Source: an uncultured bacterium (GTDB lineage: Bacteria > Verrucomicrobiota > Verrucomicrobiia > Verrucomicrobiales > DEV007). From it: 64,000 nt of DNA. The position numbers were made by a program, and so were the translations under genes. Positions 1-64,000 of this stretch are shown one piece after another. Positions within the stretch are counted from its first letter, which is position 1. Every line of letters begins with the position of its first letter. The DNA lies in contig CAXBMO010000004.1 in NCBI GenBank assembly GCA_963977015.1, forward strand, positions 389,061 through 453,060, read 5' to 3'. The notes beneath the pieces are model-generated. The model made no database searches and was not told where the DNA came from. It saw only the letters and a list, made by a program, of their open reading frames with translations.

Positions 1-44
1 TCCTCATCTTTCCTCCGTGTCCTTTCAAACTCACCCCGTTTTCG

Positions 45-1490
45 ATGAGCACCTTTCTTCACCCCCATCCCAATCGCCGAGCCATGATTCGCGCCGGAGG
101 TATCGGGTTGCTCGGACTGGGAAGCAGCCATCTTGGACTGCTCAATTCCCTGGCGGATGAAGGCGGCCAACCCGCGATTCCGCCCACGGCGAAAAACGTC
201 ATCTACATCTTCCTCAGCGGTGGTCTCGCCCAGCACGAGAGCTTCGACATGAAGCCCAATGCGCCCGCCAATATCCGGGGCGAGTTTCGCGAAATCTCGA
301 CCCGAACGCCCGGGCTCCGCATTTGCGAGCATCTCCCGGAACTGGCAAAGCGGAGCGAAATGTGGTCGCTCTGTCGCTCGCTGACCCATTCGTCGAACGA
401 ACACTCCCACGGTCACCACATCATGTTGACGGGACGCTCCGACCTTCCTGATGGTTTCGATCCCACCAAGCCCAAGGAGAGCGACTGGCCCTCGATTGCG
501 GCAATCGCAAATCAGGTGGCCCCGGCCCCCAACAATCTGCCGCCGGCGATCGTGCTTCCAGACAAAATCGTCCACCGCACCGGACGGACGCTCCCGGGCC
601 AATTCGCCGGTCAAATGGGCCCCAGCCGCGATCCCTTCTTTCTCGAAGCCAGTCGCTACAACGCCGCCAGCTACGGCGCCTACCCCAACTACCTTTTCCA
701 CCACGAAACCGGTCAGCAGAACGGTGACCATTTCCGGTTTGATGCGCCCAGCCTCACCTTGCCGGAGGGAATGGACCTCGAGCGTCTGCGCGATCGCCTC
801 GGGCTCCTCGAACACCTGAATCACCAGCAGGCCGGGCTCGAGAACATGCTCGAAACCCAGCCGCACGATCGCTACCAATCCATTGCCGCCGACCTCCTCT
901 TCGATGAAAAGAGCAAAGCCGCGTTCGACGTCCACAGCGCTGATCCCAAACTTCAGGACGCTTACGGTCGCAACGCCTTCGGTTGGTCCCTCCTCCTGTC
1001 GCGTCAACTGGTCGAAGCCGGGGTGCGCCTTGTTCAGGTGAATCTCGGGAACAACGAAACCTGGGACACTCACCAGGCCGCCTTCCCCAATCTCAAGAAC
1101 TTCCTCCTCCCACCCATGGACCAGGCTGTTTCCGCCTTGTTGGATGATCTGCAATCCCGCGGGTTGTTGGAAGAGACGCTGGTCGTGATGGCGAGCGAGT
1201 TTGGGCGAACGCCCAAGGTCTTTACCCTGGCAGGCAAGAAGCTTCCCGGCCGCGATCATTGGGGCGCGGTCCAGAGCGTCTTTCTTGCCGGAGGCGGAAT
1301 TCAGGGCGGTCGAGTCATCGGCTCTTCCGACAAGTTCGGCGGCTACCCGGCCAGCTCCCCCCAAACGCCGGAGAACTTCGCCGCGACCATTTACCAGGCA
1401 CTCGGCTTACCCAAATCCGTCAAATGGCACGACCCCATCGATCGGCCGCATTTCGTCTATCACGGCGATCCGATTCCGGGACTGACCTGA
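45..1490 (+). CDS. DUF1501 domain-containing protein (Tat-like leader, sulfatase-like fold)
   Basis: NRRAMIRAGG leader; IYIFLSGGLAQHESFDMKP, WDTH, SEFGRTPK, GRDHW motifs typical of DUF1501. Confidence 0.9.
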   Translation: MSTFLHPHPNRRAMIRAGGIGLLGLGSSHLGLLNSLADEGGQPAIPPTAKNVIYIFLSGGLAQHESFDMKPNAPANIRGEFREISTRTPGLRICEHLPELAKRSEMWSLCRSLTHSSNEHSHGHHIMLTGRSDLPDGFDPTKPKESDWPSIAAIANQVAPAPNNLPPAIVLPDKIVHRTGRTLPGQFAGQMGPSRDPFFLEASRYNAASYGAYPNYLFHHETGQQNGDHFRFDAPSLTLPEGMDLERLRDRLGLLEHLNHQQAGLENMLETQPHDRYQSIAADLLFDEKSKAAFDVHSADPKLQDAYGRNAFGWSLLLSRQLVEAGVRLVQVNLGNNETWDTHQAAFPNLKNFLLPPMDQAVSALLDDLQSRGLLEETLVVMASEFGRTPKVFTLAGKKLPGRDHWGAVQSVFLAGGGIQGGRVIGSSDKFGGYPASSPQTPENFAATIYQALGLPKSVKWHDPIDRPHFVYHGDPIPGLT

Positions 1491-1587
1491 CTCTCTTGTC
1501 CGCGACACAACGGTTCTGCGTTTGGCCCAACCCACTGGGAAGAAAAGATGGCCGCGTAGTAGCTGCCCTCTTCCCCGCCAGAATCAC

Positions 1588-2322
1588 TCATAATTCTTTG
1601 ATCCGGACATTGCGAAACTGCACCAAGCTGGAAGCGCCACTCCAAGTGTCCTTCGCCGCGTGATAACCTCCATGATGCTGCAACGCGATGGGACCACTTT
1701 CCGGCACTCCCGGCAAGTGAGCCTTCTCGATCACAGTCTGATCGTTCAACACCACCGTGAGGCGATCGCCCTTCACCGTAATCACAAACGTGTTCCACTC
1801 GCCGACAGGCTTGTCCGCATTGACTTTGGGAGTCACGCCAGCCCTCACCTCGGCGCTCTGTTTGCCATCATTGCGATAACCATACACCTCACCGGAGCCA
1901 ATCGGCCAACACCAGATGTTCACTTGCGCCTTCGGGAAGCCACGCGTCAGGATTCCGGAGTCGGCTCCGGGCTGCGGATTCACGATGCGCTTCCCGTCCT
2001 CACCCAACTTATACGAACCATCGGGCAGAATCACCGGAACTTGGTAGATCCCTTTCTTCTCCTTGATTCGCCACTCCACATGCAGCGTAAAATCGCCATA
2101 AGCCTTCTCCGTCCAGAGATTCTTGTCGCCTTTGATCGCGGCATCCGGCTGACAATCGATCACCCCATCTTTCACCGACCAAATTCCTTCAGCGCCCTCC
2201 GCCTTCACAATCCAACCGCTCAGATCCTCGCCATTGAACAACGACGTCCAACCCTCCCCTGCTTGAGCAAGGGTCGCCAAAGAAAACAAGAAAGGAACTG
2301 CAACGATGAAGGGATTTTTCAT
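1588..2322 (-). CDS. DUF1080 / 3-keto-disaccharide hydrolase family secreted protein
   Basis: Signal peptide; WTSLFNGEDLSGW, DSGI, GEWNTF, IALQHH, FRNVRIKEL motifs. Confidence 0.9.
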   Translation of the reverse strand: MKNPFIVAVPFLFSLATLAQAGEGWTSLFNGEDLSGWIVKAEGAEGIWSVKDGVIDCQPDAAIKGDKNLWTEKAYGDFTLHVEWRIKEKKGIYQVPVILPDGSYKLGEDGKRIVNPQPGADSGILTRGFPKAQVNIWCWPIGSGEVYGYRNDGKQSAEVRAGVTPKVNADKPVGEWNTFVITVKGDRLTVVLNDQTVIEKAHLPGVPESGPIALQHHGGYHAAKDTWSGASSLVQFRNVRIKEL

Positions 2323-2358
2323 CCTGAAACAGGGACTCCCCTGCCCGGCTCGTCAAGT

Positions 2359-3444
2359 TCATGAATCGGCTTCCGATGACGAGGTCATGATCTTGGCGAC
2401 ATACGGTGAGGTCATCGCTCGAAGCAGGGCGCTGTAGTCGAGCTGAAAGGGAATCTCGGCGCCAACGGTCAGGGCTTCATGACCGCGGACCGAATTCACA
2501 ATCAGGTGATCACTGCTGGCGGCCACGATCTCGATGCCGGGTGGCGCCTTGAGGCCGGCCGGATCAATGTCCTGACGCCCGATCGCGAGAATCGATTGGG
2601 ACATGAGTCCGCCATCAGGTCTCGGTTTCACGACGCCAAACGCGGACTGCGCCACCTCGCCCCAGGGTTTGGAAGGCTTGATCTTCGACTCGATCACTTC
2701 GGCAAACAAGGTGATCGCATCGGTATGCAACCCCTTGATTGGTTGCCGGTGAAGAGGCTCACACCCGAGCAGCATCGCTTCGCCCAATCGGAGATTATTG
2801 ATGCGCCCGGTGTCGGCTCCGCCCAGCGCCCAATCAAGGTTGGCGGAGTTTCCGCCGGAGACGATGCTGACAATCCCGCCAAAGGTGGCGTCGACCGAAT
2901 CCGCCAAGGCGGAGAGATCGCCCATGTTCTTCGTGTCGGGTGAGACTCCGCTGCGGCAAGCGAGGTTCGTCCCGATCCCCTTGAACGCGATGTTCGGGAG
3001 GCACAACGCTTCGCGCACCGATTCCTCCAGGAGGTCGGGCATGATGCCTTCGCGGAGGTCTCCCAATTCGATCATGAGCACGACCCCATGCATGACATTC
3101 ATCTCTTGAGCGGCGGAAGACAGCTTGCGGATGACGGCCAATTCCGTGTTGAAGCTGACATCGGCAAGCGCAACGACCTTCTCTGCCTGACTCGCCATCG
3201 GCGTGCGGATGAGCGTCATCGATGCCGAAACGTAAGCGTTGCGCATCGATTCGATGTTCTCAACGCGGGAGTCACCAAGACCGGCTACACCAGCCCGAAG
3301 CCACACGTTTGCAATCTCTGGTAGACCCAGTGTCGACTTCGTTACGCCGGTGACGGAGATCCCACGCTGGCCGAGCCGTTGGACCAGGGTGAGAGCATTG
3401 TGATGGAGTTTTTCGAGATCGATCTGTAACCGCGGTGCGGTCAT
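2359..3444 (-). CDS. PLP-dependent alanine/ornithine racemase family protein
   Basis: GVTK (PLP lysine), GDSRVEN, ELGDLREG, SGGNS, LRLGEA, SSDHL motifs; 4-nt overlap with upstream DUF1611 gene. Confidence 0.85.
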   Translation of the reverse strand: MTAPRLQIDLEKLHHNALTLVQRLGQRGISVTGVTKSTLGLPEIANVWLRAGVAGLGDSRVENIESMRNAYVSASMTLIRTPMASQAEKVVALADVSFNTELAVIRKLSSAAQEMNVMHGVVLMIELGDLREGIMPDLLEESVREALCLPNIAFKGIGTNLACRSGVSPDTKNMGDLSALADSVDATFGGIVSIVSGGNSANLDWALGGADTGRINNLRLGEAMLLGCEPLHRQPIKGLHTDAITLFAEVIESKIKPSKPWGEVAQSAFGVVKPRPDGGLMSQSILAIGRQDIDPAGLKAPPGIEIVAASSDHLIVNSVRGHEALTVGAEIPFQLDYSALLRAMTSPYVAKIMTSSSEADS

Positions 3445-4643
3445 GCGGCCCCAGCCGCGACGCTCCCCCGAATATCCGGGAACGCCGAAAGCACCATCTC
3501 CACCAACCGCTCAGGAGACCGCGTCAGCGCGTCGGTCACGGGGATTCCCAATTCGCGCTCATACTTTACGATCGCAGCGGAAACCTCCGCATCGGTCATG
3601 TGTTCGTGGTTGATGGTCATGCCAATGACCTTGGTCGCGGCAAAGGTCTCGATCAGGTTGATCTCGCTCGCCGGAGTCGGCATCGCCATCTTGTCGAAGT
3701 CGCATCGATACTGTCTTCCCGGTGCGTGTTGCAGGACAACGCCGTCAGGACAACTGCCCCGGATGATGAAACTGGACGTCGAATAGGCGGGATGACTCAG
3801 CGCCCCCTGACCTTCGATCAGGATGACATCGGGATTCTCCTTCTCAAACGCTTCCACGATCGTGGCTTCCAGCTCGCCCGCGCAAAATTGGGAGGGAACC
3901 GCATCAAGAGCCATGCCGTAGCGAGCTCCCTGGATCAATCCGGTTTGACCGGTGCCAATCATGACGGCTCTGACTCCATGCTCTTCGAGAGCGCGGGCCA
4001 TCACGGTGGCCGTCGTGCGTTTCCCAATGGCGCAGTCCGTGCCAAGCACGGCAATGACCGGACAGGTAACCTCCGCAATGCGACCGGTGAAAACGCGAAG
4101 ATCTTTCTTGTCGCGAGGCCTTCGCACATCACGAATCACCACCTTGGATTTGGCAGACGCAGCGGCAAACTCCGGATCGTCATTCAAGAACTCATGAAGT
4201 CCATTCACAATGTTCATGCCAAGCTCAATGGCTCTCAGCATGAGCTTTCGTTCGGTAGGCGAAAGCATTCCCGTCGCCGGAGCGATCCCAAAAATGAAAT
4301 AGTCAGGGATGCGGTCCGCATGCGCCAAGGCCTCATCCAGATCCCGATAAATGGGGATTCCATTCGGTTTGTCATCAAGAACCGCACCGGTGTCCTGCCC
4401 CGCCTTCCCACTATCGATCACCGAAAGAATTTCGTATTTCTCCGAGTGCCGAACCAGTCCATTCGCCGTCTTTCCGTCGATGTTCCCGAAGTTGGCTTCG
4501 CAATAAACGATTGCGGTGGCGGATTGAAGGAGATCAACGATTGGCCGATACCGGGGCCGCTTGGTCAACTTGCGGTGAACTCCGGGACGCTGAGACGACA
4601 GACGAGGCTTCGGTGAAGCCGAAAAGGGTGGGTTTGTAGACAT
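3441..4643 (-). CDS. DUF1611 family P-loop protein (DgcN-like)
   Basis: GKTANGL, NGLHEFL, GTDCAIGKRTT, TGQTG, IEGQGALSHPAY motifs; ATG at 4643 preceded by GAGGAG. Confidence 0.85.
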   Translation of the reverse strand: MSTNPPFSASPKPRLSSQRPGVHRKLTKRPRYRPIVDLLQSATAIVYCEANFGNIDGKTANGLVRHSEKYEILSVIDSGKAGQDTGAVLDDKPNGIPIYRDLDEALAHADRIPDYFIFGIAPATGMLSPTERKLMLRAIELGMNIVNGLHEFLNDDPEFAAASAKSKVVIRDVRRPRDKKDLRVFTGRIAEVTCPVIAVLGTDCAIGKRTTATVMARALEEHGVRAVMIGTGQTGLIQGARYGMALDAVPSQFCAGELEATIVEAFEKENPDVILIEGQGALSHPAYSTSSFIIRGSCPDGVVLQHAPGRQYRCDFDKMAMPTPASEINLIETFAATKVIGMTINHEHMTDAEVSAAIVKYERELGIPVTDALTRSPERLVEMVLSAFPDIRGSVAAGAA

Positions 4644-4922
4644 GGATACTCCTCGAGCTAGGCTCAGAGGAGGCGACGGGATCGAGTCGACCGGAATTGG
4701 TCGAAAGTCAGCGAGAGGTCCCCACCAAGTTGGACTTGTGGATCCACTGTTACCACACACTGGTTGCCGCGTATAGGTTTACTTTCCGGCAACCCAATTC
4801 CCGCGATGCGATTTTCCAGGTTCCAGAAGCCGGCACCGTCCCCGCTCTTTCCCCACCCTGCCACGCTTGACAAGTTCACAGGCTCCCCACATTCTGCATC
4901 GGCCCTTCCGCAGATCACGGAG

Positions 4923-7088
4923 ATGACACCATTCCCACCAGACTATCAGCCCTCTCCCTTCTCGCTGCTTCTTCATCGGGGATGGATGCTAGTGCTCTTG
5001 CTGAACGCGCTCCTTCTCGGGCTCGCATCAGGATCTGACGAACTTCAAGGCGAAGATCCCGATTCCAGGAAACCCTACCAGGTCGCGGTGATCACCAGCA
5101 GTCAGGAAGGTTCCATCTCCACCACGATCGAAGCGATCAAGCGGTTTCTCGAAGCGGAAGCTCGCGACATCAATCGCGCCGGTGGGATTTCCGGCACGCC
5201 CATCAAACTCGTTTTCTATGACGACAACGAGGATGCCGAGCAAACCAAGGCCAAAGTCGAGGAAGCGCTCGGCGAAGAACGACTGATTGCAATGCTTGGA
5301 TTGTGGAGCTCATCCCGCGGGGCCGGGGTCCTCGATCTCATCGGCAGGAGCGGAGTTCCCTTCATCTCCGAAATCTCCCTGGATCAGCTTTTCCGAAGTC
5401 ATGACAACATCTTCACCCTAACCACTTCCGTCAGCGACGACACCCAGTTGTTTCGGCGCTTTCTTGCCGAAAATTTTTCCAGCGTTCAATTCGTCGGCGT
5501 GAACGACGACCTCTTCACCCTCGAGTTTCATCAGGCACTCGATGAGCTGAAAGGCACGTTGCAGATCATGGACGAACTTTGGGTCGACTCCAACAACGAG
5601 CTTTCCCAATCCGCCCTTGATGAAATCATCGCCGCCATCCGCGAACGCCAACCTTCCATCATCTGCATGGCGGCGGGAAGCTTCCGTGGAAGCGTCATTC
5701 TTCAGGCACTTGCCGAAGCCGACATCGATACACCCGTCTATTTTGCCACGGGCACGATCCAGCGGGTCTTGCGAAATCTGGATGGTGTCGATTACCGCGG
5801 AGCGCTCTATCAAAACAGCACGGATATCCCGTTTGTGGAAAACGAGCGCCTCGCTCAGATCCAACGTCACCCGGAATTCATCTCCCGACGCATCGACTAC
5901 TCCAATGACGACCTGGCCTACGGCTTTAGTTACGCCGACATGCTGGCCATGATTGCGGATGCCGCGAAGGACGCTCCTGACCTGAACCCCACCGGCCTGC
6001 GATCCCACATCAGTTCCCGGCTCCGGGAGATCAAAGCCGGTCAGCAGTTCTACGAAGGGGTCTGGCGCAACTGGGCCTTTACCAAGAATCGGGCCGTCTC
6101 ACAAGACAAGCTCCTTCACTGGCGCCCCAAGAACAGCCAGGACCTCAAGCTGTTCCCCACTCAATACCAGGCAAAACCAACCGGCCTCAGCCAGGTTCCC
6201 GTCGTTTATCTCAACATCGATATGGAGCAAATCCGATCGGTGGATAGTATGGAGAAGACGTTCGACGCGGACTTCTATATTTCCATGACCAGCAATCAGG
6301 AGATCACGCTGGACGACTTTGAATTCACCAATGCCTATCGCAGTAGCGGCAGCGGCGCGCCTCTCATCTCGAATCGCAATCTCAAGACGACCCAAATTCC
6401 CGGCAGCTCTGAAGTGCAACGGCTTTACAAAGTCTCCGGGCGTTTTCTCTTTGATCCAGACCTCGGAGACTACCCGTTCGACGAACAGCGATTCTCCATC
6501 TCGTTTCAACCGACCAACACCACCAGTCCCTTTCTGATTCAACCACCTCCCCCGACCCTGCGCGAGGATCGATTCGACATCGATGGATGGACCCTGTCTG
6601 AGGACGTCGGCTACGTCGGCACGGAAGAGGACATCATCTCCACCTTCCAGGATTACGGCTCCGGTCGCAGCATCCTCGCCTTCCACAAATTCAACTTCAC
6701 CTGGACCGCGCAACGCTACGTGCTGGACTACTACCTCCGCGTCGTCATCCCGCTCGCCCTCATTATGGTCGTCGCCTACTTCTCCGTCTTCATCCCGAAT
6801 TCCAAGTTCGACAGCGTCATCGCCATCCAGGTAACCGCACTCCTCTCCACCATCGCCCTCTACCTCGCCATCCCTAAAATGGACTCGGAGACCGCGACCA
6901 TGTCGGACCAGATCTTCCTCTTCACCGAAGCCGTCATCGGCCTCATGATCGCCTTCTCGATTTTGCGGGTGAACATCCCCAAACGCCTCCGCGTCCCGGC
7001 CACCCTCATCATGCTGGCCCAGGTCATCACCGTTCCCGTCCTCGTGCTCCTCATGGTCCGCTACGTCTGGATGGTTCAGGTTGGGTGA
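4923..7088 (+). CDS. Pentameric ligand-gated ion channel (Pro-loop family) with N-terminal type 1 periplasmic binding domain
   Basis: N-terminal INRAGGISGTPIKLVFYDD (LivJ-like binding protein); then beta-rich ECD with TFDADFY and DYPFDEQ; four C-terminal TM helices. Start 4923 or 4986. Confidence 0.8.
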   Translation: MTPFPPDYQPSPFSLLLHRGWMLVLLLNALLLGLASGSDELQGEDPDSRKPYQVAVITSSQEGSISTTIEAIKRFLEAEARDINRAGGISGTPIKLVFYDDNEDAEQTKAKVEEALGEERLIAMLGLWSSSRGAGVLDLIGRSGVPFISEISLDQLFRSHDNIFTLTTSVSDDTQLFRRFLAENFSSVQFVGVNDDLFTLEFHQALDELKGTLQIMDELWVDSNNELSQSALDEIIAAIRERQPSIICMAAGSFRGSVILQALAEADIDTPVYFATGTIQRVLRNLDGVDYRGALYQNSTDIPFVENERLAQIQRHPEFISRRIDYSNDDLAYGFSYADMLAMIADAAKDAPDLNPTGLRSHISSRLREIKAGQQFYEGVWRNWAFTKNRAVSQDKLLHWRPKNSQDLKLFPTQYQAKPTGLSQVPVVYLNIDMEQIRSVDSMEKTFDADFYISMTSNQEITLDDFEFTNAYRSSGSGAPLISNRNLKTTQIPGSSEVQRLYKVSGRFLFDPDLGDYPFDEQRFSISFQPTNTTSPFLIQPPPPTLREDRFDIDGWTLSEDVGYVGTEEDIISTFQDYGSGRSILAFHKFNFTWTAQRYVLDYYLRVVIPLALIMVVAYFSVFIPNSKFDSVIAIQVTALLSTIALYLAIPKMDSETATMSDQIFLFTEAVIGLMIAFSILRVNIPKRLRVPATLIMLAQVITVPVLVLLMVRYVWMVQVG

Positions 7089-7329
7089 CGTTCGGGCAGG
7101 CATCCTGCCATTACCAATTTGTCACCGACAAACGGGTAACCGATTGATCCCCCCCGCACGAACTTTCCTCCAAAACGTCCCTTGACCGTTCCGCCCATCT
7201 CGGATTCTCTATGCGGTATGCAAAGCAGGTTCACGACGGTTTCACCCCATCAGCCCAGCGCCGAATCCCGTGGCAAACTTCCAGACGTTATTTGACACTT
7301 CTGTCACCTGTAAAACGTTATCCCTAAAA

Positions 7330-7926
7330 ATGCTTACCCGGTTCCGCGATAAATATGGCGAGGGCGAAGGTGCCAGCGACGAGCTGAACCCTGCTTTCCT
7401 ATCACCACTTGAGGAACGAGCCATTGGCATCACGGAGCTTCTCAGTTCTTCAGGAGGCGCAACCTTTGCGAATGGTCTTTATCGCCTTCACGGGGCTGGA
7501 GACATCGGGGCTTGGACGAAAAACGTCGAAGCTACGTTCCCTGAGTATGAGGGGGCGTTGGTTTGTTTCGGATATGATTGGCTCGGCCGACACTTCGCTC
7601 TTGATACCACAACGGACAAAGGACAGTGGCAGATTTTACTCATCGAGCCAGGTGCTGGGGAAGCGATGCAGATTCCCAGCTCATTTGCGGATTTCCACAA
7701 CATTGAATTAGTTGAGTATGCTTCAGATGCGCTCGCTGAACCGTTTTTTATAGAGTGGCTTTCTTCGGGTGGCGCATTTCCAAAACCCACAGAGTGTATC
7801 GCTTACAAGACACCACTCTTCCTGAATGGATCAGATACTATTGAGAATTTGGAGGTCTCTGATATGGACGTGTATTGGCATTTGTGCGGTCAACTTCGCC
7901 AATCAATCACAACCGGATTAGGGTAG
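7330..7926 (+). CDS. Tdi1/DUF1851-like toxin immunity protein (gene cassette 1)
   Basis: GLYRLH, FGYDWLGRHF, C-x-AYKTPLFLNGSDTIENLEVSDMDVYW resemble the GAD-like/DUF1851 immunity family; lower GC than flanks. Confidence 0.7.
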   Translation: MLTRFRDKYGEGEGASDELNPAFLSPLEERAIGITELLSSSGGATFANGLYRLHGAGDIGAWTKNVEATFPEYEGALVCFGYDWLGRHFALDTTTDKGQWQILLIEPGAGEAMQIPSSFADFHNIELVEYASDALAEPFFIEWLSSGGAFPKPTECIAYKTPLFLNGSDTIENLEVSDMDVYWHLCGQLRQSITTGLG

Positions 7927-8961
7927 GCCCAGGGTTTGAACCGGTTTGAACCTGCCCTCCACACCACGGGACATGCGGGTCCGCACGCGGCGGTTCCAGT
8001 CAGTCATGCAAGTCCCCGTGGACCAGGCAAGGGCGCCATCTCCATGAACTCTCTTGGATGCTTTGAATTGGTTTTCAGTTTGAGTATCTGACTCGCTTCG
8101 CTCGGCTCTCTGCCCGCAACCCTACTCGGTTTGTGGCTCGCCCAATCGGGTTCAACGCCTTGAGCAGGTGCTCGGGTCGGTTCATCCGATTGGTTCGGTC
8201 CTTCATCGGGTGGATCCTCCGTTGGGCGCAAGCGCCGTCCAGTTCGTTTCCGCCATTTGGTGAGCCCTCCGGTTTCTTAGTTTAAACGGGCGATTCAACA
8301 CCCCCGGCTCGTCTTCCACGACTACTACGACCTCGGCTGACATTTACCTCCGGGACTGAATGAGGGAATTTCGCTGTGTTGTGCTAGCTCGTTCCATCCC
8401 GTCGGTCTCGGATGAGGTTCTTGTTCATCGGCTGATGGCTTTGATGTCGCTTTGGCGCTCCACTCTCCGGGCAGCCCAATGGCTGTCGGTGTCCGCTTCG
8501 CTCCCATTCCCATAACCTGCCTCCCCACATTCGGTTACCCGGCCGCAGTTGGCCTCTGCTAGTTCTTTGCATCCTTCAGATGTTCATTCTATAAACAGGG
8601 GACTTGAACGAATGGCGCAAAGATAAGCGGGGTCATCGATAAACTTAGCCGGGTCTCCACAGGGATTTATTCCCGTGGAACAGAGACCACCCACCAGACC
8701 ATTTCCATCCATACGCTCGCCCCGGCTGGCCTTGCGCCAGTCGAGCGCTGACGCCGTTTGGCACCGTCAAAACCCAGTTCGTGTGGCTGGAAGGAGTCAG
8801 CGCTCCACCGGCATGAAGCCGGTGGGGGCGATGGGTTTCAGGAGGCGGTTCTGGTGGTTGATCGAGCACCCACCGGGGCGAGCCCGGAGGAGAGCTAAGG
8901 TGGTTAACCTTGCGCCATTCGGACTTGAACCCCTTTTGGTTTCAGCCCATGCTGGACGTAC
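7917..8961 (-). mobile_element. ORF-less group IIC intron inserted in an attC site
   Basis: Minus strand: 5' end GTACGTCCAGCATGGG after exon TTGT; GTCAGCCGAGGTCGTAGTAG and GAAGGACCGAAC (DII/DIII landmarks); DV GAACCGCCGCGTGCGGACCCGCATGTCCCGTGGTG with CGC triad; DVI ending CCTACCC. No RT ORF. 3' boundary uncertain (7917-7921). Confidence 0.85.
8610..8920. mobile_element. 311-bp non-autonomous element (MITE, IS4-like ends) nested in the intron
   Basis: Terminal inverted repeats GAATGGCGCAA...TTGCGCCATTC (15/17 when extended); perfect 10-bp direct repeat GGACTTGAAC at 8600-8609 and 8921-8930. Confidence 0.85.
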
Positions 8962-9084
8962 ACAATGCGCCGCACACAGACACGGACCCTGGGGAGTTAT
9001 CAGAAGGCACCTCACTCACAACATTCGTCAGCCTGCTGCGAACTGCTCCCCCTCGGTCCTTACTGGTCAGCGCTGACGTTCTGC
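8962..9084 (+). other. attC site 1 (right part; R'' box split by the intron)
   Basis: ACAATGCGCCGCAC..GGACCCTGGGGAG pairs imperfectly with CTCCCCCTCGGTCC..GGTCAGCGCTGACGTT; R' GTTCTGC at 9078-9084. Confidence 0.75.
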
Positions 9085-9093
9085 TTTTAAGTC

Positions 9094-9378
9094 ATGGCAT
9101 CGACATTCTTCGTTCAACAGCGGACAGGTGAGACTTGGAACGAGCTCACCGGCAAGTTCATGGAATTTTGTATTCAGATCAAGGGGGTGACGCGGGGTGG
9201 ATGCCACGAAGGGGATTCAAACCCAGCGGAGCTTGACGGGCAGGTCTATGCCTCTGTTGCGATCCCTGATCACTCACCTGACCTTATGACATATCTAACG
9301 GAGTGGGCGAGCTCTGAAGATCGACAAATATGGTCTAAAGAACAGTTTGCAGAACAAGGCGTCAATCTCAATACCTGA
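9094..9378 (+). CDS. Hypothetical protein (gene cassette 2)
   Basis: 94-aa ORF starting 9 nt after GTTCTGC and running into the complementary GCAGAAC box. Confidence 0.65.
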   Translation: MASTFFVQQRTGETWNELTGKFMEFCIQIKGVTRGGCHEGDSNPAELDGQVYASVAIPDHSPDLMTYLTEWASSEDRQIWSKEQFAEQGVNLNT

Positions 9379-9472
9379 ACCGCTCCAAGTTCAAACTGCC
9401 ATGACCATCACCATTTAACCCGGAAGTCGGAGCGTGCCCTCGGGCAGGTGTATAAGGAATTCGACGTTCACA
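9349..9472 (+). other. attC site 2
   Basis: R'' GCAGAAC (complement of the cassette start GTTCTGC) followed by AAGGCG; imperfect hairpin (ACCTG/CAGGT, CGCTCC/GGAGCG); R' GTTCACA; 124 bp. Confidence 0.7.
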
Positions 9473-9473
9473 G

Positions 9474-9743
9474 ATGAAAGAGCGATCACGCTTCCGATTA
9501 CTTTCAGGTTTTCTCCTGCTGATCATCGGCACGATGGGCGGCATTGCCCCCTTGAAAGACGGCCTACATTTCGTGACTGGGATCGACAAGTCTTACATCT
9601 CAAATACTACTGACACTGTCACTCACGCAGATCTCTGGCTGATGCATAACGGCGTCGGGAAGCTTGTAGCCACAGTGACCGGATTATACATCCTTCTTCC
9701 AGCGTTCTGGTCCGCATTGACGAAGAAGAAACAGAAGAATTGA
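9474..9743 (+). CDS. Small two-TM membrane protein (gene cassette 3)
   Basis: ATG 1 nt after R' GTTCACA; two hydrophobic segments; no downstream attC recognised. Confidence 0.6.
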   Translation: MKERSRFRLLSGFLLLIIGTMGGIAPLKDGLHFVTGIDKSYISNTTDTVTHADLWLMHNGVGKLVATVTGLYILLPAFWSALTKKKQKN

Positions 9744-9869
9744 AATGAAAAGCAGTTTCCCGGTTAACCATTGATTGATCTTCGCGGATCTGACAATTGA
9801 GTTTTGGCTGAGTTGGATGTTCATCCTATCGATCGATAGGGGATTTGCCCAGGTTCCCTGCTTCTCTTC

Positions 9870-12014
9870 TCAACGCGTGATGACGCCGGAACTGTAGAGC
9901 ATGTGCGGGTATTCGACTTGGTCCAGAATCGTGAAATGCCCCTTGCGCGTGGCCTCGGCTTTCCCGTCACGGAGAAGCGAGAATTCCGGGGTGAAGGTTT
10001 CTCCTTTCGGCAACGGCACGGTAAAGCGGGTGATACCCTGGGGCGCCTCTTGTTCGTAGAGTCGATCGCCCACCTGAATGCGCAGGGTGCCCGGCTTGGC
10101 GAGGAATGCGAGCAGCTCGATTTCATTGCGTGGCTTTGTGCTTCCCCTGAAGCTCCACGTCTTGCCCTTGCCGGGATCAACCTCGGTGTGGTTCTTGCGA
10201 TAGAAATAGTAGAGGACGTCGCGAACAATCGGCGGTTGTTCGCCGGTTTTGAACCACTGCGTATAATAGGTATTCAGATCGTGCGGGGCAAAGCCGAGGC
10301 AGGACGATGGTTGCATGGCCTGCTCGGAATAATCCGACCAGCTGATGAGAAACGTCCAGTCTGCCCCGGTTTCGATGGCCTCGTGCCACAGGCCGGTCAG
10401 GGTCTGGCTCCCTCCGGCTTCCCAGAGAGCGCAGCCGCGCGTTCGCACGTCCTGCGCGCAAATCGGATAGACCACCTTGGTGGTGAGATCCCGAACTTTG
10501 GCGGTCCAATCGAACGGCCGGGGTTCGCGCGGTCCCCAATGCGCCATGCCGTAGGCAATCGGTGAAAAATCCTGCAGCGTGTTGTAGCTGTTGAACTGGC
10601 AGACCAGGGCAATCGGATGCCCCTGGCGCTCAAGTTCCGCGATGACTCTCTTCCACCAGCCCGGGCTGTGACGTTCCGTCAGCCACATGCTCAAAACCAC
10701 CCGACCGTCCTCCAATCGAAGCGTGGCAGGATGCTGGAGAATGCGCTGAATGGTGGGTGAATTGGCGTATTCGATCGGGTCCGCATCCTGGTCGCCCTCG
10801 CCGCGAATGCCGCTCTTTCCTCCCGAATACACCGCGGGAAGGATCTTGAACTCCGGGTCGACATCCCGAGCGGCATCCAGCAGGGCGAAACTGTTTTTCT
10901 GGAAATAGCTTTGGCCGTTGGTGGGGTGCGGATCGGACCAGAAATCGGCCAGAAACCCGTCGATCCCCATCCGGCGCGCCAAACGCACCTCCTCGGTTCG
11001 CGCCATCAGCATCAGTTCATCCTGGCTGAGGTTGGACGGCAACGGGGGACGCGGCAACGGGCGGTAGAGCAGTTCCGTCCCCGCGTCGGCCCGGTCCTTT
11101 TTCTGGTTCGCCGAAGGATTCAGGACCGTCCGGGTGTACCAGGACAATCCCGGGTCGTATTGATCCACGCCGGATCCGTAGATGAAGTAGTAGGCAAACA
11201 CCTTCCGCGGGCTTTGATGCAACTCGGCCAAGGGCAACTGGTCGAACGGCAGCAGGCTCCGGCGAACCGCATCCACCTGGCCCGCCATGCACACATTGTC
11301 CAACGCCCAGCCCCCAACCGCCGCATCCGGCCCCTCGCTGGAAAAGATCAACCGGGTAAACGGAGTCGCGGGATTGGAAACAGGAACCGATTTGCGCACC
11401 TGAGGACCCGAGCGTTGCCAGGTGCTTTTCGTGGCGTCGCGCAGCGAAATCGTGGCATCACCTATCTCCGGCAGCAGGACCGAAAGATGATACCACCGTC
11501 CCGTTTCCAAGGCACAGATTTCCGTGACCTGCCCAGCTGAATCCTCCACGGAAAGCGAGCCGTTGCGCCCGAGATGCAAACCGATCCCAGTCCCTTCGGC
11601 AGACAACAACTTGCCGGCAAATTCCACACCGCCCGGTTCGCTCCCTTCGTCCAAGCGGAAGTCGAATCCGAGATAGAGTTCCCCCTCCGGCGGGGCCAGA
11701 AAATCGTGGCGAATCCCGAGACCAGAACCGCCGGTCGCACTTTCGTCCTTCAGCACGAGCCCCTTCCCCGTCGCCTCGTTCTTTACGAAGGGCGATTCGT
11801 CCCCGGAAGAGAGTTCCAGGCTGACTCCCTCCACCAAATCGCCAACCATCTGCCACGGATGGGGCGGCAGCTTCCCCGCCGGGTATTCGTCAAAGCGATC
11901 GAGCGGCAAGGTTTCGACCGTTCCGGTTTGCGCGGACAACTCTTCGACAGCGTTGCATCCCAGGCTGAGAATGAGAATGGGCAGCAGACCAAAAATGGGA
12001 TTAAGAAATCGCAT
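9870..12014 (-). CDS. GH71-like (endo-alpha-1,3-glucanase) lipoprotein with N-terminal beta-sandwich domain
   Basis: Lipobox LSLGC; RKVFAYY, EVRLARRMGIDGF, SWSDYSE, WFKTGEQP..DVLYYFYR resemble GH71. Confidence 0.7.
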   Translation of the reverse strand: MRFLNPIFGLLPILILSLGCNAVEELSAQTGTVETLPLDRFDEYPAGKLPPHPWQMVGDLVEGVSLELSSGDESPFVKNEATGKGLVLKDESATGGSGLGIRHDFLAPPEGELYLGFDFRLDEGSEPGGVEFAGKLLSAEGTGIGLHLGRNGSLSVEDSAGQVTEICALETGRWYHLSVLLPEIGDATISLRDATKSTWQRSGPQVRKSVPVSNPATPFTRLIFSSEGPDAAVGGWALDNVCMAGQVDAVRRSLLPFDQLPLAELHQSPRKVFAYYFIYGSGVDQYDPGLSWYTRTVLNPSANQKKDRADAGTELLYRPLPRPPLPSNLSQDELMLMARTEEVRLARRMGIDGFLADFWSDPHPTNGQSYFQKNSFALLDAARDVDPEFKILPAVYSGGKSGIRGEGDQDADPIEYANSPTIQRILQHPATLRLEDGRVVLSMWLTERHSPGWWKRVIAELERQGHPIALVCQFNSYNTLQDFSPIAYGMAHWGPREPRPFDWTAKVRDLTTKVVYPICAQDVRTRGCALWEAGGSQTLTGLWHEAIETGADWTFLISWSDYSEQAMQPSSCLGFAPHDLNTYYTQWFKTGEQPPIVRDVLYYFYRKNHTEVDPGKGKTWSFRGSTKPRNEIELLAFLAKPGTLRIQVGDRLYEQEAPQGITRFTVPLPKGETFTPEFSLLRDGKAEATRKGHFTILDQVEYPHMLYSSGVITR

Positions 12015-12164
12015 GGTTTTCGGCACCCCTAAGCTCGAGGGCTACGGAAAGGCAAGTTTTCGTCGACAATCGCGCCCCAACATCCAGTCGACGCAGTCCC
12101 CAGTTCAACGCTCCCCCATTGCAAAGCGCCGCAAGGCCTTCGTTCCCACAACGCCCATGCTGGG

Positions 12165-12223
12165 CACACACAAGGCATTGTAGTGGAACGCTGATCGCGT
12201 CCGCTAAACGCGAGACGTTCTGC
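12165..12223 (+). other. Degenerate short attC-like site before the BrnT/BrnA cassette
   Basis: ACAAGGCATTGTAGTGGAACGC-TGATC-GCGTCCGCTAAACGCGAGAC hairpin ending in R' GTTCTGC (12217-12223). Confidence 0.55.
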
Positions 12224-12253
12224 TAAGAAAAGCCTTGAGCCCCTTCAGATTTC

Positions 12254-12270
12254 GGTATAAAAAATATACC
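12254..12270. promoter_or_regulatory. Palindromic operator / promoter of brnTA-1
   Basis: GGTATA-AAAAA-TATACC directly before the GTG start; TTGAGC upstream at 12235. Confidence 0.65.
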
Positions 12271-12271
12271 G

Positions 12272-12544
12272 GTGGACTTCGAATACGATCCCGACAAGAG
12301 TCAATCCAACCAAGAAAAGCACGGGATTGATTTTGAAGAAGCACAACGTCTCTGGGTTGATGAAGACGGATTGGAAATTCCCGCTATTTGTGAAATTGAG
12401 CCAAGATTTGCTCGGTTTGCAATGCTTGATGGCAAGGTGTGGGCAGCGTTTTTCACGATGAGAGGAGAAACCATCCGAATCATATCCGTAAGACGAGCAC
12501 GAACCAAAGAAGTTGAACTCTATGACAGCGGAACAATTGGATAA
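12272..12544 (+). CDS. brnT: BrnT family toxin
   Basis: FEYDPDKSQSNQEKHGIDFEEA...IRIISVRRAR. Confidence 0.9.
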   Translation: MDFEYDPDKSQSNQEKHGIDFEEAQRLWVDEDGLEIPAICEIEPRFARFAMLDGKVWAAFFTMRGETIRIISVRRARTKEVELYDSGTIG

Positions 12545-12800
12545 AATTTTCGATAAAGGCGAAGAGGATATTTTGCCTTACCTGGAATTGGCTAAAGCCG
12601 TGCGCCCCGGCCACAAATCAAAGAGAGTCAATGTTGATTTTCCCTCATGGATGATCGAAAGGCTTGATCGTGAGGCGAGTCGGTTAGGAGTTCCGCGCCA
12701 GTCCCTGATTAAAGTGTGGATCGCCGAAAGACTATCGGACACAGAATCGAAAAAGAAGCAGAACAAAAGCGTGGAGACAGACGTGGCTCCCGCAGCGTAG
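12522..12800 (+). CDS. brnA: BrnA/CopG-type (RHH) antitoxin
   Basis: KRVNVDFPSWMIERLDREASRLGVPRQSLIKVWIAERL; overlaps toxin end. Confidence 0.85.
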   Translation: MTAEQLDKIFDKGEEDILPYLELAKAVRPGHKSKRVNVDFPSWMIERLDREASRLGVPRQSLIKVWIAERLSDTESKKKQNKSVETDVAPAA

Positions 12801-13038
12801 TTCTCAAAAAGAGAGAAAAGGGACGGGCCTTTTTTACGTAGAAAATCGCTTCATCCATAGATTTCGTATTTCCGGCTTGGGCCAGCTACGATCAATCCGG
12901 GGTGGCGGTGGGAACGTGGTCAATCAGGTCGACTACCGGTACGATGATTGTTGGAAGTTGCGTTAGTTAGTGCGAAGAAGCGGAGCGGATCCTGAGCCAC
13001 CAATCGCCATGCAATGCGTCTCATTCCTTTGGTCCGGC

Positions 13039-14592
13039 CTACGGCAGCTTCAGGCACACCGCTTCACGATCGTTCCTCACGAGAAGATAGTTGCCGGCGA
13101 GGGCGGGGGCGTTCCAGGTTTTGCTGGTGAGGGGCGAGATGCGGCCGAGTTCGGTGAATGCTTCGGGGTCGATTTGGACGAGGGCGACGTCGCCGGTTTC
13201 GGCTTGGATGAGGAGGTAGCGGTCCCCCACCCTGAGGTTCTGGCCGTAGCCGTATTTGGCGCCTTTCCAGACGCGTTTGCCGGTGGCGACATCCATGGCG
13301 ATGAGCTTGCCTTCGTCCAACCCGTAGGCGTGGCCGTCGACGACGATGGGGCTGCTGAATTTGGTTTTCATCTGGCTGGCGTCCCAGATGGATTCAACGG
13401 TCCAGGGGTCGCCGACGGTGAGTTGCAGCAGGTTGGTGGGCGTTCCGTAGCTGGCGGCGACGAGGACTTGATTCGGGCTGACCTGAATCGGCTGAGCCAC
13501 TTTGGGAAACCCACCCGGCCAATCGAATCGCCAGAGTCGATCGCCTGTTTCCGGATCGAAGCCACTGACATTGTCGCCAAGGATCGTGACGACCTGATCC
13601 TTGCCATCGAGATTGAGCAGAACCGGAGAACTGTAGCTGGCGGGGCCATCACCGGATTGCCAAACCGGTTTTCCTGTCTCCCGATCAAACGCGAGCACGG
13701 CGTTGGCTTCGTTTTCACCACCGGTGACGACGACGAGGTTTTCGAGCACGAGGGGCGAGGCGGATTTCCCCCATTCGACATTGGCAAGGCCTAGTTCCTC
13801 AAGAACAGGACGAGTCCAGAGAAGCTTGCCGTCTGAAAGATGGAGGGCGTTGAGGATGCCGGTGGCGCCGAGCACGTAAACGACGCCGTCGCGAATCGTG
13901 GGAGTCGCGCGCGGACCGTCGCCGCCCATGGCTTCGCTGAACCGGGCGGGGTCGGTGTGCGACCAGAGCAGTTGGCCGGTTTGGACGTGGTAACAGGTGA
14001 CGAGTTCGTCCCCGCCGCGTTGTTCCTGAGTCACGGCGCGTTCGCCCACGACGGAAAACGCGGACCAGCCAAGGCCGATGGGGATGCGCCAGAGTTCTTC
14101 CGGCGGGTTGGTTTCCCAATCCGGGTTCAAGCCGGGATCGGGGACGAAACCATCCATGGCCGCGCCGAGGAAGGAGGGAAAGTCCGCCAGATCCGGGTCT
14201 CGGCTTTGAGCGAGGGAAGGAGACTCTGCGGGAACCGGCAGGGCTTCGAGGTTTTCGCCCGGTTTTTCCGTCCACTTCCAGGTGAAACTGGCGGGGAGTG
14301 CTCCGTTGGCGGAACCGTCGTAGCGCAAGGTCGTGGCGGCGAAGGCGATGAGCAGGGCAGTCCCGAATATCCCGGCGAGGAGCGACTTCCAGCGAAAGCG
14401 CCCCGCCAAAAAGACCCACCAGAGACCGACGAGCAACGCCGTGAGAATGAGCGTTGGATACACCAGGATGACGCGCATGTGGTGCTCGATGAGGAAGAGG
14501 GTGTTGAGAATCGCGGTCGAGGCGAAAATGAGGGTGAGCGGAATCCAAAATCGATAGTTTGGAGTCGGTGAGACGTTGGAGGAGGTGCTCAT
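13039..14592 (-). CDS. PQQ-like (BamB family) beta-propeller membrane protein
   Basis: Three N-terminal TMs; repeated GxxxW propeller motifs; GPRATPT. Confidence 0.85.
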   Translation of the reverse strand: MSTSSNVSPTPNYRFWIPLTLIFASTAILNTLFLIEHHMRVILVYPTLILTALLVGLWWVFLAGRFRWKSLLAGIFGTALLIAFAATTLRYDGSANGALPASFTWKWTEKPGENLEALPVPAESPSLAQSRDPDLADFPSFLGAAMDGFVPDPGLNPDWETNPPEELWRIPIGLGWSAFSVVGERAVTQEQRGGDELVTCYHVQTGQLLWSHTDPARFSEAMGGDGPRATPTIRDGVVYVLGATGILNALHLSDGKLLWTRPVLEELGLANVEWGKSASPLVLENLVVVTGGENEANAVLAFDRETGKPVWQSGDGPASYSSPVLLNLDGKDQVVTILGDNVSGFDPETGDRLWRFDWPGGFPKVAQPIQVSPNQVLVAASYGTPTNLLQLTVGDPWTVESIWDASQMKTKFSSPIVVDGHAYGLDEGKLIAMDVATGKRVWKGAKYGYGQNLRVGDRYLLIQAETGDVALVQIDPEAFTELGRISPLTSKTWNAPALAGNYLLVRNDREAVCLKLP

Positions 14593-14724
14593 GAAGGGGA
14601 ACTCGGGCTTAGAGCGCCGGTAACGTGGGGAAGTTACAGAGGCGAATCAATTTTGCCGACAAGTGGCAGTATCTCAGGAGTTACGAGTTGAATCCGGGCG
14701 AGGATCACTTCACTCTGTGGGAAC

Positions 14725-15711
14725 ATGCTTCTTCAAGTTTCCGGTCTGCAGACTTATTTCCATACCCGTGAGGGAACCGTGCGCGCGGTGGATGGGGTTT
14801 CGTTCAACCTGGACAAGGGGAAGACGATCGGGATTGTGGGGGAATCGGGATCGGGCAAGTCGGTTTGCTGTTACTCGCTGCTCGGGCTGATCCCGATGCC
14901 GCCGGGGAAGATCGAGGGCGGCGAGGCGATTTTTGACGGACAGGATTTGTTGAAGATGGATGAGGAGGCGCTGCGGCAGGTGCGCGGGAACCGGATTTCG
15001 ATGATTTTTCAGGACCCGATGACGTCGCTGAATCCGTATTTGAAGATTTCGACGCAGTTGATTGAGCCGCTCGTGCTGCACAATCCGGAGATTTCCAAGG
15101 AGGAAGCGCTGAAACGGGCGATTGACGAGCTGGCGGCGGTGGGGATTCCCGATCCCGAGAAGCGGATCCACAGCTATCCGCACGAGTTTTCCGGCGGGAT
15201 GCGGCAGCGGGTGATGATTGCGATGGCGTTGATCGCGCGTCCCGAGGTGTTGATTGCGGACGAGCCGACCACGGCGCTGGATGTGACGGTGCAACGCCAG
15301 GTCATGGATTTGATTCGGGCGCGCCAGGAGGAGCTGGGAACGGCGGTGATTTTCATCACGCACGACCTGGCGGTGGTGTCGGAGGTTTGCGACGAGGTTT
15401 ACGTGATGTATGCGGGCCGGATCGTGGAATCGGCGTCAACCCGCGAGCTGTTTTCGAACCCGAAACACGCGTATACCCGGTCGCTGCAACGCTCGATCCC
15501 GGCGATTCAGCCAAAGGGCGAGGATCTCTACACGATTCCGGGCATGCCGCCGAATCTGACCAAAGAGATCACCGGATGTGCGTTTGCTCCACGTTGCCGC
15601 ACGAAAACGCGGGACCAATGCCTGACCGACCGGAAACCAGAGTTGATCGAGTGTGAGCCCGGTCATTGGGTTCAAAATTGTCCGGGATGTCTCGGCCCAA
15701 TGGAAGATTAG
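14725..15711 (+). CDS. oppD: Oligopeptide/dipeptide ABC transporter ATP-binding protein (OppD/DppD)
   Basis: GESGSGKS, FSGGMRQR, ADEPTTALD, C-terminal Cys-rich oligo_HPY domain. Confidence 0.9.
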   Translation: MLLQVSGLQTYFHTREGTVRAVDGVSFNLDKGKTIGIVGESGSGKSVCCYSLLGLIPMPPGKIEGGEAIFDGQDLLKMDEEALRQVRGNRISMIFQDPMTSLNPYLKISTQLIEPLVLHNPEISKEEALKRAIDELAAVGIPDPEKRIHSYPHEFSGGMRQRVMIAMALIARPEVLIADEPTTALDVTVQRQVMDLIRARQEELGTAVIFITHDLAVVSEVCDEVYVMYAGRIVESASTRELFSNPKHAYTRSLQRSIPAIQPKGEDLYTIPGMPPNLTKEITGCAFAPRCRTKTRDQCLTDRKPELIECEPGHWVQNCPGCLGPMED

Positions 15712-15739
15712 GCACCCCCAACGAATCGAACTGCGAATC

Positions 15740-16534
15740 ATGGCTTACCTCGAACTGCGCGACCTCACCAAACACTTTGCCGTCCACAAGGGCTTCTTTG
15801 AACACAGCGAGGAGGTGGTGAAGGCGGTCGATGGCGTTTCCCTCCAAATCGAGAAGGGGCAGATTCTGGGCCTGGTCGGCGAAAGCGGCTGCGGCAAGAC
15901 GACGCTCTCGCGAATGATCATGCAGCTGATCCCGCCGACGAGTGGGGAAATCATCCTGCGCGGAGAACGGCTCAACGAGTTGAAGGCCCGGTATGTGCGG
16001 GAGCGGCGGCCGGACTTTCAAATGATCTTCCAGGATCCCTACGCGTCGCTCAATCCACGAATGACGGTGTATTCGACGATTGCCGAGGCCTTGCGGAACG
16101 GGAAACAGCTCAACGAGAGGGGGAAACGACGGATCGTCAGCGAGATTATGGAGCGCGTTGGGCTCGATCCGCGGTACATGCGCAAATACCCTCACGAGTT
16201 CTCAGGCGGTCAGCGGCAGCGAATCGCGATTGCGCGGGCCCTGGCTCCGGAACCGAAGCTCATCATCGCGGACGAGCCGGTCTCCGCGCTCGATGTCTCG
16301 ATCCAGTCCCAGATTCTCAACCTGCTGCGCAAGCTCACCAGTGAGTTGGATTTGACGATGATGTTCATCTCCCACGATTTGGCGGTGGTGCGCTACATCG
16401 CAGATCAGATCGTGGTGATGCAGGAGGGCAAAATTGTGGAACGAGGCGAAGCCGAAACCGTCTTTGACCATCCGAAACACAATTACACTCGCAAGTTGTT
16501 GGCAGCCATTCCCAAGATTACCGAATACACCTAG
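15740..16534 (+). CDS. oppF: Oligopeptide ABC transporter ATP-binding protein (OppF/DppF)
   Basis: GESGCGKT, FSGGQRQR, ADEPVSALD. Confidence 0.9.
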   Translation: MAYLELRDLTKHFAVHKGFFEHSEEVVKAVDGVSLQIEKGQILGLVGESGCGKTTLSRMIMQLIPPTSGEIILRGERLNELKARYVRERRPDFQMIFQDPYASLNPRMTVYSTIAEALRNGKQLNERGKRRIVSEIMERVGLDPRYMRKYPHEFSGGQRQRIAIARALAPEPKLIIADEPVSALDVSIQSQILNLLRKLTSELDLTMMFISHDLAVVRYIADQIVVMQEGKIVERGEAETVFDHPKHNYTRKLLAAIPKITEYT

Positions 16535-16595
16535 AGGCGGTGACCGAAGGAACTCAGTCATTCGCCCTCCGATTCGAACCCTGCGTCCTTATTTC

Positions 16596-17762
16596 ATGAA
16601 CCCCGATCGACTCGCTCGACCTACCCGCCGTTGGAATCCCAAGTTATCACCCTTGATGGTCAGCATGCTGCACGGCGCCGCCCGGCAGCGGGCCCGGCGC
16701 GAAAGCGGCGTGGTCAAGTATGAGGTGCAGAATGCGGAGATCGTAACCCAAGCCGTGAAGGCGGGGCACGGCGTCCTCATCACGCCAAACCACCCGACTC
16801 ATGCCGATGCCTATGCGATGAGCGAGGCGGCCCGCGCCGCCAAAACGTCGTTCTACTTCATGGCCGCCTGGAATCTGTTCGAGCGGTCGTCGCCCCTGGC
16901 GCGATGGATCCTGCAAAAGAGCGGAGTGTTCAGCGTCGATCGCGAAGGCACGGACCTCGCCGCGATCAAGATCGCCCGCGACATCATTCGGGAGAAGAAG
17001 CATCCGCTCGTCATTTTTCCGGAGGGCGAGGTGTATCACTGCAACCAGCGGGTGACGCCATTTCGGGAAGGCGCGGCCGCGATCGCCCTGTTTGCGGCGC
17101 GGAAAGCGAATCGCAAAACCGTCTGCATTCCCTGCGCCCTGAAGTACACCTATCTCGACGATCCAATGCCCAAGCTGGAGGCGCTGATGACGGAACTGGA
17201 GCGCGCGATCCATTGGCGTCCGCGGACCGAATCCGCCCTGGTCGATCGCATTTACCCCGTCGGCGCCGCGCTCCTGTCGCTGAAGGAGCTCGAGTATCTC
17301 GGCGAAGTCAGCAATGGTCCCCTGCCGGAACGAACCCGGTCTCTGGCGGGCTCCATTCTGTCCGATCAGGAAGAACGCTATGGCCTGAGTGCGGGAGATT
17401 CGACGATTCCCGAGCGGGTGAAGGCGCTCCGCCGTGCCGCGATCGTCAACCTGGAGAAAAACGGCCCCAGCGCGGTCATTGATCGCGATCTCGACGATTT
17501 GTTTGTCGCCGTGCAGCTCTTCAGCTACCCCGGCAACTACGTGGTGGAAAATCCAACGATCGATCGCATTGCCGAGACGCTCGACAAGTTCGAGGAAGAC
17601 GTCTTGATGCGGTATTCGCCAACGCCGCGCGGGAAACGCAAGGTCACCGTTCGGTTCGGCAAACCGATCGAAGCGCCCGCCGAACGGCGCAAAAGCAGCC
17701 CGGAACAACTCACCGACGAGTTGGAGCAGGCCGTTCAGGCCATGCTCGACGATATGGAGTAG
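16596..17762 (+). CDS. PlsC-family acyltransferase
   Basis: NHPTHAD (HX4D), FSVDREG, IFPEGE motifs. Confidence 0.85.
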   Translation: MNPDRLARPTRRWNPKLSPLMVSMLHGAARQRARRESGVVKYEVQNAEIVTQAVKAGHGVLITPNHPTHADAYAMSEAARAAKTSFYFMAAWNLFERSSPLARWILQKSGVFSVDREGTDLAAIKIARDIIREKKHPLVIFPEGEVYHCNQRVTPFREGAAAIALFAARKANRKTVCIPCALKYTYLDDPMPKLEALMTELERAIHWRPRTESALVDRIYPVGAALLSLKELEYLGEVSNGPLPERTRSLAGSILSDQEERYGLSAGDSTIPERVKALRRAAIVNLEKNGPSAVIDRDLDDLFVAVQLFSYPGNYVVENPTIDRIAETLDKFEEDVLMRYSPTPRGKRKVTVRFGKPIEAPAERRKSSPEQLTDELEQAVQAMLDDME

Positions 17763-17816
17763 GCGGAATTAGCGCGTGGCGTGGAGTCGGCGCGAAAATC
17801 AATCGCGACCGGCGCC

Positions 17817-18371
17817 TCAATCGCCCGCCATTCCACCATGGGCCCCGACGCCAAAGTCGCGTCGAGCGGTGGAGATGGTGATCGTAAATCCGCCAATCAC
17901 ATCAATCAGGGAAAGCAGCGTCACAATCAGGAAGGTCGATGTTCCACACGCTTCCACGACGAGGAACTCGATCATGAAGGCGATGAAGACGAACATCGAG
18001 AGCACGTGCTCAACGATCGAGCTGACACTGGTGCGCGTCGATTTAAAGAGCTCGATGTAAAGGATGAAGACGGCAAACAACAACAGGAAGTCGGCGACCA
18101 CAGGCTCCCAAACGGCGCCGGAAATCAGCGGAATTCTGGCGATCGGCTGCGGACGTTTGGCCTCCTTCTGAACTGGTGGCGGAAAATCCTCAGCCGCGGC
18201 CACCTCCTCTGTCGTCACATTCCCATCTCCCGTCGCTTCTTCGGATACCACCGTGACGGCCTCGGGCTGGATGCGAGGCTCCAACAACAGATCCGGCTTC
18301 GTGAAAATGATGATGTTGTAAAGAATCAGAACGAAGACGAACAGGGGGCAACGGAGCAAAAATTTCATCAT
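17817..18371 (-). CDS. Conserved hypothetical membrane protein
   Basis: Four hydrophobic segments; ends DVIGGFTITISTARRDFG. Confidence 0.7.
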   Translation of the reverse strand: MMKFLLRCPLFVFVLILYNIIIFTKPDLLLEPRIQPEAVTVVSEEATGDGNVTTEEVAAAEDFPPPVQKEAKRPQPIARIPLISGAVWEPVVADFLLLFAVFILYIELFKSTRTSVSSIVEHVLSMFVFIAFMIEFLVVEACGTSTFLIVTLLSLIDVIGGFTITISTARRDFGVGAHGGMAGD

Positions 18372-18497
18372 GGCCGAAGTGGTGTGTTTTTTGGGTTCAC
18401 AAATGGAGAAGCGGACGTTGGACGCTCGATGCGCCCGTAATCTTCGCAACCACGGTCTGTAACAAGGTCGATGAAGAGAATCAAGGCTAATTCCGCG

Positions 18498-19166
18498 TCA
18501 ACTTTGTAGCTGCGAATCCAAAAAGGTAAGCATGTCGCCCGGGCGCTCCAGCAAAAGATCGGCCCCGTGTTCCACCAGTTCCTCCCTTTGCCGAAAACCC
18601 CAAAGGACCCCGACCGCGTGCAGCTTCGCCCCTTTCGCCGTTTTCATGTCCGTATCGGTATCCCCCAGATAAAGAACGTTTTCCGGAGAAACCTTCATCG
18701 TTTCCAGGATCTGGATCGCCCCCGCCGGATCCGGCTTCTTGGGAACTCCCTCGCGCATTCCAAACACAATCTCCCACGGCCAGTTGCCGACAAATTCCTC
18801 GATACATTGCTGCGTAAAGTCGTGCGGCTTGTTGGAGAGCACCGCGAGGCGAATCCCGCGTTCCACCATGCCATCCAGCATCTCCGGAATGCCGGCATAG
18901 GGCTTGGTCTTCGCGTTCCAACGCCGCTGATAGGCCTCACGATACACCTTCATGCAACGTTCGATCGTTTCCTCCGACTTCGCCTCAGGCGGCAAAATCC
19001 GTTCCATCAACACACGCACACCGTCCCCGACAAACGTGCGATACCCGTCCACCGGATGGGTCGGAAAACCCTGCGATTCCAACATCTCATTCCCCGAATC
19101 CGCCAGATCGTCCAGGGTATCGAGTAACGTGCCGTCGAGATCGAAAATTGCTGCGTCAAAGGCCAT
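18498..19166 (-). CDS. HAD family hydrolase (phosphoglycolate phosphatase-like)
   Basis: FDLDGTL, LSNK, KPDP, GDTDTD motifs. Confidence 0.9.
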   Translation of the reverse strand: MAFDAAIFDLDGTLLDTLDDLADSGNEMLESQGFPTHPVDGYRTFVGDGVRVLMERILPPEAKSEETIERCMKVYREAYQRRWNAKTKPYAGIPEMLDGMVERGIRLAVLSNKPHDFTQQCIEEFVGNWPWEIVFGMREGVPKKPDPAGAIQILETMKVSPENVLYLGDTDTDMKTAKGAKLHAVGVLWGFRQREELVEHGADLLLERPGDMLTFLDSQLQS

Positions 19167-19280
19167 GGCGGATGCTTCGAGCCAAGTCGCTCATGAAGCG
19201 AACGAAAAAATTGGCAATAGCGATACTATCAGACTCGCAGCAACCCTTGCGATTGAAAGGATTCGGCATAATCTTTCAAC

Positions 19281-19466
19281 ATGTCCGACCGAGATGTCGC
19301 AATAAGCGCAATTCAGCGCCTCCCAAACGAAGTAACCCTTGAAGACGTCAGTGACGAGATCGCACTGATCGCGGCCTTGCGTGAGGGAGTTCGTCAGGCC
19401 GACGCTGGCGAGAAAAAGAGCCACGACGAAGTGAAGCAGTTGCTTAATTCATGGCTTTCCAAATAG
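19281..19466 (+). CDS. Putative antitoxin of RelE/ParE pair
   Basis: 61-aa acidic ORF (GVRQADAGEKKSHDEVK) overlapping the toxin start. Confidence 0.75.
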   Translation: MSDRDVAISAIQRLPNEVTLEDVSDEIALIAALREGVRQADAGEKKSHDEVKQLLNSWLSK

Positions 19467-19753
19467 ATTGGACCGACGCTGCGATTGCAGATCTTGGTGA
19501 GATCGTATCGTTTATCTCTCGCGATGATCCGGTTGCTGCCCAACAGGTAGGTGAAGATATTTTGCATTCCGTGGAGCTGCTCCAGGATTTCCCCCATTTG
19601 GGCCCCACCTTTCCCCGAAGAGGGAAAACGAACGTTAGGGAAATCGTTGCCCGCCGAGCTTACCGTATTTTCTACCGCGTTTTGGAAGAAGAAAGTCTCG
19701 TTGAAGTTCTCCGGGTTTGGCACACGTCGCGCGATGAGCCGCCACTAACTTGA
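19451..19753 (+). CDS. RelE/ParE family toxin
   Basis: WTDAAIADLGEIVSFI..DDP.AA, FPHLG, YRIFYRV, VLRVWHTSR. Confidence 0.85.
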   Translation: MAFQIDWTDAAIADLGEIVSFISRDDPVAAQQVGEDILHSVELLQDFPHLGPTFPRRGKTNVREIVARRAYRIFYRVLEEESLVEVLRVWHTSRDEPPLT

Positions 19754-20937
19754 CGCCAACACCCCTTGTGAAACCCGTTGTAGCCAGCTATTGCGCCACA
19801 TTTCTCGCCCCCGAGATGCTCCACGTCTATCGGCAAATCACCGGTCTGCAGGCGTTCCTGCCTCACGTCATCACCCAGAAGTGGATTCACGGCGACAAGT
19901 TCCCCATGCCGGTCGATCACGTCAGCCTCGTGCGCAAATCCCGCGCCCGGGCATGGCGCAAGTTCTGGTACAAGCAACTTCTCGATCGCCCCATTCTCCT
20001 TTCCGCGCGCCAGACCGAGGCGATTCTCCGCGAAATTGATCGGGCCGAGGCGCAGCTGCTTCACATCTATTTTGGCCACATCGGCGTTCAGCTGCTTCCC
20101 GTGCTGCGGCGACTCGAGATTCCGGCGGTCGTTTCGTTTCACGGGGCGGATGCGGGCGTGGATGCGAAAAAAGCCTGGCATCAGGACAGCCTGGAAGAAG
20201 TGTTTCAGCGTTCGAAGCGGATTCTGGTTCGGTCCCGATCTCTGGGCGAGGAACTGAAGTCGATCGGTTGTCCGGCCGAAAAAATCGTCCTCAACCGCAC
20301 CGGGATCCCGATGACGGAATGGGGATTCATCGAACGAATCCCGCCCCTCAACGATCAATGGCAACTCTTCCAGGCCTGCCGATTGATCGAGAAGAAAGGG
20401 CTCGACCTCTCAATTCGCGCGTTGGCGCGAGTCTGCGAACGGTTTCCGAAATCCCAGCTTCGCATCGCCGGCGAAGGACCGCTCAAGCAAGCAACCCAGG
20501 AGTTGGCGGATCAATTGGGCGTTGGCGACCGGGTCGAGTTTCTCGGTTTCCTCAATCAGGAAGAGCTGAGGGAGGAAGTCGCCCGGGCGCACGTCTTTCT
20601 CCATCCCAGCCGCATCGGCTCGGACGGCAATCAGGAAGGCGTTCCCAACTCCATGCTCGAAGCGATGGCGACCGGACTTCCCGTCGTCGCGACCCGTCAC
20701 GGCGGCATTCCGGAAGCGATTGAGGAGGAAAAAAGCGGGCTTCTCGTCGACGAAGAAGATTGGGAAGGGCTGAGCGGACACATCCTGCGCCTGATCCAAG
20801 ACCCCGCCTTCTATCGACAGATCGCGGTAACCGCGCGCGAGGGCGTCGAAGCCCAATTCAGCCAAGCCGCCCAGATCCAGATTCTCGAGCAAACCTATCA
20901 GAGCGTCATCGCCGAATCGTCGATGCTCGAATCCTGA
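19750..20937 (+). CDS. Glycosyltransferase family 4
   Basis: RLIEKKG, EGVPNSMLEAMATGLPVVATRHGGIPE. Confidence 0.9.
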   Translation: MTPTPLVKPVVASYCATFLAPEMLHVYRQITGLQAFLPHVITQKWIHGDKFPMPVDHVSLVRKSRARAWRKFWYKQLLDRPILLSARQTEAILREIDRAEAQLLHIYFGHIGVQLLPVLRRLEIPAVVSFHGADAGVDAKKAWHQDSLEEVFQRSKRILVRSRSLGEELKSIGCPAEKIVLNRTGIPMTEWGFIERIPPLNDQWQLFQACRLIEKKGLDLSIRALARVCERFPKSQLRIAGEGPLKQATQELADQLGVGDRVEFLGFLNQEELREEVARAHVFLHPSRIGSDGNQEGVPNSMLEAMATGLPVVATRHGGIPEAIEEEKSGLLVDEEDWEGLSGHILRLIQDPAFYRQIAVTAREGVEAQFSQAAQIQILEQTYQSVIAESSMLES

Positions 20938-20959
20938 CGCGATTTTCGCGACGATGAGG

Positions 20960-21058
20960 AACCACAGATTGGCGCCGATGAACGCAGATACTTGCGAACA
21001 AGAAGTGCTCTTTGTTCGATCGCAAATCATCTGCGCAGATCTGCGTAAATCTGCGGTT
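20960..21058. repeat. Intergenic inverted-repeat element
   Basis: AACCACAGAT..AACGCAGAT on the left, ATCTGCG x3 ..ATCTGCGGTT on the right, inner arms GAACAA/TTGTTC. Confidence 0.65.
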
Positions 21059-21150
21059 CCCCTCCGTTCGAGAGAAACCGCTCGCCAATCGCGTGGTTTG
21101 TATCCTAGAGTGACCGATTCACGAGAAGAATCGCCTTACCCACCAGGCTC

Positions 21151-24100
21151 ATGATCTCTAACATTCTCAAACATCGCCTTGCTCCCATCCTCGAAGCGGA
21201 GCAAAATTTGCGGAGACATCGTGTCACCGCACTTGCCATCGGCATCGCCTGTCTTGTCGGAATCGCGCTCTGGCTTGCGAACCGAAGCGGCGGTTTTGGC
21301 GGCCAGGGCCTCGTCCTCATCTGGATCATCGGCTCAATCGGCTTCCTCATCGCCATGTGGAACTGGCTCGGGACGAAACCCGCCGATCTCCGCAAGGTGG
21401 CGCGCAAGCTCGAGGAACGCTTTCCCGAACTGGATGGCCGGCTCCTCACCGCGGTCGACGTCGATGCGGATGATTCCGGCGAAAACCTGGGTTACCTGGA
21501 GGAGCGGGTCGTTTTTGAAGCGATCGATCATTCGGTTCACCATTTCTGGGATCGCGACTATGAACGCTCCCAACGCAATTGGGCGGCGGCGTTTCACACC
21601 ATGGCCATGGTCGCCTTCGCCCTCGTCACCGTGCTCTTGTTGACGATTCCCTCGACCAAATCGCAGCTCGCCGAAGAAACCGGGGCGGAAGCGGTGGCAC
21701 TGGCAGAAACTCAAATCGTGGTCCATCCCGGCGACACCGAGGTGGAGAAAGGAACCAAGCTGGTGGTGGAAGCCCGCTTCGAGGGAACCGTGCCGAACGA
21801 TGCCAGTCTCGAAATGATCTCGCCGGAGAGCGGCGAAGTTCTCGACCGATGGGAGATGCGGCGCAACCTGGAGGACCCCGTGTTTGGAACCGTCGTCCCG
21901 CGCGTCAACGAACCGGTTCAGTATCGAATCGCCTATTCGGAAACGCGTTCAGACACCTTCGATGTCGGAATCTACGTTCACCCCCAACTGGAGCAGGCCG
22001 ACGTCACCATCACGCCACCGGCCTACGCCGAACAGGAATCGAAAACGGTCAAGGATGTTCGCAAGGTCGTCGCTCTGGAAGGATCCGAGCTCGCCTTTGA
22101 CTTCAAAGTCAATAAACCGGTTAGCGCGGCTGAGTTATTTGGGGAGGACGAGACCGTTATCCCGTTGGAAATCGACCCGGACGATCCCACGCGCCTCATC
22201 GCCAAATTCCGCCCCGACGAGGAAAAGAAGTATCGGCTCCATCTCGTGGATGCGGATGATCGCGGCAACAAGACGCCGCCGTGGTTCACGGTGAAACTGA
22301 AGAGGAATCTCCCGCCCAAACTGGAACTCGCTTTTCCGGGCAAGGATTCCGAAGTCTCGGCGTTGGAAGAAATGGCGCTGGAAGGAAAGGTCTGGGATGA
22401 CCTGGGAATCACCCGCGTTGGCGCGACCATCTCCATTGGCGAGCACAACGCCGAGCTCGTGATGAATGAGGAGAAACTGAAAGGCCAGAAGAAGCACGAT
22501 TTCGGAACCCTGCTCGCCCTCGAAGAATACAAGGCGGAGCCGACCCAGTTGGTGAGTTACCACTTCTGGGCCGAGGACCTCGGGCCTGACGGCGAACCTC
22601 GCCGAACCGAGAGCGACATGTATTTTGCCGAAGTGCGTCACTGGGAGCACATCTTCCGCGAAGGCACGCCCCAGGAAGGCCAGGGCGAAGGCGAGCAGAA
22701 TCAGAGTCGCGAACTGCGCGTTCAACAGAAAGAGATCATGAACGCCACCTGGAAAGTGATTCGACGGGCGGGCGCCTCGGGAATCGCCAGTCAGTTGGAG
22801 GACGTCGACGTGGTTCGTCAATCCCAGGAGATCGTGATGCAGAACGTGGATCAAGTGATCAAGGAAGTTCAGGATCCGGAGTTGGTCATGATCCTGACGA
22901 ACGCCAAGGAAGAAATGCAGAAGGCGGTCAACTTTCTGCAATGGGTTGTCGAGAACACGGACGAAGAGCGGATGCAGAACGCGCTCGGTTCCGAAAAAGC
23001 GGCTTACCAACATCTGTTAAAGGCGGAAAGCCGCGAAAGCGAAGTCACCCAATCCAAGAGCCAGTCCGCGTCTCAAAGCCAGAGCCAGCAACAACAGCGT
23101 CAACTGATGCAGCTGGAGCTGAAGCAGAACGAAGATCGCTACGAAACGGAGAGCCAGGCGGAGAAAGAGAAGGCGCAAACCGAGCAGCAGGAAGATCTCG
23201 CGGTGTTGGCTCGCCTCAAGGAGCTGGCACGTCGTGAGGAGGCGCTCGCCGAAAAGATCAAGGAGATCGAGGCCGCTCTGAAGGAGGCCAAAACCGAGGA
23301 AGAGAAGGACGAAATGGAGCGCCAACTGAAACGCCTGCGTGAAGAGCAGGAAGAACTCCTTCGCGACTTGGACAACCTGATGGAGCGGATGGACACCGAA
23401 CAGAACTCCGAGCGCATGGCTGAGGAACGCGAGCAACTCGCGGAAACCCGCGAGCAGGTTCAGAAGACGAACGAGCAACTCAAGAATAACGAGCTGGAAG
23501 AAGCCGCGAACTCGGCAACGCGGGCCCAACGCGAATTGCAGGAGATTCAGGAAGAGTTTCGCAAGCGCACCTCCAGCCAATTCGCGGAGGAAATGAAGGA
23601 CGTTCGCCAGAAAGCCCGCGAACTGGCCGAGCAACAGGACAACATTGGCGAACAGTTCGAAAACGCGCCCGACACCAACAATCCGTTCGACGCGCAAAAC
23701 AGCGAGTTCGACAATCAGGGTGTGGCCCAGCAGCTTCGCGACCAGAAGGCGCAGTTGGAAGCGTTGTTGGAGAATATGCGCGAAATTTCCGAACAGGCGG
23801 AAGGCAGCGAACCGGTTCTGGCCGACGAACTTTACGAAGCGGTCCGCGATGCCCGAACCGCCGGGATCGAAGAGTCGTTGGAAGAAGCATCCTCGTTGAC
23901 GCGGTATGGCCGTCTTTCCCGAGCCCAGCAACCCGAGCGCGAAGCGGGCCGGGCGATCGAGAAACTCAAGGAAGGCGTCGAGAAAGCGGCTGAATCGGTT
24001 TTGGGCGACGAAGCCCAGACCTTGCGAATGGCCCGCAATGAATTGGATCGCGCTATCGAGCAACTTCAGGAGGAACAGCGCAAGCGCGCGGGCCAGGAGG

Positions 24101-25083
24101 CGGGCGAGAACCCGGAATCCCGCCAAACCGCGCAAACTGGCGACCAACCAGGCGAAAATTCGGAGACTCCGGAAAACGGCGAACCTCAGCCGGGGACGGG
24201 CCAGGAATCTCGGGAAATGGCTGAGAACCAGCAGGAAGGTCAACAACCGGGCGAACAATCGGAAGGCGAGCAACCCGGCGAGGGCCAACAACCTGGCCGT
24301 GGTCAGGAATCGCAACAGATGGCCGAGAACCAGCCGGAAGGTGAGCAACCCGGTCAGACTCAAGGCGAGGGGCAGCAGCCCGGCGAGAATCCGGAAGGTC
24401 AACAACCGGGCCAAGGGCAAGGTCAGGGACAGGAATCGCAACAAATGGCTGAAAACCAGCAACCCGGTCAAGAGGAAGGTCAGGGCCAACAACCTGGTCC
24501 GTCACCTTCCGAACAATCCGGTCAAGGCCAACCATCGGGACAGGGCCAACCAGGTCAACAACCCGGCCAGTCCCAGCAACCCGGTCAGCCCCAACTCGCG
24601 CAATCCGAAGGTCAGACTGGTGGCGGAGGAGGAGGCGGAACCGATCGATTCGGAGGCGACGATCGCATGGATGGCCCCGGCCCCGCCAACAGCTCAACCG
24701 CGCCTCCAATGTTCTTTGAGCAAATCCAGGACGCCCGCGATCCCGGCCCGATCATGGGCGAGGACTGGGAACAATTCGCCGACAGCCTCCGCAAGGTCGA
24801 AGAAGTTCTCGAACAGCCGCAGCTTCGTTCCGACGCCTCCAAAGTCCTCGACCGCGCCCGCGAGATGCGAATGGACTACCGCCGGAACGACTCCGCCCCG
24901 AAATGGGATCTCGTCCAAACCACGGTCGTCGATCCCCTCGTCGAACTCCGCAATCGCATTTCCGAAGAACTCGCGCTGAAAGAGAAGGACAACACCCTCG
25001 TCCCAATCGATCGCGATCCCGTTCCCGGCCCCTATCGCGATCTCGTCCGCAAGTACTACGAGAAGCTGGCGAGCGGAGAATAG
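21151..25083 (+). CDS. Large membrane-anchored coiled-coil protein (DUF4175-like) with Gln/Gly/Glu-rich region
   Basis: N-terminal TMs, beta-rich domains, long E/Q/K helical region, C-terminal DRDPVPGPYRDLVRKYYEKL. Confidence 0.75.
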   Translation: MISNILKHRLAPILEAEQNLRRHRVTALAIGIACLVGIALWLANRSGGFGGQGLVLIWIIGSIGFLIAMWNWLGTKPADLRKVARKLEERFPELDGRLLTAVDVDADDSGENLGYLEERVVFEAIDHSVHHFWDRDYERSQRNWAAAFHTMAMVAFALVTVLLLTIPSTKSQLAEETGAEAVALAETQIVVHPGDTEVEKGTKLVVEARFEGTVPNDASLEMISPESGEVLDRWEMRRNLEDPVFGTVVPRVNEPVQYRIAYSETRSDTFDVGIYVHPQLEQADVTITPPAYAEQESKTVKDVRKVVALEGSELAFDFKVNKPVSAAELFGEDETVIPLEIDPDDPTRLIAKFRPDEEKKYRLHLVDADDRGNKTPPWFTVKLKRNLPPKLELAFPGKDSEVSALEEMALEGKVWDDLGITRVGATISIGEHNAELVMNEEKLKGQKKHDFGTLLALEEYKAEPTQLVSYHFWAEDLGPDGEPRRTESDMYFAEVRHWEHIFREGTPQEGQGEGEQNQSRELRVQQKEIMNATWKVIRRAGASGIASQLEDVDVVRQSQEIVMQNVDQVIKEVQDPELVMILTNAKEEMQKAVNFLQWVVENTDEERMQNALGSEKAAYQHLLKAESRESEVTQSKSQSASQSQSQQQQRQLMQLELKQNEDRYETESQAEKEKAQTEQQEDLAVLARLKELARREEALAEKIKEIEAALKEAKTEEEKDEMERQLKRLREEQEELLRDLDNLMERMDTEQNSERMAEEREQLAETREQVQKTNEQLKNNELEEAANSATRAQRELQEIQEEFRKRTSSQFAEEMKDVRQKARELAEQQDNIGEQFENAPDTNNPFDAQNSEFDNQGVAQQLRDQKAQLEALLENMREISEQAEGSEPVLADELYEAVRDARTAGIEESLEEASSLTRYGRLSRAQQPEREAGRAIEKLKEGVEKAAESVLGDEAQTLRMARNELDRAIEQLQEEQRKRAGQEAGENPESRQTAQTGDQPGENSETPENGEPQPGTGQESREMAENQQEGQQPGEQSEGEQPGEGQQPGRGQESQQMAENQPEGEQPGQTQGEGQQPGENPEGQQPGQGQGQGQESQQMAENQQPGQEEGQGQQPGPSPSEQSGQGQPSGQGQPGQQPGQSQQPGQPQLAQSEGQTGGGGGGGTDRFGGDDRMDGPGPANSSTAPPMFFEQIQDARDPGPIMGEDWEQFADSLRKVEEVLEQPQLRSDASKVLDRAREMRMDYRRNDSAPKWDLVQTTVVDPLVELRNRISEELALKEKDNTLVPIDRDPVPGPYRDLVRKYYEKLASGE

Positions 25084-25092
25084 GGACGCGCG

Positions 25093-25560
25093 TCAATCGT
25101 TCTTGATGCGCTCCCGGGCGCTTTCCTTCGCCTCGGTGATCGACAGATGGTCGCCCGCCGCCGCCAAGCCGAATCGCGGCATTCCGCTATAAATCGCCTC
25201 GTAGTCGTCGGCGCGAACCCGGTAGGTTTCGTGCCAGATTCCAACGTCTCCCCTGCTCTTCCCAACCCGGCGATTAAAGGCGATCCACGCGGGCCAATGC
25301 TCCAGATCCTTGTCGCGGGCATAGGCCTCCAGATGATCGAACGAGCGCCAGTATTGGACGATGACTTTCCGGTCAAAAATGCACCCCAGAAAGCCACTCT
25401 CCGGATTCTCCTCCAACTCCTTGATCATTCGCGGCATCGCAAACAGGAACGGCACCCACTTGTGGAGCTTCCACGGTTTGTTGATCTTCATCCCAATCAG
25501 GAAAACGACAAAGTCGCCATCCAGTTTGGCCGTCATCCGTTCAGGAAAAACTCTGGTCAT
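25093..25560 (-). CDS. DUF4188 family protein (monooxygenase-like)
   Basis: [32 protein letters not shown]. Confidence 0.85.
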
Positions 25561-25680
25561 CACTCGCAAGAATAGAATCGCGCCATTCGAAAGACGAACC
25601 AAATCCTTCCCCAATTATTTCATCAAATCCGCAGGAACGTGATAGGCGAGAGCTGGTTGAAGCCGTGAAGAGAGAACCCC

Positions 25681-27065
25681 ATGCTCGATTTTATCGATCC
25701 ATCCAGCTCTCCACGCAATCGCCGGTCCTTCCTGCGGGTGGGATCGCTCGGCCTGGGAGGAATGACGCTTCCGGGGTTGCTGCAGGCTCAGGAGGAGCTC
25801 AAGCCGATGGTGAAGGATCGCTCGGTCGTCTTTGTCTTCATGCATGGCGGGCCGTCGCAATTTGAGACGTTCGATCCCAAGATGGAGGCGCCTTCGACGA
25901 TTCGAAGCGTGACCGGCGAAATCCCGACCTCCATCCCCGGAATCTCGTTTGGATCGACTTTCCCGCGCCTGGCGCAATTGGCGCACAAGTTTTCCGTCGT
26001 GCGCTCCTTCACCACGGGAACGGGTGCCCACGATATTAAGCCGATTGTTGGCAAAAACTCGCTGGGCGCCAATATCGGGTCCCTCTACGCGCGGGTTGCG
26101 GGCAATTCCGTGCCGGAATCCGGTATGCCGAAGAACCTGGCCCTCTATCCCAAAGCGGTCGATGAATCGGCGATGCCGGCGATCCTGAAGTTTGGCGATT
26201 TTTCGTCAACCGGCCCTCTCAGCCGAATCTACGCGCCCTTCGCCCCGGGGTCCGGCGGAGAGCTGCAGGGCGACATGAAGCTGCACCTTTCCCAACAACG
26301 CCTCGAAGACCGTCGCACCCTGCTCGATCGGCTCGATGCGACCAAGGCCGCGTTTTACGATCACGGAATCGCGGAGGGAATGACGCGCTTTCAACAACAG
26401 GCGTTCGACACGATTCTCGGCGGAATCGTCGAAGCGTTCGACATCACCAAGGAAGATCCGCGGACGATCGCGCGTTACGACACCGCGCCTCTCGTGAATC
26501 CCGGCAGCATCCGCAAGAAGTGGAACAACCACGAGCGCTATCGCGATCACAGCCAGACGCTCGGCAAGCTGATGCTGCTTTCCCGCCGCCTCTGCGAGCG
26601 CGGAGCCGGCTTCGTCACCGTGACGACGAATTTCGTCTGGGACATGCACGCCGACCGGAACAACGCGACGGTCAGCGAAGGGATGGGCTATGTCGGCGCG
26701 CCTTTTGATCACGCGATCTCCGCGTTCATCGAGGACGTCGAGGCGCGCGGGTTGAGCGAGAAGATTCTCCTGGTGTGTTGCGGCGAAATGGGACGGACGC
26801 CGAAGATCAACAAGAACGGCGGTCGCGATCACTGGGGCAGGCTTGCGCCGCTCATGATGTACGGAGGCGGACTGAAAATGGGACAGGTCGTTGGGAAGTC
26901 GAGCCGCGATGGCGGCGAACCGGCGTCGGAACCCGTGACGATGGATCATCTCACCTCCACCATTCTCCACACCCTGTTCGACATCGGCCAGGTGCGCCTG
27001 CTCGACGGGATCTCGAACGAAGTGATGCAGGTCCTGACCGCGAACCGGCCCATTTCCTCGCTGAT

Positions 27066-27069
<4 letters not shown>
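25681..27069 (+). CDS. DUF1501 domain-containing protein
   Basis: RRSFLRVG leader, GGPSQFETFDPK, WDMH, GEMGRTP, GRDHW. Confidence 0.9.
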
Positions 27070-29028
<1,959 letters not shown>

Positions 29029-29035
29029 GTTTCGA

Positions 29036-29314
29036 TCAGTAACCGGATGGTTCGGCCGGCCCGAAAAGGGCCGCCGCAATCAAGCCCAGCAAGAGCAGCA
29101 ACAGGATCAGGCAAACCCAGGATCCTGCGGTTTTGATTCGTTGTGTCGCGCCGCATTCCGAGCACTTTTCCGTCACTTTGGAAAATGCCCCCCGGATCAA
29201 CAGGTAGTACATATCAAACAACAGAAATCGTAGGATGTTGACCGGGGGTCGCGAAAACCCGGTTCGAAACACGTTTTTGGAGCCACATTCAGGGCACGCA
29301 TTTTTGCCATCCAT
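29036..29314 (-). CDS. Small zinc-ribbon membrane protein
   Basis: CPECG and CSECG motifs plus a hydrophobic C-terminus. Confidence 0.6.
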   Translation of the reverse strand: MDGKNACPECGSKNVFRTGFSRPPVNILRFLLFDMYYLLIRGAFSKVTEKCSECGATQRIKTAGSWVCLILLLLLLGLIAAALFGPAEPSGY

Positions 29315-29318
29315 TGGA

Positions 29319-29897
29319 TTACTCAGGTTTCAGGAGCTCTTCAGCCTCTTCCTTCGTCGTTGCCGCCACGACATCGAGCCGAAACACCCGCTGGGTTTCC
29401 GTTCCGCCCCAGGAAAACAACAGCGCTGGTTCGTTGATCTGGAGTTTGATGTCACCACCGTCCATAATTTGTTGTTCGCCAGCACTGGGCAGGGAAACGC
29501 GGTAGGTCAAACCACTCCCGCCCGAGACTTTCCAGCGTACTGCGCCCTCCTCGTTCCATTCATCCTTTTGTTCGGAGGAGAACTTCAGCTCATGATCGTT
29601 ATCCGTTCCGGCCCCGGGAATGATCTGGTGCATGAAGTGAAACTCATGGGCGCGGGAAGCCTTGGAACTCCAATAAAAGTTCCGCGTCACGCTCCCACCA
29701 TCATCCGTCTTCGTCATCATGAACCCCAGAAAACAGGGCTTCTCGAATTCAACCGACCAATTCCCTCCCTCCAATCCCAGGTGTTCGGTGATCTGCTCAA
29801 TCGTGAACGGGGAATGGATGGCTTTTCCGTCGTTGGCAAAACTGAAGAGCGGAACACAGAAGACCGCCAGGAACAGGGGGATTTTGGAGTTTTTCAC
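29319..29897 (-). CDS. Hypothetical secreted protein
   Basis: Signal-peptide-like N-terminus; fills the gap between neighbours. Confidence 0.6.
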   Translation of the reverse strand: MKNSKIPLFLAVFCVPLFSFANDGKAIHSPFTIEQITEHLGLEGGNWSVEFEKPCFLGFMMTKTDDGGSVTRNFYWSSKASRAHEFHFMHQIIPGAGTDNDHELKFSSEQKDEWNEEGAVRWKVSGGSGLTYRVSLPSAGEQQIMDGGDIKLQINEPALLFSWGGTETQRVFRLDVVAATTKEEAEELLKPE

Positions 29898-29976
29898 GGT
29901 CCATCATCAGCGCAGAAACCACGGTTCAGCAAGGACTTCTTCAACTGAGCCAAGCTTCCGGAAAGATCACCTAGAC

Positions 29977-32900
29977 CTAGACGTTTTTGCGCTGCGGGAC
30001 TCCTTCAATGGCAATCAACCGATCGAAATCACGCATGACTTCAGGAGCCGTTTCGTTCCAATATTGAGTATGCGCCCCTGGCGACAGACAGTATTCGCGA
30101 AGCTCTGGGAAATTGGTGCCGCCATTTGGAGTGTGGTTGCTGGCAACCGGGTTGTGAGCATAAGGAATAAAGCGCCCGGATTCATCGTGGCGCCAGAGGT
30201 ACCTTCCAACATAATCGCCACTCCGGTAAGCATTCCACCACAACTCCACCCCAAGAAAGTCCTTGGTCTGAATCCCGGATCCATTCAATTCCGGAGAAGC
30301 CCAACCATACGTCGCCGGAAAACGTTCCGCATAGATCTGCCGTAACGGAGACCCCATCGTAAAAACCCGGATCGGACAACTCAATCCTCCATCAGGTTCA
30401 CTAGATGTCAGGTAATCCAGATTATTCCCAACAGCAACATTCCGATTCTTCACCAACCGCAGAAGATCCGCCGTAATCACCGTCCCCTGACTATGCGCCA
30501 GAATCACGATCCTACTATATCCCTTGCCCGTTTTGGGATCTCGATAAGACCCTATGTAACGAAGCAGTGACGCATAACGACACAGGATTTGAGCGCGAAC
30601 ATTATGATTCTCCGGACGAAGACGCATGTAGTTCACCACATCCAACGCAACATCCATTCCCGATCGAAAACTATCAAACAACGGACGAGCAAACCCTCCG
30701 ATCGGAGTGTTCACAAAGAGGATTAAAACTGCAATGGCGAAATAGGCTGTTGATGCGAGGCCTTGCAGAACCAAGGATGAATCCGTAGCCAGCTTGTAAT
30801 CCTTACCCACGGTCTTCTCCCGGTTACTTTCTGCCAAAATCGGGCTATTCCCCAACGCCCATTGGAAGCGGGGCAACCGCCGTTTATCGGCTCCCTTTTC
30901 GAGGATCGGACGGGGCATTACCTCATTGCGATCTATTCCCAACAGAAAAATATCCCATCCATCGATATGATGTCCGACGTGATCTTCAGGATCATACCCC
31001 CCCTCAGATTGCATTTGCAAATCCATCCGATACTCTTCCACCGCAAGACTTGTCATCTTGTACTGACGGGCAAGAGTTCCAGCAAGAATCCCAACAATGC
31101 AGAGAACCAAGACAACCTGGGCAAAAGCAAGACTCCCAAATGCTTTCTGCAAGGATTTGCCAAGAACCTCCGAGATCACCTCGTGCCGAGCCGCCTCCTT
31201 ATCTTCCTCATTCTCTTTCTGCTTGAGCGATGAATGAGGGGTCCCTTCAGAGAGCAGGGCAGGAAGAAACACCCAGCAAGAAAAAACGGAAACCAGGATA
31301 ACGGCTAAAAACGCGAGGTTGACGTAAGGCTGAACGGTATTCTGCAGGGCATCATCCACCAACCGGCTAAATTGAATATCGCGTCGTTCAAGAATCCGGC
31401 TGACCAACGGTTCCAACTCGTTCCGGAGTTCATCGCCCTTTCTGAGTTCCCGAAAATCCCAATTCTTCCGCGCATATTCACTAATCTCCAGGACCTCGTC
31501 TGGATAGGGCCATAAATCCGCGCCTTCCATCTCCACTTTAACTCCCAACGTGTCAAAGACCTGAAGGTAGATCTTACCGTCATACCGACCAAGCACAGTG
31601 GTATTCAGAATGGGTGCTTTCGAGTGATTTTCTACCCATGTCTTCGGTCGATCCGAAATGAAAAATGCTTGCTTGCTGATATCAACACCCATTCTCTCCA
31701 GCAAGGCGAGAAACCCCGTCGTTTGACTGATCGAGATGACTTCCTTCTCAAAATTGAGGGCCCAATGATCCGGCGGAACCAACTTTGAGGTACGGTTTCG
31801 CTCCTTGTAAACCGTAACCGCTTCCATGAAGGCACCCCAGGTAGAGGGGGTTAATTCCGCCTTCGCCTGTGAAGCCTCTCCGACCACTTTATCCAAGGCT
31901 TGAATGAATTCGTCATGGCTTCCAGGCTTTTCCATCCCAAGCTTGAGCGACTCTCCCGAGGGAAGCTTTCGATTCAATTCCCGTTCGGCTTGCGCCATCG
32001 TTTCCATGAGCGTTTCCTGCATCACTTCGTGATCAGCATCTTCCCGGCGTTCAATGGCATTTCGAACGACGTCGTCAAAAAGGTCCGTTTGCTTGAGAGG
32101 AAGAATTGCAGCCCACCAGAGCCCAACGTTTAAAAGCATCGTCAACATGGTCGGCAACGTCACTGCCAAAATCGCCGTCTCCAGAGTCCTCGCTCGTTGC
32201 CGCATCGCTCTGGCATCGGTGCTCGCCACATTCGCCTCCGCATCTTGCTGCCCTTTCATTAATTTTGCAGCCTGCTTATCGAGCTTCAATGCCTGGTAGC
32301 GAAAATACCAGAGGCGAGGCTGTCCAAGGAAGACAAACAACCCTGCCTGAACCAAAACCACCATCCAAACCGCGCCCAAGAGAGCGACTCCCATCGCCAA
32401 GGCGAAACCACCACCGCTGACCATACGCGGAAAATAGGTCGGAACCGTCATCCCAATGATCAACATGACGGTCAGAAAGCAGACCGCAATCCCACTTACC
32501 CAATAGGTTCTTCCCGGCCCCTGACGTTGCTTGATCAACTTGACGACCGTCCCGAAAAAAAGCGCCACCACGAAGATCCAAACACTAATCCCGAGTAGAG
32601 CTTCGGTCCATCTATCACTGTCCTCAAGTTGCAGGCCCAGCTTGCTAAAGAGCACGGAGTTGGGAGACAACCAGTCATTTACGAGCCATCCCGAGCCAAT
32701 CGCCAAGAACATCGCCATTCCCAACCGCCATTCCCAGGGTCCCTTCAACCACCGCCGCGCCCTGATCCGGTCCCCATTGTGAGTCACCCAAACATTGCCG
32801 CGAAGCCAGAACGCATAAACGGAAAGCACCAGAAGGCCGATCGACACGGAAAACAGGAGTCGATAAAGCGTCCCATAAGGCACCCGATCTCCCTCAAACC

Positions 32901-33558
32901 AGGCCAACCCGGCCACGATCGTGACAATGATCAATCCAAAAAGAAAGATATTGAGAAGTGGAACCACGCAACTGATCGAAACCGTCGCACTGCGGTGCAA
33001 CCAACGCAGGAATCTCATGCCGACCGCCGATTCGTCAGCATCATGAAGCGATTTGTCGCGCTTCAAGGCTCTCGTCCCAACCCAGGCCAACTCGAAAAGG
33101 AGCCGATAAAGCGCCACCAGAATACTGAAAACCCCTCGCCCAAGCTTACTCAGATCCGCCCAATACATCTCATAAACGTGAATCCCTTTGGATCGCGTCT
33201 CTCCGGTTTCCGGATCTTCATCCAAACGCGATCCCTCCAATCGAATCGTGTCATAGTTTTCTGCGCTACTCTCCAGCTCAAAATCCTTGAGCTGTTTATG
33301 GATCTCCTTCTCCCATTCATCGCGGGATCCGTCACACTCACTCAGGTCGATTCCTGCAGTTGCGATCCGCATCGACTCCTGCTCAAAGCCTGGATAGCGA
33401 CCCTTTCTAAATCCATCAATTCCGTCCTCATCCTCCAGTTCATCCAGATGCAGAAGCATGTTTGCCGCAGTCTGCGCCGTTTCATACGGTTTTTGGTCCG
33501 CCACGCCATGTACGGCAATAACGGCCACAGTCTGATCATCCTGAAACTGCCCAGCCAC
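29977..33558 (-). CDS. Large polytopic membrane protein with split alpha/beta-hydrolase domain
   Basis: N-terminal VIAVHGV; many TMs; C-terminal AHSQG, TMGSPL, RSGDYVG, GAHTQYW. Confidence 0.75.
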   Translation of the reverse strand: MAGQFQDDQTVAVIAVHGVADQKPYETAQTAANMLLHLDELEDEDGIDGFRKGRYPGFEQESMRIATAGIDLSECDGSRDEWEKEIHKQLKDFELESSAENYDTIRLEGSRLDEDPETGETRSKGIHVYEMYWADLSKLGRGVFSILVALYRLLFELAWVGTRALKRDKSLHDADESAVGMRFLRWLHRSATVSISCVVPLLNIFLFGLIIVTIVAGLAWFEGDRVPYGTLYRLLFSVSIGLLVLSVYAFWLRGNVWVTHNGDRIRARRWLKGPWEWRLGMAMFLAIGSGWLVNDWLSPNSVLFSKLGLQLEDSDRWTEALLGISVWIFVVALFFGTVVKLIKQRQGPGRTYWVSGIAVCFLTVMLIIGMTVPTYFPRMVSGGGFALAMGVALLGAVWMVVLVQAGLFVFLGQPRLWYFRYQALKLDKQAAKLMKGQQDAEANVASTDARAMRQRARTLETAILAVTLPTMLTMLLNVGLWWAAILPLKQTDLFDDVVRNAIERREDADHEVMQETLMETMAQAERELNRKLPSGESLKLGMEKPGSHDEFIQALDKVVGEASQAKAELTPSTWGAFMEAVTVYKERNRTSKLVPPDHWALNFEKEVISISQTTGFLALLERMGVDISKQAFFISDRPKTWVENHSKAPILNTTVLGRYDGKIYLQVFDTLGVKVEMEGADLWPYPDEVLEISEYARKNWDFRELRKGDELRNELEPLVSRILERRDIQFSRLVDDALQNTVQPYVNLAFLAVILVSVFSCWVFLPALLSEGTPHSSLKQKENEEDKEAARHEVISEVLGKSLQKAFGSLAFAQVVLVLCIVGILAGTLARQYKMTSLAVEEYRMDLQMQSEGGYDPEDHVGHHIDGWDIFLLGIDRNEVMPRPILEKGADKRRLPRFQWALGNSPILAESNREKTVGKDYKLATDSSLVLQGLASTAYFAIAVLILFVNTPIGGFARPLFDSFRSGMDVALDVVNYMRLRPENHNVRAQILCRYASLLRYIGSYRDPKTGKGYSRIVILAHSQGTVITADLLRLVKNRNVAVGNNLDYLTSSEPDGGLSCPIRVFTMGSPLRQIYAERFPATYGWASPELNGSGIQTKDFLGVELWWNAYRSGDYVGRYLWRHDESGRFIPYAHNPVASNHTPNGGTNFPELREYCLSPGAHTQYWNETAPEVMRDFDRLIAIEGVPQRKNV

Positions 33559-33718
33559 AATATCTTGAGGATAGGGTTAAACGACACTCCCTGCCAAGCA
33601 CCGAATTTCAATGAGGGACTTTTTTCTCAACGGTTACCGAAAACCGCTTCCTGACTCCCTCCCAACCTGACGCTGCGATCCCGTCTTCCAACCACGCTCG
33701 CTCGCACCTCCCGAAACC

Positions 33719-34747
33719 TCAACGCCCGGGACTCTTGGGAATCGCCAGATCGACGACCACGGCAAGGTGATCCGAGCCCAGCGGAGGCGATAGCCGAAAA
33801 TCAAGAACCTCCACATCTTTCGAGACCAGACAATGATCGATGGGGCGACCAAGAACTCGCTGGAGAGGCGGTTCGACCCACTGCCAGTCTGAGGGGTTCA
33901 CGCCAAAACCCACCCGGGCGTCCTTGAGCTTGCTCCGGTTTCGAAAGTCTCGATACCACGGGGACCACAGATCGGCATTCAAATCTCCGACCAGAACCAG
34001 GGGGCCTGGGGTATGGGCCGAGAGAGGCGCCAACCCATTCAAGAGAAGCGCATTCCGGTCTTCATAACCGTGGTAGCCCATCAAGAAATAGGAGGGCGCG
34101 TGACAGCCGATCACCGTGATCAAGGTTCCCTCAACGGATACTTCAATGGCTCCGATCTTCCCGTATGGGTGTTGCGTGAACTGCATCGGTCGCCAATTCT
34201 GAAGTGGGTATCGACTGACGATCAACCCGTCGAACGAGAAATGGCGCACGCGGTAGGGATATTCCTCAAACCACTCGCGAAGATAGTCATTCCACCTCTT
34301 CCCGTATTCACAGAAATAGATCACATCAGCGTTCTCTTTTTCCAAAAAGGCAAGGACCTCATCTTTTCTCGTATTTCGCCTTCCAAGGAGATTGAAGGAA
34401 ATCAGTCGCAGTTGGAGAGGATGGGTCTCCGCCACGGACTCCGCAGAAGTGACCTTGGCCAGGGGAGGATAGTAGGGCAGGACCTCGATTCCGTTGACCA
34501 CAAACGCACTCCCGGCCAATCCCAGACAAAGGCTCCACGCCAACGGCGCATGAGGCCGAAGTCGATAAATGGCGAGCAAACACCCCAGCCCCAGGATACT
34601 GCACCACAGATAAAACAACCGCTGACCGGAGAACAGTTCGAGGTATCGACATATCCGGCCCCCGTATCCCGCGAGAGAGGCAAACAAGAGGAGGATTCCG
34701 AGCAAGGAACCAAACCAGAGGATCAACCGGACGCTTCGCCTAATCAC
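33719..34747 (-). CDS. Endonuclease/exonuclease/phosphatase family membrane protein
   Basis: N-terminal TMs; ISFN, GDLN, PIDH, GSDH motifs. Confidence 0.85.
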   Translation of the reverse strand: MIRRSVRLILWFGSLLGILLLFASLAGYGGRICRYLELFSGQRLFYLWCSILGLGCLLAIYRLRPHAPLAWSLCLGLAGSAFVVNGIEVLPYYPPLAKVTSAESVAETHPLQLRLISFNLLGRRNTRKDEVLAFLEKENADVIYFCEYGKRWNDYLREWFEEYPYRVRHFSFDGLIVSRYPLQNWRPMQFTQHPYGKIGAIEVSVEGTLITVIGCHAPSYFLMGYHGYEDRNALLLNGLAPLSAHTPGPLVLVGDLNADLWSPWYRDFRNRSKLKDARVGFGVNPSDWQWVEPPLQRVLGRPIDHCLVSKDVEVLDFRLSPPLGSDHLAVVVDLAIPKSPGR

Positions 34748-34919
34748 TATCCCATTCCCTTCGGCTGAATTTCATGCCCGCGAACAGCGCGGATGGAGTT
34801 GATACTCCGAATAACGTAAATCCTCATAAACGGCGTGATCCTGTCTACCCTCTCACGGATCGATGTCAAACCCGCACCGCTCCAACTTTGCGCCCCTTTC
34901 GCCACTATCAACGCCTTGG

Positions 34920-35354
34920 TTAGGCATCGAAAGGCAACTGAGTTTCCCCGATCCTCACCCGTCGACGAAGCCCTTTCGCTTCGCGCAACAGATCAGCCCA
35001 GGCGAAGGTCCAGCCGAGATGGGCGAGAACCCGGAACAGACCGTGGCCATCCGGCTGGTAGCCGAACAGACAACCGATCTCCATCCCGAGCGCCCCCAGC
35101 AGAAACAACGTCGCCGCAATGAGGTGACATCGGTAGACCAACCAATCCGGCGCTTCGCCGCGTTGCACCATGAGAACAAGCGCGAGCGGGCTCACCAAAA
35201 TCACGACGCCCACCCAATCCGGCACCAGCGGCATCAGGAGATCCGCGTAGTATCCGGTGAGTCCAAAGAGACTGATCGTCGCACAGAACAACGCCCGGCT
35301 GGGATATCCCGTAATCCAGCTTGGAACCGTAAAGTTTTCAGAGGCAGACTTCAT
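34920..35354 (-). CDS. Hypothetical membrane protein
   Basis: Four hydrophobic segments; start uncertain. Confidence 0.55.
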   Translation of the reverse strand: MKSASENFTVPSWITGYPSRALFCATISLFGLTGYYADLLMPLVPDWVGVVILVSPLALVLMVQRGEAPDWLVYRCHLIAATLFLLGALGMEIGCLFGYQPDGHGLFRVLAHLGWTFAWADLLREAKGLRRRVRIGETQLPFDA

Positions 35355-35470
35355 GAGCGGTGGGAACCTTCGTGACCAACACTCTAGAGCATTTTCAGCG
35401 GAAGTCAGCCGATGCAACGGGGAGATTTGGCTTCCGGCAAGACGTTGTGAGGGAGCAGGCCGGGCATCAC

Positions 35471-36157
35471 CTACACGGCCGCGGCAAGGCCAATCACCAG
35501 CAGAGTCAGCGGAACCGCGATGATCAGAATCGCAATCAAAATCGACCCGAGCGCCTTCCAGGCAGAGAATCCGTGAGCCTGGCCCAACGTGTGGAGCAGG
35601 ACGACAAAGGACCAGACTCCGATGACGGTTTCGACGGTGCCAATCCCTATCAGGGCGCTAAACAGCATGGGATCGGAGTCCATCCTCGGCGTTTCGGTGG
35701 TGAATAGTTCTTTGCCAAAAAGGAGGAGTTGAGGAATCCACATCGGCAGAAACCAGACCACGGGAACGGAAGACCAGGCGATGGCCGCGCGAACGTCCTG
35801 CGACTCCGCCGTCCCTTTGAGCATCGATCCGGTCCATCGGAGAAAGGCGCCGCTGATGTACAACCCAAAGATCCCCGAAAGCGGTCCGACAAAAAACGCG
35901 ATGGCGAAGATGATCGGCATCTCCAATTGATCTCCGAGGCTTTTCATCACCGCGCGATCAAGGGTCTGGGCAACTCCGGAAATCGCCGCCAAGGCAAGGA
36001 CCGCCCGTCCCGGATCCGTCGCGAGAATGAACCGGATGGTCGCCTTGGGCCGCAACCAGATCGCGGTCCAGGGATTCAACTCTTCCACCGTCTCATCATC
36101 GCCGGACAACGGGGTGACAGTAGTTTGCGGTGGCGCGTAGGGATTTTCGTCGCTCAT
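35471..36157 (-). CDS. Yip1 domain membrane protein
   Basis: ENPYAPP, NPWTAIWLRPKATIR, five TMs, GFSAWKA. Confidence 0.8.
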   Translation of the reverse strand: MSDENPYAPPQTTVTPLSGDDETVEELNPWTAIWLRPKATIRFILATDPGRAVLALAAISGVAQTLDRAVMKSLGDQLEMPIIFAIAFFVGPLSGIFGLYISGAFLRWTGSMLKGTAESQDVRAAIAWSSVPVVWFLPMWIPQLLLFGKELFTTETPRMDSDPMLFSALIGIGTVETVIGVWSFVVLLHTLGQAHGFSAWKALGSILIAILIIAVPLTLLVIGLAAAV

Positions 36158-36242
36158 GAAAATGGAGTCAGGATCATTCGTTGGAAACTGCGGATGGATC
36201 TCTCAACCAAAAGGATCCGGCCGCTGCCCAACAATGCTGGCG

Positions 36243-36824
36243 TCAGCCAAACACCTTATACGGCGAATAGCGATAATATTTTGGCCGGGAATCGAGCCGG
36301 AGATGCAGCCAGGAAACCCCCAATCCCGCCGTGCTCAACCAGATTGGCTCGTCGGAAACCTGTTGCTCCATGGCCTCGCCCGCGCACTTCCAAAACGCAT
36401 CGACCTGTTCCCGCGACGCCCCCCGCAGAAACGCCAGCAAATGCGTATAGCACGGCAACCCGGACAACGGCGCAGGAACCACCAGCACGGCATCACCTCC
36501 CAAATTCGGAAACGTCAGCACCACCTCCTCCGGCGAAGCCGCAAACCGGGAGCTGAACGGCCCGGGATCCGGCCGCAATCGTTCCAACGCTTTCGCTTCG
36601 ACCAACACATATTCGAAAGGTTGATCCAGAGAAGACCGAGTCACCGGAGGCGTCTCCCAAAACACCGCCTCAAACGGACCCGACACAATCCCATCCGCAA
36701 AGAACTGGCGGAACTCCGCGCTCTCCTTCCACAAATCCATCACCTGACGAACCGACAGGCTCGTCAGTTTTACAAGCTGCGTGTGATCGTCGATTTGGTC
36801 TCTTTGAAGCTCCCACATTTTCAA
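36243..36824 (-). CDS. Conserved hypothetical protein (DUF6940-like)
   Basis: FWETPP, FPNLGGDA, WLSTAGLGVSWLHLRLDSRPKYY. Confidence 0.7.
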   Translation of the reverse strand: MKMWELQRDQIDDHTQLVKLTSLSVRQVMDLWKESAEFRQFFADGIVSGPFEAVFWETPPVTRSSLDQPFEYVLVEAKALERLRPDPGPFSSRFAASPEEVVLTFPNLGGDAVLVVPAPLSGLPCYTHLLAFLRGASREQVDAFWKCAGEAMEQQVSDEPIWLSTAGLGVSWLHLRLDSRPKYYRYSPYKVFG

Positions 36825-36834
36825 GCAGCCTACA

Positions 36835-37575
36835 CAAACGTAGATTCGACTGGTAGTCGAATTTGAACCTCGATTGCATCAATCCATCTCCACGCAGCCC
36901 AGCCATAGCATTCATCGAAGGAACAAGCAGAGAGCCGGAGGCGCAACCCGAGCCAATAGGTCGGTGGAGCGAAGCGAAACCACCGGACCAGTCACAGTGC
37001 GAGGAAGCGTCCCTAAAGGGCTGCCCGAAGCCTTCCGCAATCCCTACAGGATTGAATTCGCTCTGGCCCCGGAGGTCCCAGCGTAGCCTTCGGCAACACT
37101 GGGCTGTTCGTACGAAATCCCGTTGGGATTTACCCGCCAGAAACCTTGAGTGATTGGTTCGAACTGAGCTGATCGATTGCGTTGGACAAGGAGTGCGGAC
37201 AATCCTGTCCGCCTCAGAGCACGAGTCCGAAGAGCTGGCCTGAATGGCCAGAACATGCCAGCCCGGGGTGCGCGAGCCCAAGCGAGCCAAGCCCCGGATC
37301 AAGAAGCCCGCAATCCCAAGCGCTGAAAGCGCGAGACAACCGCTCCCCTGAAGCCAAAACACGCAAACGTAGATTCGACTGGCAGTCGAATCCAACCATC
37401 CTCCCAAGCCCACAATCACCTTGACCCGATAGCCCAAGCCTTCACGCCCCTCATAGCGCCTCCCCGCAGAAAACTACGGCAACGCCGTTGCGCACGAACA
37501 GCCCAGGGTTGCCAGGCGCAGCGCAGGCTACCCTGGGAACTCGACCCACCAACACACCCAACTCTGAAGGAGTTG
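36835..37575. repeat. Cluster of REP-like palindromes and short hairpin elements
   Basis: 28-bp direct repeat CAAACGTAGATTCGACTGGYAGTCGAAT at 36835 and 37364; related ~95-bp elements in inverted orientation at 37038-37132 and 37480-37575. Confidence 0.75.
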
Positions 37576-37704
37576 CGAACCCGAATCGCCACCCCACAAC
37601 CTTGCCTCGGGACGCGATCTGAACTTCAGCCCCCAACACCACCCGTCCGGGTAACGAATGGAGATCCACAGGAATCAAACCACACTTGCCCCAGAGAGCG
37701 AAAG

Positions 37705-37721
37705 GGTATTATTTTTATACC
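37705..37721. promoter_or_regulatory. Palindromic operator / promoter of brnTA-2
   Basis: GGTATTATTTTTATACC, same length and arms as the 12254 site, 2 nt before ATG. Confidence 0.65.
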
Positions 37722-37723
37722 AG

Positions 37724-37987
37724 ATGAGCCTTGAGTTTGACGAAGCCAAAAGTGTCTCAAAGCTCGAGAAACATGGAATCGATTTCCAGAAGGCGCAGCA
37801 ACTTTGGCATGACTCAAACCATGTAACCTTTGAAGCCCGGTTTGACGACGAGAGCCGATTTGGCCTCATTGCTGAATTCAATGAGAAGCTCTTGTGTGCC
37901 ATCTTTACTCTCCGCGATGATCGAATCCGACTGATTTCCGTTCGCAGGGCAAGAGACTACGAAACCAAGTTGTACAATGAAAGCTGA
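37724..37987 (+). CDS. brnT: BrnT family toxin
   Basis: LEFDEAKSVSKLEKHGIDFQKAQ..IRLISVRRAR; ATG at 37724 matches the paralog start. Confidence 0.9.
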   Translation: MSLEFDEAKSVSKLEKHGIDFQKAQQLWHDSNHVTFEARFDDESRFGLIAEFNEKLLCAIFTLRDDRIRLISVRRARDYETKLYNES

Positions 37988-38213
37988 AGAGTTCGACAAG
38001 ATCTTTGACGAGGGAGGAGACATTTCCTCCTACGTCGATGAGTCCTCCCTCAAAAAACCGTCTTTTGAGCAAAAGCGGGTGAACGTCGATTTTCCTCAAT
38101 GGGTGATCGACGCTCTTGACCGGCAAGCAAGAAAACTCGGTGTTTCTCGCCAGGCAATCATCAAAGTATGGATTGCAGAGCGATTGAAACTCGAGACCCA
38201 TCCCAACAGCTAA
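37977..38213 (+). CDS. brnA: BrnA/CopG-type (RHH) antitoxin
   Basis: KRVNVDFPQWVIDALDRQARKLGVSRQAIIKVWIAERL. Confidence 0.9.
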   Translation: MKAEEFDKIFDEGGDISSYVDESSLKKPSFEQKRVNVDFPQWVIDALDRQARKLGVSRQAIIKVWIAERLKLETHPNS

Positions 38214-38369
38214 GCGAACGTTCTGGTTTCGCAGGTTTCAAGAGCAGGACGCGTTTGCTCCCTTCGGCTATCGAGGAAATTTCGTAACGACCAATCCTCA
38301 CTCTCCGCCAAAACAGAGCAAGGTGAGGAGAGCGAAACCGCTCCGGCGAGCTCCCCATCACCATCCCCC

Positions 38370-39200
38370 TCACTGCCACCTCCCCAGAATCTCCGTCGGC
38401 TGAACTCCGGACTCTCGCAGGGCTTTCAGGGTCTGGCTTTGGTCTCGCTTGGCGTAGCGGCGTCCGGTCTCGTCGGTGAGGAGCGGATGATGTTCGTAGC
38501 TTGGAACGGGCAGATCGAGGACGGCCTGAAGCACGCGATGGATGTGGGTGGCGTGGAAGAGGTCGGTGCCCCGGGTGACGAGGGTGATGCCTTGCCGCGC
38601 GTCATCGAGGGTGACGGAGAGGTGATAGCTGGTGCCGATGTCCTTGCGCCCGAGGATCACGTCGCCGAGTTCTTCCGGTGTCGCGGGGATCTTGCCGGCG
38701 TGACGATCGATCCAGGTGAGCGGTCCGGTTAGGTCCAGCGCCGCAGCGAGATCGAGACGGAGGGAGTGGGGTTGGCCGTGGTCACGGCGGGTTTTGCATT
38801 CATCGGCGGACAGGTTGCGACAGGTTCCCGGGTAGACGGGGCCTTCCGGTCCATGAGGGGCGGCACCGGAGCGTTCGATTTCCTCAAGAATGGCTTTGCG
38901 CGTGCAAAAACAGGGATAGACCAGATTGCGGGATTCGAGTTCCTGCAAGGCGGCGGCGTAGTCGGCAAGATGCTGCGATTGCACGCGGACCGGTTCCTCC
39001 CAGGAAAGGCCGAGCCAGGCGAGATCTTCAAGAATGCCCTCGGTGAATTCCGGTTTGCAGCGGGTGGAATCGATATCCTCGATCCGAAGGAGAAAGCGAC
39101 CGCCGCTCTCCACGGCACGTTGATGCGCGAGCCAGGCGGAGTAGGCGTGACCAAGATGAAGCCGCCCGGTGGGGCTGGGTGCGAATCGAGTTGTTTGCAT
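38370..39200 (-). CDS. gluQ: tRNA glutamyl-Q(34) synthetase
   Basis: RFAPSPTGRLHLGH, LRIEDID, YPCFCTR, YAKRD; short, no anticodon-binding domain. Confidence 0.9.
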   Translation of the reverse strand: MQTTRFAPSPTGRLHLGHAYSAWLAHQRAVESGGRFLLRIEDIDSTRCKPEFTEGILEDLAWLGLSWEEPVRVQSQHLADYAAALQELESRNLVYPCFCTRKAILEEIERSGAAPHGPEGPVYPGTCRNLSADECKTRRDHGQPHSLRLDLAAALDLTGPLTWIDRHAGKIPATPEELGDVILGRKDIGTSYHLSVTLDDARQGITLVTRGTDLFHATHIHRVLQAVLDLPVPSYEHHPLLTDETGRRYAKRDQSQTLKALRESGVQPTEILGRWQ

Positions 39201-39231
39201 CCGTGTGAGGGCACGTCCAAGATAGAGCGCC

Positions 39232-39840
39232 GTGCCCAGAACGAAGACCTTTTCCCAACAAGTCGCCAGATTTTTTCAAACCGCCGAGGATGAAGTCGGC
39301 AAGCATGCCGGATTTTTGATGGCGTGGGTGATTCTGCTGTGGGCGATCGAGATCATCGATTTCATCACGCCGTGGGATTTCGACCAAATGCTGGGCTTGA
39401 AGCCGTGGAAGCTGGCGAGCCTGCCTGTCGGAATCGTGTGCTCGCCCTTTCTGCACGGAAGTTTCGGTCATCTGGCGTCAAACACGCTTTCGCTGATCGT
39501 CCTCGGCTGGCTCGTGATCATTGCGGGATGGCGCCAGTTCTGGATCACGAGCATCGCGGTGGCGATCGGCTCCGGGTTGGGGGTCTGGCTTCTCGGCGCG
39601 CCGGGCTCGGTGCACATTGGCGCGAGCGGTCTGGTGTTCGGCTACCTTGGCTTTCTGATGAGCCACGGGATTTGGCGACGCAGCCTGACCTGGATTGTGG
39701 TCGCGGTGATCGTGGGCTCGGTCTACGGCAGCATGATTTGGGGCGTGTTGCCCAACCGGTCCGGAATTTCGTGGCAGGGCCACTTTTTCGGCTTGGTCAC
39801 GGGGTTTTGGGCCGCCTGGGCACAGCGAAAACGCGGGTAA
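39232..39840 (+). CDS. Rhomboid family intramembrane protease
   Basis: FLHGSFGHLASN, GASG, SWQGHFFG. Confidence 0.9.
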   Translation: MPRTKTFSQQVARFFQTAEDEVGKHAGFLMAWVILLWAIEIIDFITPWDFDQMLGLKPWKLASLPVGIVCSPFLHGSFGHLASNTLSLIVLGWLVIIAGWRQFWITSIAVAIGSGLGVWLLGAPGSVHIGASGLVFGYLGFLMSHGIWRRSLTWIVVAVIVGSVYGSMIWGVLPNRSGISWQGHFFGLVTGFWAAWAQRKRG

Positions 39841-39867
39841 CGATGCCAAACCAAACCTGGCGTTTGC

Positions 39868-40683
39868 TCACCAAACCACGGTGTACTTCACATCCCACTC
39901 CCGCTTTCCGGCTTCCTGACATTCCGGGCAGGACATTTTCCCATCGGGCGCTTTGGGCTTGGTCCCATCATTGGGCACGCGACGGAAACCGCGGCACTCC
40001 TGGCACTTCCGAAGTTCGGTCCGGCGAACCTCATAGTAATTGCCGTTCTTGAGGTGACTGAGGAAGCGTTCCTTGTCCATTTGCGGAGCGGCCGTCATCT
40101 TTTTGGTCGAAATGGTGGCGGCATATTTGGGAAGCGTTTCCGTGCCGGTGACCTCCTCCTGACTGATGGCTTCTCCATCGACCTCCAGTTTGACGCCGAA
40201 AAACGTGACCGCACCGTCGTCGCCATCCCCGAGTTTGACACGGCCTTTTTCGCCGGGCCTGGCATCCTGCGAGACAAAGCGCGTCACCTCCGTTTCGTGC
40301 GTGCCCACCTTCGCCATCTCGATGGGCGGAGACTGCTTCCCTTCCGCAATGGGCGGCCCGGGAATCTGGATCACCGCGACATCGCCGTCGTACTGGGCGA
40401 GATAGAGTTTTTCGGAGCGGTCCAGAACCTTCACAATGCGGAGGCGCTGCCCTTCCAGCATTTGCTTCTGCTCGGTAAACTCCTTTTTGGATTGGGCGTT
40501 GAAGGTCTTCGCGACGTCACCATAAATCGCCACAAGGCGCTCTCGCATCTCGGGAGCGTTCGACTTGCCCGCCTCGCTCACCCGGAACACCTCCTCCTTC
40601 TGATTTTGGGGTGGAGCAGGCAAGATCGCGACGCCCCAATGCGTGAGTAGAACGGCCAACCCCGCGATTTTCCAGAATTTCAT
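39868..40683 (-). CDS. Hypothetical secreted protein with C-terminal CxxC..CxxC
   Basis: Signal peptide; CQECRG and CPECQ motifs. Confidence 0.65.
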   Translation of the reverse strand: MKFWKIAGLAVLLTHWGVAILPAPPQNQKEEVFRVSEAGKSNAPEMRERLVAIYGDVAKTFNAQSKKEFTEQKQMLEGQRLRIVKVLDRSEKLYLAQYDGDVAVIQIPGPPIAEGKQSPPIEMAKVGTHETEVTRFVSQDARPGEKGRVKLGDGDDGAVTFFGVKLEVDGEAISQEEVTGTETLPKYAATISTKKMTAAPQMDKERFLSHLKNGNYYEVRRTELRKCQECRGFRRVPNDGTKPKAPDGKMSCPECQEAGKREWDVKYTVVW

Positions 40684-40718
40684 GGGTAAACTCTTGGCAT
40701 AATCTCGTGAAACCCACC

Positions 40719-42188
40719 ATGAAAAAGACCCTCGCGATTTTCACCGCGTCCTTCCTGCTCATCGGCTCGCTTCATGCCGAACTGGCCGGATCGAAGCCCA
40801 ACATCATCCTGCTGATCACGGACGATCAGGGATATGCACCGATGGGCGCACATGGCCATCCCTGGATTCAAACGCCAAATCTGGACGAACTCCACGCCAC
40901 CAGCACGCGATTTGAGCGCTTTCTCGTCAGCCCGACCTGTTCCCCGACCCGGGCTGCCCTGATGACGGGACGCCACCCGATGAAAAACGGAGTGACGCAC
41001 ACGATTCTGGAGCGCGAGCGCATGACGCTGAACGCCACGACCTTGCCTCAGGTGTTGAAATCCGCCGGCTACACCACGGGGATTTTCGGGAAATGGCACC
41101 TGGGCGACGAGCACGAATATCAGCCGGACCAACGCGGCTTTGACGAGACCTTCATCCACGGCGCCGGCGGCATCGGTCAGGCCTACAACTGCTCCTGCGC
41201 CGACGCTCCCGGAAACAAGTATTTCGATCCGGTGATTCGTCACAATGGCAGCTTTGTCAAAACCAGCGGCTATTGCACGGACCTCTTTTACAGCGCGGGA
41301 ATGGGTTGGATGAAGCAGGTGAAGGACGAGGGCGCGCCCTTTTTTGCCTACATCAGCACGAATGCGCCCCATAGTCCATTCATCGCCCCGCCTTCCAACA
41401 CGAAGAAGTTTACCGACCTTGGTTTTACCGAAAAAACGGCGGGATTCTACGGGATGATCGAGAACATCGACGAGAATGTCGGCCGGTTGCTTGGCAAGTT
41501 GGAAGTATGGGATTTGATGAAGAACACGGTCGTCATTTTCATGAGCGACAACGGCATGACGGGCGGAGGATCCGGAAAACCCGGCAAACCGCTGGCGGAA
41601 GGGTTTCCGTTCTCCAACGCCGGGATGAAGGGCTTGAAAAACTCAACCGACGAAGGCGGCATGCGCGTTCCGTTCCTGGTTCGTTGGGATGGGAAGATCG
41701 CAGCGGGACGCGAGATTGAAACCATCGCGGCGCATCTCGACATTTTGCCGACCCTTGCCGGATTGGCGGGAGCAACGATCCCGGAAAACCAGGTCGAGGG
41801 ACGCAGTTTGCTCCCCCTGATCGAAAACCCGGACGCAGCGTGGACCGACCGCTACTTCTTCACCCACAAGGCACGCTGGAAGACCGGGGCTGATCCGGAA
41901 GCCTCCAAATGGACCAATTTCGGGGTGCGGAACCAGAAGTATCGCTTGGTCGGCAAAAACGCGCTTTATGATATGGAAAGCGATCCCGGCCAAACCACCA
42001 ACGTCATTGAACAGAATCCGGAAGTGGCGGCGGAAATGCTGAACGTGTATGAGCAATTCTGGGCCGAAACCCGCCCGCTGATGGTGAACGAAGACGCTCC
42101 GATGTCGCCGACGCGGCCGTTCCACGTTTGGTACGAGGAACAGAAAAACGCGGGCGGGATCCCGGATTGGACGCCTCCGGCGTTGTAA
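40719..42188 (+). CDS. Arylsulfatase (formylglycine-dependent)
   Basis: PNIILLITDDQG, CSPTRAALMTGR, GKWHLG, SDNG. Confidence 0.95.
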   Translation: MKKTLAIFTASFLLIGSLHAELAGSKPNIILLITDDQGYAPMGAHGHPWIQTPNLDELHATSTRFERFLVSPTCSPTRAALMTGRHPMKNGVTHTILERERMTLNATTLPQVLKSAGYTTGIFGKWHLGDEHEYQPDQRGFDETFIHGAGGIGQAYNCSCADAPGNKYFDPVIRHNGSFVKTSGYCTDLFYSAGMGWMKQVKDEGAPFFAYISTNAPHSPFIAPPSNTKKFTDLGFTEKTAGFYGMIENIDENVGRLLGKLEVWDLMKNTVVIFMSDNGMTGGGSGKPGKPLAEGFPFSNAGMKGLKNSTDEGGMRVPFLVRWDGKIAAGREIETIAAHLDILPTLAGLAGATIPENQVEGRSLLPLIENPDAAWTDRYFFTHKARWKTGADPEASKWTNFGVRNQKYRLVGKNALYDMESDPGQTTNVIEQNPEVAAEMLNVYEQFWAETRPLMVNEDAPMSPTRPFHVWYEEQKNAGGIPDWTPPAL

Positions 42189-42195
42189 CCCCGAT

Positions 42196-42891
42196 TCAGC
42201 CGTTTCGCGGCACCACGAGCTGTTCGAGGCGAACTTTCGCGATCCGATTCGACGGAAGATAGCCGCGCCATTGGCTTCCGGGATAGAGGATGCAATCCCG
42301 ACCGACGACGCTGCCCGGGCTGAGCACGCTGTTGCAGCCAACTTCGGTGCGATCTCCAATGATCGCGCCGAATTTGCGCAGGCCGGACTCCAATTGCTCG
42401 GATTCCGTCGCCACGCGAACGTTCCGGCGATCGAGCCGGACATTGGACAGGATCACGCCCGCGCCAAGATGCGCTTTGTATCCGAGAACCGAATCTCCAA
42501 CGTAGTTGAAATGCGGGATTTCGGCGTGGTCAAAGAGCAGGCAGTTCTTGAACTCGCAGGAGTTTCCAAACATGACGCCTTCACCTGCGATGACGTTTTC
42601 CCGGATGTAGGCGCCACAGCGAATCGTGCAATTGGGGCCGATCCAGGCCGGTCCTTTGATCGTGGCGAAGGGCTCGACGACGGTTCCCTCCCCCAGTCTG
42701 ACGTGGGGACCGATTTCGGCGCGATCACTGACCGACGCCGTTCCGATCTCCTGGCTGGTGATCGCATCCGCGAGGTAGGGCTTGATGCGGCTCAGCGCGG
42801 ACCAAACCGGTTCGCCTTCCGCAAACAAGTCACCGTGCGCGGTGTGTTCGAAATCGAGAAAAGCCGCAGGATCGAATCGTTCGTCAGCCAT
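42196..42891 (-). CDS. Hexapeptide-repeat acetyltransferase (GlmU C-terminal-like)
   Basis: Left-handed beta-helix repeats; PHFNYVGDS, RKFGAIIGD. Confidence 0.85.
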   Translation of the reverse strand: MADERFDPAAFLDFEHTAHGDLFAEGEPVWSALSRIKPYLADAITSQEIGTASVSDRAEIGPHVRLGEGTVVEPFATIKGPAWIGPNCTIRCGAYIRENVIAGEGVMFGNSCEFKNCLLFDHAEIPHFNYVGDSVLGYKAHLGAGVILSNVRLDRRNVRVATESEQLESGLRKFGAIIGDRTEVGCNSVLSPGSVVGRDCILYPGSQWRGYLPSNRIAKVRLEQLVVPRNG

Positions 42892-42928
42892 GGAGTCGGG
42901 AAACTGGGAGAAACCACCCCATCGCGGC

Positions 42929-43495
42929 CTAAACCGTCATGATGTCCGCTTCCTTCTTCTCGAACTGGTCGTTGATTTTGGCGACGTGTTCGTCGGTCAA
43001 TCTCTGAACGTCCTTTTCGTAAAGCTTCTGGTCGTCTTCGGTAATCTCGTTGTTCTTTTTCGCGGTCTTGATCTTGTCCATCGCGTCGTGGCGCGACTTC
43101 CGGACGCCAACGCGAGCGTCTTCCGCCATTTGCGAGGCCATCTTCACGAGTTCCCGGCGTCGTTCCTCGGACAATTCAGGAATGGGGAGGCGAATCAGCT
43201 TACCATCGACACTGGGATTGATGCCCAGCTTGGACTCCTTCAACCCTTTTTCGATGTCGGCGGTCGTGCTCGGATCAAACGGCGATACCACCAGCAAACG
43301 CGGCTCGGGAGTGGTGATGATCGCGAGTTGCTTCAGCTTGCTGGTCGTTCCGTAACTCGCCACATGAACGTCGATATTTTCGACCAACGCCGGAGATGCC
43401 TTTCCCGTGCGCACGCTGGCAAATTCATGACTGAGGAATTCAACGGCTTTGTCCATCGACTCCTCGGTTTCGAGCATTATTTCATCCATTTCCAT
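42929..43495 (-). CDS. frr: Ribosome recycling factor
   Basis: VRTGKASP, PELSEERRRELVK, KKEADIM. Confidence 0.97.
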   Translation of the reverse strand: MEMDEIMLETEESMDKAVEFLSHEFASVRTGKASPALVENIDVHVASYGTTSKLKQLAIITTPEPRLLVVSPFDPSTTADIEKGLKESKLGINPSVDGKLIRLPIPELSEERRRELVKMASQMAEDARVGVRKSRHDAMDKIKTAKKNNEITEDDQKLYEKDVQRLTDEHVAKINDQFEKKEADIMTV

Positions 43496-43533
43496 GGCAA
43501 TAATCCTAGGGTAGAGATTTGGACTTGTCAGCC

Positions 43534-44274
43534 CTAATTCTCGTCCGCTGTCACAAGGGTTCCGACACGCTCACCGAGAAGCGCTTTGCGGATGTTGTCA
43601 TCCTTCCGAATATCAAAAACCACCACGGGCACGCGATTGTCGCCGCAGAGGCTGAAAGCCGTCGCGTCCATCACTTTGAGATTCAGGCGGAGCGCGTCGG
43701 CAAACGTCAATGTTTCGAATCGCTTCGCGTCCGGATTCTTCTTGGGATCGGAATCGTAAACGCCGTCGACCATGGTCGCCTTCAAAATCGCATCGGCTCC
43801 GATCTCCGTGCCGCGCAAAGCCGCTGCCGTATCGGTTGAAAAGAACGGATTCCCGGTTCCGGCGCCAAAAACGACGACGCGCCCGCGTTCGAGGTGGCGA
43901 ACGGCCAAGCGCCGAATGAAGGGCTCGGCCACGTTCTTCATCTCGATCGCCGTCTGGCAGCGCGCCGGCACATCCATCGCTTCGAGCATGCTTTGCAGGG
44001 CGAGCGAATTCATGACCGTTGCCAGCATGCCGACATAGTCGGCCGTCGCGCGCTCCATTCCGCGCATCTCAGCGCTTGCACCCCTCCAGAAGTTTCCTCC
44101 TCCAACCACGATTGCGATCTCCAATCCGGTTTGATGAGCTTGTTTTACCTGGGAAGCCAGGTTGGCGACAATTTCGGGTGAAATGTTGTCTTGACTACCG
44201 GGCTCTCGGAGAGCCTCGCCGCTAAGTTTGAGGACAACCCGTTTGAATGGTCGCCGGTCGGTGTCTGATGGCAT
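43534..44274 (-). CDS. pyrH: Uridylate kinase
   Basis: LKLSGEAL, GGGNFWRG, GTGNPFFSTD, DGVYDSDP. Confidence 0.97.
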   Translation of the reverse strand: MPSDTDRRPFKRVVLKLSGEALREPGSQDNISPEIVANLASQVKQAHQTGLEIAIVVGGGNFWRGASAEMRGMERATADYVGMLATVMNSLALQSMLEAMDVPARCQTAIEMKNVAEPFIRRLAVRHLERGRVVVFGAGTGNPFFSTDTAAALRGTEIGADAILKATMVDGVYDSDPKKNPDAKRFETLTFADALRLNLKVMDATAFSLCGDNRVPVVVFDIRKDDNIRKALLGERVGTLVTADEN

Positions 44275-44335
44275 CTTAAGCAACAACCAAAGCAAAGGTG
44301 GGGTGCAGTTGCAACGTGGTTTTAAAGCGACCTTT

Positions 44336-44350
44336 TGGCACGGACACTGC
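44336..44350 (+). promoter_or_regulatory. Candidate sigma54 (-24/-12) promoter
   Basis: TGGCACGGACACTGC: GG-N10-GC. Confidence 0.55.
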
Positions 44351-44542
44351 TCAATGTGACAATCTCGTTACATTCAAATCACCAACTTCTCCAAATTGAC
44401 AAAATCAGCCTGCGCAAACTGGAATTTCTGGAACCCGTCCAACGGCGTTTTTCGGGAGTTTTTACGGTTCAGATGCTGAATCGGGGGCCGTTGCCTTCAT
44501 TCCCGCTCTGGACGTCTTGCGTGGCACAACCACCACAGACCA

Positions 44543-44971
44543 ATGAGCCACTTGTTCAATTCCAGACACCTGTCCACCCTCCTCGCTGCCTCCTTGTTTG
44601 CATGCGTTGCCTCCCCCGGAGCCGGAAACGCGGCCGATGAAATGATTCGGGAGAATGCGGAACGCACGGTTTACAAGATCGAAGAAAACAAAGCATTTCA
44701 GGCGGAATTATCCGGCTGGAGGATCCTCATTTTTGGCCCGGTGGAAGATCACCAGACCGAGCCCGCGCTCATTCGATTTGCCGGAGAGCCCAAAGAAGTT
44801 CGGCATCCGATTCTGCGTGAGAAAATGATGGTGTTCATGGGACAGGATGGGGAGCACGCGCAGATTGAGTTCACGATTTGGGGGCCGGCGACGATCGTCG
44901 TCGAAAAAGAGCGCCCCAAAGTGGCCAGCGACGTCGCCTCTGCCGGGAAGGCGGAGTCGCCGCTGGGCTGA
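44543..44971 (+). CDS. Hypothetical secreted protein
   Basis: Signal peptide; 142 aa. Confidence 0.6.
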   Translation: MSHLFNSRHLSTLLAASLFACVASPGAGNAADEMIRENAERTVYKIEENKAFQAELSGWRILIFGPVEDHQTEPALIRFAGEPKEVRHPILREKMMVFMGQDGEHAQIEFTIWGPATIVVEKERPKVASDVASAGKAESPLG

Positions 44972-45076
44972 CTTCTGCTCTTTCACCCGTTTCCGGCGCC
45001 AAAACCGGATTTCGGGCAATGACGCGATTCATTTTTTGCAAAAGCGGAGCTCCGTTCCGAGAGTGGCTCCCAGTGC

Positions 45077-48000
45077 ATGAATTTTGAGGTTTCTGTCCCG
45101 ATACTCATCGAGAAAGTTCAACCGGAAGGCGAGCAGGCTTACTACCGCTCCCGACCGGTATTTATTGATGGATTTGAGTGCACAGATTCACGCGAAGACC
45201 GCGCCATGCGGTTTCTGCGGGAGCGGCTGAGAGCAGCGTTTACGGAAAACGCGGCGAGTTTGCGTCACGACATCATCGCGAAATGGAGTTTTCATCCCGA
45301 ACTCAAGCATCGCCGTCTCGACATGAACCTGACGCTGCGCAAGCACACGCTTCGCATGCAGCTGTTTGTGGTAACGTTCAAGGCGCTGGATCGAACCCTC
45401 GTTTCCAGCCCCCAAATCGCGGATGTCTGCTTTGAGGTCTTTCAGGGAGAAAGCCTTCAGCATCGCGCGGAGGTCGTTTATACGGAGCATTTCCGTTACC
45501 TCGAGAAAAAGGGCGTCGACTTTACCGGGTATCAATTCAGCGAAATCGCCTACGCCCACATCGACACGATCGATCTGAAGATTTCGGCGACGCAACGCAT
45601 TCCGGCCGAAGACGAGGATCGCCCCTTCGCGTTTCTCGGGATGCAGCAGGAGGTCTCCGGAGCGCAGGAGCTCGAGCGAACCGGTCGTTGCCTGAATCGA
45701 CTGTTTCCCAATGACCTGATGCGGGCGATGTCGCGCGAGGAGGAACTGCGCCAGCTGACGGAATGGTTTCAAAGAAAGCGGCGCAAACATGATGCAGAGG
45801 TTCCGCCACCGTTGGTGATCGTCGGCCCCAATCAGGTCGGGAAAACGGCGCTGATTCACGAGTGGGTCTTTCGGGCGTGTGAAGGCGACGAAAAGAAGCG
45901 GCCCACGGTTTGGCTGCTGTCTCCCCAACGATTGATTTCGGGAATGAGCTACCTGGGCCAGTGGGAAGAGCGCGTTATCTCGATACTGGAAGAAGCCGTC
46001 AAAGAGCAATTGATCCTCTATTTTGACGATCTGATTGGCCTGTTTCATGCCGGGAAAAGCCGGGACGCCAACTTGACCGTCGGGCAGGTGTTGAAGCTGC
46101 ACATGGAAGAAGGGAAGCTGCGGATCGTGGCCGAAGCGACGCCAGCGGCATGGCGAAAAATGCGCGAGGTCGATCGGGCCTTTGCCGATTTGTTCACCGT
46201 GATTCACCTGCGCGAACCGGCTGAAATCGAGACCCTCCGAATCCTGATCCGCACGATCCAGGATCTGGAGCAACAACATGGCTGCGTCTTCACGCCCGAT
46301 ATTTTGCCGTTGGTGATGGAATTGCCACGCCGCTTCGTCCGCGGACGCGCCTTTCCCGGCAAAGGCGCGGAAATCCTGCGCCAGGTTGCGGCAACCCATC
46401 CCGGTGAGGAGATTGGGAAGCCCCAGCTTTACCAGTTTTTCGAGAACAAGACCGGGATTCGCCAGCGGTTCATGGATCGGGCTCAGCAACTCGAAACCCA
46501 GGCGGTCGAAAGCTTTTTTCAGGAACGGATTCTCGGGCAGGACCTGGCGCTCAAGTCGATGGTCGACACGATCGTGCTGGCCAAGGCGCAACTGAACGAT
46601 CCGGAACGCCCCATTGCCTCGATGCTCTTTCTCGGCCCAACCGGGGTCGGCAAAACAGAATGCGCCAAAACGCTGGCCGAGTTTTACTTCGGGACGCCCG
46701 ATCGCCTGCTGCGATTCGACATGAACGAGTTCAATGGCTGGGACGCGCTTCCCCGGTTGATCGGAACCTTTGGCGGGCGCCAGGGAATCTTGACCGGAGC
46801 GGTGCGCCGGCGACCTCACGCGGTGATTCTGCTCGACGAAATCGAAAAGGCGAATCCCGATGTCTTTGATCTCCTGCTTCAGGTTCTCGACGATGGCCGG
46901 CTGACCGATGCGAACGGGGTTACCACGGACTTCTGCAACGCAATCATCATTTTAACGTCGAACCTGGGAGCACGGGACGCGCGAAGTCGAATCGGGTTCA
47001 GCAGCGTGGATCAGGAGGACACCGAGGTGTATCTGAATGCCGCTCGCCAATTTTTCCGGCCCGAGTTTTTCAACCGCCTCGACAAAGTGGTCGCCTTCCA
47101 CGAACTCGGTCGCGAGCACATTGAAGGCATTGTCCGAAACCTGGTAAGCCGCGCCTTGCAACGTCAGGGACTCTTTCAACGTCAGATGAGCCTTTCGCTG
47201 GATCCCGAGGTGTTTGATCACCTTGCCCAACTCGGCTTTCAGAAGGAATACGGAGCCCGGGCCCTGCGCCGCGCCGTCGAAGATCACCTGGTTGAGCCGC
47301 TCGCGATGCAGCTCAGCGTCACGACCGGGCGACGTCCCGCGTTTATCCGTGGCGGCGTCCGCGATGGTCAGATTCACCTGGGCGTTCACGAGTTGAGCGC
47401 CGTGCCAATGCAAAGTCTCGGCCCGATCAAGATGCCGGCCCGCAGAGCGCTCAGCCTCTCACGGGCGGCCAACAAATTCGTTCAGCGGATCGACGCCGAG
47501 ATGGATCAGTGGCACGAATCTGAAGGCGACGAACTGAGCAAGATTGACCAACACTACTACTCCGTTCGCGAGCAGTTGATGGAACTCCGCCGCGCGAGAG
47601 ACAAGCTGCAACACTCCGCGGAAGGCGCCGCCCAACCCGGACAACGCCGCCGTCACGTCCAGAAACCCAGCCGTTTCGGACACCAACCCAAACAACTCTA
47701 CATCGGCCAACGCGACACCGAGGCGTTGTTGAACGAGATGTTTGAGAGCCCGGATTCGGGAACCGTTCTCGAGCAACTCGCGGAGCAATCCCAGGTGCTC
47801 GACCCGGTAAGCCACCAGGCAAACCAACTCGTTCAGCATGGCCGGGAAGTTCAGTATCTCAGTAAACCCAGCTTCGCGTTTCCGGATCGGATGTTGGTGC
47901 GTTTTCACCTCAACCGCACCGACCTCAAGAGCAACGCGGTCGAGGGCCGGTTCGAAGTCTACAAACACTGGATCGAGAGCTACGTCCGATTGTTTCAGAA

Positions 48001-48445
48001 CGCCCCTGCCCTCTCCAAAAAGATCGTCTGGTATCACCCGGAGCAGGATCGCGTGGAAACCTTCGCCGAGTATTCGGTCGCCAACTTCCTCGCCAGCGAC
48101 ACCTACTTCCTCTACGGCGAAGGCCCCGGATTCCGCCAGCTTCTGCAACGGGAATCCGGGTTGGAGCTGTTCTGTTTTGCCAGCCAGGGATTCGAATACG
48201 GCGGAATCGAAGTCGTGCCGTTGCGCAAAAAGGAATCCATCTCAAAAGCGTGTCGCCGGCTCAATGGTGAGACGCCGCAGATGATGGAACGCTCGACCGA
48301 GATCTTCCGGATTCGCCATGAACGCGGCTGGGTTTTGGACCTGAAATCCGGAATCCTGACCCAAAACCCCAAAGTCAGCCTCTGGGCCTTCCTCATGCCC
48401 ATGCTCGACCTCCCCAAAGAATTCGCCGGAAACGGATCCGGCTAA
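45077..48445 (+). CDS. ClpA/B-related double AAA+ ATPase with atypical termini
   Basis: GPNQVGKT and GPTGVGKT Walker A; LLDEIEKA, DDGRLTD, RPEFFNRLD, YGARALRR. Confidence 0.85.
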   Translation: MNFEVSVPILIEKVQPEGEQAYYRSRPVFIDGFECTDSREDRAMRFLRERLRAAFTENAASLRHDIIAKWSFHPELKHRRLDMNLTLRKHTLRMQLFVVTFKALDRTLVSSPQIADVCFEVFQGESLQHRAEVVYTEHFRYLEKKGVDFTGYQFSEIAYAHIDTIDLKISATQRIPAEDEDRPFAFLGMQQEVSGAQELERTGRCLNRLFPNDLMRAMSREEELRQLTEWFQRKRRKHDAEVPPPLVIVGPNQVGKTALIHEWVFRACEGDEKKRPTVWLLSPQRLISGMSYLGQWEERVISILEEAVKEQLILYFDDLIGLFHAGKSRDANLTVGQVLKLHMEEGKLRIVAEATPAAWRKMREVDRAFADLFTVIHLREPAEIETLRILIRTIQDLEQQHGCVFTPDILPLVMELPRRFVRGRAFPGKGAEILRQVAATHPGEEIGKPQLYQFFENKTGIRQRFMDRAQQLETQAVESFFQERILGQDLALKSMVDTIVLAKAQLNDPERPIASMLFLGPTGVGKTECAKTLAEFYFGTPDRLLRFDMNEFNGWDALPRLIGTFGGRQGILTGAVRRRPHAVILLDEIEKANPDVFDLLLQVLDDGRLTDANGVTTDFCNAIIILTSNLGARDARSRIGFSSVDQEDTEVYLNAARQFFRPEFFNRLDKVVAFHELGREHIEGIVRNLVSRALQRQGLFQRQMSLSLDPEVFDHLAQLGFQKEYGARALRRAVEDHLVEPLAMQLSVTTGRRPAFIRGGVRDGQIHLGVHELSAVPMQSLGPIKMPARRALSLSRAANKFVQRIDAEMDQWHESEGDELSKIDQHYYSVREQLMELRRARDKLQHSAEGAAQPGQRRRHVQKPSRFGHQPKQLYIGQRDTEALLNEMFESPDSGTVLEQLAEQSQVLDPVSHQANQLVQHGREVQYLSKPSFAFPDRMLVRFHLNRTDLKSNAVEGRFEVYKHWIESYVRLFQNAPALSKKIVWYHPEQDRVETFAEYSVANFLASDTYFLYGEGPGFRQLLQRESGLELFCFASQGFEYGGIEVVPLRKKESISKACRRLNGETPQMMERSTEIFRIRHERGWVLDLKSGILTQNPKVSLWAFLMPMLDLPKEFAGNGSG

Positions 48446-48459
48446 CCCCTTTTTGCTCC

Positions 48460-49332
48460 ATGCGGCTGAAAATCTTTCATCGAACCACCTATACTTATGG
48501 CCTTCCCGCCCGTTCCAACATCAACGAGCTTCGGCTGGCCCCGGAGGAAACCCATCGCCAGCAACCCGGCCCCCTCCAGATTCGGGTAACGCCGAATTCA
48601 GAGCTCGATGAGGCGCGCGATCTCTTCGGTAACCTGGTTCATTCGTTCGAAGTTGAAGAGAAGCACGCCACCCTGGAGATCATTGCGGAATCTGAAGTCC
48701 AAACCCACTTCGATCCCACCCTGCCAGAGATGGCCCATCAAATCGAGCTGCCTGATTCCCCGGAAATTGAGGACGATTTGGTTCACGATTTCCTGGTCGA
48801 CTGCACCTTTGTCGAGCGGAATACCGCGATTTGGCGCGAAGCCGTCGACATCCGGCTGAATTGCGAAGCCACCTATGGATCCGTCGTGCAGGGGCTCAGT
48901 GACTTCATTTTCGAATCCTGCACCTATCGAGAGCAGATCGTTCACCTCATGACGACGGCGGCCGAAGTTCAGAGTGAAAAGATCGGAACCTGCCAGGATT
49001 TCGCGCATCTCCTGCTCGCCTACTGCCGCGCCCTCGGCATTCCGGCCCGCTACATCAGCGGCTATCTGTATGACCCGGGAATTGAAGCCGCCACGCAGCC
49101 GGAGTTCATTGGCGCGGAATCAACGCACGCCTGGGTTGAGGTTTATGTGCCTCAAGTCGGTTGGATTGGCATTGATCCCACCAACCGCCGTTGGGTTGAC
49201 GAACACTATGTGACGGTGGCCTTCGGAAGGGACTATCACGACGTGGCTCCAGTCCGGGGAAGTCTGCTCGGAGGCGGACGACGCCGGACCATTGACGTCG
49301 AGGTGGCTGTCAAAGCCCTTCCGGACGCCTAG
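48460..49332 (+). CDS. Transglutaminase family protein
   Basis: IFHRTTYTY, GTCQDFAH, HAWVEV, DPTN, GRDYHDVAP. Confidence 0.92.
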   Translation: MRLKIFHRTTYTYGLPARSNINELRLAPEETHRQQPGPLQIRVTPNSELDEARDLFGNLVHSFEVEEKHATLEIIAESEVQTHFDPTLPEMAHQIELPDSPEIEDDLVHDFLVDCTFVERNTAIWREAVDIRLNCEATYGSVVQGLSDFIFESCTYREQIVHLMTTAAEVQSEKIGTCQDFAHLLLAYCRALGIPARYISGYLYDPGIEAATQPEFIGAESTHAWVEVYVPQVGWIGIDPTNRRWVDEHYVTVAFGRDYHDVAPVRGSLLGGGRRRTIDVEVAVKALPDA

Positions 49333-49490
49333 ATTCATGGATGGGACACCAAAGTGGTAAGAAAGTTACCCATTGGTGGTTTCGTGGTGATCTAAAGAGC
49401 GGCCCCAAACAGGCCATGCCAAGGTGTGGATTTTTCTGAACATTTTTAATCCCCTTATAACAAGCTAGTTATACCTTTCGCGTAAGATCT

Positions 49491-49505
49491 TGGCACAGAA
49501 GGCGC
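49491..49505 (+). promoter_or_regulatory. Candidate sigma54 (-24/-12) promoter
   Basis: TGGCACAGAAGGCGC: GG-N10-GC, about 75 nt before the small ORF. Confidence 0.55.
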
Positions 49506-49580
49506 TTAATAAGGGACCATCGAAACAAAACAGTTTCCTCATCAGAAAACTCAATCTTTAACCTTACACCATCTACGAAA

Positions 49581-49784
49581 ATGAAAGATCCAATCATCAC
49601 TTACCGCGGAGTTTCAGCCCACCTGTCCGACCTCCAGGACCAACGCACCGATCAGCTGCAGCAGCAGCAAGGTAGCCAACTCGTTCAGTATCGCGGAGCC
49701 TCTGGCCCCGTGAACACTCAGCCCCATCAGAAAAAGACGGTCGAAGTGACCTACCGCGGAGCAACTGGCTCTGTCGAGCGCTGA
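49581..49784 (+). CDS. Small protein with three YRG repeats (DUF4278-like)
   Basis: ITYRGV, VQYRGA, VTYRGA; own promoter candidate and terminator. Confidence 0.75.
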   Translation: MKDPIITYRGVSAHLSDLQDQRTDQLQQQQGSQLVQYRGASGPVNTQPHQKKTVEVTYRGATGSVER

Positions 49785-49809
49785 CCGAATCAGCTAAAAA
49801 AACCCAATT

Positions 49810-49840
49810 GGGCGGTCTGGAATCCAGGCCGCCCTTTTTT
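49810..49840 (+). terminator. Rho-independent terminator
   Basis: GGGCGGTCTGG-AAT-CCAGGCCGCCC followed by a T run. Confidence 0.8.
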
Positions 49841-49934
49841 GTGCGCGGACGCTGAGGGCACGAATCATTCCAGCGCGCCCGAACACCAAGCATTCCCAGG
49901 CGTCCCTTACCTGCAGCGACCTCCTCACCAGGCA

Positions 49935-49969
49935 CAAAAAAACCGGCCGAGTCTTTCGACTCGACCGGC
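49935..49969 (-). terminator. Terminator of groEL operon
   Basis: CCGGCCGAGTC-TTTC-GACTCGACCGG preceded by an A run on + strand. Confidence 0.8.
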
Positions 49970-50008
49970 TGAGTTTTGGTATTGCTGTTTGAAAAGCAAT
50001 TTCCAGCG

Positions 50009-51670
<1,662 letters not shown>

Positions 51671-51698
51671 TTAAAGGTGTCTTAGGTGACTCTGACGG

Positions 51699-51995
51699 TT
51701 AGCCCAGGATTCCAAGAATGTCGCTCTCGTTCAAAATGAGATGCTCTTCTCCTCCAAGCTTGACTTCAGTGCCGCCATATTTGCTGATGAGCACTTTGTC
51801 ACCAGTCTTTACGGTGAAGGAAACGTCTTCTCCGTCATCGTTTTTGCCGATTCCCAGAGCTACAACTTGTGCCTCTTGAGGCTTTTCCTTGTGAGCATCT
51901 GGAATGATAATTCCGCCTTCGGAGGTCTTTTCGTCCTCTTCGAGACGCTTTACCAGGACGCGCTGGCCCAGGGGTTGGATCTTCATATTCGCCAA
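51699..51995 (-). CDS. groS: Co-chaperonin GroES
   Basis: [27 protein letters not shown]; start TTG 51995 or ATG 51986. Confidence 0.98.
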
Positions 51996-52168
51996 TTTAG
52001 TTTGGTTTAGTTTTGTAGTTAGTTGGTTTGGTTGATTCCCGGTTACCCCGCCTTCCGGCCATAGCAGATGCTAAAAAGCGGAGGAATCCGGGAATCGGGC
52101 TAATCCCCGCCCACCCGCCAATGATCGCACGAAGCGAATTGAGCGAATGAGCGGGAAAATTGGTTTGG

Positions 52169-54109
52169 TTACTTGTCGTCTACCACTTCAAAATCAGCAT
52201 CAACGACATCGCCTTTTGCTTTCTTGGGTTCGCTCGCAGGCTCATCCCCGCCTCCATCTGCTTCTGCCTGTGCACCGGCCGCCATGTCTTCCGGATTAAA
52301 TCCAGCGGCTTGCGCTGCTGCCATGGCTTCGCCAAAGAGTTTCTCAACTTCCTCGGAAGCGGCCTTGATCTGGTCGTCGTCATTGGACTCCAGGGCTTTC
52401 TTCAGCTTATCAACGGCGTCGGTAAGAGGCTTCTTCTGCTCTTCGGAAACCTTGTCACCCAGTTCGCCAATCTGCTTCTCAATTTGATAAGCCATCGTCT
52501 CGGCCTGGTTGCGGGTCTCGGCAGACTCCTTGCGCTTCTTGTCCTCTTCGGCATGCGCCTCGGCGTCACGTTTTGCCTTCTCGATTTCCTCGTCTGAAAG
52601 TCCGCTGGAACCTTCGATGGAGATCTTCTGCTCTTTTCCAGTTTTCTTGTCTTGAGCGGTGACGTGAAGGATCCCGTTCGCGTCAATGTCGAAGGTTACC
52701 TCAATCTGTGGCAATCCACGTGGTGATGGCTCGATGCCATCGAGACGGAAGTTTCCGAGCAACTTGTTGTCGCGCGACATTTTGCGCTCACCCTGGGTGA
52801 TCACGATATCAACCGAAGGCTGATTGTCGGCTGCAGTGGAGAAGATGTTCGACTTCTTCGCAGGAATGGTCGTGTTGCGCTCGATCATCGGAGTCGCAAT
52901 TCCTCCCATCGTTTCGATGGAGAGCGAGAGCGGGGTCACGTCGAGCAGGAGGACGTCTTTCACATCACCCTGCAACACACCACCCTGGATGCCTGCGCCA
53001 ATCGCGACCACCTCGTCCGGATTCACACCTTTGTGAGGCGCCTTCCCGGCAAGCTCTTTCGCGATTTCCTGCACCTTGGGCATGCGGGTCATTCCACCAA
53101 CCAAAACCAACTCGTTGATCTCGCTGGACGAAAGGCCGGCTTCCTTGAGGCAGTCACGCACGGGCTGCATCGTCCGCTGGAAGAGATGGTCGGTCATTTG
53201 CTCCAGCTTGGAGCGACTGAGTTCCTTCTGGATGTGCTTGGGCCCGGTTTGGTCAGCCGTCACGAACGGAAGGTTGATTTCGTAGTTCTGGGATGAAGAG
53301 AGGGCGATTTTCGCTTTCTCGGCTTCTTCCTTGATCCGCTGAAGCGCGTCGGGCTGGCCGTGAAGATCAATTCCAGTGTCGGCTTTGAATTCTTCGACGA
53401 TCCAGTTGATGATCGCGTTGTCCCAGTCATCACCGCCAAGATGAGTGTCGCCGTCGGTGGCAAGCACTTCAAAGACGCCGTCCCCAATCTCGAGAACCGA
53501 AATATCAAAGGTTCCACCACCGAGGTCATAAACCGCGATGTTTTCATCCGCTTTGCGATCCAAACCATAGGCCAGGGAGGCGGCCGTCGGCTCGTTGATG
53601 ATGCGCTCCACCTTCAAACCGGCAATCTCACCAGCCGCTTTGGTCGCGTTCCGCTGGGAGTCGTTGAAATAAGCCGGGACCGTGATGACCGCGCGAGTGA
53701 TGGTTTCGCCAAGCTTGGCTTCGGCATCTGCTTTCAGCTTGCCGAGAACCATCGCGGAAATTTCCTGCGGGCTGTAGGTCTTCTTTTCACCGCCAACCTC
53801 GACTTGGATGTGGGCGTCTCCGTTTGCAGCCTCGACCAGCTTGTAGGGAAGCTTTTTGTCACCATCCGTAAGTTCGGAAAATTTGCGACCGATGAGGCGC
53901 TTGGCAGAGAAGATGGTGTTTTCAGGGTTCGTAACCGCCTGCCGTTTTGCGGCTTGGCCAACCAGACGTTCGCCAGATTTCGTAAACGCGACAACAGACG
54001 GGGTTGTGCGAGCACCTTCCGAGTTTTCAAGAACAGTTGGCTCTCCGGCTTCCATAACGGCCATGCAGGAGTTCGTTGTTCCAAGATCAATTCCAAGAAT
54101 TTTGCTCAT
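52169..54109 (-). CDS. dnaK: Chaperone DnaK
   Basis: [37 protein letters not shown] at 54109. Confidence 0.99.
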
Positions 54110-54174
54110 AATGTAAAGTGGTTGAGATTTAGATGAGTCGTGTGTCTGAGGCGTCGGCTGACGATATTCAAAGA

Positions 54175-54189
54175 GCACTTCCTGTGCCA
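54175..54189 (-). promoter_or_regulatory. Candidate sigma54 promoter of dnaK-groES-groEL
   Basis: Minus strand TGGCACAGGAAGTGC: GG-N10-GC, about 65 nt before the dnaK ATG. Confidence 0.65.
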
Positions 54190-54331
54190 CCGGCCCAGAG
54201 AACCACGTAACTCACTCACCATGAGCCTCATAAGACTTTCGAGGCTCCAGTCCGATGGAGTTCGGTGCGCCTCCATGACACAAAACGCCCCCAGGTCGCG
54301 TCAAAATGGCGCAACAATATGGCGCACACGC

Positions 54332-54362
54332 AAAAAAAGGAGCCCCGCAATGGGACTCCTTT
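54332..54362 (-). terminator. Terminator after outer-membrane protein gene
   Basis: AAAAAAAGGAGCCCC-GCAAT-GGGACTCCTTT. Confidence 0.7.
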
Positions 54363-54408
54363 CAGAAAATCTGTGGTGAGAGGGAAGCCTCTCCTGGATT
54401 GAGAATCC

Positions 54409-55059
54409 TTAAAACGGGATTCGCATGCCGACCCGGCCAATCGCGTAGTCTTGCACGTTGTCTTCCGTCCAGGAATACATGGCATCGATAAACAGACCCG
54501 CACAGCTCCAGCTTCTGAAGCGAATGTCGAATCCGGCACCGAGGCGGTAGAGACCGACCGAGGAATCATCCGCATGAACACCTGCCCCCGCAAAAACGTA
54601 GGGAGCAAGGCACTTGTAGGTATTTGGCCAGCGCAAGACCAGATCAACGACCGAATTGTGGACTTCCTGCTGCGTTCCATACCACGCGCCACTGTATTCG
54701 AGCCCGACATTTTCGCTGAACCAGTAGCCAACGGTAATACCACCACCCGCAGCGTCATCGTAATTCGTTTCCACTTCGCCATCTGCACCTTCCGGGAACA
54801 AACCAGCCGCGAAAACTCCAAATTCCCAGCGTCCGCTGAAGCAGGGACAAGTTGGGTCATCAATGGGTGATTTTGGATCGATGGGATTCGTGGAATAATC
54901 TTCCAACGGAGGTTGCCCCTGCACCGGCTGCTCTGCAGGAGCCTGCTGCTCGGAAGTAGGAGCTTGGTAGCCCGCCGCAGGTACGCCGTACCAATACGGC
55001 CGGTCCTGTGCCGTTGCCGGCAAAATGGCGAGTGCGAGGAATGCGATCAGCTTGTTCAT
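54409..55059 (-). CDS. Outer membrane beta-barrel protein (OmpA/OmpW-like)
   Basis: Signal peptide, APYVFAGAG, alternating beta strands, terminal Phe. Confidence 0.75.
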   Translation of the reverse strand: MNKLIAFLALAILPATAQDRPYWYGVPAAGYQAPTSEQQAPAEQPVQGQPPLEDYSTNPIDPKSPIDDPTCPCFSGRWEFGVFAAGLFPEGADGEVETNYDDAAGGGITVGYWFSENVGLEYSGAWYGTQQEVHNSVVDLVLRWPNTYKCLAPYVFAGAGVHADDSSVGLYRLGAGFDIRFRSWSCAGLFIDAMYSWTEDNVQDYAIGRVGMRIPF

Positions 55060-55251
55060 GACAATGTTAGGGTCAACAGCGGCGACCTTAGGAAGCCACC
55101 TCCTAAAATTCAATGATTTTTTACGATAAACTTTAACTTACTGTTTAGCAGTCACGCGCTCTTTGTTTTCCGAGCCATTTCAGGTTCAAGTTGCGAATTT
55201 CTACTTTTAGGCAATCTTCTTCCTCCCCGCGCACTTTGCGCGGAACCCAAA

Positions 55252-55341
55252 GGACAGGTGTCTGAGTGGTTTAAGGAGCACGCTTGGAAAGCGTGTGTAG
55301 GGGCAACTCTACCGTGGGTTCGAATCCCACCCTGTCCGCCA
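55252..55341 (+). tRNA. tRNA-Ser(GGA)
   Basis: Acceptor stem GGACAGG/CCTGTCC, anticodon arm CACGC-TTGGAAA-GCGTG, long variable arm, GGTTCGAATCC, encoded CCA. Confidence 0.97.
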
Positions 55342-55445
55342 CCCCTTCATCCAACAAGAGTTCGGGAATCCCCGGTCCTCCCCCTTCCAATGCGCACATC
55401 CTCTTTTCCCGGCGCATCGTTCCAAACGGGAGTTCTAAACAAGGA

Positions 55446-56348
55446 ATGAAAAGGCTCACTTCAATCCTACTTTTCGCCCTCTTCCTGCAAGCATCGATTG
55501 CTCAGGAAGCGCTGCAAACCGAAGCAGGCTCTCCCCAGGTTTCCTACCGCAACGGAACGATTGCTGAAGGGACGGATTGGGAGACCCGGTTCTACATCAG
55601 CGACTCCGGGAAGCCCGGGCCGACCGTCCTGATCATTGGCGGGATGCATGGCAATGAACCCGCCGGCTCACGCGCCGCGGAACAGATTCTGCATTGGCCG
55701 ATCGTGAGCGGGAAACTGGTGGTGGTTCCTCGGGCAAACGTCCTCGCTCTGGCCGCGAACAAACGTCTCATTCCCGGGCAACCAAGGGGATCCGGTGATT
55801 TGAATCGCAATTTTCCTCAATCGCATACGAGCAGCGCCACCGAAGTATCGCCCCGTGGTCAACCGGCAGCCGCGCTTTGGGGATTTGCGACCAAAGTGCA
55901 GCCCGATTGGGTTCTCGATCTCCACGAGGGATACGAGTTTCATCGCTCTCACAAGCCACCGGATGGGAAGAAAAAATCCGTGGGCTCAAGTATCATCTAT
56001 CGCGGCGGCCCGGAACTGGATCCGCTCGCCAAACGCGTCGTCGCAGCGGCCGACGCGACGGTAACGGACCCGGCCAAACGCTTTTCACTGCTTCGCCGAG
56101 GTCCTGTCGATTCGGGACTGGCGCGAGCCTGCATCAACGTGATGGGTGCCGAAGCCGTCATCCTGGAGACGACCTTCAAGGATCAGCCGATGGCGTTGCG
56201 CACGCGACAACATCGAGCCATGGCCAACGTGATCTTGAATCACATCGGGTTGATCAATTCAGATTGCACCGACCACCAAGACCAAGACCTCAAGTCCGGG
56301 ATAGAGCCTATCATGCTCCAGCCCGAAATTACGCCACGATTTCCTTGA
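55446..56348 (+). CDS. Succinylglutamate desuccinylase/aspartoacylase (M14) family secreted protein
   Basis: Signal peptide; HGNEPAG, DLNRNFP, LDLHEG, ILET. Confidence 0.8.
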   Translation: MKRLTSILLFALFLQASIAQEALQTEAGSPQVSYRNGTIAEGTDWETRFYISDSGKPGPTVLIIGGMHGNEPAGSRAAEQILHWPIVSGKLVVVPRANVLALAANKRLIPGQPRGSGDLNRNFPQSHTSSATEVSPRGQPAAALWGFATKVQPDWVLDLHEGYEFHRSHKPPDGKKKSVGSSIIYRGGPELDPLAKRVVAAADATVTDPAKRFSLLRRGPVDSGLARACINVMGAEAVILETTFKDQPMALRTRQHRAMANVILNHIGLINSDCTDHQDQDLKSGIEPIMLQPEITPRFP

Positions 56349-57621
56349 GCAGGCCGGTGCTGTCGCCATGACGTTCGGCTTTCACCCCAACTCCATGCAA
56401 AAGCGTCAGCCAGGCGTTGCAAAGCGGCGTTTCATTCGGAACGACGATGTTCTCTCCGAGCTTGATTCCGGCACCGCCGCCAGCGAGGAGCGTGGGGGAA
56501 TTGGTGAGTTCATGCCCAGTGCGAATATTACTTCCGTAGACCAGAGCCACATTGTCGAACAAGCGGCTGCCATTCGCTTCCTTGGTTGACTTCAGTTTTT
56601 CGATCAGCCCCGCCAGCAATCCGCTGTTGGTCAGATCGCGCTTCTGCGAAGCCGCCAGTTTTTCTCCGCGGGTGGAGTGATAGTGACTCATGTCATGCGG
56701 ATGGACCTTGGCGCCGATGCTTTCCATGTATCCTTGTCCGCTAGGTTGCCGATACGTAATCACGCGCGTGCTGTCGGTTTGAAACGCCGCGACCAGCAGG
56801 TCATACATCAGGCGAACTTCCTCCTTACCCACCATTCCTCCGCGCGGCTCCGAAATGGGCGCATCGGGACGCGGAACGCCGATCCAGGTTTCTTCCTTGC
56901 TGAGACGCGTTTCGATATCGCGAATGCTCTGAAAGTATTCCTCCAGCTTTTCGTTGTCGTCCTTGCCAAGTCCGCGTTGCATCGATTTCGCGTTCCCCAT
57001 GACCGTGTCCAACACGCTGCGCTTCTCCGCGAGACGAACCTTCTGTTCCTCGATCGGAGTCTCATCATTCGAAAACAAGCGATGGTAAACTTGAACCGGA
57101 TCATCGAGACCCGCGACCGGCTTTCCGTTCCGGTCCCAGGCCATGGAAAGTCCTTCACCGTGACCGCTGTTGCTGTCCACCTTTCCGTGATTCAGTTGCA
57201 GCGAGGAAAACCGCGTGTGCATGCCGAGTTGTTCCGCCGCGACCTGGTCGGCGGAGATGGAGTTGTGCATGCTCTGGCCGGGTTGCCCGAACTTGTTCGC
57301 GCCGGACAACCACCAAGTGCTTCCCGCGTGCCCTTCGACCGAGAACTGGTTCCACATTCCCTGGACGATGGAAAAATCGGCTTTGTGGGCTTCGAGCGGT
57401 TTCAGCCCTGCGGGTAGTTCATAGTCTGGACCGGTGATGTTCCTGTCCGGAACACACGACTCATCAGTGACTCCCCAGCCGAAGCCGAGAAAGACCAGGC
57501 GTTTGGGCGGAGTTTTGGCTCCCGCAGATGCTGACGCAAAGCGGGTGAAACCCAACGATTCGAGGAAAGGCAGGGCGATCAGAGCCTTGCTGGATCTGAG
57601 GAAGTGGCGGCGGTTGGTCAT
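56329..57621 (-). CDS. DUF1552 domain-containing protein
   Basis: NRRHFLR Tat-like leader, ISADQVAA, FQTDSTRVITY, LAGGG. Confidence 0.9.
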   Translation of the reverse strand: MTNRRHFLRSSKALIALPFLESLGFTRFASASAGAKTPPKRLVFLGFGWGVTDESCVPDRNITGPDYELPAGLKPLEAHKADFSIVQGMWNQFSVEGHAGSTWWLSGANKFGQPGQSMHNSISADQVAAEQLGMHTRFSSLQLNHGKVDSNSGHGEGLSMAWDRNGKPVAGLDDPVQVYHRLFSNDETPIEEQKVRLAEKRSVLDTVMGNAKSMQRGLGKDDNEKLEEYFQSIRDIETRLSKEETWIGVPRPDAPISEPRGGMVGKEEVRLMYDLLVAAFQTDSTRVITYRQPSGQGYMESIGAKVHPHDMSHYHSTRGEKLAASQKRDLTNSGLLAGLIEKLKSTKEANGSRLFDNVALVYGSNIRTGHELTNSPTLLAGGGAGIKLGENIVVPNETPLCNAWLTLLHGVGVKAERHGDSTGLLKEIVA

Positions 57622-57656
57622 GTCAGTGTTAAGTACGATGGATGGCGTGAATTCGG

Positions 57657-60389
57657 CTAACGCGTATGAAATTCTTCGCTGCGGACGATGGCGTGAATGA
57701 ACTCACGAAAGGCGTAGTCCTGTTCTTTCGCTTCGGCGACAACGCCGTTGACGAGTTTCTCGTCGCGAAATCCAATTTGTCGGCCCAGCGCATACTCGAG
57801 CAAACCTTCGGCGATCCCGGTGGCGAAATCATCCTGCTTCAAAACGAGGATGTCTCGCAATTCAAAGTAGTCCTTGAAAGCCGGGCCGTTGTGAAGCTTG
57901 CCGGACGGATCGATCGTCCAGGTGGTTTCCTTGCCCGGCACGGGCTTCCCATTGTCGTCGGTCACAACGTAGGTGTTTTCCGTGCGCCAGCCGCCGACTG
58001 CATCGAAATTCTCCAGCCCCATGCCGATCGGATCAATGCGGCGGTGACAACTGGCGCATTGTGCTTCTTCCTGGTGCGCGCTGAGACGTTCCCGGGTGGT
58101 TAGGACTTTCCCTGACAAACGCGCCAATTGCGGAATGTTGGCCGGCGCGGGCGGAGGCGGATCATTGAGCAGTTTGCGCAGCACCCAGGCCCCGCGTTCG
58201 ACCGGACTGGTTTCGTCTCCGTTGCCGCCCATCAAACTGACGGCCGCCATGCCGAGCAGACCTCCGCGAGGAGAATCCGAGGGGAGCGTCACCTTCCGAA
58301 ACTCGTCCCCCACCACGCCCTGGATTCCATAGTATTCGGCGAGGGCGGCGTTGATGACGACAAAGTCGGAGCGCAACAGATTCCGAACGCTGAGATTCTC
58401 CCGAAGGAGGTAATCCACCGTTTCGTAAATTTCATCGCGAGCGGTCACTTTGGTGCCGTTGTCGAAACGGCGGTGCTTCAGCAACTCAACCTGGAAGAAA
58501 TCAAGGCGATCCAGCCCAAGCCACTGGTAGGTGTAGGAATCCGAGAACCGGCGCGAACGTGGATCATCCAACAGACGCGTGGTTTGTGCGGCCAGCACGT
58601 CCGGCTTTGAAAGCTCGCCTTGCAAAGCCAGCTCCCGCAGTTGCGAATCCGGTTGCGCCCCCCAGAGGAAGTAGGAAAGCCGCGTCGCCAATTCGATGTC
58701 GGTCAGGGGCCGCAGCTCCGGACTCGGTGATGGCTCGGTCAGGTAAAGAAACATGGGCGATGCCAGGATGATCGCGAGACTGTCCTTGGCCGCGCTGACA
58801 AAATGTTCATTCGCAGCAAGGCGGGATTGATAGTTACGGATCAAGCCATCAAGATAGGTCGAGTCGGGCTCCTGTCCCCGGAACGCTTCCATTGCAAAAC
58901 CTTCCAGCAATTCTCTAACGACCTCCACCGGAGGCGCGGGCTCTATCGATTTCTCATCCAGCGGAAACGATTCGAGCGCGGCCAGACCAGGCGGCGTTTC
59001 GCGATCCGAATCCGGAATCCGCTCCATCTCCAGCCAGTCAAGCCACATCGCGTATGGCCGGCCCATCCCGATCTCCATCTGCTTCGCTCCTTCATTTTTG
59101 AGCACGCGGGTTACCGTATAGTGATCGTGGGTTCCCTTCTCGCGAATGTAGAGCGTGCGATCGGCCCGCTCGGTGTCGGTATCACCAAAGTAGAAGGGAA
59201 TTTCGATCACTTGAGGGTTCTCCATCGTTCCGGTGACTTCGTGAACGCTCAGCGCCTGACTACCGCGTGGATTCACGCCAAATTCGAGGAAGCGTCGCTC
59301 TGGAGTTCCGTCACCGGTCAGGGCCGCGCGAACGCGAATTACATAATTCCCGGAAGGCCATTTGCCGCCTGTTTTGGCGCTCCAGCCAACCGCCCAGGTG
59401 ATGGCCCCATTTTCCAGAACCGACTGATGTTCCGTCGGGATCGCCAGATACATTCCTGTATCGATGTTCGGCTGCTCCAGGTAATATTGATGATAGGGCA
59501 GCCAGTAAGCGCGCCGGGCTGCATGAGCCTTGTCCGCGTTGTTTTCCACCGTTTCAAAACCAAAGGATTCCGGCGAAGGCGCCCCGGGAATTTGCGCCCA
59601 CAAACGCCGGAAGTTGTCTTCCTTGTTGTTCACCTGCTCGCGGAGTTTCGCCACGATCTCCGCGTTTTCCGGTTTGGCCGCGGCTGCTTCCACCGCAGCG
59701 ACCCAGCGCTCCGCCCGGTCCTTCGCGTCGACCTGCCACTCCACGTGTTTCGCGACTTTCTCCGAAATCTCCTCCAATTCGTAACGCCAGTAGCGCTCCT
59801 CGTCCGCCATCAACTCCCGCTCGAAGGCGATGTCGAGCGCATGCCTGCCGAGCGCGAGATATTGCTCGAACTGGTTCGCCGACATGAACAGGTTCGACCC
59901 GACCGTGTCGAAATTGCCGGATCCCGTGTCGGCTGGCAGCTCGCCAACCGGCATTTCCACACCGAGCAACTCGCGCAGCGTGTTCTGATACTCGCGCCGG
60001 TTCAAGCGCCGCAGCGTGCCGGTGCGTCCCTGATCGCTCAGTCGATCGCGCGCCGCGACCATCACGTTGGACAGATTGTCCAGGAATTCGGTTTTCGCGT
60101 CATTCGGCAAGGGATCCTCGTCTTCCGGCGGCATTTCGCCGGAGTTGAGCGCGTTGAGGATTTTCTGCCAGCGCTCGGCGGTTTCGACATCGCTGATTTC
60201 AAAGGGAAGGTCATCAAGCCGAACCCGACCCTTCTGCCTGTCCGCGTTGTGGCACCTCGTGCAGTGGTCTTTCAGCAAGGCGCGATGCTGTTCCGGCATC
60301 GTGGCGTTCGGCTCGCCGCTCCATGCGGGCGCGCAAAATCCGGCCAGCAAAGCAAGCCGCAGAAATCTGGAGAAAATGGGATTCATCAA
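57657..60389 (-). CDS. DUF1592/DUF1588-type (PSD) protein with planctomycete cytochrome c domain
   Basis: CTRCH, EMPP, RRLNRREYQNT, LATRLSYFLW, TSPVERG, CASCH..IDPIG..ENFD. Confidence 0.9.
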   Translation of the reverse strand: MMNPIFSRFLRLALLAGFCAPAWSGEPNATMPEQHRALLKDHCTRCHNADRQKGRVRLDDLPFEISDVETAERWQKILNALNSGEMPPEDEDPLPNDAKTEFLDNLSNVMVAARDRLSDQGRTGTLRRLNRREYQNTLRELLGVEMPVGELPADTGSGNFDTVGSNLFMSANQFEQYLALGRHALDIAFERELMADEERYWRYELEEISEKVAKHVEWQVDAKDRAERWVAAVEAAAAKPENAEIVAKLREQVNNKEDNFRRLWAQIPGAPSPESFGFETVENNADKAHAARRAYWLPYHQYYLEQPNIDTGMYLAIPTEHQSVLENGAITWAVGWSAKTGGKWPSGNYVIRVRAALTGDGTPERRFLEFGVNPRGSQALSVHEVTGTMENPQVIEIPFYFGDTDTERADRTLYIREKGTHDHYTVTRVLKNEGAKQMEIGMGRPYAMWLDWLEMERIPDSDRETPPGLAALESFPLDEKSIEPAPPVEVVRELLEGFAMEAFRGQEPDSTYLDGLIRNYQSRLAANEHFVSAAKDSLAIILASPMFLYLTEPSPSPELRPLTDIELATRLSYFLWGAQPDSQLRELALQGELSKPDVLAAQTTRLLDDPRSRRFSDSYTYQWLGLDRLDFFQVELLKHRRFDNGTKVTARDEIYETVDYLLRENLSVRNLLRSDFVVINAALAEYYGIQGVVGDEFRKVTLPSDSPRGGLLGMAAVSLMGGNGDETSPVERGAWVLRKLLNDPPPPAPANIPQLARLSGKVLTTRERLSAHQEEAQCASCHRRIDPIGMGLENFDAVGGWRTENTYVVTDDNGKPVPGKETTWTIDPSGKLHNGPAFKDYFELRDILVLKQDDFATGIAEGLLEYALGRQIGFRDEKLVNGVVAEAKEQDYAFREFIHAIVRSEEFHTR

Positions 60390-60407
60390 AAGCTCAGAAC
60401 TAGGATT

Positions 60408-61394
60408 TTAAAATTCAGAAGCGCGGCGACTCAGCACCACCCTCACGTCGTCGAGAAACTGCCCCGAAAACTCAACCGCAGGAGGTTCGCCGCTCGGTTG
60501 AATCGCGCGGCGGTCGCTGACATGAACAGCAACCACCAAATAGCGCGACTCCTGTGGCAGGCGCAATTCCAACTGGGCTCTTTCCCAGGTGCCTCCCCCG
60601 GGCGAAAGCGTGATCCAGCGCCGGGCCGTGGCCAGGCTCTCCTCGGTCAAATTGCCTTCGGGTTCCAGCAAGGCTTTCCACTCGGCTCTTCCCGATGGCA
60701 GCGTGCCCAGCGCATAAACGGCGATACCACACACAAACCGGTTCGGATCTTCGAACGGCACGGATCCAATAGCCGACTCCACCGAAACCACGGCGTCATC
60801 GTGCGCCAGGGTGGATTCGTAGGCGCGCAGATCGATCACCCGATAAACGTCGCCGATGTAGCCCACCGCGTTCTCTTTCCCCTCGTGATCCGCTCTCAAA
60901 ATTCGCAGCATCCGGCGACCGTGCTTCGGCGCAATCCCGCGGTATTCCGAGACCACTTCCGTATAGTCCCCACTCCAGACCTCCGGCTCCATCGGAATCC
61001 CGGTCACGCGCGGCGACGGCCCAAACTCGAAACTTTCGTGAAGCAAGGTGAGAATCTTCTGCCGGCCCGATTCCGAAGCGGCCCAGATCGCGGTGGTACC
61101 GAACACCCCGATCATCAATCCCGCCGCGGCGGCGAAAGCGGGCCGATGAAACAAGGCGGAGACCATCGAAAACGAGGTTCGCTCCCGACTCGCGGCGTTT
61201 TTTTCGACCGCCGGGGGCAAAATCGCCGGGATCTCGGCCAGATCGCGCAAGCCTTCCTCCAGCGTCGCCATGGCTCGAAACCGAACCCGCGCTTCGGGAT
61301 CGTTTTCGAGCAGCTGATTCAGCTTCTCCAATTCATCGGGCTCAATTCGCCCATCCAGAAAATTCCGGATTCGCTCCAGGTCGGTGTCCGTCAT
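60408..61394 (-). CDS. Putative anti-sigma factor (membrane-anchored)
   Basis: N-terminal FLDG..ELEKLNQLLENDPEAR, one TM; 4-nt overlap with ECF sigma gene. Confidence 0.7.
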   Translation of the reverse strand: MTDTDLERIRNFLDGRIEPDELEKLNQLLENDPEARVRFRAMATLEEGLRDLAEIPAILPPAVEKNAASRERTSFSMVSALFHRPAFAAAAGLMIGVFGTTAIWAASESGRQKILTLLHESFEFGPSPRVTGIPMEPEVWSGDYTEVVSEYRGIAPKHGRRMLRILRADHEGKENAVGYIGDVYRVIDLRAYESTLAHDDAVVSVESAIGSVPFEDPNRFVCGIAVYALGTLPSGRAEWKALLEPEGNLTEESLATARRWITLSPGGGTWERAQLELRLPQESRYLVVAVHVSDRRAIQPSGEPPAVEFSGQFLDDVRVVLSRRASEF

Positions 61395-61948
61395 GTTCGT
61401 TGCGGGGGAAATTCAGATTCATTGTTGAGAGCCTCTTCGACACACAACTCAAGGGTGCGACGGAGACGCCACAGTTGCTGATAAAGGGCATTGGCTTTCC
61501 GCCCCATCGTACTGGCCAACGTCTCAATGGTCGAGTCAGGCTGGTAAGCCGTCAGCACCAACTGGCGACTCTTCTCCGGAAGCTTCGCGAGGCATTGCTG
61601 CAGGTGATTCAGCCGTTTCTCGTTGAGCGAAGACTCTTCCAGCGATTCCTCCAGCAAGAGTTCAAAGACGTTTTCGTTCAGCACGAGACGATCGCGGGAA
61701 TGACGTCGTCGGAAATTCAAAATCTGATACCGGGCAATCACACAAGCCCACTTCGGGAACTCCTCGATATTCCGCAACTGATCAAACTTCTCCCATGCGA
61801 CCAGCGACACCTCCTGCATGATCTCATCCACATCCTGCGGGCGCGAAATCCCACTCCCACGGATGTAGGCGCGAACAATGCGCTCATATTTCGTCAGCGC
61901 GCGGACGAAGGGCTCATGAAAATCAGGATCTGAAGGGGTTTCAGCCAT
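61391..61948 (-). CDS. ECF sigma-70 factor
   Basis: DVDEIMQEVSLVAWEKF, FPKWACVIAR, CLAKLP, LYQQLWRLRRTL. Confidence 0.92.
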   Translation of the reverse strand: MAETPSDPDFHEPFVRALTKYERIVRAYIRGSGISRPQDVDEIMQEVSLVAWEKFDQLRNIEEFPKWACVIARYQILNFRRRHSRDRLVLNENVFELLLEESLEESSLNEKRLNHLQQCLAKLPEKSRQLVLTAYQPDSTIETLASTMGRKANALYQQLWRLRRTLELCVEEALNNESEFPPQRT

Positions 61949-62037
61949 GGAGTCACCAATGACAGCCGCCGGTGAAAATTTCTTATGAAATTTTTCAGAA
62001 TCATTTTTTCACCTCCCCTCGCATCTCTCATTCACCG

Positions 62038-63099
62038 TCATTCCCCGATGTGAATCACCATTTTCCCCCTGGCTCGACCGGTTCCAGAAATGCGCATCGC
62101 CTCGGCGACCTGATTCAGTTTCCAACGCCGGCTGATCATGGCCTTAAGATCGCCGGATTCGAGTCGCTCTGCCAAAAACGTGAGATCATCCGGATTCACG
62201 TCATCCACGAACGTCACCAGGCGCTGACTTCGAACCAACGAAAGCAGCCCCATTCGAAGAAGGCGGGGGATCGGGCCAAGAACATCGCCACCTTGTCCCG
62301 AGCACGCCACGTAAACGCCCTTGGGTTTCAACGCTTGAAGGCACTTGCGCAGCGAACGGTTTCCGACCAGATCAAACACGACATCGTAAGCCTTCTTCCG
62401 CTCCGTAAAATCATCGGCAGTGTAGTCGATCACCTCATCCGCTCCGAGCTCCCGCACCATTTCGACGTTCGCGGTGCCACAAACTCCGGTCACCTCCGCT
62501 CCCAGGTATTTCGCCAGCTGAACCGCGAAGCTCCCCACCCCACCTGATGCCCCGTTGATCAAGACCGTCTGTCCCGGTTGAACCTTGGCGATATTGCGCA
62601 GTCCCTGAAGGGCGGTCAACCCGGACGTTGGCGTCGCCGCGGCTTGCTCAAACGAGACGGTTGCCGGTTTTCGCACAACTTTTGCCTCGGGAACGCAGAC
62701 GTATTCGGCAAACGCGCCTCCCGAGACTTCGCCGAACACCTCGTCCCCGGGTTGAAACCTGGTGACGTTCCGGCCAACGGCCTCAACTCTGCCGGCAAGC
62801 TCCTGCCCAAAGATTGCATGCTTCGGCTTTCCCACTCCGTATCCCATAAACCGAATCAGGTAGGGCTTCCCGGTCATCAGGTGCCAGTCCCCCTTGTTCA
62901 CCGCGGCCTCGACAACGCGGATCAACACGTCGTCGGCACCGACTTCCGGTTTGCGAACTTCACGCAGGCTGAGGACGCCATCCGTCCCGTAACAGGAGTG
63001 GACAATCGCCTGCATCGTTTTCGCAGCTACGGTCGTTTCCGCGGCGGGTTCGGATGAAAGGTCGACTTGGCTGGGGGAGGAAATGGAGAGTTGGTTCAT
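62038..63099 (-). CDS. NAD(P)-dependent MDR oxidoreductase (quinone reductase-like)
   Basis: GDEVFG, INGASGGVG, ARGKMV. Confidence 0.9.
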   Translation of the reverse strand: MNQLSISSPSQVDLSSEPAAETTVAAKTMQAIVHSCYGTDGVLSLREVRKPEVGADDVLIRVVEAAVNKGDWHLMTGKPYLIRFMGYGVGKPKHAIFGQELAGRVEAVGRNVTRFQPGDEVFGEVSGGAFAEYVCVPEAKVVRKPATVSFEQAAATPTSGLTALQGLRNIAKVQPGQTVLINGASGGVGSFAVQLAKYLGAEVTGVCGTANVEMVRELGADEVIDYTADDFTERKKAYDVVFDLVGNRSLRKCLQALKPKGVYVACSGQGGDVLGPIPRLLRMGLLSLVRSQRLVTFVDDVNPDDLTFLAERLESGDLKAMISRRWKLNQVAEAMRISGTGRARGKMVIHIGE

Positions 63100-63118
63100 G
63101 ATGGAATTTTCTGTTTAG

Positions 63119-63176
63119 CTTACACCGTAAGTATAACGTCTCAGAAAACTTGTCAAAACAAAACTTACAGTGTATG
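63119..63176. promoter_or_regulatory. Two TetR operator-like palindromes
   Basis: CTTACACCGTAAG (63119-63131) and CTTACAGTGTATG (63164-63176) between divergent genes. Confidence 0.65.
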
Positions 63177-63851
63177 TTTCTGGCCTTGAAAACCAAGAAA
63201 TCGAAAAGCCGCACCCCTCTCAGCCGCGAACGCATCCTCCAATCCGCGGTCCAGCTCGCCGACGACAGCGGAATCGACTCCCTCTCCATGCGAACGTTGG
63301 CAACCGCCGTCGGCGTCGAGGCGATGTCCCTCTACAACCATGTGAAGAACAAGGATGACATCCTCGACGGCATGGTGGAGCTGGTTGCCGCCGAGATCGA
63401 GGTGCCATCCATCGGCGGTGATTGGAAGTCCGCGATGCGTCGCCGCGCCACTTCCGCCCACAAGGTCCTCATGCGCCATCCCTGGGCAACCATGTTGATC
63501 GTCTCCCGCGCCAACGTCGGCCCAGCCATGTTACGCTACGTCGACGCAACGATCGGGTGCCTTCGCGAGGCCGGATTTTCCTATCCGATGGCGGACCATG
63601 CCTGGAATGCGATCGACAGCCACATCTATGGCTTCACCCTGCAGAAACTGAACTTCCCGTTCGCGCCCGGCGAGTATGCCGAAGTCGCGAAGTCCTTTCT
63701 CAACCTGATTCCCGAAGACCAATTCCCCTACCTCAACGGCATGGCGCGCCAGGTTATCGATGGGAAACACGACGGCCTCCAAAATCTCGAGTTCGGGCTC
63801 GATCTCATCCTCGACCGGCTTGAGGAGCTTCGTGATGAAGGCGTGAGTTAG
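63174..63851 (+). CDS. TetR/AcrR family regulator
   Basis: LSRERIL..LSMRTLA..GVEAMSLYNHV HTH; TetR_C-like EFGLDLILD. Confidence 0.92.
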   Translation: MFLALKTKKSKSRTPLSRERILQSAVQLADDSGIDSLSMRTLATAVGVEAMSLYNHVKNKDDILDGMVELVAAEIEVPSIGGDWKSAMRRRATSAHKVLMRHPWATMLIVSRANVGPAMLRYVDATIGCLREAGFSYPMADHAWNAIDSHIYGFTLQKLNFPFAPGEYAEVAKSFLNLIPEDQFPYLNGMARQVIDGKHDGLQNLEFGLDLILDRLEELRDEGVS

Positions 63852-63866
63852 GCCTGAATCAATTCT

Positions 63867-64000
63867 CTAATTGGAATCCGTTGAATCAGTAGATGGTGGC
63901 GTGCTCGGTGCGGGCGGCTGAGTCGGAACGCTTGGCGGAGGCGTGGGTTGAGCCGGAGCACTTGGCGTTGGCGCCGGTTGAGCCGGAGCACTTGGCGTTG
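63867..64000 (-). CDS. Partial CDS (3' end), Pro-rich tail with a 30-bp tandem repeat
   Basis: Open frame TPSAPAQPAPTPSAPAQPTPPPSVPTQPPAPSTPPSTDSTDSN* running off the window edge. Confidence 0.55.
   Translation of the reverse strand, partial: TPSAPAQPAPTPSAPAQPTPPPSVPTQPPAPSTPPSTDSTDSN

Follow-up and report, generated by a model that had tools for sequence, protein, structure and literature searches.

The question raised by this locus is whether a protein whose named relatives are all labelled as substrate-binding proteins of transporters is instead a receptor-channel and, if so, which of its halves receives the signal that opens the pore. The gene lies on the + strand of the window (the whole stretch of 64,000 nucleotides that was analysed), as do all the features described below. 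It runs from an ATG at 4923 to a stop codon ending at 7088 (4923..7088, 721 aa plus stop), in a reading frame that is uninterrupted from 4764 to 7088. A GGAG lies shortly before the ATG. The public gene call and the ESM Atlas entry both start at residue 22; the start at 4923 is supported by an orthologue, L001 (79% identity), which has an ORF of 722 aa and aligns with the protein from residue 6 onwards. A search of Rfam around the gene found no riboswitch or other family (a single match to sR38, E 0.14, was taken as chance), no sigma-70-like promoter was found at the gene, and every terminator-like match around it lies within coding sequence.

The hydropathy profile contains one N-terminal segment, aa 13-41 (4959..5045; Kyte-Doolittle, window 19, maximum 1.74), which is preceded by His/Arg, and four C-terminal segments (aa 599-629, 629-651, 660-685, and 689-721), in keeping with the four C-terminal TM helices proposed in an earlier note on this DNA. 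The N-terminal segment is a putative signal peptide or signal anchor, which would place the part downstream of it in the periplasm. An additional weak segment, aa 246-264, falls within the periplasmic binding protein (PBP) domain.

That domain, a type-I Venus-flytrap of the LivJ/ANF-receptor class, occupies aa ~50-395 (5070..6107) and was recognised by Pfam, by comparison with the PDB, by a family profile, and in the Atlas model. The match to Peripla_BP_6 covers aa 53-293 (E 1.1e-16, 61.8 bits against a cut-off of 31.7), which bears out the LivJ-like domain of about 400 aa described earlier; Peripla_BP_5 also matches (E 6.8e-8), and several relatives have a precomputed match to PF01094, ANF_receptor. 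As a single sequence, the clamshell matches 3hut (1.5e-10) and 3ip5 (5.7e-7) in the PDB, the latter alignment extending up to aa 357 of the fusion protein and to residue 299 of the 356 in the chain. With the full-length family profile (A1), the matches include 3lop (7.7e-14) and the Venus-flytrap domain of CaSR, 5fbh (6.7e-5), so the earlier comparison with a sensor fold of the iGluR/mGluR type was a fair one. When aa 45-405 of the Atlas model were superposed on clusters of Leu-binding-type PBPs of 372-399 aa, 337-357 residues were aligned, with TM values of 0.80 by query and 0.73-0.78 by row. The clamshell is a complete two-lobe domain of the Peripla_BP_6/HAAT type.

The nature of the solute is less constrained than the fold. 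The PBPs nearest to the clamshell are of the generic Leu/Ile/Val- or amide-type, and Ser130 in lobe 1 pairs with Ser79 of 3ip5, as counted on the alignment. Position 226 in proteins of the LivJ/Atu2422 type is the acidic residue that grips the alpha-amino group of the ligand. The counterpart of this position, again counted on the alignment, is Thr276, which varies across the family, so it is not certain that the solute is an amino acid.

The second half is harder to see. Pfam and NCBIfam searches of the single protein returned no channel family, the sole trace being TIGR00860 LIC (E 0.067), and the channel half as a single sequence has a weak match in the PDB, to the transmembrane domain (TMD) of nAChR alpha7 (E 0.004). 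One part of the check suggested in the earlier note, the finding of Peripla_BP_6, came out as foreseen, and the other, the finding of Neur_chan_LBD, did not on the single protein. The blindness of Pfam extends to the family: 0/63 channel halves pass PF02931/PF02932, 2/63 reaching E 0.016 for PF02931, and a search of the host genome with PF02932 gave nothing even at E<=1. A profile built from the channel halves of the protein and its relatives (A2, 63 rows) matches 129 PDB sequences at E<=0.01. These include 4yeu, an ELIC/GLIC chimera (1.9e-8), DeCLIC 6v4a (1.3e-7), and GLIC (E 5e-8 to 6e-7), where the match spans residues 17-308 of a chain of 317; with GLIC 3tls (E 5e-8), for example, profile positions 18-304 correspond to chain positions 21-312. 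Stand-alone relatives, which match the profile at 1e-25 to 1e-30, exceed the PF02932 cut-off in 4/11 cases. In the Atlas model of the protein (pTM 0.75, pLDDT 0.78), aa 410-721 superpose on stand-alone clusters of ligand-gated ion channels of the pentameric type (pLGICs) of 319-341 aa, with TM 0.80-0.81 by query and 0.74-0.79 by row in what is a comparison of predicted with predicted structures; 22-45% of the members of these clusters have PF02931 (Neur_chan_LBD). The expectation that the C-terminal half would model on GLIC is in line with the profile match to GLIC and with the likeness of the Atlas model to stand-alone pLGIC clusters. By its profile, its Pro-loop, and its TM features, the protein is a member of the pLGIC/Pro-loop superfamily, and it is predicted to assemble as a pentamer and to conduct ions in a ligand-gated manner.

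The periplasmic beta-sandwich, equivalent to the extracellular domain (ECD) of other pLGICs, covers aa 423-598 (6189..6716), as judged from the A2 alignment to GLIC and from the Atlas model. The motifs quoted in the earlier note were all located in the translation (TFDADFY at aa 446, YPFDEQ at 517, YYLRVVIPL at 603, and VIAIQVTALL at 632). YPFDEQ, the Pro-loop (aa 517-522; 6471..6488), lies opposite YPFDSQ of GLIC, has an invariant core, and lacks flanking cysteines; indeed, inspection of the translation by eye found no cysteine in aa 410-721. The absence of the Cys pair at the beta6-beta7 loop makes this a Pro-loop member of the prokaryotic type rather than a strict Cys-loop receptor. Hydropathy and alignment to GLIC place M1 at aa ~603-625 (6729..6797), with the conserved P610 and with the pre-M1 R598 just upstream, M3 at aa ~660-684 (6900..6974), and M4 at aa ~693-717 (6999..7073), which contains an invariant P705; the M3-M4 loop, of about 8 aa, is short, as is typical of prokaryotic forms. 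According to the accessible text of Jaiteh (2016), the most conserved features of the superfamily are the salt bridge between the Pro-loop Asp and the pre-M1 Arg, together with the Pro. Here, P518, F519, D520, R598, and P610 are invariant in 60/60 and 63/63 aligned sequences.

The pore helix M2 (aa 629-652; 6807..6878), with prime numbering taken from the alignment to GLIC M2 and columns counted in 63 rows, carries D630 at -2', A at 2', T at 6', L at 9', A at 13', L at 16', and K at 20'. The 6' Thr and the 9' Leu are present in 63/63, and two blocks, 5'-10' and 13'-15', are invariant. The residue at -2' is acidic in 62/63 (E48/D14/N1), as it is in GLIC, which points to a cation-selective pore; Lys occupies 20' in 53/63, which is unusual for a cation channel. 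Further features in common with GLIC of Gloeobacter violaceus (3eam, 3tls) are YPFD in the Pro-loop, the Arg before M1, the Pro within it, a residue at 0' that is not basic, and the short M3-M4 loop. GLIC differs in having Ile at 9', where the fusion family has Leu (followed by Pro-Lys at 19'-20'), and in having no N-terminal sensor domain.

These counts bear on the simplest explanation, namely that the public annotation is right and that the protein is a membrane-tethered PBP serving an ABC importer, with the C-terminal half acting as a non-conducting anchor or oligomerisation scaffold. All named relatives indeed carry the labels ABC transporter or branched-chain amino-acid substrate-binding protein, and the host genome (95% complete) has four BPD_transp_2 permease matches. 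However, a mere anchor would not be expected to hold both M2 blocks invariant in 63/63 or to keep the Pro-loop/pre-M1 pair, and the label mirrors what Pfam sees, which is the PBP half alone. Furthermore, no ABC partner is evident, since the fusion protein is the sole Peripla_BP_6 match in the host genome, the four permeases are all on other contigs, and no neighbour is conserved. No ABC gene was found near the gene within window positions 1-14000, and linkage to an importer of the LivHMGF type was found neither there nor among 80 loci. In a comparison of 756 ORFs from these loci and the window, the best neighbour cluster reached 5 loci, as against 77 sources for the fusion gene itself, and no neighbour in the window is common even to the orthologues of the same genus. 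Genes of about 390 aa that lie 3' in L001, L002, and L005 were considered as a shared partner and rejected, being unrelated (an aldose epimerase, a MoxR ATPase, and a GDSL lipase). ABC linkage is not strictly needed for function, so its absence makes the importer claim less likely but does not dispose of it. Taken with the conservation of the pore, we regard the importer explanation as highly improbable. The soluble HAAT/LivJ-type PBPs (3hut, 3lop, 3ip5, 4gnr, 1z15) share fold and family with the clamshell, but they are free in the periplasm and dock on ABC permeases, whereas the clamshell here is covalently fused to a channel.

The architecture itself is already known. Tasneem, Iyer, Jakobsson, and Aravind (Genome Biol 2004/5; PMC549065), in the accessible part of their text, described in silico PBP-I::pLGIC fusions of the alpha-proteobacteria Magnetospirillum magnetotacticum and Bradyrhizobium japonicum, so that the novelty is less than the earlier note implied. 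Judged on that part, those fusions resemble the present one in being a single polypeptide that runs from a PBP-I domain through a pLGIC ligand-binding domain to a 4-TM channel without Cys-loop cysteines; they differ in their alpha-proteobacterial hosts, the host here being of a marine Verrucomicrobiales genus. None of the best 80 loci has Bradyrhizobium or Magnetospirillum in its title. What is new here is the Pfam-blind clade, its spread in a Hyphomicrobiaceae-type family, its occurrence in Verrucomicrobiales, and the uniform label "ABC transporter substrate-binding protein".

Tasneem et al. also proposed, in the same accessible text, that the PBP captures or concentrates a solute and delivers this to the ECD site of the channel itself, whereupon the pore opens and feeds chemotaxis. 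This ligand relay was put forward for exactly this architecture, and it is favoured by the stand-alone PBP genes that adjoin pLGIC genes in other bacteria (PMC549065). Its chemotactic output fits poorly here and is unlikely in this host, since neither Flagellin_N nor MCPsignal has a match in the 95%-complete genome. Moreover, a clamshell tethered on a short conserved linker is ill-placed to feed an inter-subunit pocket. On balance, we consider such a relay improbable.

How, then, might the clamshell act on the pore? Another possibility is that it is an accessory modulator, as are the N-terminal domain (NTD) of DeCLIC and the amino-terminal domain of iGluRs, and that it tunes kinetics or sensitivity while the pore is primarily gated through the canonical inter-subunit site of the ECD, or by protons or divalent ions. 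DeCLIC (Desulfofustis, 6v4a) and 9ftg are, like the fusion protein, prokaryotic pLGICs with a periplasmic N-terminal domain about as large as the channel. In the accessible text of PMC12664993, the DeCLIC NTD is the only pLGIC N-terminal domain to have been characterised, in part, and it is reported to speed both activation and deactivation rather than to provide the agonist site; its two lobes resemble calcium-binding regulatory regions and not a PBP clamshell. The closest solved relatives also respond to protons (GLIC) or to calcium (DeCLIC). The likeness to DeCLIC does not extend to the sequence of the N-terminal half, where no homology to NTD1/NTD2 was found and PBPs were matched instead: the DeCLIC match is limited to the end of the ECD and the TMD (A2 positions 105-307 to chain 437-632, E 1.3e-7), and A1 likewise aligns with the channel part alone (536-738 to 438-633).

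The pattern of conservation can be read in two ways. Mean pairwise identity is 0.36 in the PBP half, 0.33 in the linker, 0.45 in the ECD, and 0.49 in the TMD. The better conservation of the ECD than of the PBP half favours a modulator, as do the invariant or near-invariant aromatics in ECD stretches aligned to ligand-binding loops (F447, F451, Y452, F468, Y502, F508, F510, Y564, and Y588), and the canonical ECD site may still work. Yet the conservation of the ECD could be explained equally well by an interface with the clamshell, and the greater variability of the PBP half is what is expected if the PBP sets the specificity of a constant output module. All domains are under purifying selection: dN/dS against the 79% orthologue is ~0.054 for the PBP, ~0.042 for the ECD, and ~0.039 for the TMD, the synonymous sites being nearly saturated. 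The very function of a PBP fold is the binding of a specific solute, and its strict retention (dN/dS ~0.05), along with the conserved linker (aa 396-422; 6108..6188), argues for a role beyond that of a kinetic trim. In this linker, which joins the clamshell to the ECD, L410 and Q414 are invariant (60/60) and P412 is present in at least 90%, which suggests a fixed geometry. A purely modulatory clamshell is, in our judgement, rather unlikely.

The preferred explanation is that the fusion protein is an inner-membrane receptor-channel in which the binding of a solute in the clamshell is predicted to be the activating signal, a prediction to which we would give slightly less than even weight. It builds on the observed order of the domains, the homology of both halves, and the strict conservation of the residues of the pore and of ECD-TMD coupling. 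In this mechanism, the signal sequence would export the clamshell and the pLGIC beta-sandwich to the periplasm, leaving M1-M4 as the membrane part. Five copies would assemble around a pore selective for cations, with acidic residues in a ring at -2', as in GLIC, and a gate at the 9' Leu. A small periplasmic solute would bind the clamshell, and the signal would reach M2 by way of the linker, which is short and conserved, and the ECD. What results would be an ion flux or a change in membrane potential, as opposed to uptake by an ABC pump or classical chemotaxis. The stronger claim, that closure of the clamshell on its solute suffices on its own as the agonist event and so opens the putative pentameric pore of the Cys-loop type, we advance more tentatively.

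The animal Venus-flytrap proteins (CaSR/mGluR and the iGluR amino-terminal domain) similarly have the PBP-I fold N-terminal to a membrane signalling module. Their clamshells are dimers, set on 7-TM scaffolds or on tetrameric P-loop scaffolds. On a scaffold of the pentameric type, five clamshells cannot pair symmetrically. Gating by clamshell closure would be, on the nicotinic scaffold, a natural counterpart of the way in which clamshells are coupled to the pore in glutamate receptors, but with Venus-flytrap modules arranged five-fold about the axis.

The clade is present in 91/151 sampled genomes of a Hyphomicrobiaceae-type alpha-proteobacterial family, where the nearest relatives of the protein are found, and it also occurs in a single marine Verrucomicrobiales genus, probably through transfer. 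Fusion is the rule in the clade: 60/63 sequence matches are 691-825 aa long and 89/150 best representatives have at least 600 aa. A more distant Pfam-blind group matches, with its own profile, both a PBP (4gnr, 1.1e-9) and ELIC (3.6e-10); using hhalign, A1 aligned with a member of this group, P0139, from aa 338 on, and the PBP nature of the latter is seen just with the profile of the group itself. The transporter annotation is due to the detection by Pfam of the PBP half alone, and hundreds of such fusions are filed as ABC-transporter binding proteins with a channel half that is invisible to Pfam.

The physiology of prokaryotic pLGICs with an extra N-terminal domain is a standing question on which this family bears. 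Multidomain associations of pLGICs are evidenced at the genome level only, according to the accessible text of Jaiteh (2016), and the literature searched here contained no experiments on any PBP-fused pLGIC. The PBP clamshell is the easiest sensor to de-orphanise, through expression of the soluble domain and a ligand screen, and the family offers a practical route to the first natural agonist and gating mechanism of a multidomain bacterial pLGIC. If the clamshell does gate the pore, a nutrient or osmolyte signal would be converted directly into a change in membrane potential, here in a host whose genome yielded neither a flagellin nor a chemoreceptor gene, and, with the module in ~60% of the sampled Hyphomicrobiaceae-type genomes, solute-triggered electrical signalling would be common there and would have been overlooked.

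The gene at 4923–7088 on the forward strand of the window occupies a long, single open frame (4764–7088), and its ATG at 4923, with GGAG directly 5', gives a product of 721 aa. Residue 22 is the start in the public gene calls (700 aa) and in the ESM Atlas record. The ATG at 4923 is the better start because a 79%-identical orthologue aligns from residue 6 and has an ORF of 722 aa. This start regains a His- and Arg-containing stretch ahead of the hydrophobic segment at aa 13–41; the conserved N-terminal 21 residues (window 4923–4985), which include the charged stretch before the signal-peptide core, are missing from the public call and the Atlas. The fusion of a type I periplasmic binding (PBP) domain, the clamshell, to a pentameric ligand-gated ion channel (pLGIC) is real, intact and selectively maintained. 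Compared with that orthologue, the gene as a whole has a dN/dS of about 0.05 (PBP 0.054, ECD 0.042, TMD 0.039), ratios that are rough because synonymous sites are near saturation.

The analysis establishes the order of the domains and the homology of both halves. In the N-terminal half, Pfam gave Peripla_BP_6 at aa 53–293 (E 1.1e-16; 61.8 bits against a cut-off of 31.7), in agreement with the LivJ-like binding domain proposed in an earlier note, and also Peripla_BP_5. A PDB sequence search led to binding proteins of the branched-chain amino-acid type (3hut, 1.5e-10; 3ip5, 5.7e-7, with an alignment extending to aa 357). A profile of 60 full-length relatives strengthened the PBP matches (3lop, 7.7e-14) and reached the Venus-flytrap domain of the calcium-sensing receptor (5fbh, 6.7e-5); in the PDB profile search, no chain covered both halves. 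In the Atlas model (pTM 0.75, pLDDT 0.78), aa 45–405 aligned over 337–357 residues with stand-alone Leu-binding-type clusters of 372–399 aa (TM 0.80 for the query, 0.73–0.78 for the row). These Pfam, PDB, profile and model alignments together show that the clamshell is complete. By our own count on the PDB-search alignment, Ser130 lies opposite Ser79 of 3ip5, and Thr276 occupies the position of its Asp226. In view of the binding sites of LivJ-type proteins, this replacement argues against assuming that the ligand would be an alpha-amino acid. The Atlas structural table also contains a 949-aa cluster of 259 members with Peripla_BP_6 and MS_channel_2nd (an MscS-type channel), so the same clamshell is joined to a second, unrelated channel scaffold.

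As a single sequence, the channel half (aa 410–721) is nearly invisible: a scan of the C-terminal half gave no Pfam family, TIGR00860 LIC only at E 0.067, and the TMD of the nAChR alpha7 at E 0.004. The matching region was cut from related loci, 78 of 80 of which had an intact C-terminal ORF, and a profile was built from the window and 62 of these 78 loci, the other 16, partial matches or near-duplicates, having been removed manually. Against the PDB, this channel profile matched 129 sequences at E ≤ 0.01, among them the ELIC/GLIC chimera 4yeu (1.9e-8), DeCLIC (1.3e-7) and GLIC (5e-8 to 6e-7); profile positions 18–304 aligned with residues 17–308 of the 317 of GLIC, spanning the complete ECD and M1–M4. 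At the level of the family profile, the GLIC and 4yeu alignments support the relation of this half to GLIC and ELIC; the four motifs quoted in the earlier note were all found (aa 446, 517, 603 and 632), and, as it had said of the Pro-loop ECD, cysteines are absent, the translation having none in its C-terminal 312 residues.

Scanned singly, none of the 63 channel halves passed PF02931 or PF02932, and two reached E 0.016. Among 1.84 billion representatives, the channel profile found 2305 proteins at E ≤ 1e-3, 769 at ≤1e-10 and 105 at ≤1e-30. Eleven stand-alone matches (327–426 aa, ~1e-25 to 1e-38) tie the clade transitively to recognised pLGICs, since nine carry a Neur_chan family at E ≤ 1e-3 and four pass the PF02932 cut-off. 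With predicted models on both sides, aa 410–721 of the Atlas model resembled bacterial clusters of 319–341 aa (TM 0.80–0.81 for the query, 0.74–0.79 for the row), in which 22–45% of members have Neur_chan_LBD. One cluster of 407 aa that resembles the channel half in structure (TM 0.84/0.66) has the label 'Viruses 50%, Uroviricota', with a phylum known for just two members; a pLGIC homologue carried by a phage and an error of binning are both conceivable. An antisense ORF of 334 aa entirely within the channel-coding part (window 6099–7103, reverse strand), with no Pfam family, has most probably arisen by chance, the DNA being rich in G+C.

The residues of the pore and of its coupling are strongly conserved: the Pro-loop P518-F519-D520, the pre-M1 R598, P610 in M1, and Thr 6', Leu 9' and Ala 13' in M2 are invariant across the family. 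According to Jaiteh et al. (2016), the salt bridge between the Pro-loop Asp and the pre-M1 Arg, and the Pro, are the superfamily's most conserved features. M2 positions 5'–10' and 13'–15' are identical in 63/63 rows; the -2' residue, numbered from the GLIC M2 alignment, is acidic in 62 of the 63 (E 48, D 14, N 1; Asp630 in the window), and the 0' residue is non-basic. The cation-selectivity filter of GLIC is its Glu at -2', and because the acidic -2' is as in GLIC, we infer that the channel would be cation-selective, with the caveat that 53/63 rows have Lys at 20'. The predicted assembly is a homopentamer.

Activation by the binding of a solute in the clamshell is our preferred reading, held tentatively. 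It is favoured because the fusion is the rule in the clade (60 of 63 sequence matches have 691–825 aa, and 89 of the best 150 representatives at least 600 aa), because a distant, Pfam-blind group also combines PBP with ELIC at the profile level, because the linker carries invariant residues, and because the PBP half is more variable (mean pairwise identity 0.36 versus 0.45 and 0.49 in the channel half). The main rival, a purely modulatory clamshell with the gate at the canonical ECD site or controlled by pH or divalent ions, is suggested by the DeCLIC precedent and by the well-conserved ECD loops; we consider it somewhat less likely than activation through the clamshell. According to PMC12664993, the N-terminal domain of DeCLIC is the only partly characterised one among pLGICs, and the full-text literature searched, with subscription journals mostly outside its coverage, yielded no experiments on a pLGIC fused to a PBP.

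Activation via the clamshell is also preferred because neither an ABC partner nor chemotaxis machinery is evident. Tasneem, Iyer, Jakobsson and Aravind (Genome Biol 2004/5, PMC549065) found the same architecture in Magnetospirillum magnetotacticum and Bradyrhizobium japonicum and proposed that the extra domains bind ligands beforehand on behalf of chemotaxis receptors. A ligand relay is improbable here; the 95%-complete genome (6.9 Mb), in which the fusion gene is single-copy, has no match to Flagellin_N or MCPsignal. A membrane-tethered binding protein of an ABC importer, its C-terminal half a silent anchor, would suit the public label and is very improbable. The fusion gene is the sole Peripla_BP_6 match in the genome, and the four BPD_transp_2 permease matches are all on other contigs.

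Upstream, 162 bp off and divergent from the channel gene, lie an Orr-like (ornithine racemase family) gene and a DUF1611/DgcN-like N-acetyltransferase gene (within window 2359–4760, reverse strand; 339.8 and 165.6 bits, each against an NCBIfam cut-off of 480). An amino-acid-modifying pair adjoining an amino-acid-type sensor is suggestive; the pair is beside the channel gene in 0/80 related loci. Downstream, at 7270–9743 on the forward strand, are a Tdi1_C-like ORF of 218 aa (E 1.3e-7) and three small ORFs without a family, in a region of lower G+C (0.51–0.55) and strongly negative AT skew with no tRNA gene nearby. Clustering of 756 ORFs from the 80 loci and the window placed the fusion gene in 77 sources and the top neighbour cluster in five loci; the window shares no neighbours with related loci, same-genus orthologues included, and the flanks of the gene contain neither an Rfam family nor a promoter-like site.

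Of 303 relatives confirmed in the genome collection, the 80 best are mostly labelled Hyphomicrobiaceae or Hyphomicrobium. In the Hyphomicrobiaceae-type family of one such relative, a match at E ≤ 1e-30 occurs in 91 of the 151 species genomes sampled, some of which carry two or three copies. One genome has a same-strand tandem of two copies (G460:C3:1594786-1598519), so that heteromeric channels are conceivable. In the window's phylum, 4/401 sampled genomes have a match at E ≤ 1e-10, a strong one only in the window's own genome; the gene is present in 3/3 other genomes of the genus, weakly matched in 1/15 from other genera of the family, and found in 0/12 from other families of the order. In a tree built from 73 full-length rows (4 of 77 cluster rows, <650 aa, were dropped; midpoint root only), the window groups with three Verrucomicrobiota rows (SH-aLRT 98) amid alpha-proteobacterial rows. 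This pattern fits a putative transfer from alpha-proteobacteria to one Verrucomicrobiales genus. The stretch occurs in marine metagenomes, among other DNA datasets, and in no RNA dataset among those listed.

In a further Verrucomicrobiota genome (G337), locus L082 (1198–3450, reverse strand) codes for a PBP::pLGIC protein of 750 aa that belongs to a different type, with Peripla_BP_6 (3.2e-37), ANF_receptor (1.3e-20), a weak Neur_chan_memb (8.7e-4) and a channel-profile match of only 3.5e-18. Among 25 long (640–810 aa) distant relatives, 22 have no Pfam family at all, and a profile of 28 such proteins matched the branched-chain amino-acid binding protein 4gnr (1.1e-9, profile 21–358) and ELIC (3.6e-10), so the PBP::pLGIC fusion is far commoner than domain databases indicate. 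This kind of fusion has been known in silico since 2005; the clade described here is frequent in one family of alpha-proteobacteria but seldom met in Verrucomicrobiota. Its channel half escapes Pfam, and the annotation of the clade, "ABC transporter substrate-binding protein", is uniformly wrong.

Follow-up and report, generated by a model that had tools for sequence, protein, structure and literature searches.

The window, that is, the whole 64-kb stretch of DNA that was analysed, carries a cluster of small cassette genes. One of these, an immunity-like gene, has its stop codon within the end of a decayed ORF-less group IIC intron lying on the opposite strand. The features are listed below; C17 is a contig of the same genome that carries an RT-encoding relative, and G-numbers denote genomes.

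7270-7926, plus strand: cassette ORF of 218 aa, SUKH / T6SS Tdi1-type immunity-like, with its stop codon in the last 10 nt of the intron
7905-7916, minus strand: 3' exon CCGGTTGTGATT, starting with C, the expected R'' remainder of the interrupted site, attC-A
7917-8961, minus strand: the whole element, a decayed ORF-less group IIC intron of 1045 nt, or 724 nt without the MITE and its duplication
7917-7961, minus strand: DVI, ending 3' in CCCTAAT, with a 10-nt tandem duplication and an altered base next to the bulged A
7964-7993, minus strand: DV (CCGCCGCG U GCG GACC CGC AUG UCCCGUGG), its lower helix broken by two C.C mismatches
7996-8191, minus strand: DIV remnant with no ORF and no RT match
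8192-8340, minus strand: J2/3 and DIII (TCAGCCGAGGTCGTAGTAG ... GAAGGACCGAACC), of the G126 type
8318-8452, minus strand: remaining DI core matching RF02001 (38.7 bits), its 3' third forced onto DIII sequence
8340/8341, minus strand: junction of a 71-nt deletion that took out the whole of DII and the 3' strands of DI, where the nearest relative switches from the C17 to the G126 lineage
8373-8384, minus strand: EBS1 loop GCACAACACAGC in the RF02001 hairpin loop, its ACAA able to pair with IBS1, the TTGT of the 5' exon
8443-8508, minus strand: 66-nt mini-element (AATGGGAGCGAAGCGG...AAGCGACATC) inserted in DI, missing from C17 and from 7 of 9 ORF-less relatives
8610-8920, minus strand: 311-nt MITE in the loop of a DI hairpin, with inverted ends GAATGGCGCAAGG.../...TTGCGCCATTC and a 10-bp target duplication
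8947-8961, minus strand: intron 5' end GTACGTCCAGCATGG, directly after TTGT (8962-8965)
8962-9084, minus strand: 5' exon, the larger part of the attC-A bottom strand, with the box GCAGAAC (9078-9084), an imperfect long hairpin and TTGT (8962-8965)
9349-9472, minus strand: attC-B, neighbouring and unoccupied, with the box TGTGAAC (9466-9472) and an empty TTGT/T at 9354/9353
12148-12169, minus strand: 22-nt stub of the 5' end of a second, G126-type intron (GTGTGCCCAGCATGGGCGTTGT), after TTGT (12170-12173) and downstream of another GCAGAAC box

The boundaries were read directly from the minus strand. The 5' junction was ...GCGGCGCATTGT/GTACGTCCAGCATGG at 8961, and the element terminated in ...CCTACCCTAAT at 7917. 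An earlier, sequence-only reading had placed the 5' end directly after TTGT, and the junction TTGT/GTACGTCCAGCATGG agreed with it; its size of ~720 nt without the MITE was likewise close to the 724 nt found. The same reading regarded the GUACG start as non-canonical, which proved wrong: this start was shared by 6 of 34 5' ends of the family, RT-encoding copies included, and by S.ma.I2 of pSCH909.

Two Rfam matches at gathering level were obtained in the 64-kb window, a tRNA and RF02001 (group-II-D1D4-3), the latter at 8318-8452 of the minus strand with 38.7 bits against a gathering score of 32. A significant covariance-model match to a group II intron ribozyme was thus returned by the D1D4 search that the sequence-only reading had named as a check. 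The DV/DVI model RF00029 matched exactly 7917-7995 of the minus strand, at 17.4 bits (E 2.5), short of the 40 bits of its gathering score. Since this score was insufficient, DV and DVI were identified from an alignment with 15 relatives, in which 93.9% of the cells were paired versus 45-55% when the partners were slid, and from covariation, seven pairs having changed on both sides. RF00029 performed weakly across the lineage: an RT-encoding relative in G072 and the copies of G070 and G029 missed E 0.1, and G088 reached 28.7 bits. The low score of the window copy is therefore no proof of decay, because intact relatives scored low too.

A fragment of DI, DIII, a remnant of DIV, DV and DVI were recognized by homology. 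Six domains could not be assembled, as DII was lacking altogether and the DI core had lost its 3' strands; the element is a derivative of a group II intron ribozyme rather than an intact member. Of the DII and DIII landmarks reported earlier, DIII was present and DII fell inside the missing 71 nt. The ACAA of EBS1 was kept in 10 of 10 aligned copies. Its 4-nt pairing with TTGT and the DV of 30-31 nt with a 3-bp upper helix may reflect the short IBS1/EBS1 and short DV of class C, although the hairpin upstream of the window intron was no more stable than shuffles. DIII ended at ~8192-8204 and DV started at 7993, leaving ~200 nt between them (~190 nt in the earlier estimate). As had been expected from this distance, no RT was found in this region of the contig when the genome was searched by tblastn with a related RT. 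The DIV remnant retained a ribosome-site and start remnant of the RT, GAGTTCATG, at 8043-8051 and an ORF-end remnant, ATGACTGA, at 8000-8007. The assignment of 7917-8961 of the minus strand to an ORF-less IIC intron in an attC bottom strand was supported by these data and by the relatives and target sites described below.

The parent search proposed in the sequence-only reading led to a related intact intron of the same genome, G000:C17:848-2720, with which the window element aligned. Its covariance scores were 99.8 (RF02001), 46.4 (RF00029) and 36.2 bits (RF01998), and its 5' end was of the same type as that of the window intron. The RT frame was open and stop-free over 519 aa, scored 416 bits against TIGR04416 (cut-off 300), and contained RVT_1 (1.3e-42) and GIIM (1.3e-14) as the only two Pfam families. 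Judged on this full-length relative, the RT is of class C and carries no endonuclease domain. The best solved structure was the GsI-IIC RT (2.4e-122; LtrA, 8.7e-48), and a further match was the group II intron RT/maturase 7uim (3.8e-107), which we take to be also of class IIC. The identity was 43.4% to the RT of S.ma.I2, 49.8% to the RT of the IMP-4-linked intron and, as counted on the alignment, ~49% to the GsI-IIC RT, about as close as to the attC-intron RTs. With identities so alike, the RT may or may not belong to a monophyletic clade of IIC-attC RTs.

According to PMC7923331 and PMC3001079, IIC-attC introns insert into the bottom strand of the attC at a TTGT/T consensus within R'' and are oriented against the cassettes. 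The window intron likewise lies in the bottom strand of an attC-type site after TTGT and is antisense to the cassette ORF, as the sequence-only reading had it, and the sister copies shared this position: 31 of 34 distinct 5' junctions followed TTGT. The junctions of the family lay ~120 nt downstream of an RYYYAAC box and antisense to small cassette ORFs, with an imperfect hairpin upstream in most sites. AACG of the box was located at -116 to -120 in at least 19 of the 34 sites, and the window box, GCAGAAC, at -119, directly preceding the ATG of the next ORF (9094). A T followed 17 of 18 paired 3' ends, the window with C at +1 being an exception. Its partner box was disrupted (GT/CCGGT), and the 3' exon paired with GCAGAAC at 4 of 7 positions only, so that the two flanks may come from different attCs.

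The DNA fold energy was equal to z -1.0 for the window attC, +0.9 for attC-B and -0.84 for the C17 site, none better than shuffles. The site is therefore called an attC by comparison and not by energy. Arrays of the same site shape adjoined integron integrases in related genomes, with 8 matches against 0.7 in shuffles beside the IntI of G070:C18 (367.9 bits) and 8 against 1.3 beside that of G126:C21 (376.2 bits; cut-off 265). The 120-nt geometry of these IntI-linked arrays was repeated by attC-B between ORFs 9094-9378 and 9474-9743. A strict RYYYAAC...GTTRRRY expression gave chance matches only in the window, inside the intron and at one other place. A relaxed expression gave 421 matches in the whole genome against ~241 expected, which was uninformative, and the motif TGCGGCGCWTTG common to two sites was at chance level (two found; reached by 37 of 100 shuffles).

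No integron integrase was found in the 64-kb window. The ORF 6099-7103 of the minus strand had no Pfam family, and the real gene there encodes a periplasmic-binding protein on the plus strand. The only IntI of the genome above the curated cut-off was located on contig C1 (216518-217420), with no repeated sites on either side. As the window has no integrase, the cluster is a CALIN, and the designation "cassette 1" given earlier is not supported.

The MITE implied by the sequence-only reading was real. The 311-nt insert at 8610-8920 was short, non-coding and multicopy, with inverted ends and a target duplication, GTTCAAGTCC, at 8921-8930 and 8600-8609. Five further copies were present in the genome at 86-94% identity. 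The duplication was perfect in the window copy, and 8/10 and 7/10 at two older copies. The hairpin split by the MITE was uninterrupted in relatives (GGGGTTCAAGTCCCC). Insertions resembling the mini-element were observed in G104 and G070a at positions other than that of the window.

Further lesions were found in the ribozyme. The stretch of 71 nt, comprising the 3' strands of three DI helices and DII, was present in C17 and in 9 of 9 compared ORF-less relatives, and RF02001, which scored 99.8-119.7 bits across the whole model in C17 and in 13 full-length matches among relatives, gave 38.7 bits for the window copy. A 43-nt extra stretch of DIV at 8064-8106 was seen in none of the compared relatives. 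In DVI, GGTTCAAACC occurred twice (7933-7952), and a G had changed to A beside the bulged A. The predicted DV fold had lost the 2-nt bulge kept in 6 of 6 relatives. Among 10 aligned copies, the window copy was the only one with the MITE, with the mini-element at its position, with the loss of the 71 nt, with the additional 43 nt or with the duplicated part of DVI.

The ORF-less form itself was not confined to the window. Complete copies with both ends, of 665-690 nt, were found in G126, G070, G029, G088 and G104, that is, in at least five genomes of relatives from five genera of one bacterial family, the decayed copy of the window being additional. Their DI matched RF02001 over its full length with 101-119.7 bits, except for an insertion-laden G104 copy with a partial match of 53.8 bits. 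Copies b, c and d of G070 were 99.4-99.8% identical at three different attCs, and copies b and c of G126 were 98% identical at different attCs. The ORF-less sisters look intact and recently copied. An intact cognate RT was not found in the G029, G070 and G088 assemblies (no match in G029, fragments only in G070 and G088); these are 93-96% complete and may leave repeats unassembled. In the ribozyme tree a single origin of ORF loss was rejected, at least three changes being forced by the starred branches, although any single ribozyme tree is undermined by mosaicism. The description of a non-autonomous retroelement mobilised in trans, applied to the window in the sequence-only reading, would fit the ORF-less family, with its near-identical copies at different attCs in G070 and G126, and not the window copy, in which the 3' half of DI and DII were gone, DV was mispaired and two foreign insertions were present.

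Based on all these observations, we consider it likely that the element began as an attC-targeting, ORF-less IIC intron that has since died by recombination, deletion and insertions. A group IIC intron of the attC type would have reverse-spliced into the attC bottom strand behind the small immunity-like cassette gene. The target would have been chosen by base pairing between the ACAA of the EBS1 loop and the TTGT that closes the folded attC strand on its 3' side; this pairing explains why intron and cassette are on opposite strands and why the 3' end of the intron falls on the stop codon of the gene. The incoming copy would have been one of the 665-690-nt ORF-less derivatives that retain, within DIV, the region with the ribosome-binding site and start of the RT and would depend on an RT acting in trans, the candidate here being that of the intact C17 intron. 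Later, two lineages would have been joined at the 71-nt deletion, DV mispaired and DVI duplicated, and the MITE and the mini-element would have landed in DI. With the ribozyme fold no longer possible, the copy would neither splice nor move. The remnant would be a 1-kb wedge driven between the R'' end and the remainder of the attC, within a cluster of cassettes that lacks its own integrase. The sequence comparisons show the anatomy of the element, its homology, its target pattern and its lesions; what we infer from them is the loss of activity, the past mobilisation in trans and the effect on the attC, and it is plausible that the insertion disables the attC.

An alternative that we hold to be possible but doubtful is that the element was never one mobile unit. 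DNA recombination between a C17-type and a G126-type ORF-less intron in neighbouring attCs would have removed the intervening DNA, possibly with one or more cassettes, and left flanks from two attCs. The mosaic structure favours it, since the nearest relative switches exactly at the 71-nt deletion: segments 1-620 of the element were 90-96% like C17 and 75-80% like G126, and segments 621-950 were 84-93% like G126 over 82-100% of their length, C17 aligning over 33-87% only. By these identities, the window copy is a mosaic of two intron lineages. However, DV and DVI were again nearer to C17 (90%) than to G126 (83%), which requires a second exchange; patchy gene conversion or template switching by an RT would fit equally well. 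Tandem introns in successive attCs are known from relatives (three in 3.6 kb of G070:C15; three in G126:C26), and the G126-type intron stub lies 3.2 kb away, but an intact parental arrangement was not found. The 3' exon, beginning with C, mismatches the box of the 5' exon as this alternative would predict; this proves little, because complementarity beyond GTT/AAC was poor at many undisputed sites.

Returning to the preferred reading, a dead intron, it has to be weighed against a living one. A copy that splices to this day and moves as a non-autonomous retroelement with the C17 RT acting in trans seems highly improbable. This holds even though the genome encodes a related, intact RT, the element retains EBS1, its 5' end and the part of DIV around the start codon, the ORF-less sisters appear recently mobile elsewhere, and terminal loops sometimes tolerate insertions. 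The missing 71 nt, the RF02001 score far below that of the relatives, and the two DV mismatches with the altered predicted fold all contradict it, and no second copy of the window form was found in the genome. The term "active element" is not supported for the window copy, whose loss of activity is deduced from its predicted structure.

It is just as improbable that the relic was kept for host use, for example to drive the following cassette from an outward promoter or to insulate it, as with S.ma.I2. Outward promoters in DI and DII of IIC-attC introns drive the next cassette according to PMC3001079, and the element lies directly upstream of the ORF 9094-9378. Nevertheless, DII, one of the two promoter positions in that study, is deleted here, and a sigma-70 scan found no promoter-like site in 7917-8961 (two in 6 kb against 2.5 expected), although this consensus may not fit the organism. 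The accumulated insertions resemble neutral decay.

The least credible alternative is an ordinary IIC insertion behind a terminator or another palindrome: terminators are the usual target of most IIC introns according to PMC4424553, the window hairpin is not unusually stable and the window lacks an integrase, but the junction has no T-run terminator, the intron is antisense to the upstream gene, the box at -119 is directly followed by the ATG of the next ORF, the same type of site recurs in arrays beside IntI in sister genomes, and the TTGT/T junction is that of S.ma.I2.

The decayed intron and its family resemble the IIC-attC introns studied by Leon, Quiroga, Centron and Roy, represented by S.ma.I2 of Serratia marcescens pSCH909 and the intron behind blaIMP-4 cassettes. 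As described in PMC3001079 and PMC7923331, these encode a class C RT, like the full-length C17 relative, and, as in the window family, they sit at TTGT/T in the bottom strand of an attC and run counter to the cassettes. On pSCH909, S.ma.I2 reads TTGT/GTACGCCCGACATGGGC ... CTACCCGAT/TAGGCC and thus has the TTGT/GTACG junction in common with the window element; its 5' end GUACGCCC..CAUGGGC, EBS1 ACAA and 3' end CUACCCGAU are those of the window element. Unlike the known IIC-attC introns, the window copy has no RT ORF and lies in a cluster without an integrase, and its attCs, which belong to a type found in several genera of one bacterial family, are ~120-125 nt long, whereas those of class 1 integrons are short. 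The IIC-attC examples found in the literature search all encode their own RT. No description of ORF-less IIC-attC introns was found in that search, which missed some of the most relevant papers.

No retroelement other than the IIC-attC introns is known to exploit the recombination sites of integrons, and a role in building cassettes has been proposed for them. Simon et al. in 2008 reportedly described ORF-less bacterial group II introns that rely on the RT of a related intron in trans. Such introns, reviewed in PMC4424553, likewise combine an ORF-less ribozyme with a related RT-encoding intron in one genome and retain the DIV region around the RT start, as here. They are called rare in bacteria in that review, against which stand the complete copies in at least five genomes of five genera reported here.

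Tentatively, the ORF-less IIC-attC introns could form a persistent class of non-autonomous retroelements of 665-690 nt, rather than chance debris, whose ribozyme is intact and whose DIV still has its RT-binding part. They would proliferate in the family's integron arrays and swap segments with full-length copies, the window copy being one corpse. If so, their presence in genomes with no findable intact group II RT would mean that the mobilising RT came from elsewhere, either from a transient or horizontally supplied intron or as an unrelated RT, and exchange of segments with full-length copies would explain ORF loss at three or more places on the ribozyme tree.

Judged from its copies, the family looks intact and recently mobile in related bacteria; the copy in the window is its broken relic and documents the death of an element by recombination, deletion and use as a landing pad for other small mobile DNAs. 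In one bacterial family the ORF-less IIC-attC form occurs commonly, with near-identical copies at different attCs of a genome and with copies in genomes where no cognate RT was seen, and ORF-less bacterial introns may be commoner than RT-based surveys suggest. The ORF-less IIC-attC form offers a minimal donor RNA of natural origin with which the recognition of folded DNA by IIC introns could be studied, and, because the two ends of the attC are separated, its insertion may freeze cassettes in place.

It was concluded that the sequence-only observation held, apart from DII, and that the reading had been right on the kind and the target of the element, a 1045-nt ORF-less group IIC intron at window 7917-8961 (-). 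The sequence, read directly from the minus strand, gave a 5' junction of ...GCGGCGCATTGT/GTACGTCCAGCATGGGC at 8961 and a 3' end of ...GGGCCTACCCTAAT at 7917. The intron was recovered in this interval by the Rfam domain I (DI) model RF02001, which matched 8318-8452 (-) with 38.7 bits (gathering score 32); this match and a tRNA were the only two at gathering level in the window. Of the models named for checking, the DV/DVI model RF00029 was placed exactly at 7917-7995 (-), but with only 17.4 bits and an E-value of 2.5. No reverse transcriptase (RT) was found in the intron, as tblastn of the source genome with the related RT gave no match in that part of contig C4.

The source assembly was searched with the 1045-nt query and 23 matches were obtained. 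One set of them formed a collinear full-length intron on contig C17 (848-2720, -), a relative of the kind that had been sought as the RT-encoding parent. It scored 99.8, 46.4 and 36.2 bits with RF02001, RF00029 and RF01998, respectively. Its ORF, an open frame of 519 aa with YADD readable in the DNA, contained the RVT_1 and GIIM domains and scored 416 bits on the NCBIfam group II RT/maturase model (TIGR04416, cut-off 300). Among solved structures the closest was the GsI-IIC RT (2.4e-122), whereas LtrA was far weaker (8.7e-48); therefore, the lineage was assigned to class C, which upheld the proposed intron kind. Several fragments of the window family were present on C6, C16, C31 and C8, and a second group II intron, on C18, was unrelated to it. 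The fragment at C31:26603-26930 (+) was a 3' one ending in CCTACCCGAT and followed by tandem TAGCCCTACCCGAT-like units, the last intron bases and the exon start being repeated several times.

The window copy was compared with the C17 intron and nine ORF-less relatives, and the following lesions were found in the window copy alone:

8610-8920: a 311-nt MITE that splits the loop of a GGGG-TTCAAGT-CCCC hairpin, with a perfect 10-bp duplication
8443-8508: a 66-nt element insertion
8340/8341: a 71-nt deletion of what, in relatives, forms the DII hairpin and the 3' side of the RF02001 helices
8064-8106: an extra stretch of 43 nt in DIV
lower DV helix: two C.C mismatches
DVI: 10 nt duplicated and one G replaced by A
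intron end: changes in the 3' end and in the +1 base

DII, which had been listed among the visible landmarks, was missing with the 71 nt, and the same deletion accounted for the drop of RF02001 to 38.7 bits and a mis-aligned 3' third. The predicted DV fold of the window copy absorbed a 2-nt bulge that was kept in 6/6 relatives tested. Mobilisation in trans had been envisaged; given the 71-nt loss, the DV mismatches, the DVI duplication and the two insertions, we inferred from its structure that the copy is dead and would not be active now.

The window copy was also a mosaic. Its positions 1-620 were 90-96% like the C17 intron and 75-80% like that of G126, a relative of the same genus, while positions 621-950 resembled the G126 copies at 84-93% (82-100% of the length) and aligned with C17 over only 33-87%. 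DV/DVI was closer to C17 again (90% vs 83% for G126). The first lineage switch coincided with the 71-nt deletion; therefore, it was proposed that the copy was made or remade by recombination between intron copies, or by template switching. The source assembly, searched with the window intron, held no second copy of the mosaic form.

The MITE belonged to a family of roughly 311 nt with inverted ends GAATGGCGCAAGGTTAACC.../...GCTTAACCTTGCGCCATTC, at which about 10 bp of the target are duplicated. Five other copies were located in the source genome (C8:29142-29453, C1:557266-557565, C10:5913-6223, C6:339912-340213 and C36:46391-46649), those on C8 and C6 adjoining intron fragments. The smaller insertion was a mini-element of 62-66 nt, GGAGCGAAGCGGA-(short hairpin)-CCCGAAGGGTGGAGCGAAGCGACATCA, which carried the motif GCGAAGC at both ends and gave no Rfam match over the window copy. 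It was found inside introns in the window (8443-8508) and in the loci L104 (G104:C430) and L101 (G070:C15), as a further copy at C6:270612-270678 of the source genome, and outside any intron at G105:C53:8057-8124. Its positions differed between intron copies, G104 and G070a each having three, and 17 of the 134 genomes gave matches. It has the appearance of a very small mobile element.

IIC-attC introns, as described in two reports (PMC7923331, PMC3001079), insert into the bottom strand at TTGT/T in the R'' box, against the direction of cassette transcription. Like them, the window family, found in 51 of 134 genomes of the bacterial family, inserted after TTGT and antisense to cassette ORFs. 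In the fetched loci, 34 distinct 5' junctions were recorded, preceded by TTGT (31), TTGG (one, the C17 copy) or other bases (two), and the sister copies were thus at attC-type sites, as had been expected. The intron started with GTGTG in 25 cases, GTACG in 6, GTGCG in 2 and GTTCG in 1. S.ma.I2, the type intron, between aadB and the next cassette of plasmid pSCH909, has the same kind of junction, TTGT/GTACGCCCGACATGGGC, likewise an ACAA loop, and a 3' end of CTACCCGAT/TAGGCC. Therefore, GUACG is the lineage's own form and not a non-canonical start. At least 19 of the 34 junctions had the AACG of a RYYYAAC-type box (GCAGAAC, GGCGAAC, GCCTAAC and GTTCAAC among other variants) 116-120 nt upstream. 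The family 3' end was CCTACCCGAT, and of 18 paired ends 17 had T as the next base; the window intron, an exception, ended in CCCTAAT before C. The loop GCACAACACAGC was kept in 10/10 aligned copies and its ACAA, complementary to TTGT, is the EBS1 partner of IBS1.

Further, the introns of the window and of G070:C15 ran antisense to series of small same-strand ORFs, the intron 3' end lying at the stop of one ORF and the box directly before the ATG of the following one. The features in the window were:

7270-7926: cassette ORF, SUKH/Tdi1 immunity-like, its stop codon now in the last 10 nt of the intron
7905-7916: presumed R'' end of attC-A, the site split by the intron
8962-9084: rest of attC-A, separated from R'' by a 1045-bp wedge of intron and cargo
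9078-9084 (-): attC-A box GCAGAAC, at -119 from the intron 5' end
9094: ATG after this box
9466-9472: box of the neighbouring site attC-B
9474: ATG after the attC-B box

It is reasonable to suppose that attC-A became unusable by integrase after the insertion. The unoccupied attC-B (9349-9472, -) was a family-type site with a free TTGT/T, one cassette from the occupied attC-A, in a genome that also has the intact RT-encoding intron. At 12148-12173 (-), after TTGT and downstream of another GCAGAAC box, a G126-type intron was reduced to its initial 22 nt; this stub is a second insertion in the same cluster, almost wholly deleted.

Empty sites of the shape RNNNAACG, about 100-115 nt and TTGTT were counted in arrays directly adjoining integron integrases that score above the NCBIfam curated cut-off; eight were found in G070:C18 (0.7 in shuffles) and eight in G126:C21 (1.3 in shuffles). 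A result against the attC reading was the single-strand fold of attC-A, which was not stabler than shuffles (z -1.0; neighbouring site +0.9). The TTGT junctions, the box at -119 and these arrays argue by comparison for the proposed attC bottom-strand target. No integrase was found in the window, where the ORF at 6099-7103 (-) matched no Pfam family and the gene on the plus strand there encoded a periplasmic-binding protein; therefore, the locus was regarded as an attC cluster lacking an integrase. The sole IntI above cut-off in the source genome was at C1:216518-217420 (+, 291 bits), and the name "cassette 1" was not warranted. No attC array was recognisable in the 20 kb flanking this IntI on one side, nor in the roughly 14.6 kb flanking it on the other. 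The attC-type sites of the genome were scattered over C4, C17, C30, C31 and C36. A sigma-70 scan detected no outward promoter in the window element.

According to the review PMC4424553, ORF-less introns are rare in bacteria and almost invariably occur together with a related intron that encodes an RT. Full-text literature searches found no description of ORF-less IIC-attC introns, though an earlier one may exist. Short two-ended copies of 665-690 nt were found in G126, G070, G029 and G088, and longer ORF-less ones, swollen by mini-element insertions, in G104 and G070a; further copies occurred in G072, G117 and G035, where not all ends were caught by the search patterns. By Rfam, DI was intact in most of these copies; in 11 loci, RF02001 matched 13 times at full length (101-119.7 bits) and once in part (53.8 bits). 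In a DV/DVI alignment of 16 sequences, 93.9% of cells were paired, vs 45-55% with partners slid, and 7 pairs were altered on both sides; this covariation supports DV and DVI. All copies kept GGCAGAGAAAGAGAGTTCATG, the RT ribosome site and start, followed after about 35-45 nt by DV.

In L101, an 87-aa C-terminal remnant of an integron integrase (locus positions 1749-1937; G070:C15:1197748-1197936, -; 90 bits, model positions 253-315) adjoined an array in which an ORF-less intron occupied each of the first three attCs. The ORF-less copy of L100 (G126:C17:6000-13000, about 3078-5000, -) contained about 1.25 kb of unrelated DNA after its first roughly 70 nt, which is another mobile insertion near the DI region of the window MITE. 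The full-length relative L049 (G126:C3) had a degenerate DV and a stop in the RT frame, unlike the ORF-less copies of G126, which keep a well-paired DV.

A cognate RT was searched for with the C17 RT and TIGR04416 in assemblies that were 93-96% complete and may lack repeats. G029 gave no match with either (E 1e-10 for the RT query), and G070 and G088 gave only fragments or distant RTs with the former and nothing above cut-off with the latter. In the ribozyme tree, built from 15 rows and 624 columns, at least three changes were needed for the ORF-less state; the window copy grouped with C17, G034 and G043 (98/99), and the G126 copies with a full-length intron of G126 (100/100). Three G070 copies were 99.4-99.8% identical while their attCs and flanking ORFs differed, and two G126 copies were 98% identical; therefore, these sequences point to recent copying of the ORF-less form. 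The interest of the finding lies in this family-level pattern.

Follow-up and report, generated by a model that had tools for sequence, protein, structure and literature searches.

Within the 64,000-nucleotide stretch of DNA analysed here (the window), a group II intron is interrupted by a compact segment of 311 bp, and the locus raises the question of what this segment is, how it came to lie in the intron and what the nesting means for its host. The initial annotation had proposed several layers, with a MITE of the IS4 family inside the intron and the intron inside an attC site. The segment and its borders are as follows.

8610 to 8920, plus strand: element of 311 bp, very probably a non-autonomous IS4-family element (MITE), recognised by its terminal inverted repeats, the flanking duplication, six near-full copies in the genome and empty sites
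8600 to 8609, no strand assigned: left copy of the 10-bp target-site duplication GGACTTGAAC, single in uninterrupted introns
8921 to 8930, no strand assigned: right copy of the duplication GGACTTGAAC, 100% identical to the left copy
8610 to 8626, plus strand: left terminal inverted repeat GAATGGCGCAAAGATAA, which fits the pattern -AATR--------WTW
8904 to 8920, minus strand: right terminal inverted repeat, reverse complement GAATGGCGCAAGGTTAA

The 10-bp duplication, the inverted ends and the lack of a transposase reading frame, all described in the initial annotation, were recovered in a repeat search, with 10/10 positions identical between the direct repeats and 11/11 between the ends, GAATGGCGCAA at 8610-8620 being the exact reverse complement of 8910-8920. 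Over the slightly longer inverted arms (8609-8626 against 8904-8921), 16 of 18 positions are complementary. At spacings of 100-600 nt, 10-bp direct repeats form 171 pairs in the window, and only the GGACTTGAAC pair directly abuts a perfect inverted repeat of at least 9 nt; first-order Markov simulations of the window (n = 50) gave no such pair. The only open reading frames in or overlapping the insert are one of 74 aa (8645-8869) and one of 133 aa (8675-9076). No transposase was found in the 311 bp, the 133-aa frame, which was the one covered by the Pfam scan, being without a match. The whole insert is predicted to fold into a long hairpin (-158 kcal/mol, z = -5.6).

The position of the element inside a group II intron is supported by an Rfam match and by alignment with a paralogous intron on contig C17 of the same genome. 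The intron features are listed below.

7917 to 8961, minus strand: group II intron without a reverse-transcriptase gene, about 724 nt after subtraction of the insert and one repeat copy, recognised by RF02001, the alignment with C17 and its junctions
8318 to 8452, minus strand: Rfam match to group-II-D1D4-3 (RF02001), 38.7 bits against a gathering score of 32
7963 to 7994, minus strand: domain V-like hairpin with two mispairs relative to the paralogs, from alignment and folds

Two homologous introns display the same site without the insert. The C17 paralog reads through it with one GTTCAAGTCC, and in its alignment with the window the 311 bases plus one repeat copy appear as one clean gap. An intron copy in the congeneric genome G002 (G002:C74) has the 10-mer once and lacks the 311-bp segment, and its matches to window positions 8921-8961 (97.6%) and 8507-8609 (90%) overlap by exactly 10 nt. 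Both introns bear out the proposal that removing the insert and one repeat copy restores a continuous start of domain I, with the small correction that the first base of the intron is 8961 (GTACG, minus strand). This 5' end comes from a junction comparison of five intron copies, in which the 3' end is ambiguous over positions 7917-7921. The insertion was said to become doubtful if no other copies existed and homologous introns also contained the segment; other copies do exist, and the two introns are without it.

A search of the genome for further copies of the 311-bp sequence, as the initial annotation had suggested, returned five in near-full length. The assembly of this genome comprises 51 contigs and is rated 95% complete; including the window copy it holds six near-full copies, the other five being 86-94% identical to the window copy. 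They are listed here with related elements that have the same ends.

C8:29142-29452: near-full copy
C1:557266-557564: near-full copy
C10:5913-6223: near-full copy
C6:339912-340223: near-full copy
Break between contigs C36 and C39: near-full copy spanning the break
C5: related element, same ends, 331 bp
C6: related elements, same ends, 261 and 266 bp in tandem
C25: related element, same ends, 147 bp

The near-full copies and the related elements (147-331 bp) are dispersed over eight contigs, and all lie between genes, mostly just downstream of a gene end. Among nine elements tested, seven have flanks that agree at 10/10, 8/10, 7/10, 8/10, 8/10, 7/10 and 10/11 positions, and the remaining two (4/10 and 0/10) have no recognisable duplication. 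The six copies of the 311-bp class share 78-94% pairwise identity; the family is therefore not a young one. Elsewhere, the 311-bp sequence is matched in two of the three other genomes of the same genus, and no match was found in the 57 genomes of other genera searched. Terminal inverted repeats, target duplication, the missing transposase, several copies and empty sites in two introns together uphold the MITE reading. A tRNA-like target was considered and rejected: there is no tRNA at the C25 element, and the 60 predicted tRNAs are all more than 3 kb away from every copy.

Three of the nine loci with family members bounded by terminal inverted repeats touch group II intron sequence. One is the window copy; at another the C6 tandem pair abuts a 5'-truncated intron fragment that is 94% identical to C17, and at the third the C8 copy lies 50 nt from a 62-nt fragment of an intron protein gene. 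Intron-derived DNA accounts for clearly less than 1% of the genome by a rough estimate rather than a computed count, and against this background the association of the MITE with introns appears to be enriched. Most simply, elements of both kinds would come to lie immediately downstream of genes, where an insertion can be tolerated.

Non-autonomous derivatives are familiar in the IS4 family, for example the IS231-derived MIC/MITE elements. A search of three congeners for the end motif located a partner insertion sequence of 1,544 bp (G002:C172:5565-7108) with identical terminal inverted repeats GAATGGCGCGAGTTTAA and a perfect 10-bp flanking duplication, GGACTAACAG. Its interior consists of one reading frame interrupted by an in-frame TGA. 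On the NCBIfam model NF033592 'IS4 family transposase' (cut-off 115), the two halves of this frame reach 76.9 and 138.8 bits; the second half also has a score of 68.6 bits on Pfam DDE_Tnp_1 (PF01609), and the motif YFERWEIEVRFRDIK reads Y-(2)-R-(3)-E-(6)-K. The transposase protein is matched in 26 of the 61 genomes searched, and other genera of the same bacterial family have homologs whose frames stay open over about 500 aa. Four relatives with definable ends measure 1,558-1,599 bp and start with GAATGGCAC or GAATGCCAC; three of them are flanked by duplications of 10-11 bp (TGGCTAGTTC, GTGTCGGTTAT and GGGACAGGTCA), and the fourth by a decayed duplication. Scoring of 8000 candidates gave 933 homologs with E <= 1e-10, and among the best 120, from which the names were taken, the only informative ones were 'IS4 family transposase [Verrucomicrobiales bacterium]' and 'Transposase DDE domain', the remainder being unnamed or called 'hypothetical protein'. 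The transposase of one relative is labelled Verrucomicrobiales by its source. The likeness between MITE and insertion sequence also extends well beyond the terminal repeat: the left arms of copies C1 and C10 resemble the right end of the G002 element over about 37 nt, with 30 of 37 positions matching in a manual count on the alignment for C1.

In Table 1 of PMC2266710, subgroup IS4 is given a length of 1,400-1,650 bp, ends of the form -AATR--------WTW, a YREK motif and direct repeats of 10-13 bp. The partner insertion sequence resembles this subgroup in size, ends, YREK motif and direct repeats: GAATGGCGCAAAGATAA, GAATGGCGCAAGGTTAA and GAATGGCGCGAGTTTAA all fit the tabulated end signature, and sizes of 1,544-1,599 bp and duplications of 10-11 bp fall within the tabulated ranges (PMC2266710). 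In one congener, these same ends thus occur on an insertion sequence that has a 10-bp duplication and codes for an IS4-family transposase, and the assignment to IS4 is therefore right; what had been a guess in the initial annotation is now backed by the G002 element, by relatives in other genera and by the signature published for the subgroup in that table. The clade to which the partner belongs is uncharacterised, and the MITE departs from subgroup IS4 in keeping only the ends, its core being a REP-like doublet that is not derived from the insertion sequence.

The expectation of an autonomous IS4 element with the same inverted repeats held for the congener G002 and for other genera but not for the element's own assembly. 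There, a profile search with PF01609 gave no matches, and tblastn with the G002 transposase returned only noise (best E 0.51). Scans for the terminal inverted repeats (up to 4 mismatches, pairs up to 8 kb apart) found MITE-sized pairs only, with none convincing at 1-8 kb. At the contig ends there were only the C39 and C9 fragments, and a self-megablast of the genome for repeats of at least 400 bp gave no IS-like multicopy unit with these ends. Since the assembly is in 51 contigs and 95% complete, a repeated insertion sequence could have been lost from it. The window copy is probably stranded, because its own assembly has no matching transposase. We consider it very probable that the window element is a non-autonomous derivative of an IS4-family (subgroup IS4) insertion sequence with a REP-like core.

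The core itself has a different affiliation, and its parts are listed here.

8649 to 8766, plus strand: core module, forward copy, composed of GGTCTCCAC, a hairpin, a linker, a second hairpin and GAGCGCTGAC; matches repeats that flank IS200-like genes
8789 to 8896, minus strand: core module, inverted copy, forming with the forward copy a REPIN-like doublet

The modules occupy approximately positions 40-157 and 180-287 of the element and are inverted copies of about 110 nt with two hairpins each, whose stems vary between copies with the pairing kept. On both strands, the core module matches short repeats that flank IS200-like genes on C8 and C1, where single modules surround, in inverted orientation, two paralogous genes (C8 at about 157.3-158.1 kb and C1 at about 339.1-339.9 kb). 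The intact homologs of these genes in congeners have the same flanking modules and, additionally, tandem doublets alongside that are without terminal inverted repeats. At all five close loci examined (L084, L087, L085, L086 and L088), modules are present on both sides of the Y1 gene. On Pfam Y1_Tnp (cut-off 23), the intact congener proteins, of 298 and 310 aa, reach 40.1 and 46.3 bits over two stretches, and they match the IS200-type transposase structures 2ec2 and 2f4f. By eye, the Y1 protein has two lobes, the first with the tyrosine helix and no HUH and the second with HUH (PDHVHI). Both Y1 genes of the element's own genome have an in-frame TAG where the congeners have serine.

REP and REPIN sequences are repeats of 20-40 nt that are present in many copies and inserted without target duplication. 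The core resembles these repeats and their association with RAYT (Y1) proteins in being an inverted doublet of structured repeats, and in that an IS200-like gene of low copy number has single copies of this repeat, inverted to each other, on its two sides. It differs in that the modules are about 110 nt rather than 20-40 nt, in that they number a few dozen copies at most, and in that the window element combines IS4 ends with a target duplication; the Y1 protein of the genus, at about 270-300 aa in total, also differs from RAYT in being two-lobed. Since only the ends are derived from an insertion sequence and the core modules flank an IS200-like (Y1/HUH) gene in the genus, the element is a chimera, and it appears to be a REPIN-like doublet enclosed by IS4 ends.

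Other accounts of the locus have to be weighed against this reading. We give next to no probability to the segment being a native expansion of domain I, or a chimera made in assembly, rather than an insertion. It is true that the assembly, which derives from a metagenome, is broken at further repeat copies, C36 ending in one and C39 beginning in one; however, contigs from independent public runs, namely X4 record 28 and X1 record 3, cross each junction of the filled site without a single difference, and an assembly artefact is therefore excluded. A native expansion also agrees poorly with the presence of the same element in five unrelated intergenic places and with two homologous introns that have the 10-mer single and no segment. 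Very little probability, likewise, attaches to the element being still active and its insertion recent and polymorphic in the population. The perfect 10/10 duplication could be taken in that sense, as could joints that skip exactly 321 bases in public runs X2 and X3. In X2 the contig with the skip runs out into the flank of the C17 paralog, and in X3 into another flank, with 4 differences in 50 nt, and the skips therefore come from other intron copies and not from empty alleles. The search for empty sites that had been called for was thus answered by the uninterrupted introns of C17 and G002:C74, but public runs X1-X4 gave no empty allele of the window locus itself. The description of the insertion as recent is not supported: a 10-bp duplication, even a perfect one, has little dating value, identity among the copies is no higher than 78-94%, and no transposase is present in the assembly.

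The core admits an account in which IS4 plays no part, namely that a REPIN- or PATE-type repeat was moved by the genus-specific IS200-like (Y1/HUH) protein and that the terminal inverted repeats are incidental. The modules flanking Y1 genes at 5/5 close loci share homology with the stretch from about position 25 to 287 of the 311 bp, doublets stand in tandem beside such genes, and the intact congener proteins exceed the Y1_Tnp cut-off; given this homology to Y1-tied repeats, a second route of mobilisation for the core is conceivable. As the origin of the window element, we nevertheless find this account very improbable. Y1 transposition (IS200/IS605) makes no target duplication, whereas the 10-bp duplication of the window element is proven by empty sites. 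The doublets beside Y1 genes, moreover, are without GAATGGCGC ends, the ends of the window element match an IS4-family insertion sequence that makes the same 10-bp duplication, and both Y1 genes of the same genome carry the in-frame TAG. Within the IS4 reading, the order of assembly may be thought of in two ways. It is possible, and we suggest it tentatively, that a REPIN-like doublet of the Y1 system acquired IS4 ends and then spread as a hybrid parasite by means of a DDE transposase, with 10-bp duplications; it could equally be that a small IS4 MITE was later invaded by a REPIN-like doublet. If the hybrid were true, one class of transposase would have hijacked the non-autonomous repeat of another, and the nest would have four layers: an attC-like site, a group IIC-type intron, IS4 ends and a Y1-type repeat.

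The initial annotation held that the insertion probably disables the ribozyme; this is unproven, as the reverse-transcriptase gene is absent and domain V is defective regardless of the insert. The C17 paralog reaches 99.8 bits with RF02001, 46.4 bits with RF00029 and 36.2 bits with RF01998, and has a 519-residue open frame with a reverse-transcriptase domain (RVT_1 match) and no nuclease motif by eye. Its reverse-transcriptase region is replaced in the window copy by about 235 nt (8107-8341) without a match in C17. No reverse-transcriptase frame was found in the window intron copy, and RF00029 gave no match to it even at E <= 1. The predicted fold of its domain V reaches -15.7 kcal/mol against -21.0 kcal/mol for C17, with the two mispairs counted relative to four paralogs. 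Judged by its sequence, the window copy is a degenerate derivative. It is probably inactive, or dependent on a trans-acting protein, irrespective of the insert, because of the missing reverse-transcriptase frame, the domain V mispairs and the lack of a match to RF00029.

The insert interrupts the loop of a small conserved hairpin, GGGG-UUCAAGU-CCCC, some 40 nt from the start of domain I. This hairpin is kept in diverged introns (GGGGTTCAAGTCCCC in C17, GGGGTGCAAGTCCCC on C6 and GGAGGTTCAAGTCCTCC in C18), which suggests that the loop is important. In the predicted RNA fold (the same -158 kcal/mol and z of -5.6), on the other hand, the original GGGG/CCCC stem would close around the insert, which would form a rod of its own.

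The features on the two sides of the intron, which bear on the attC reading, are listed next.

7270 to 7926, plus strand: immunity-type protein gene (T6SS_Tdi1_C / SMI1_KNR4), Pfam 31.8 bits
8962 to 9083, plus strand: about 122 nt on the 5'-exon side of the intron, candidate attC-like site, repeated on C36

According to PMC7923331 and PMC3001079, group IIC-attC introns enter attC sites on the bottom strand at R'', with TTGT/T as the consensus, and are oriented against the cassette gene. The window intron follows directly after the gene at 7270-7926 in the opposite orientation, and the 5' exon ends in TTGT in three of the four copies with a 5' junction (window, C6 and C16; not C17). The stop codon of the upstream gene (7924-7926) sits in the 3' end of the intron, and the restored frame of the gene would run 38-42 residues further. 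The first base of the 3' exon depends on where within four bases (7917-7921) the intron ends, and this ambiguity decides whether an R''-like GATTAAC existed before insertion. The 122-nt module has a copy of 75% identity on C36, where it immediately follows another gene's stop and has no intron; the ends of the two copies are conserved and the centre is variable.

The module folds no better than shuffled sequences (z of -0.1 to -0.85), and neither does the restored exon junction. Complementary RYYYAAC...GTTRRRY (or AAC...GTT) pairs were absent from window positions 1-25000 and from the surroundings of the C1 integrase in two scans with a folding filter; these scans had no known attC as a positive control, and their blank result is accordingly weak. 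On the contig of the window, no attC-type hairpin, cassette array or integrase was found, and the only integron integrase (IntI) of the genome is on C1, without an adjoining array. The claim of a position inside an attC is thus supported only in part, by the TTGT motif and the orientation as these are described in PMC7923331 and PMC3001079, but not by a hairpin, a core pair, an array or a nearby integrase. As far as those descriptions of group IIC-attC introns (e.g. S.ma.I2) go, the host intron is alike in being compact and opposite to the upstream gene, in having TTGT, the published IBS1, and in that the IEP of its paralog has an RVT_1 match and no nuclease motif by eye. It differs from them in the lack of a demonstrated attC hairpin, cassette array or nearby IntI, and in that the window copy is without an IEP gene.

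Going by the chemistry of the family, a DDE transposase supplied in trans would have bound the terminal inverted repeats of about 17 bp and cut the target with a 10-bp stagger, and repair would then have duplicated GGACTTGAAC in the manner of cut-and-paste transposition. The target would have been the loop of the GGGG-UUCAAGU-CCCC hairpin in domain I of the minus-strand group II intron. The element is presumably immobile at present, and any effect of it on splicing is likewise conjectural.

Nested mobile elements are known in the form of twintrons and of IS elements that interrupt or host group II introns. The present locus resembles these in that one selfish element served as the landing site for another, and differs in that the guest is a MITE in a hairpin loop of domain I. 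Judged by titles and abstracts, a full-text literature search returned no description of a MITE nested in a group II intron.

In summary, the locus is an IS4-subgroup MITE nested in a degenerate group IIC-type intron, and it is a clean case of nesting rather than a new kind of element. The autonomous relatives of the MITE have now been identified in related genomes, and an uncharacterised clade of IS4-subgroup insertion sequences, together with their miniature derivatives, is documented in a marine bacterial family. Nature has also supplied here a construct with which one could ask if a group IIC-type ribozyme can accommodate a 321-nt rod in a conserved loop of domain I. Its most interesting detail is the chimeric core, since IS4 ends around a Y1-associated doublet are a modest, tangible example of exchange between two systems of transposition. 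The understanding of these systems is unchanged by it, and the locus is best regarded as a well-supported curiosity.

Repeated or similar flanking 10-mers were found around IS4-type ends in two genomes. At the 1,544-bp IS4-family partner element on contig C172 of the congener genome G002, the 10-bp target GGACTAACAG occurs twice in tandem ahead of the left end (1046-1065 in local coordinates of the extracted locus L071) and once past the right end (L071 2610-2619); this arrangement may have been left behind by a previous event at that position. A second case lies in the source organism's own assembly (G000):

G000:C6:269013-269549 (L007 1371-1907), head-to-tail pair of related TIR-bounded elements of 261 and 266 bp

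The cores of these two elements differ, exactly 10 bp separate them, and the three flanking 10-mers (GCGTTAAGAG, GGGGTAAGAG and GGGCCAAGAG) are similar to one another. Judged from this arrangement, the pair looks like one target that was hit repeatedly. Elsewhere in G000, an 11-nt tandem repeat (CCGGAGGAGAG) is expanded close to the right arm of the MITE copy at C36:46384-46688 plus C39:1-111, and the assembly break between the two contigs falls at this repeat.

Two paralogous genes in G000 encode a two-lobed IS200-like (Y1) protein:

G000:C8:157348-158139 (L084 1501-2292), minus strand, copy 1
G000:C1:339118-339908 (L087 977-1767), copy 2

The tyrosine helix is present and the HUH motif absent in lobe 1 of the protein, and lobe 2 has the HUH motif. 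Both genes are interrupted by an in-frame TAG, at which the intact congener genes (298-310 aa) have a serine codon, and the approximately 250 nt surrounding this TAG are identical between the C8 and C1 copies. The two-lobed architecture is widespread, with 619 cluster representatives at E ≤ 0.001, most of them 255-290 aa in length. Contig C8 also holds a 25-nt inverted repeat pair (148835-152772; 24/25 positions matching, 3.9 kb apart), the flanks of which are likewise inverted.

In the host group II intron, the RT gene is replaced by a segment at window 8107-8341. The 3' end of the intron contains the stop codon (7924-7926) of the immunity-type gene at 7270-7926, the frame of which would be 38-42 residues longer without the intron. 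An intron fragment at G000:C31:26850-26900 has its terminal 14 nt (CCCTACCCGATTAG) three times in tandem at the 3' end. The replacing segment recurs in the congener genome G001 at 85-90% identity in at least eight places, and within that genome it is the best-conserved part of the intron, ahead of the ribozyme parts. RT-less introns of the host-intron type have multiplied in G001. Three counterparts lie in one array on contig C26 (locus L100):

L100 6400-15100, same-strand array of small ORFs
L100 7563-7799, 9876-10113 and 12814-13036, counterparts of the replacing segment

Immediately after each of three small ORFs of this array comes an RT-less intron remnant in the opposite orientation, and the remnants are spaced 2.3 and 2.9 kb apart. 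One small ORF of the array matches DUF4241 and, weakly, Imm-NTF2. The layout is cassette-like, and the array could serve as a test ground for the attC idea.
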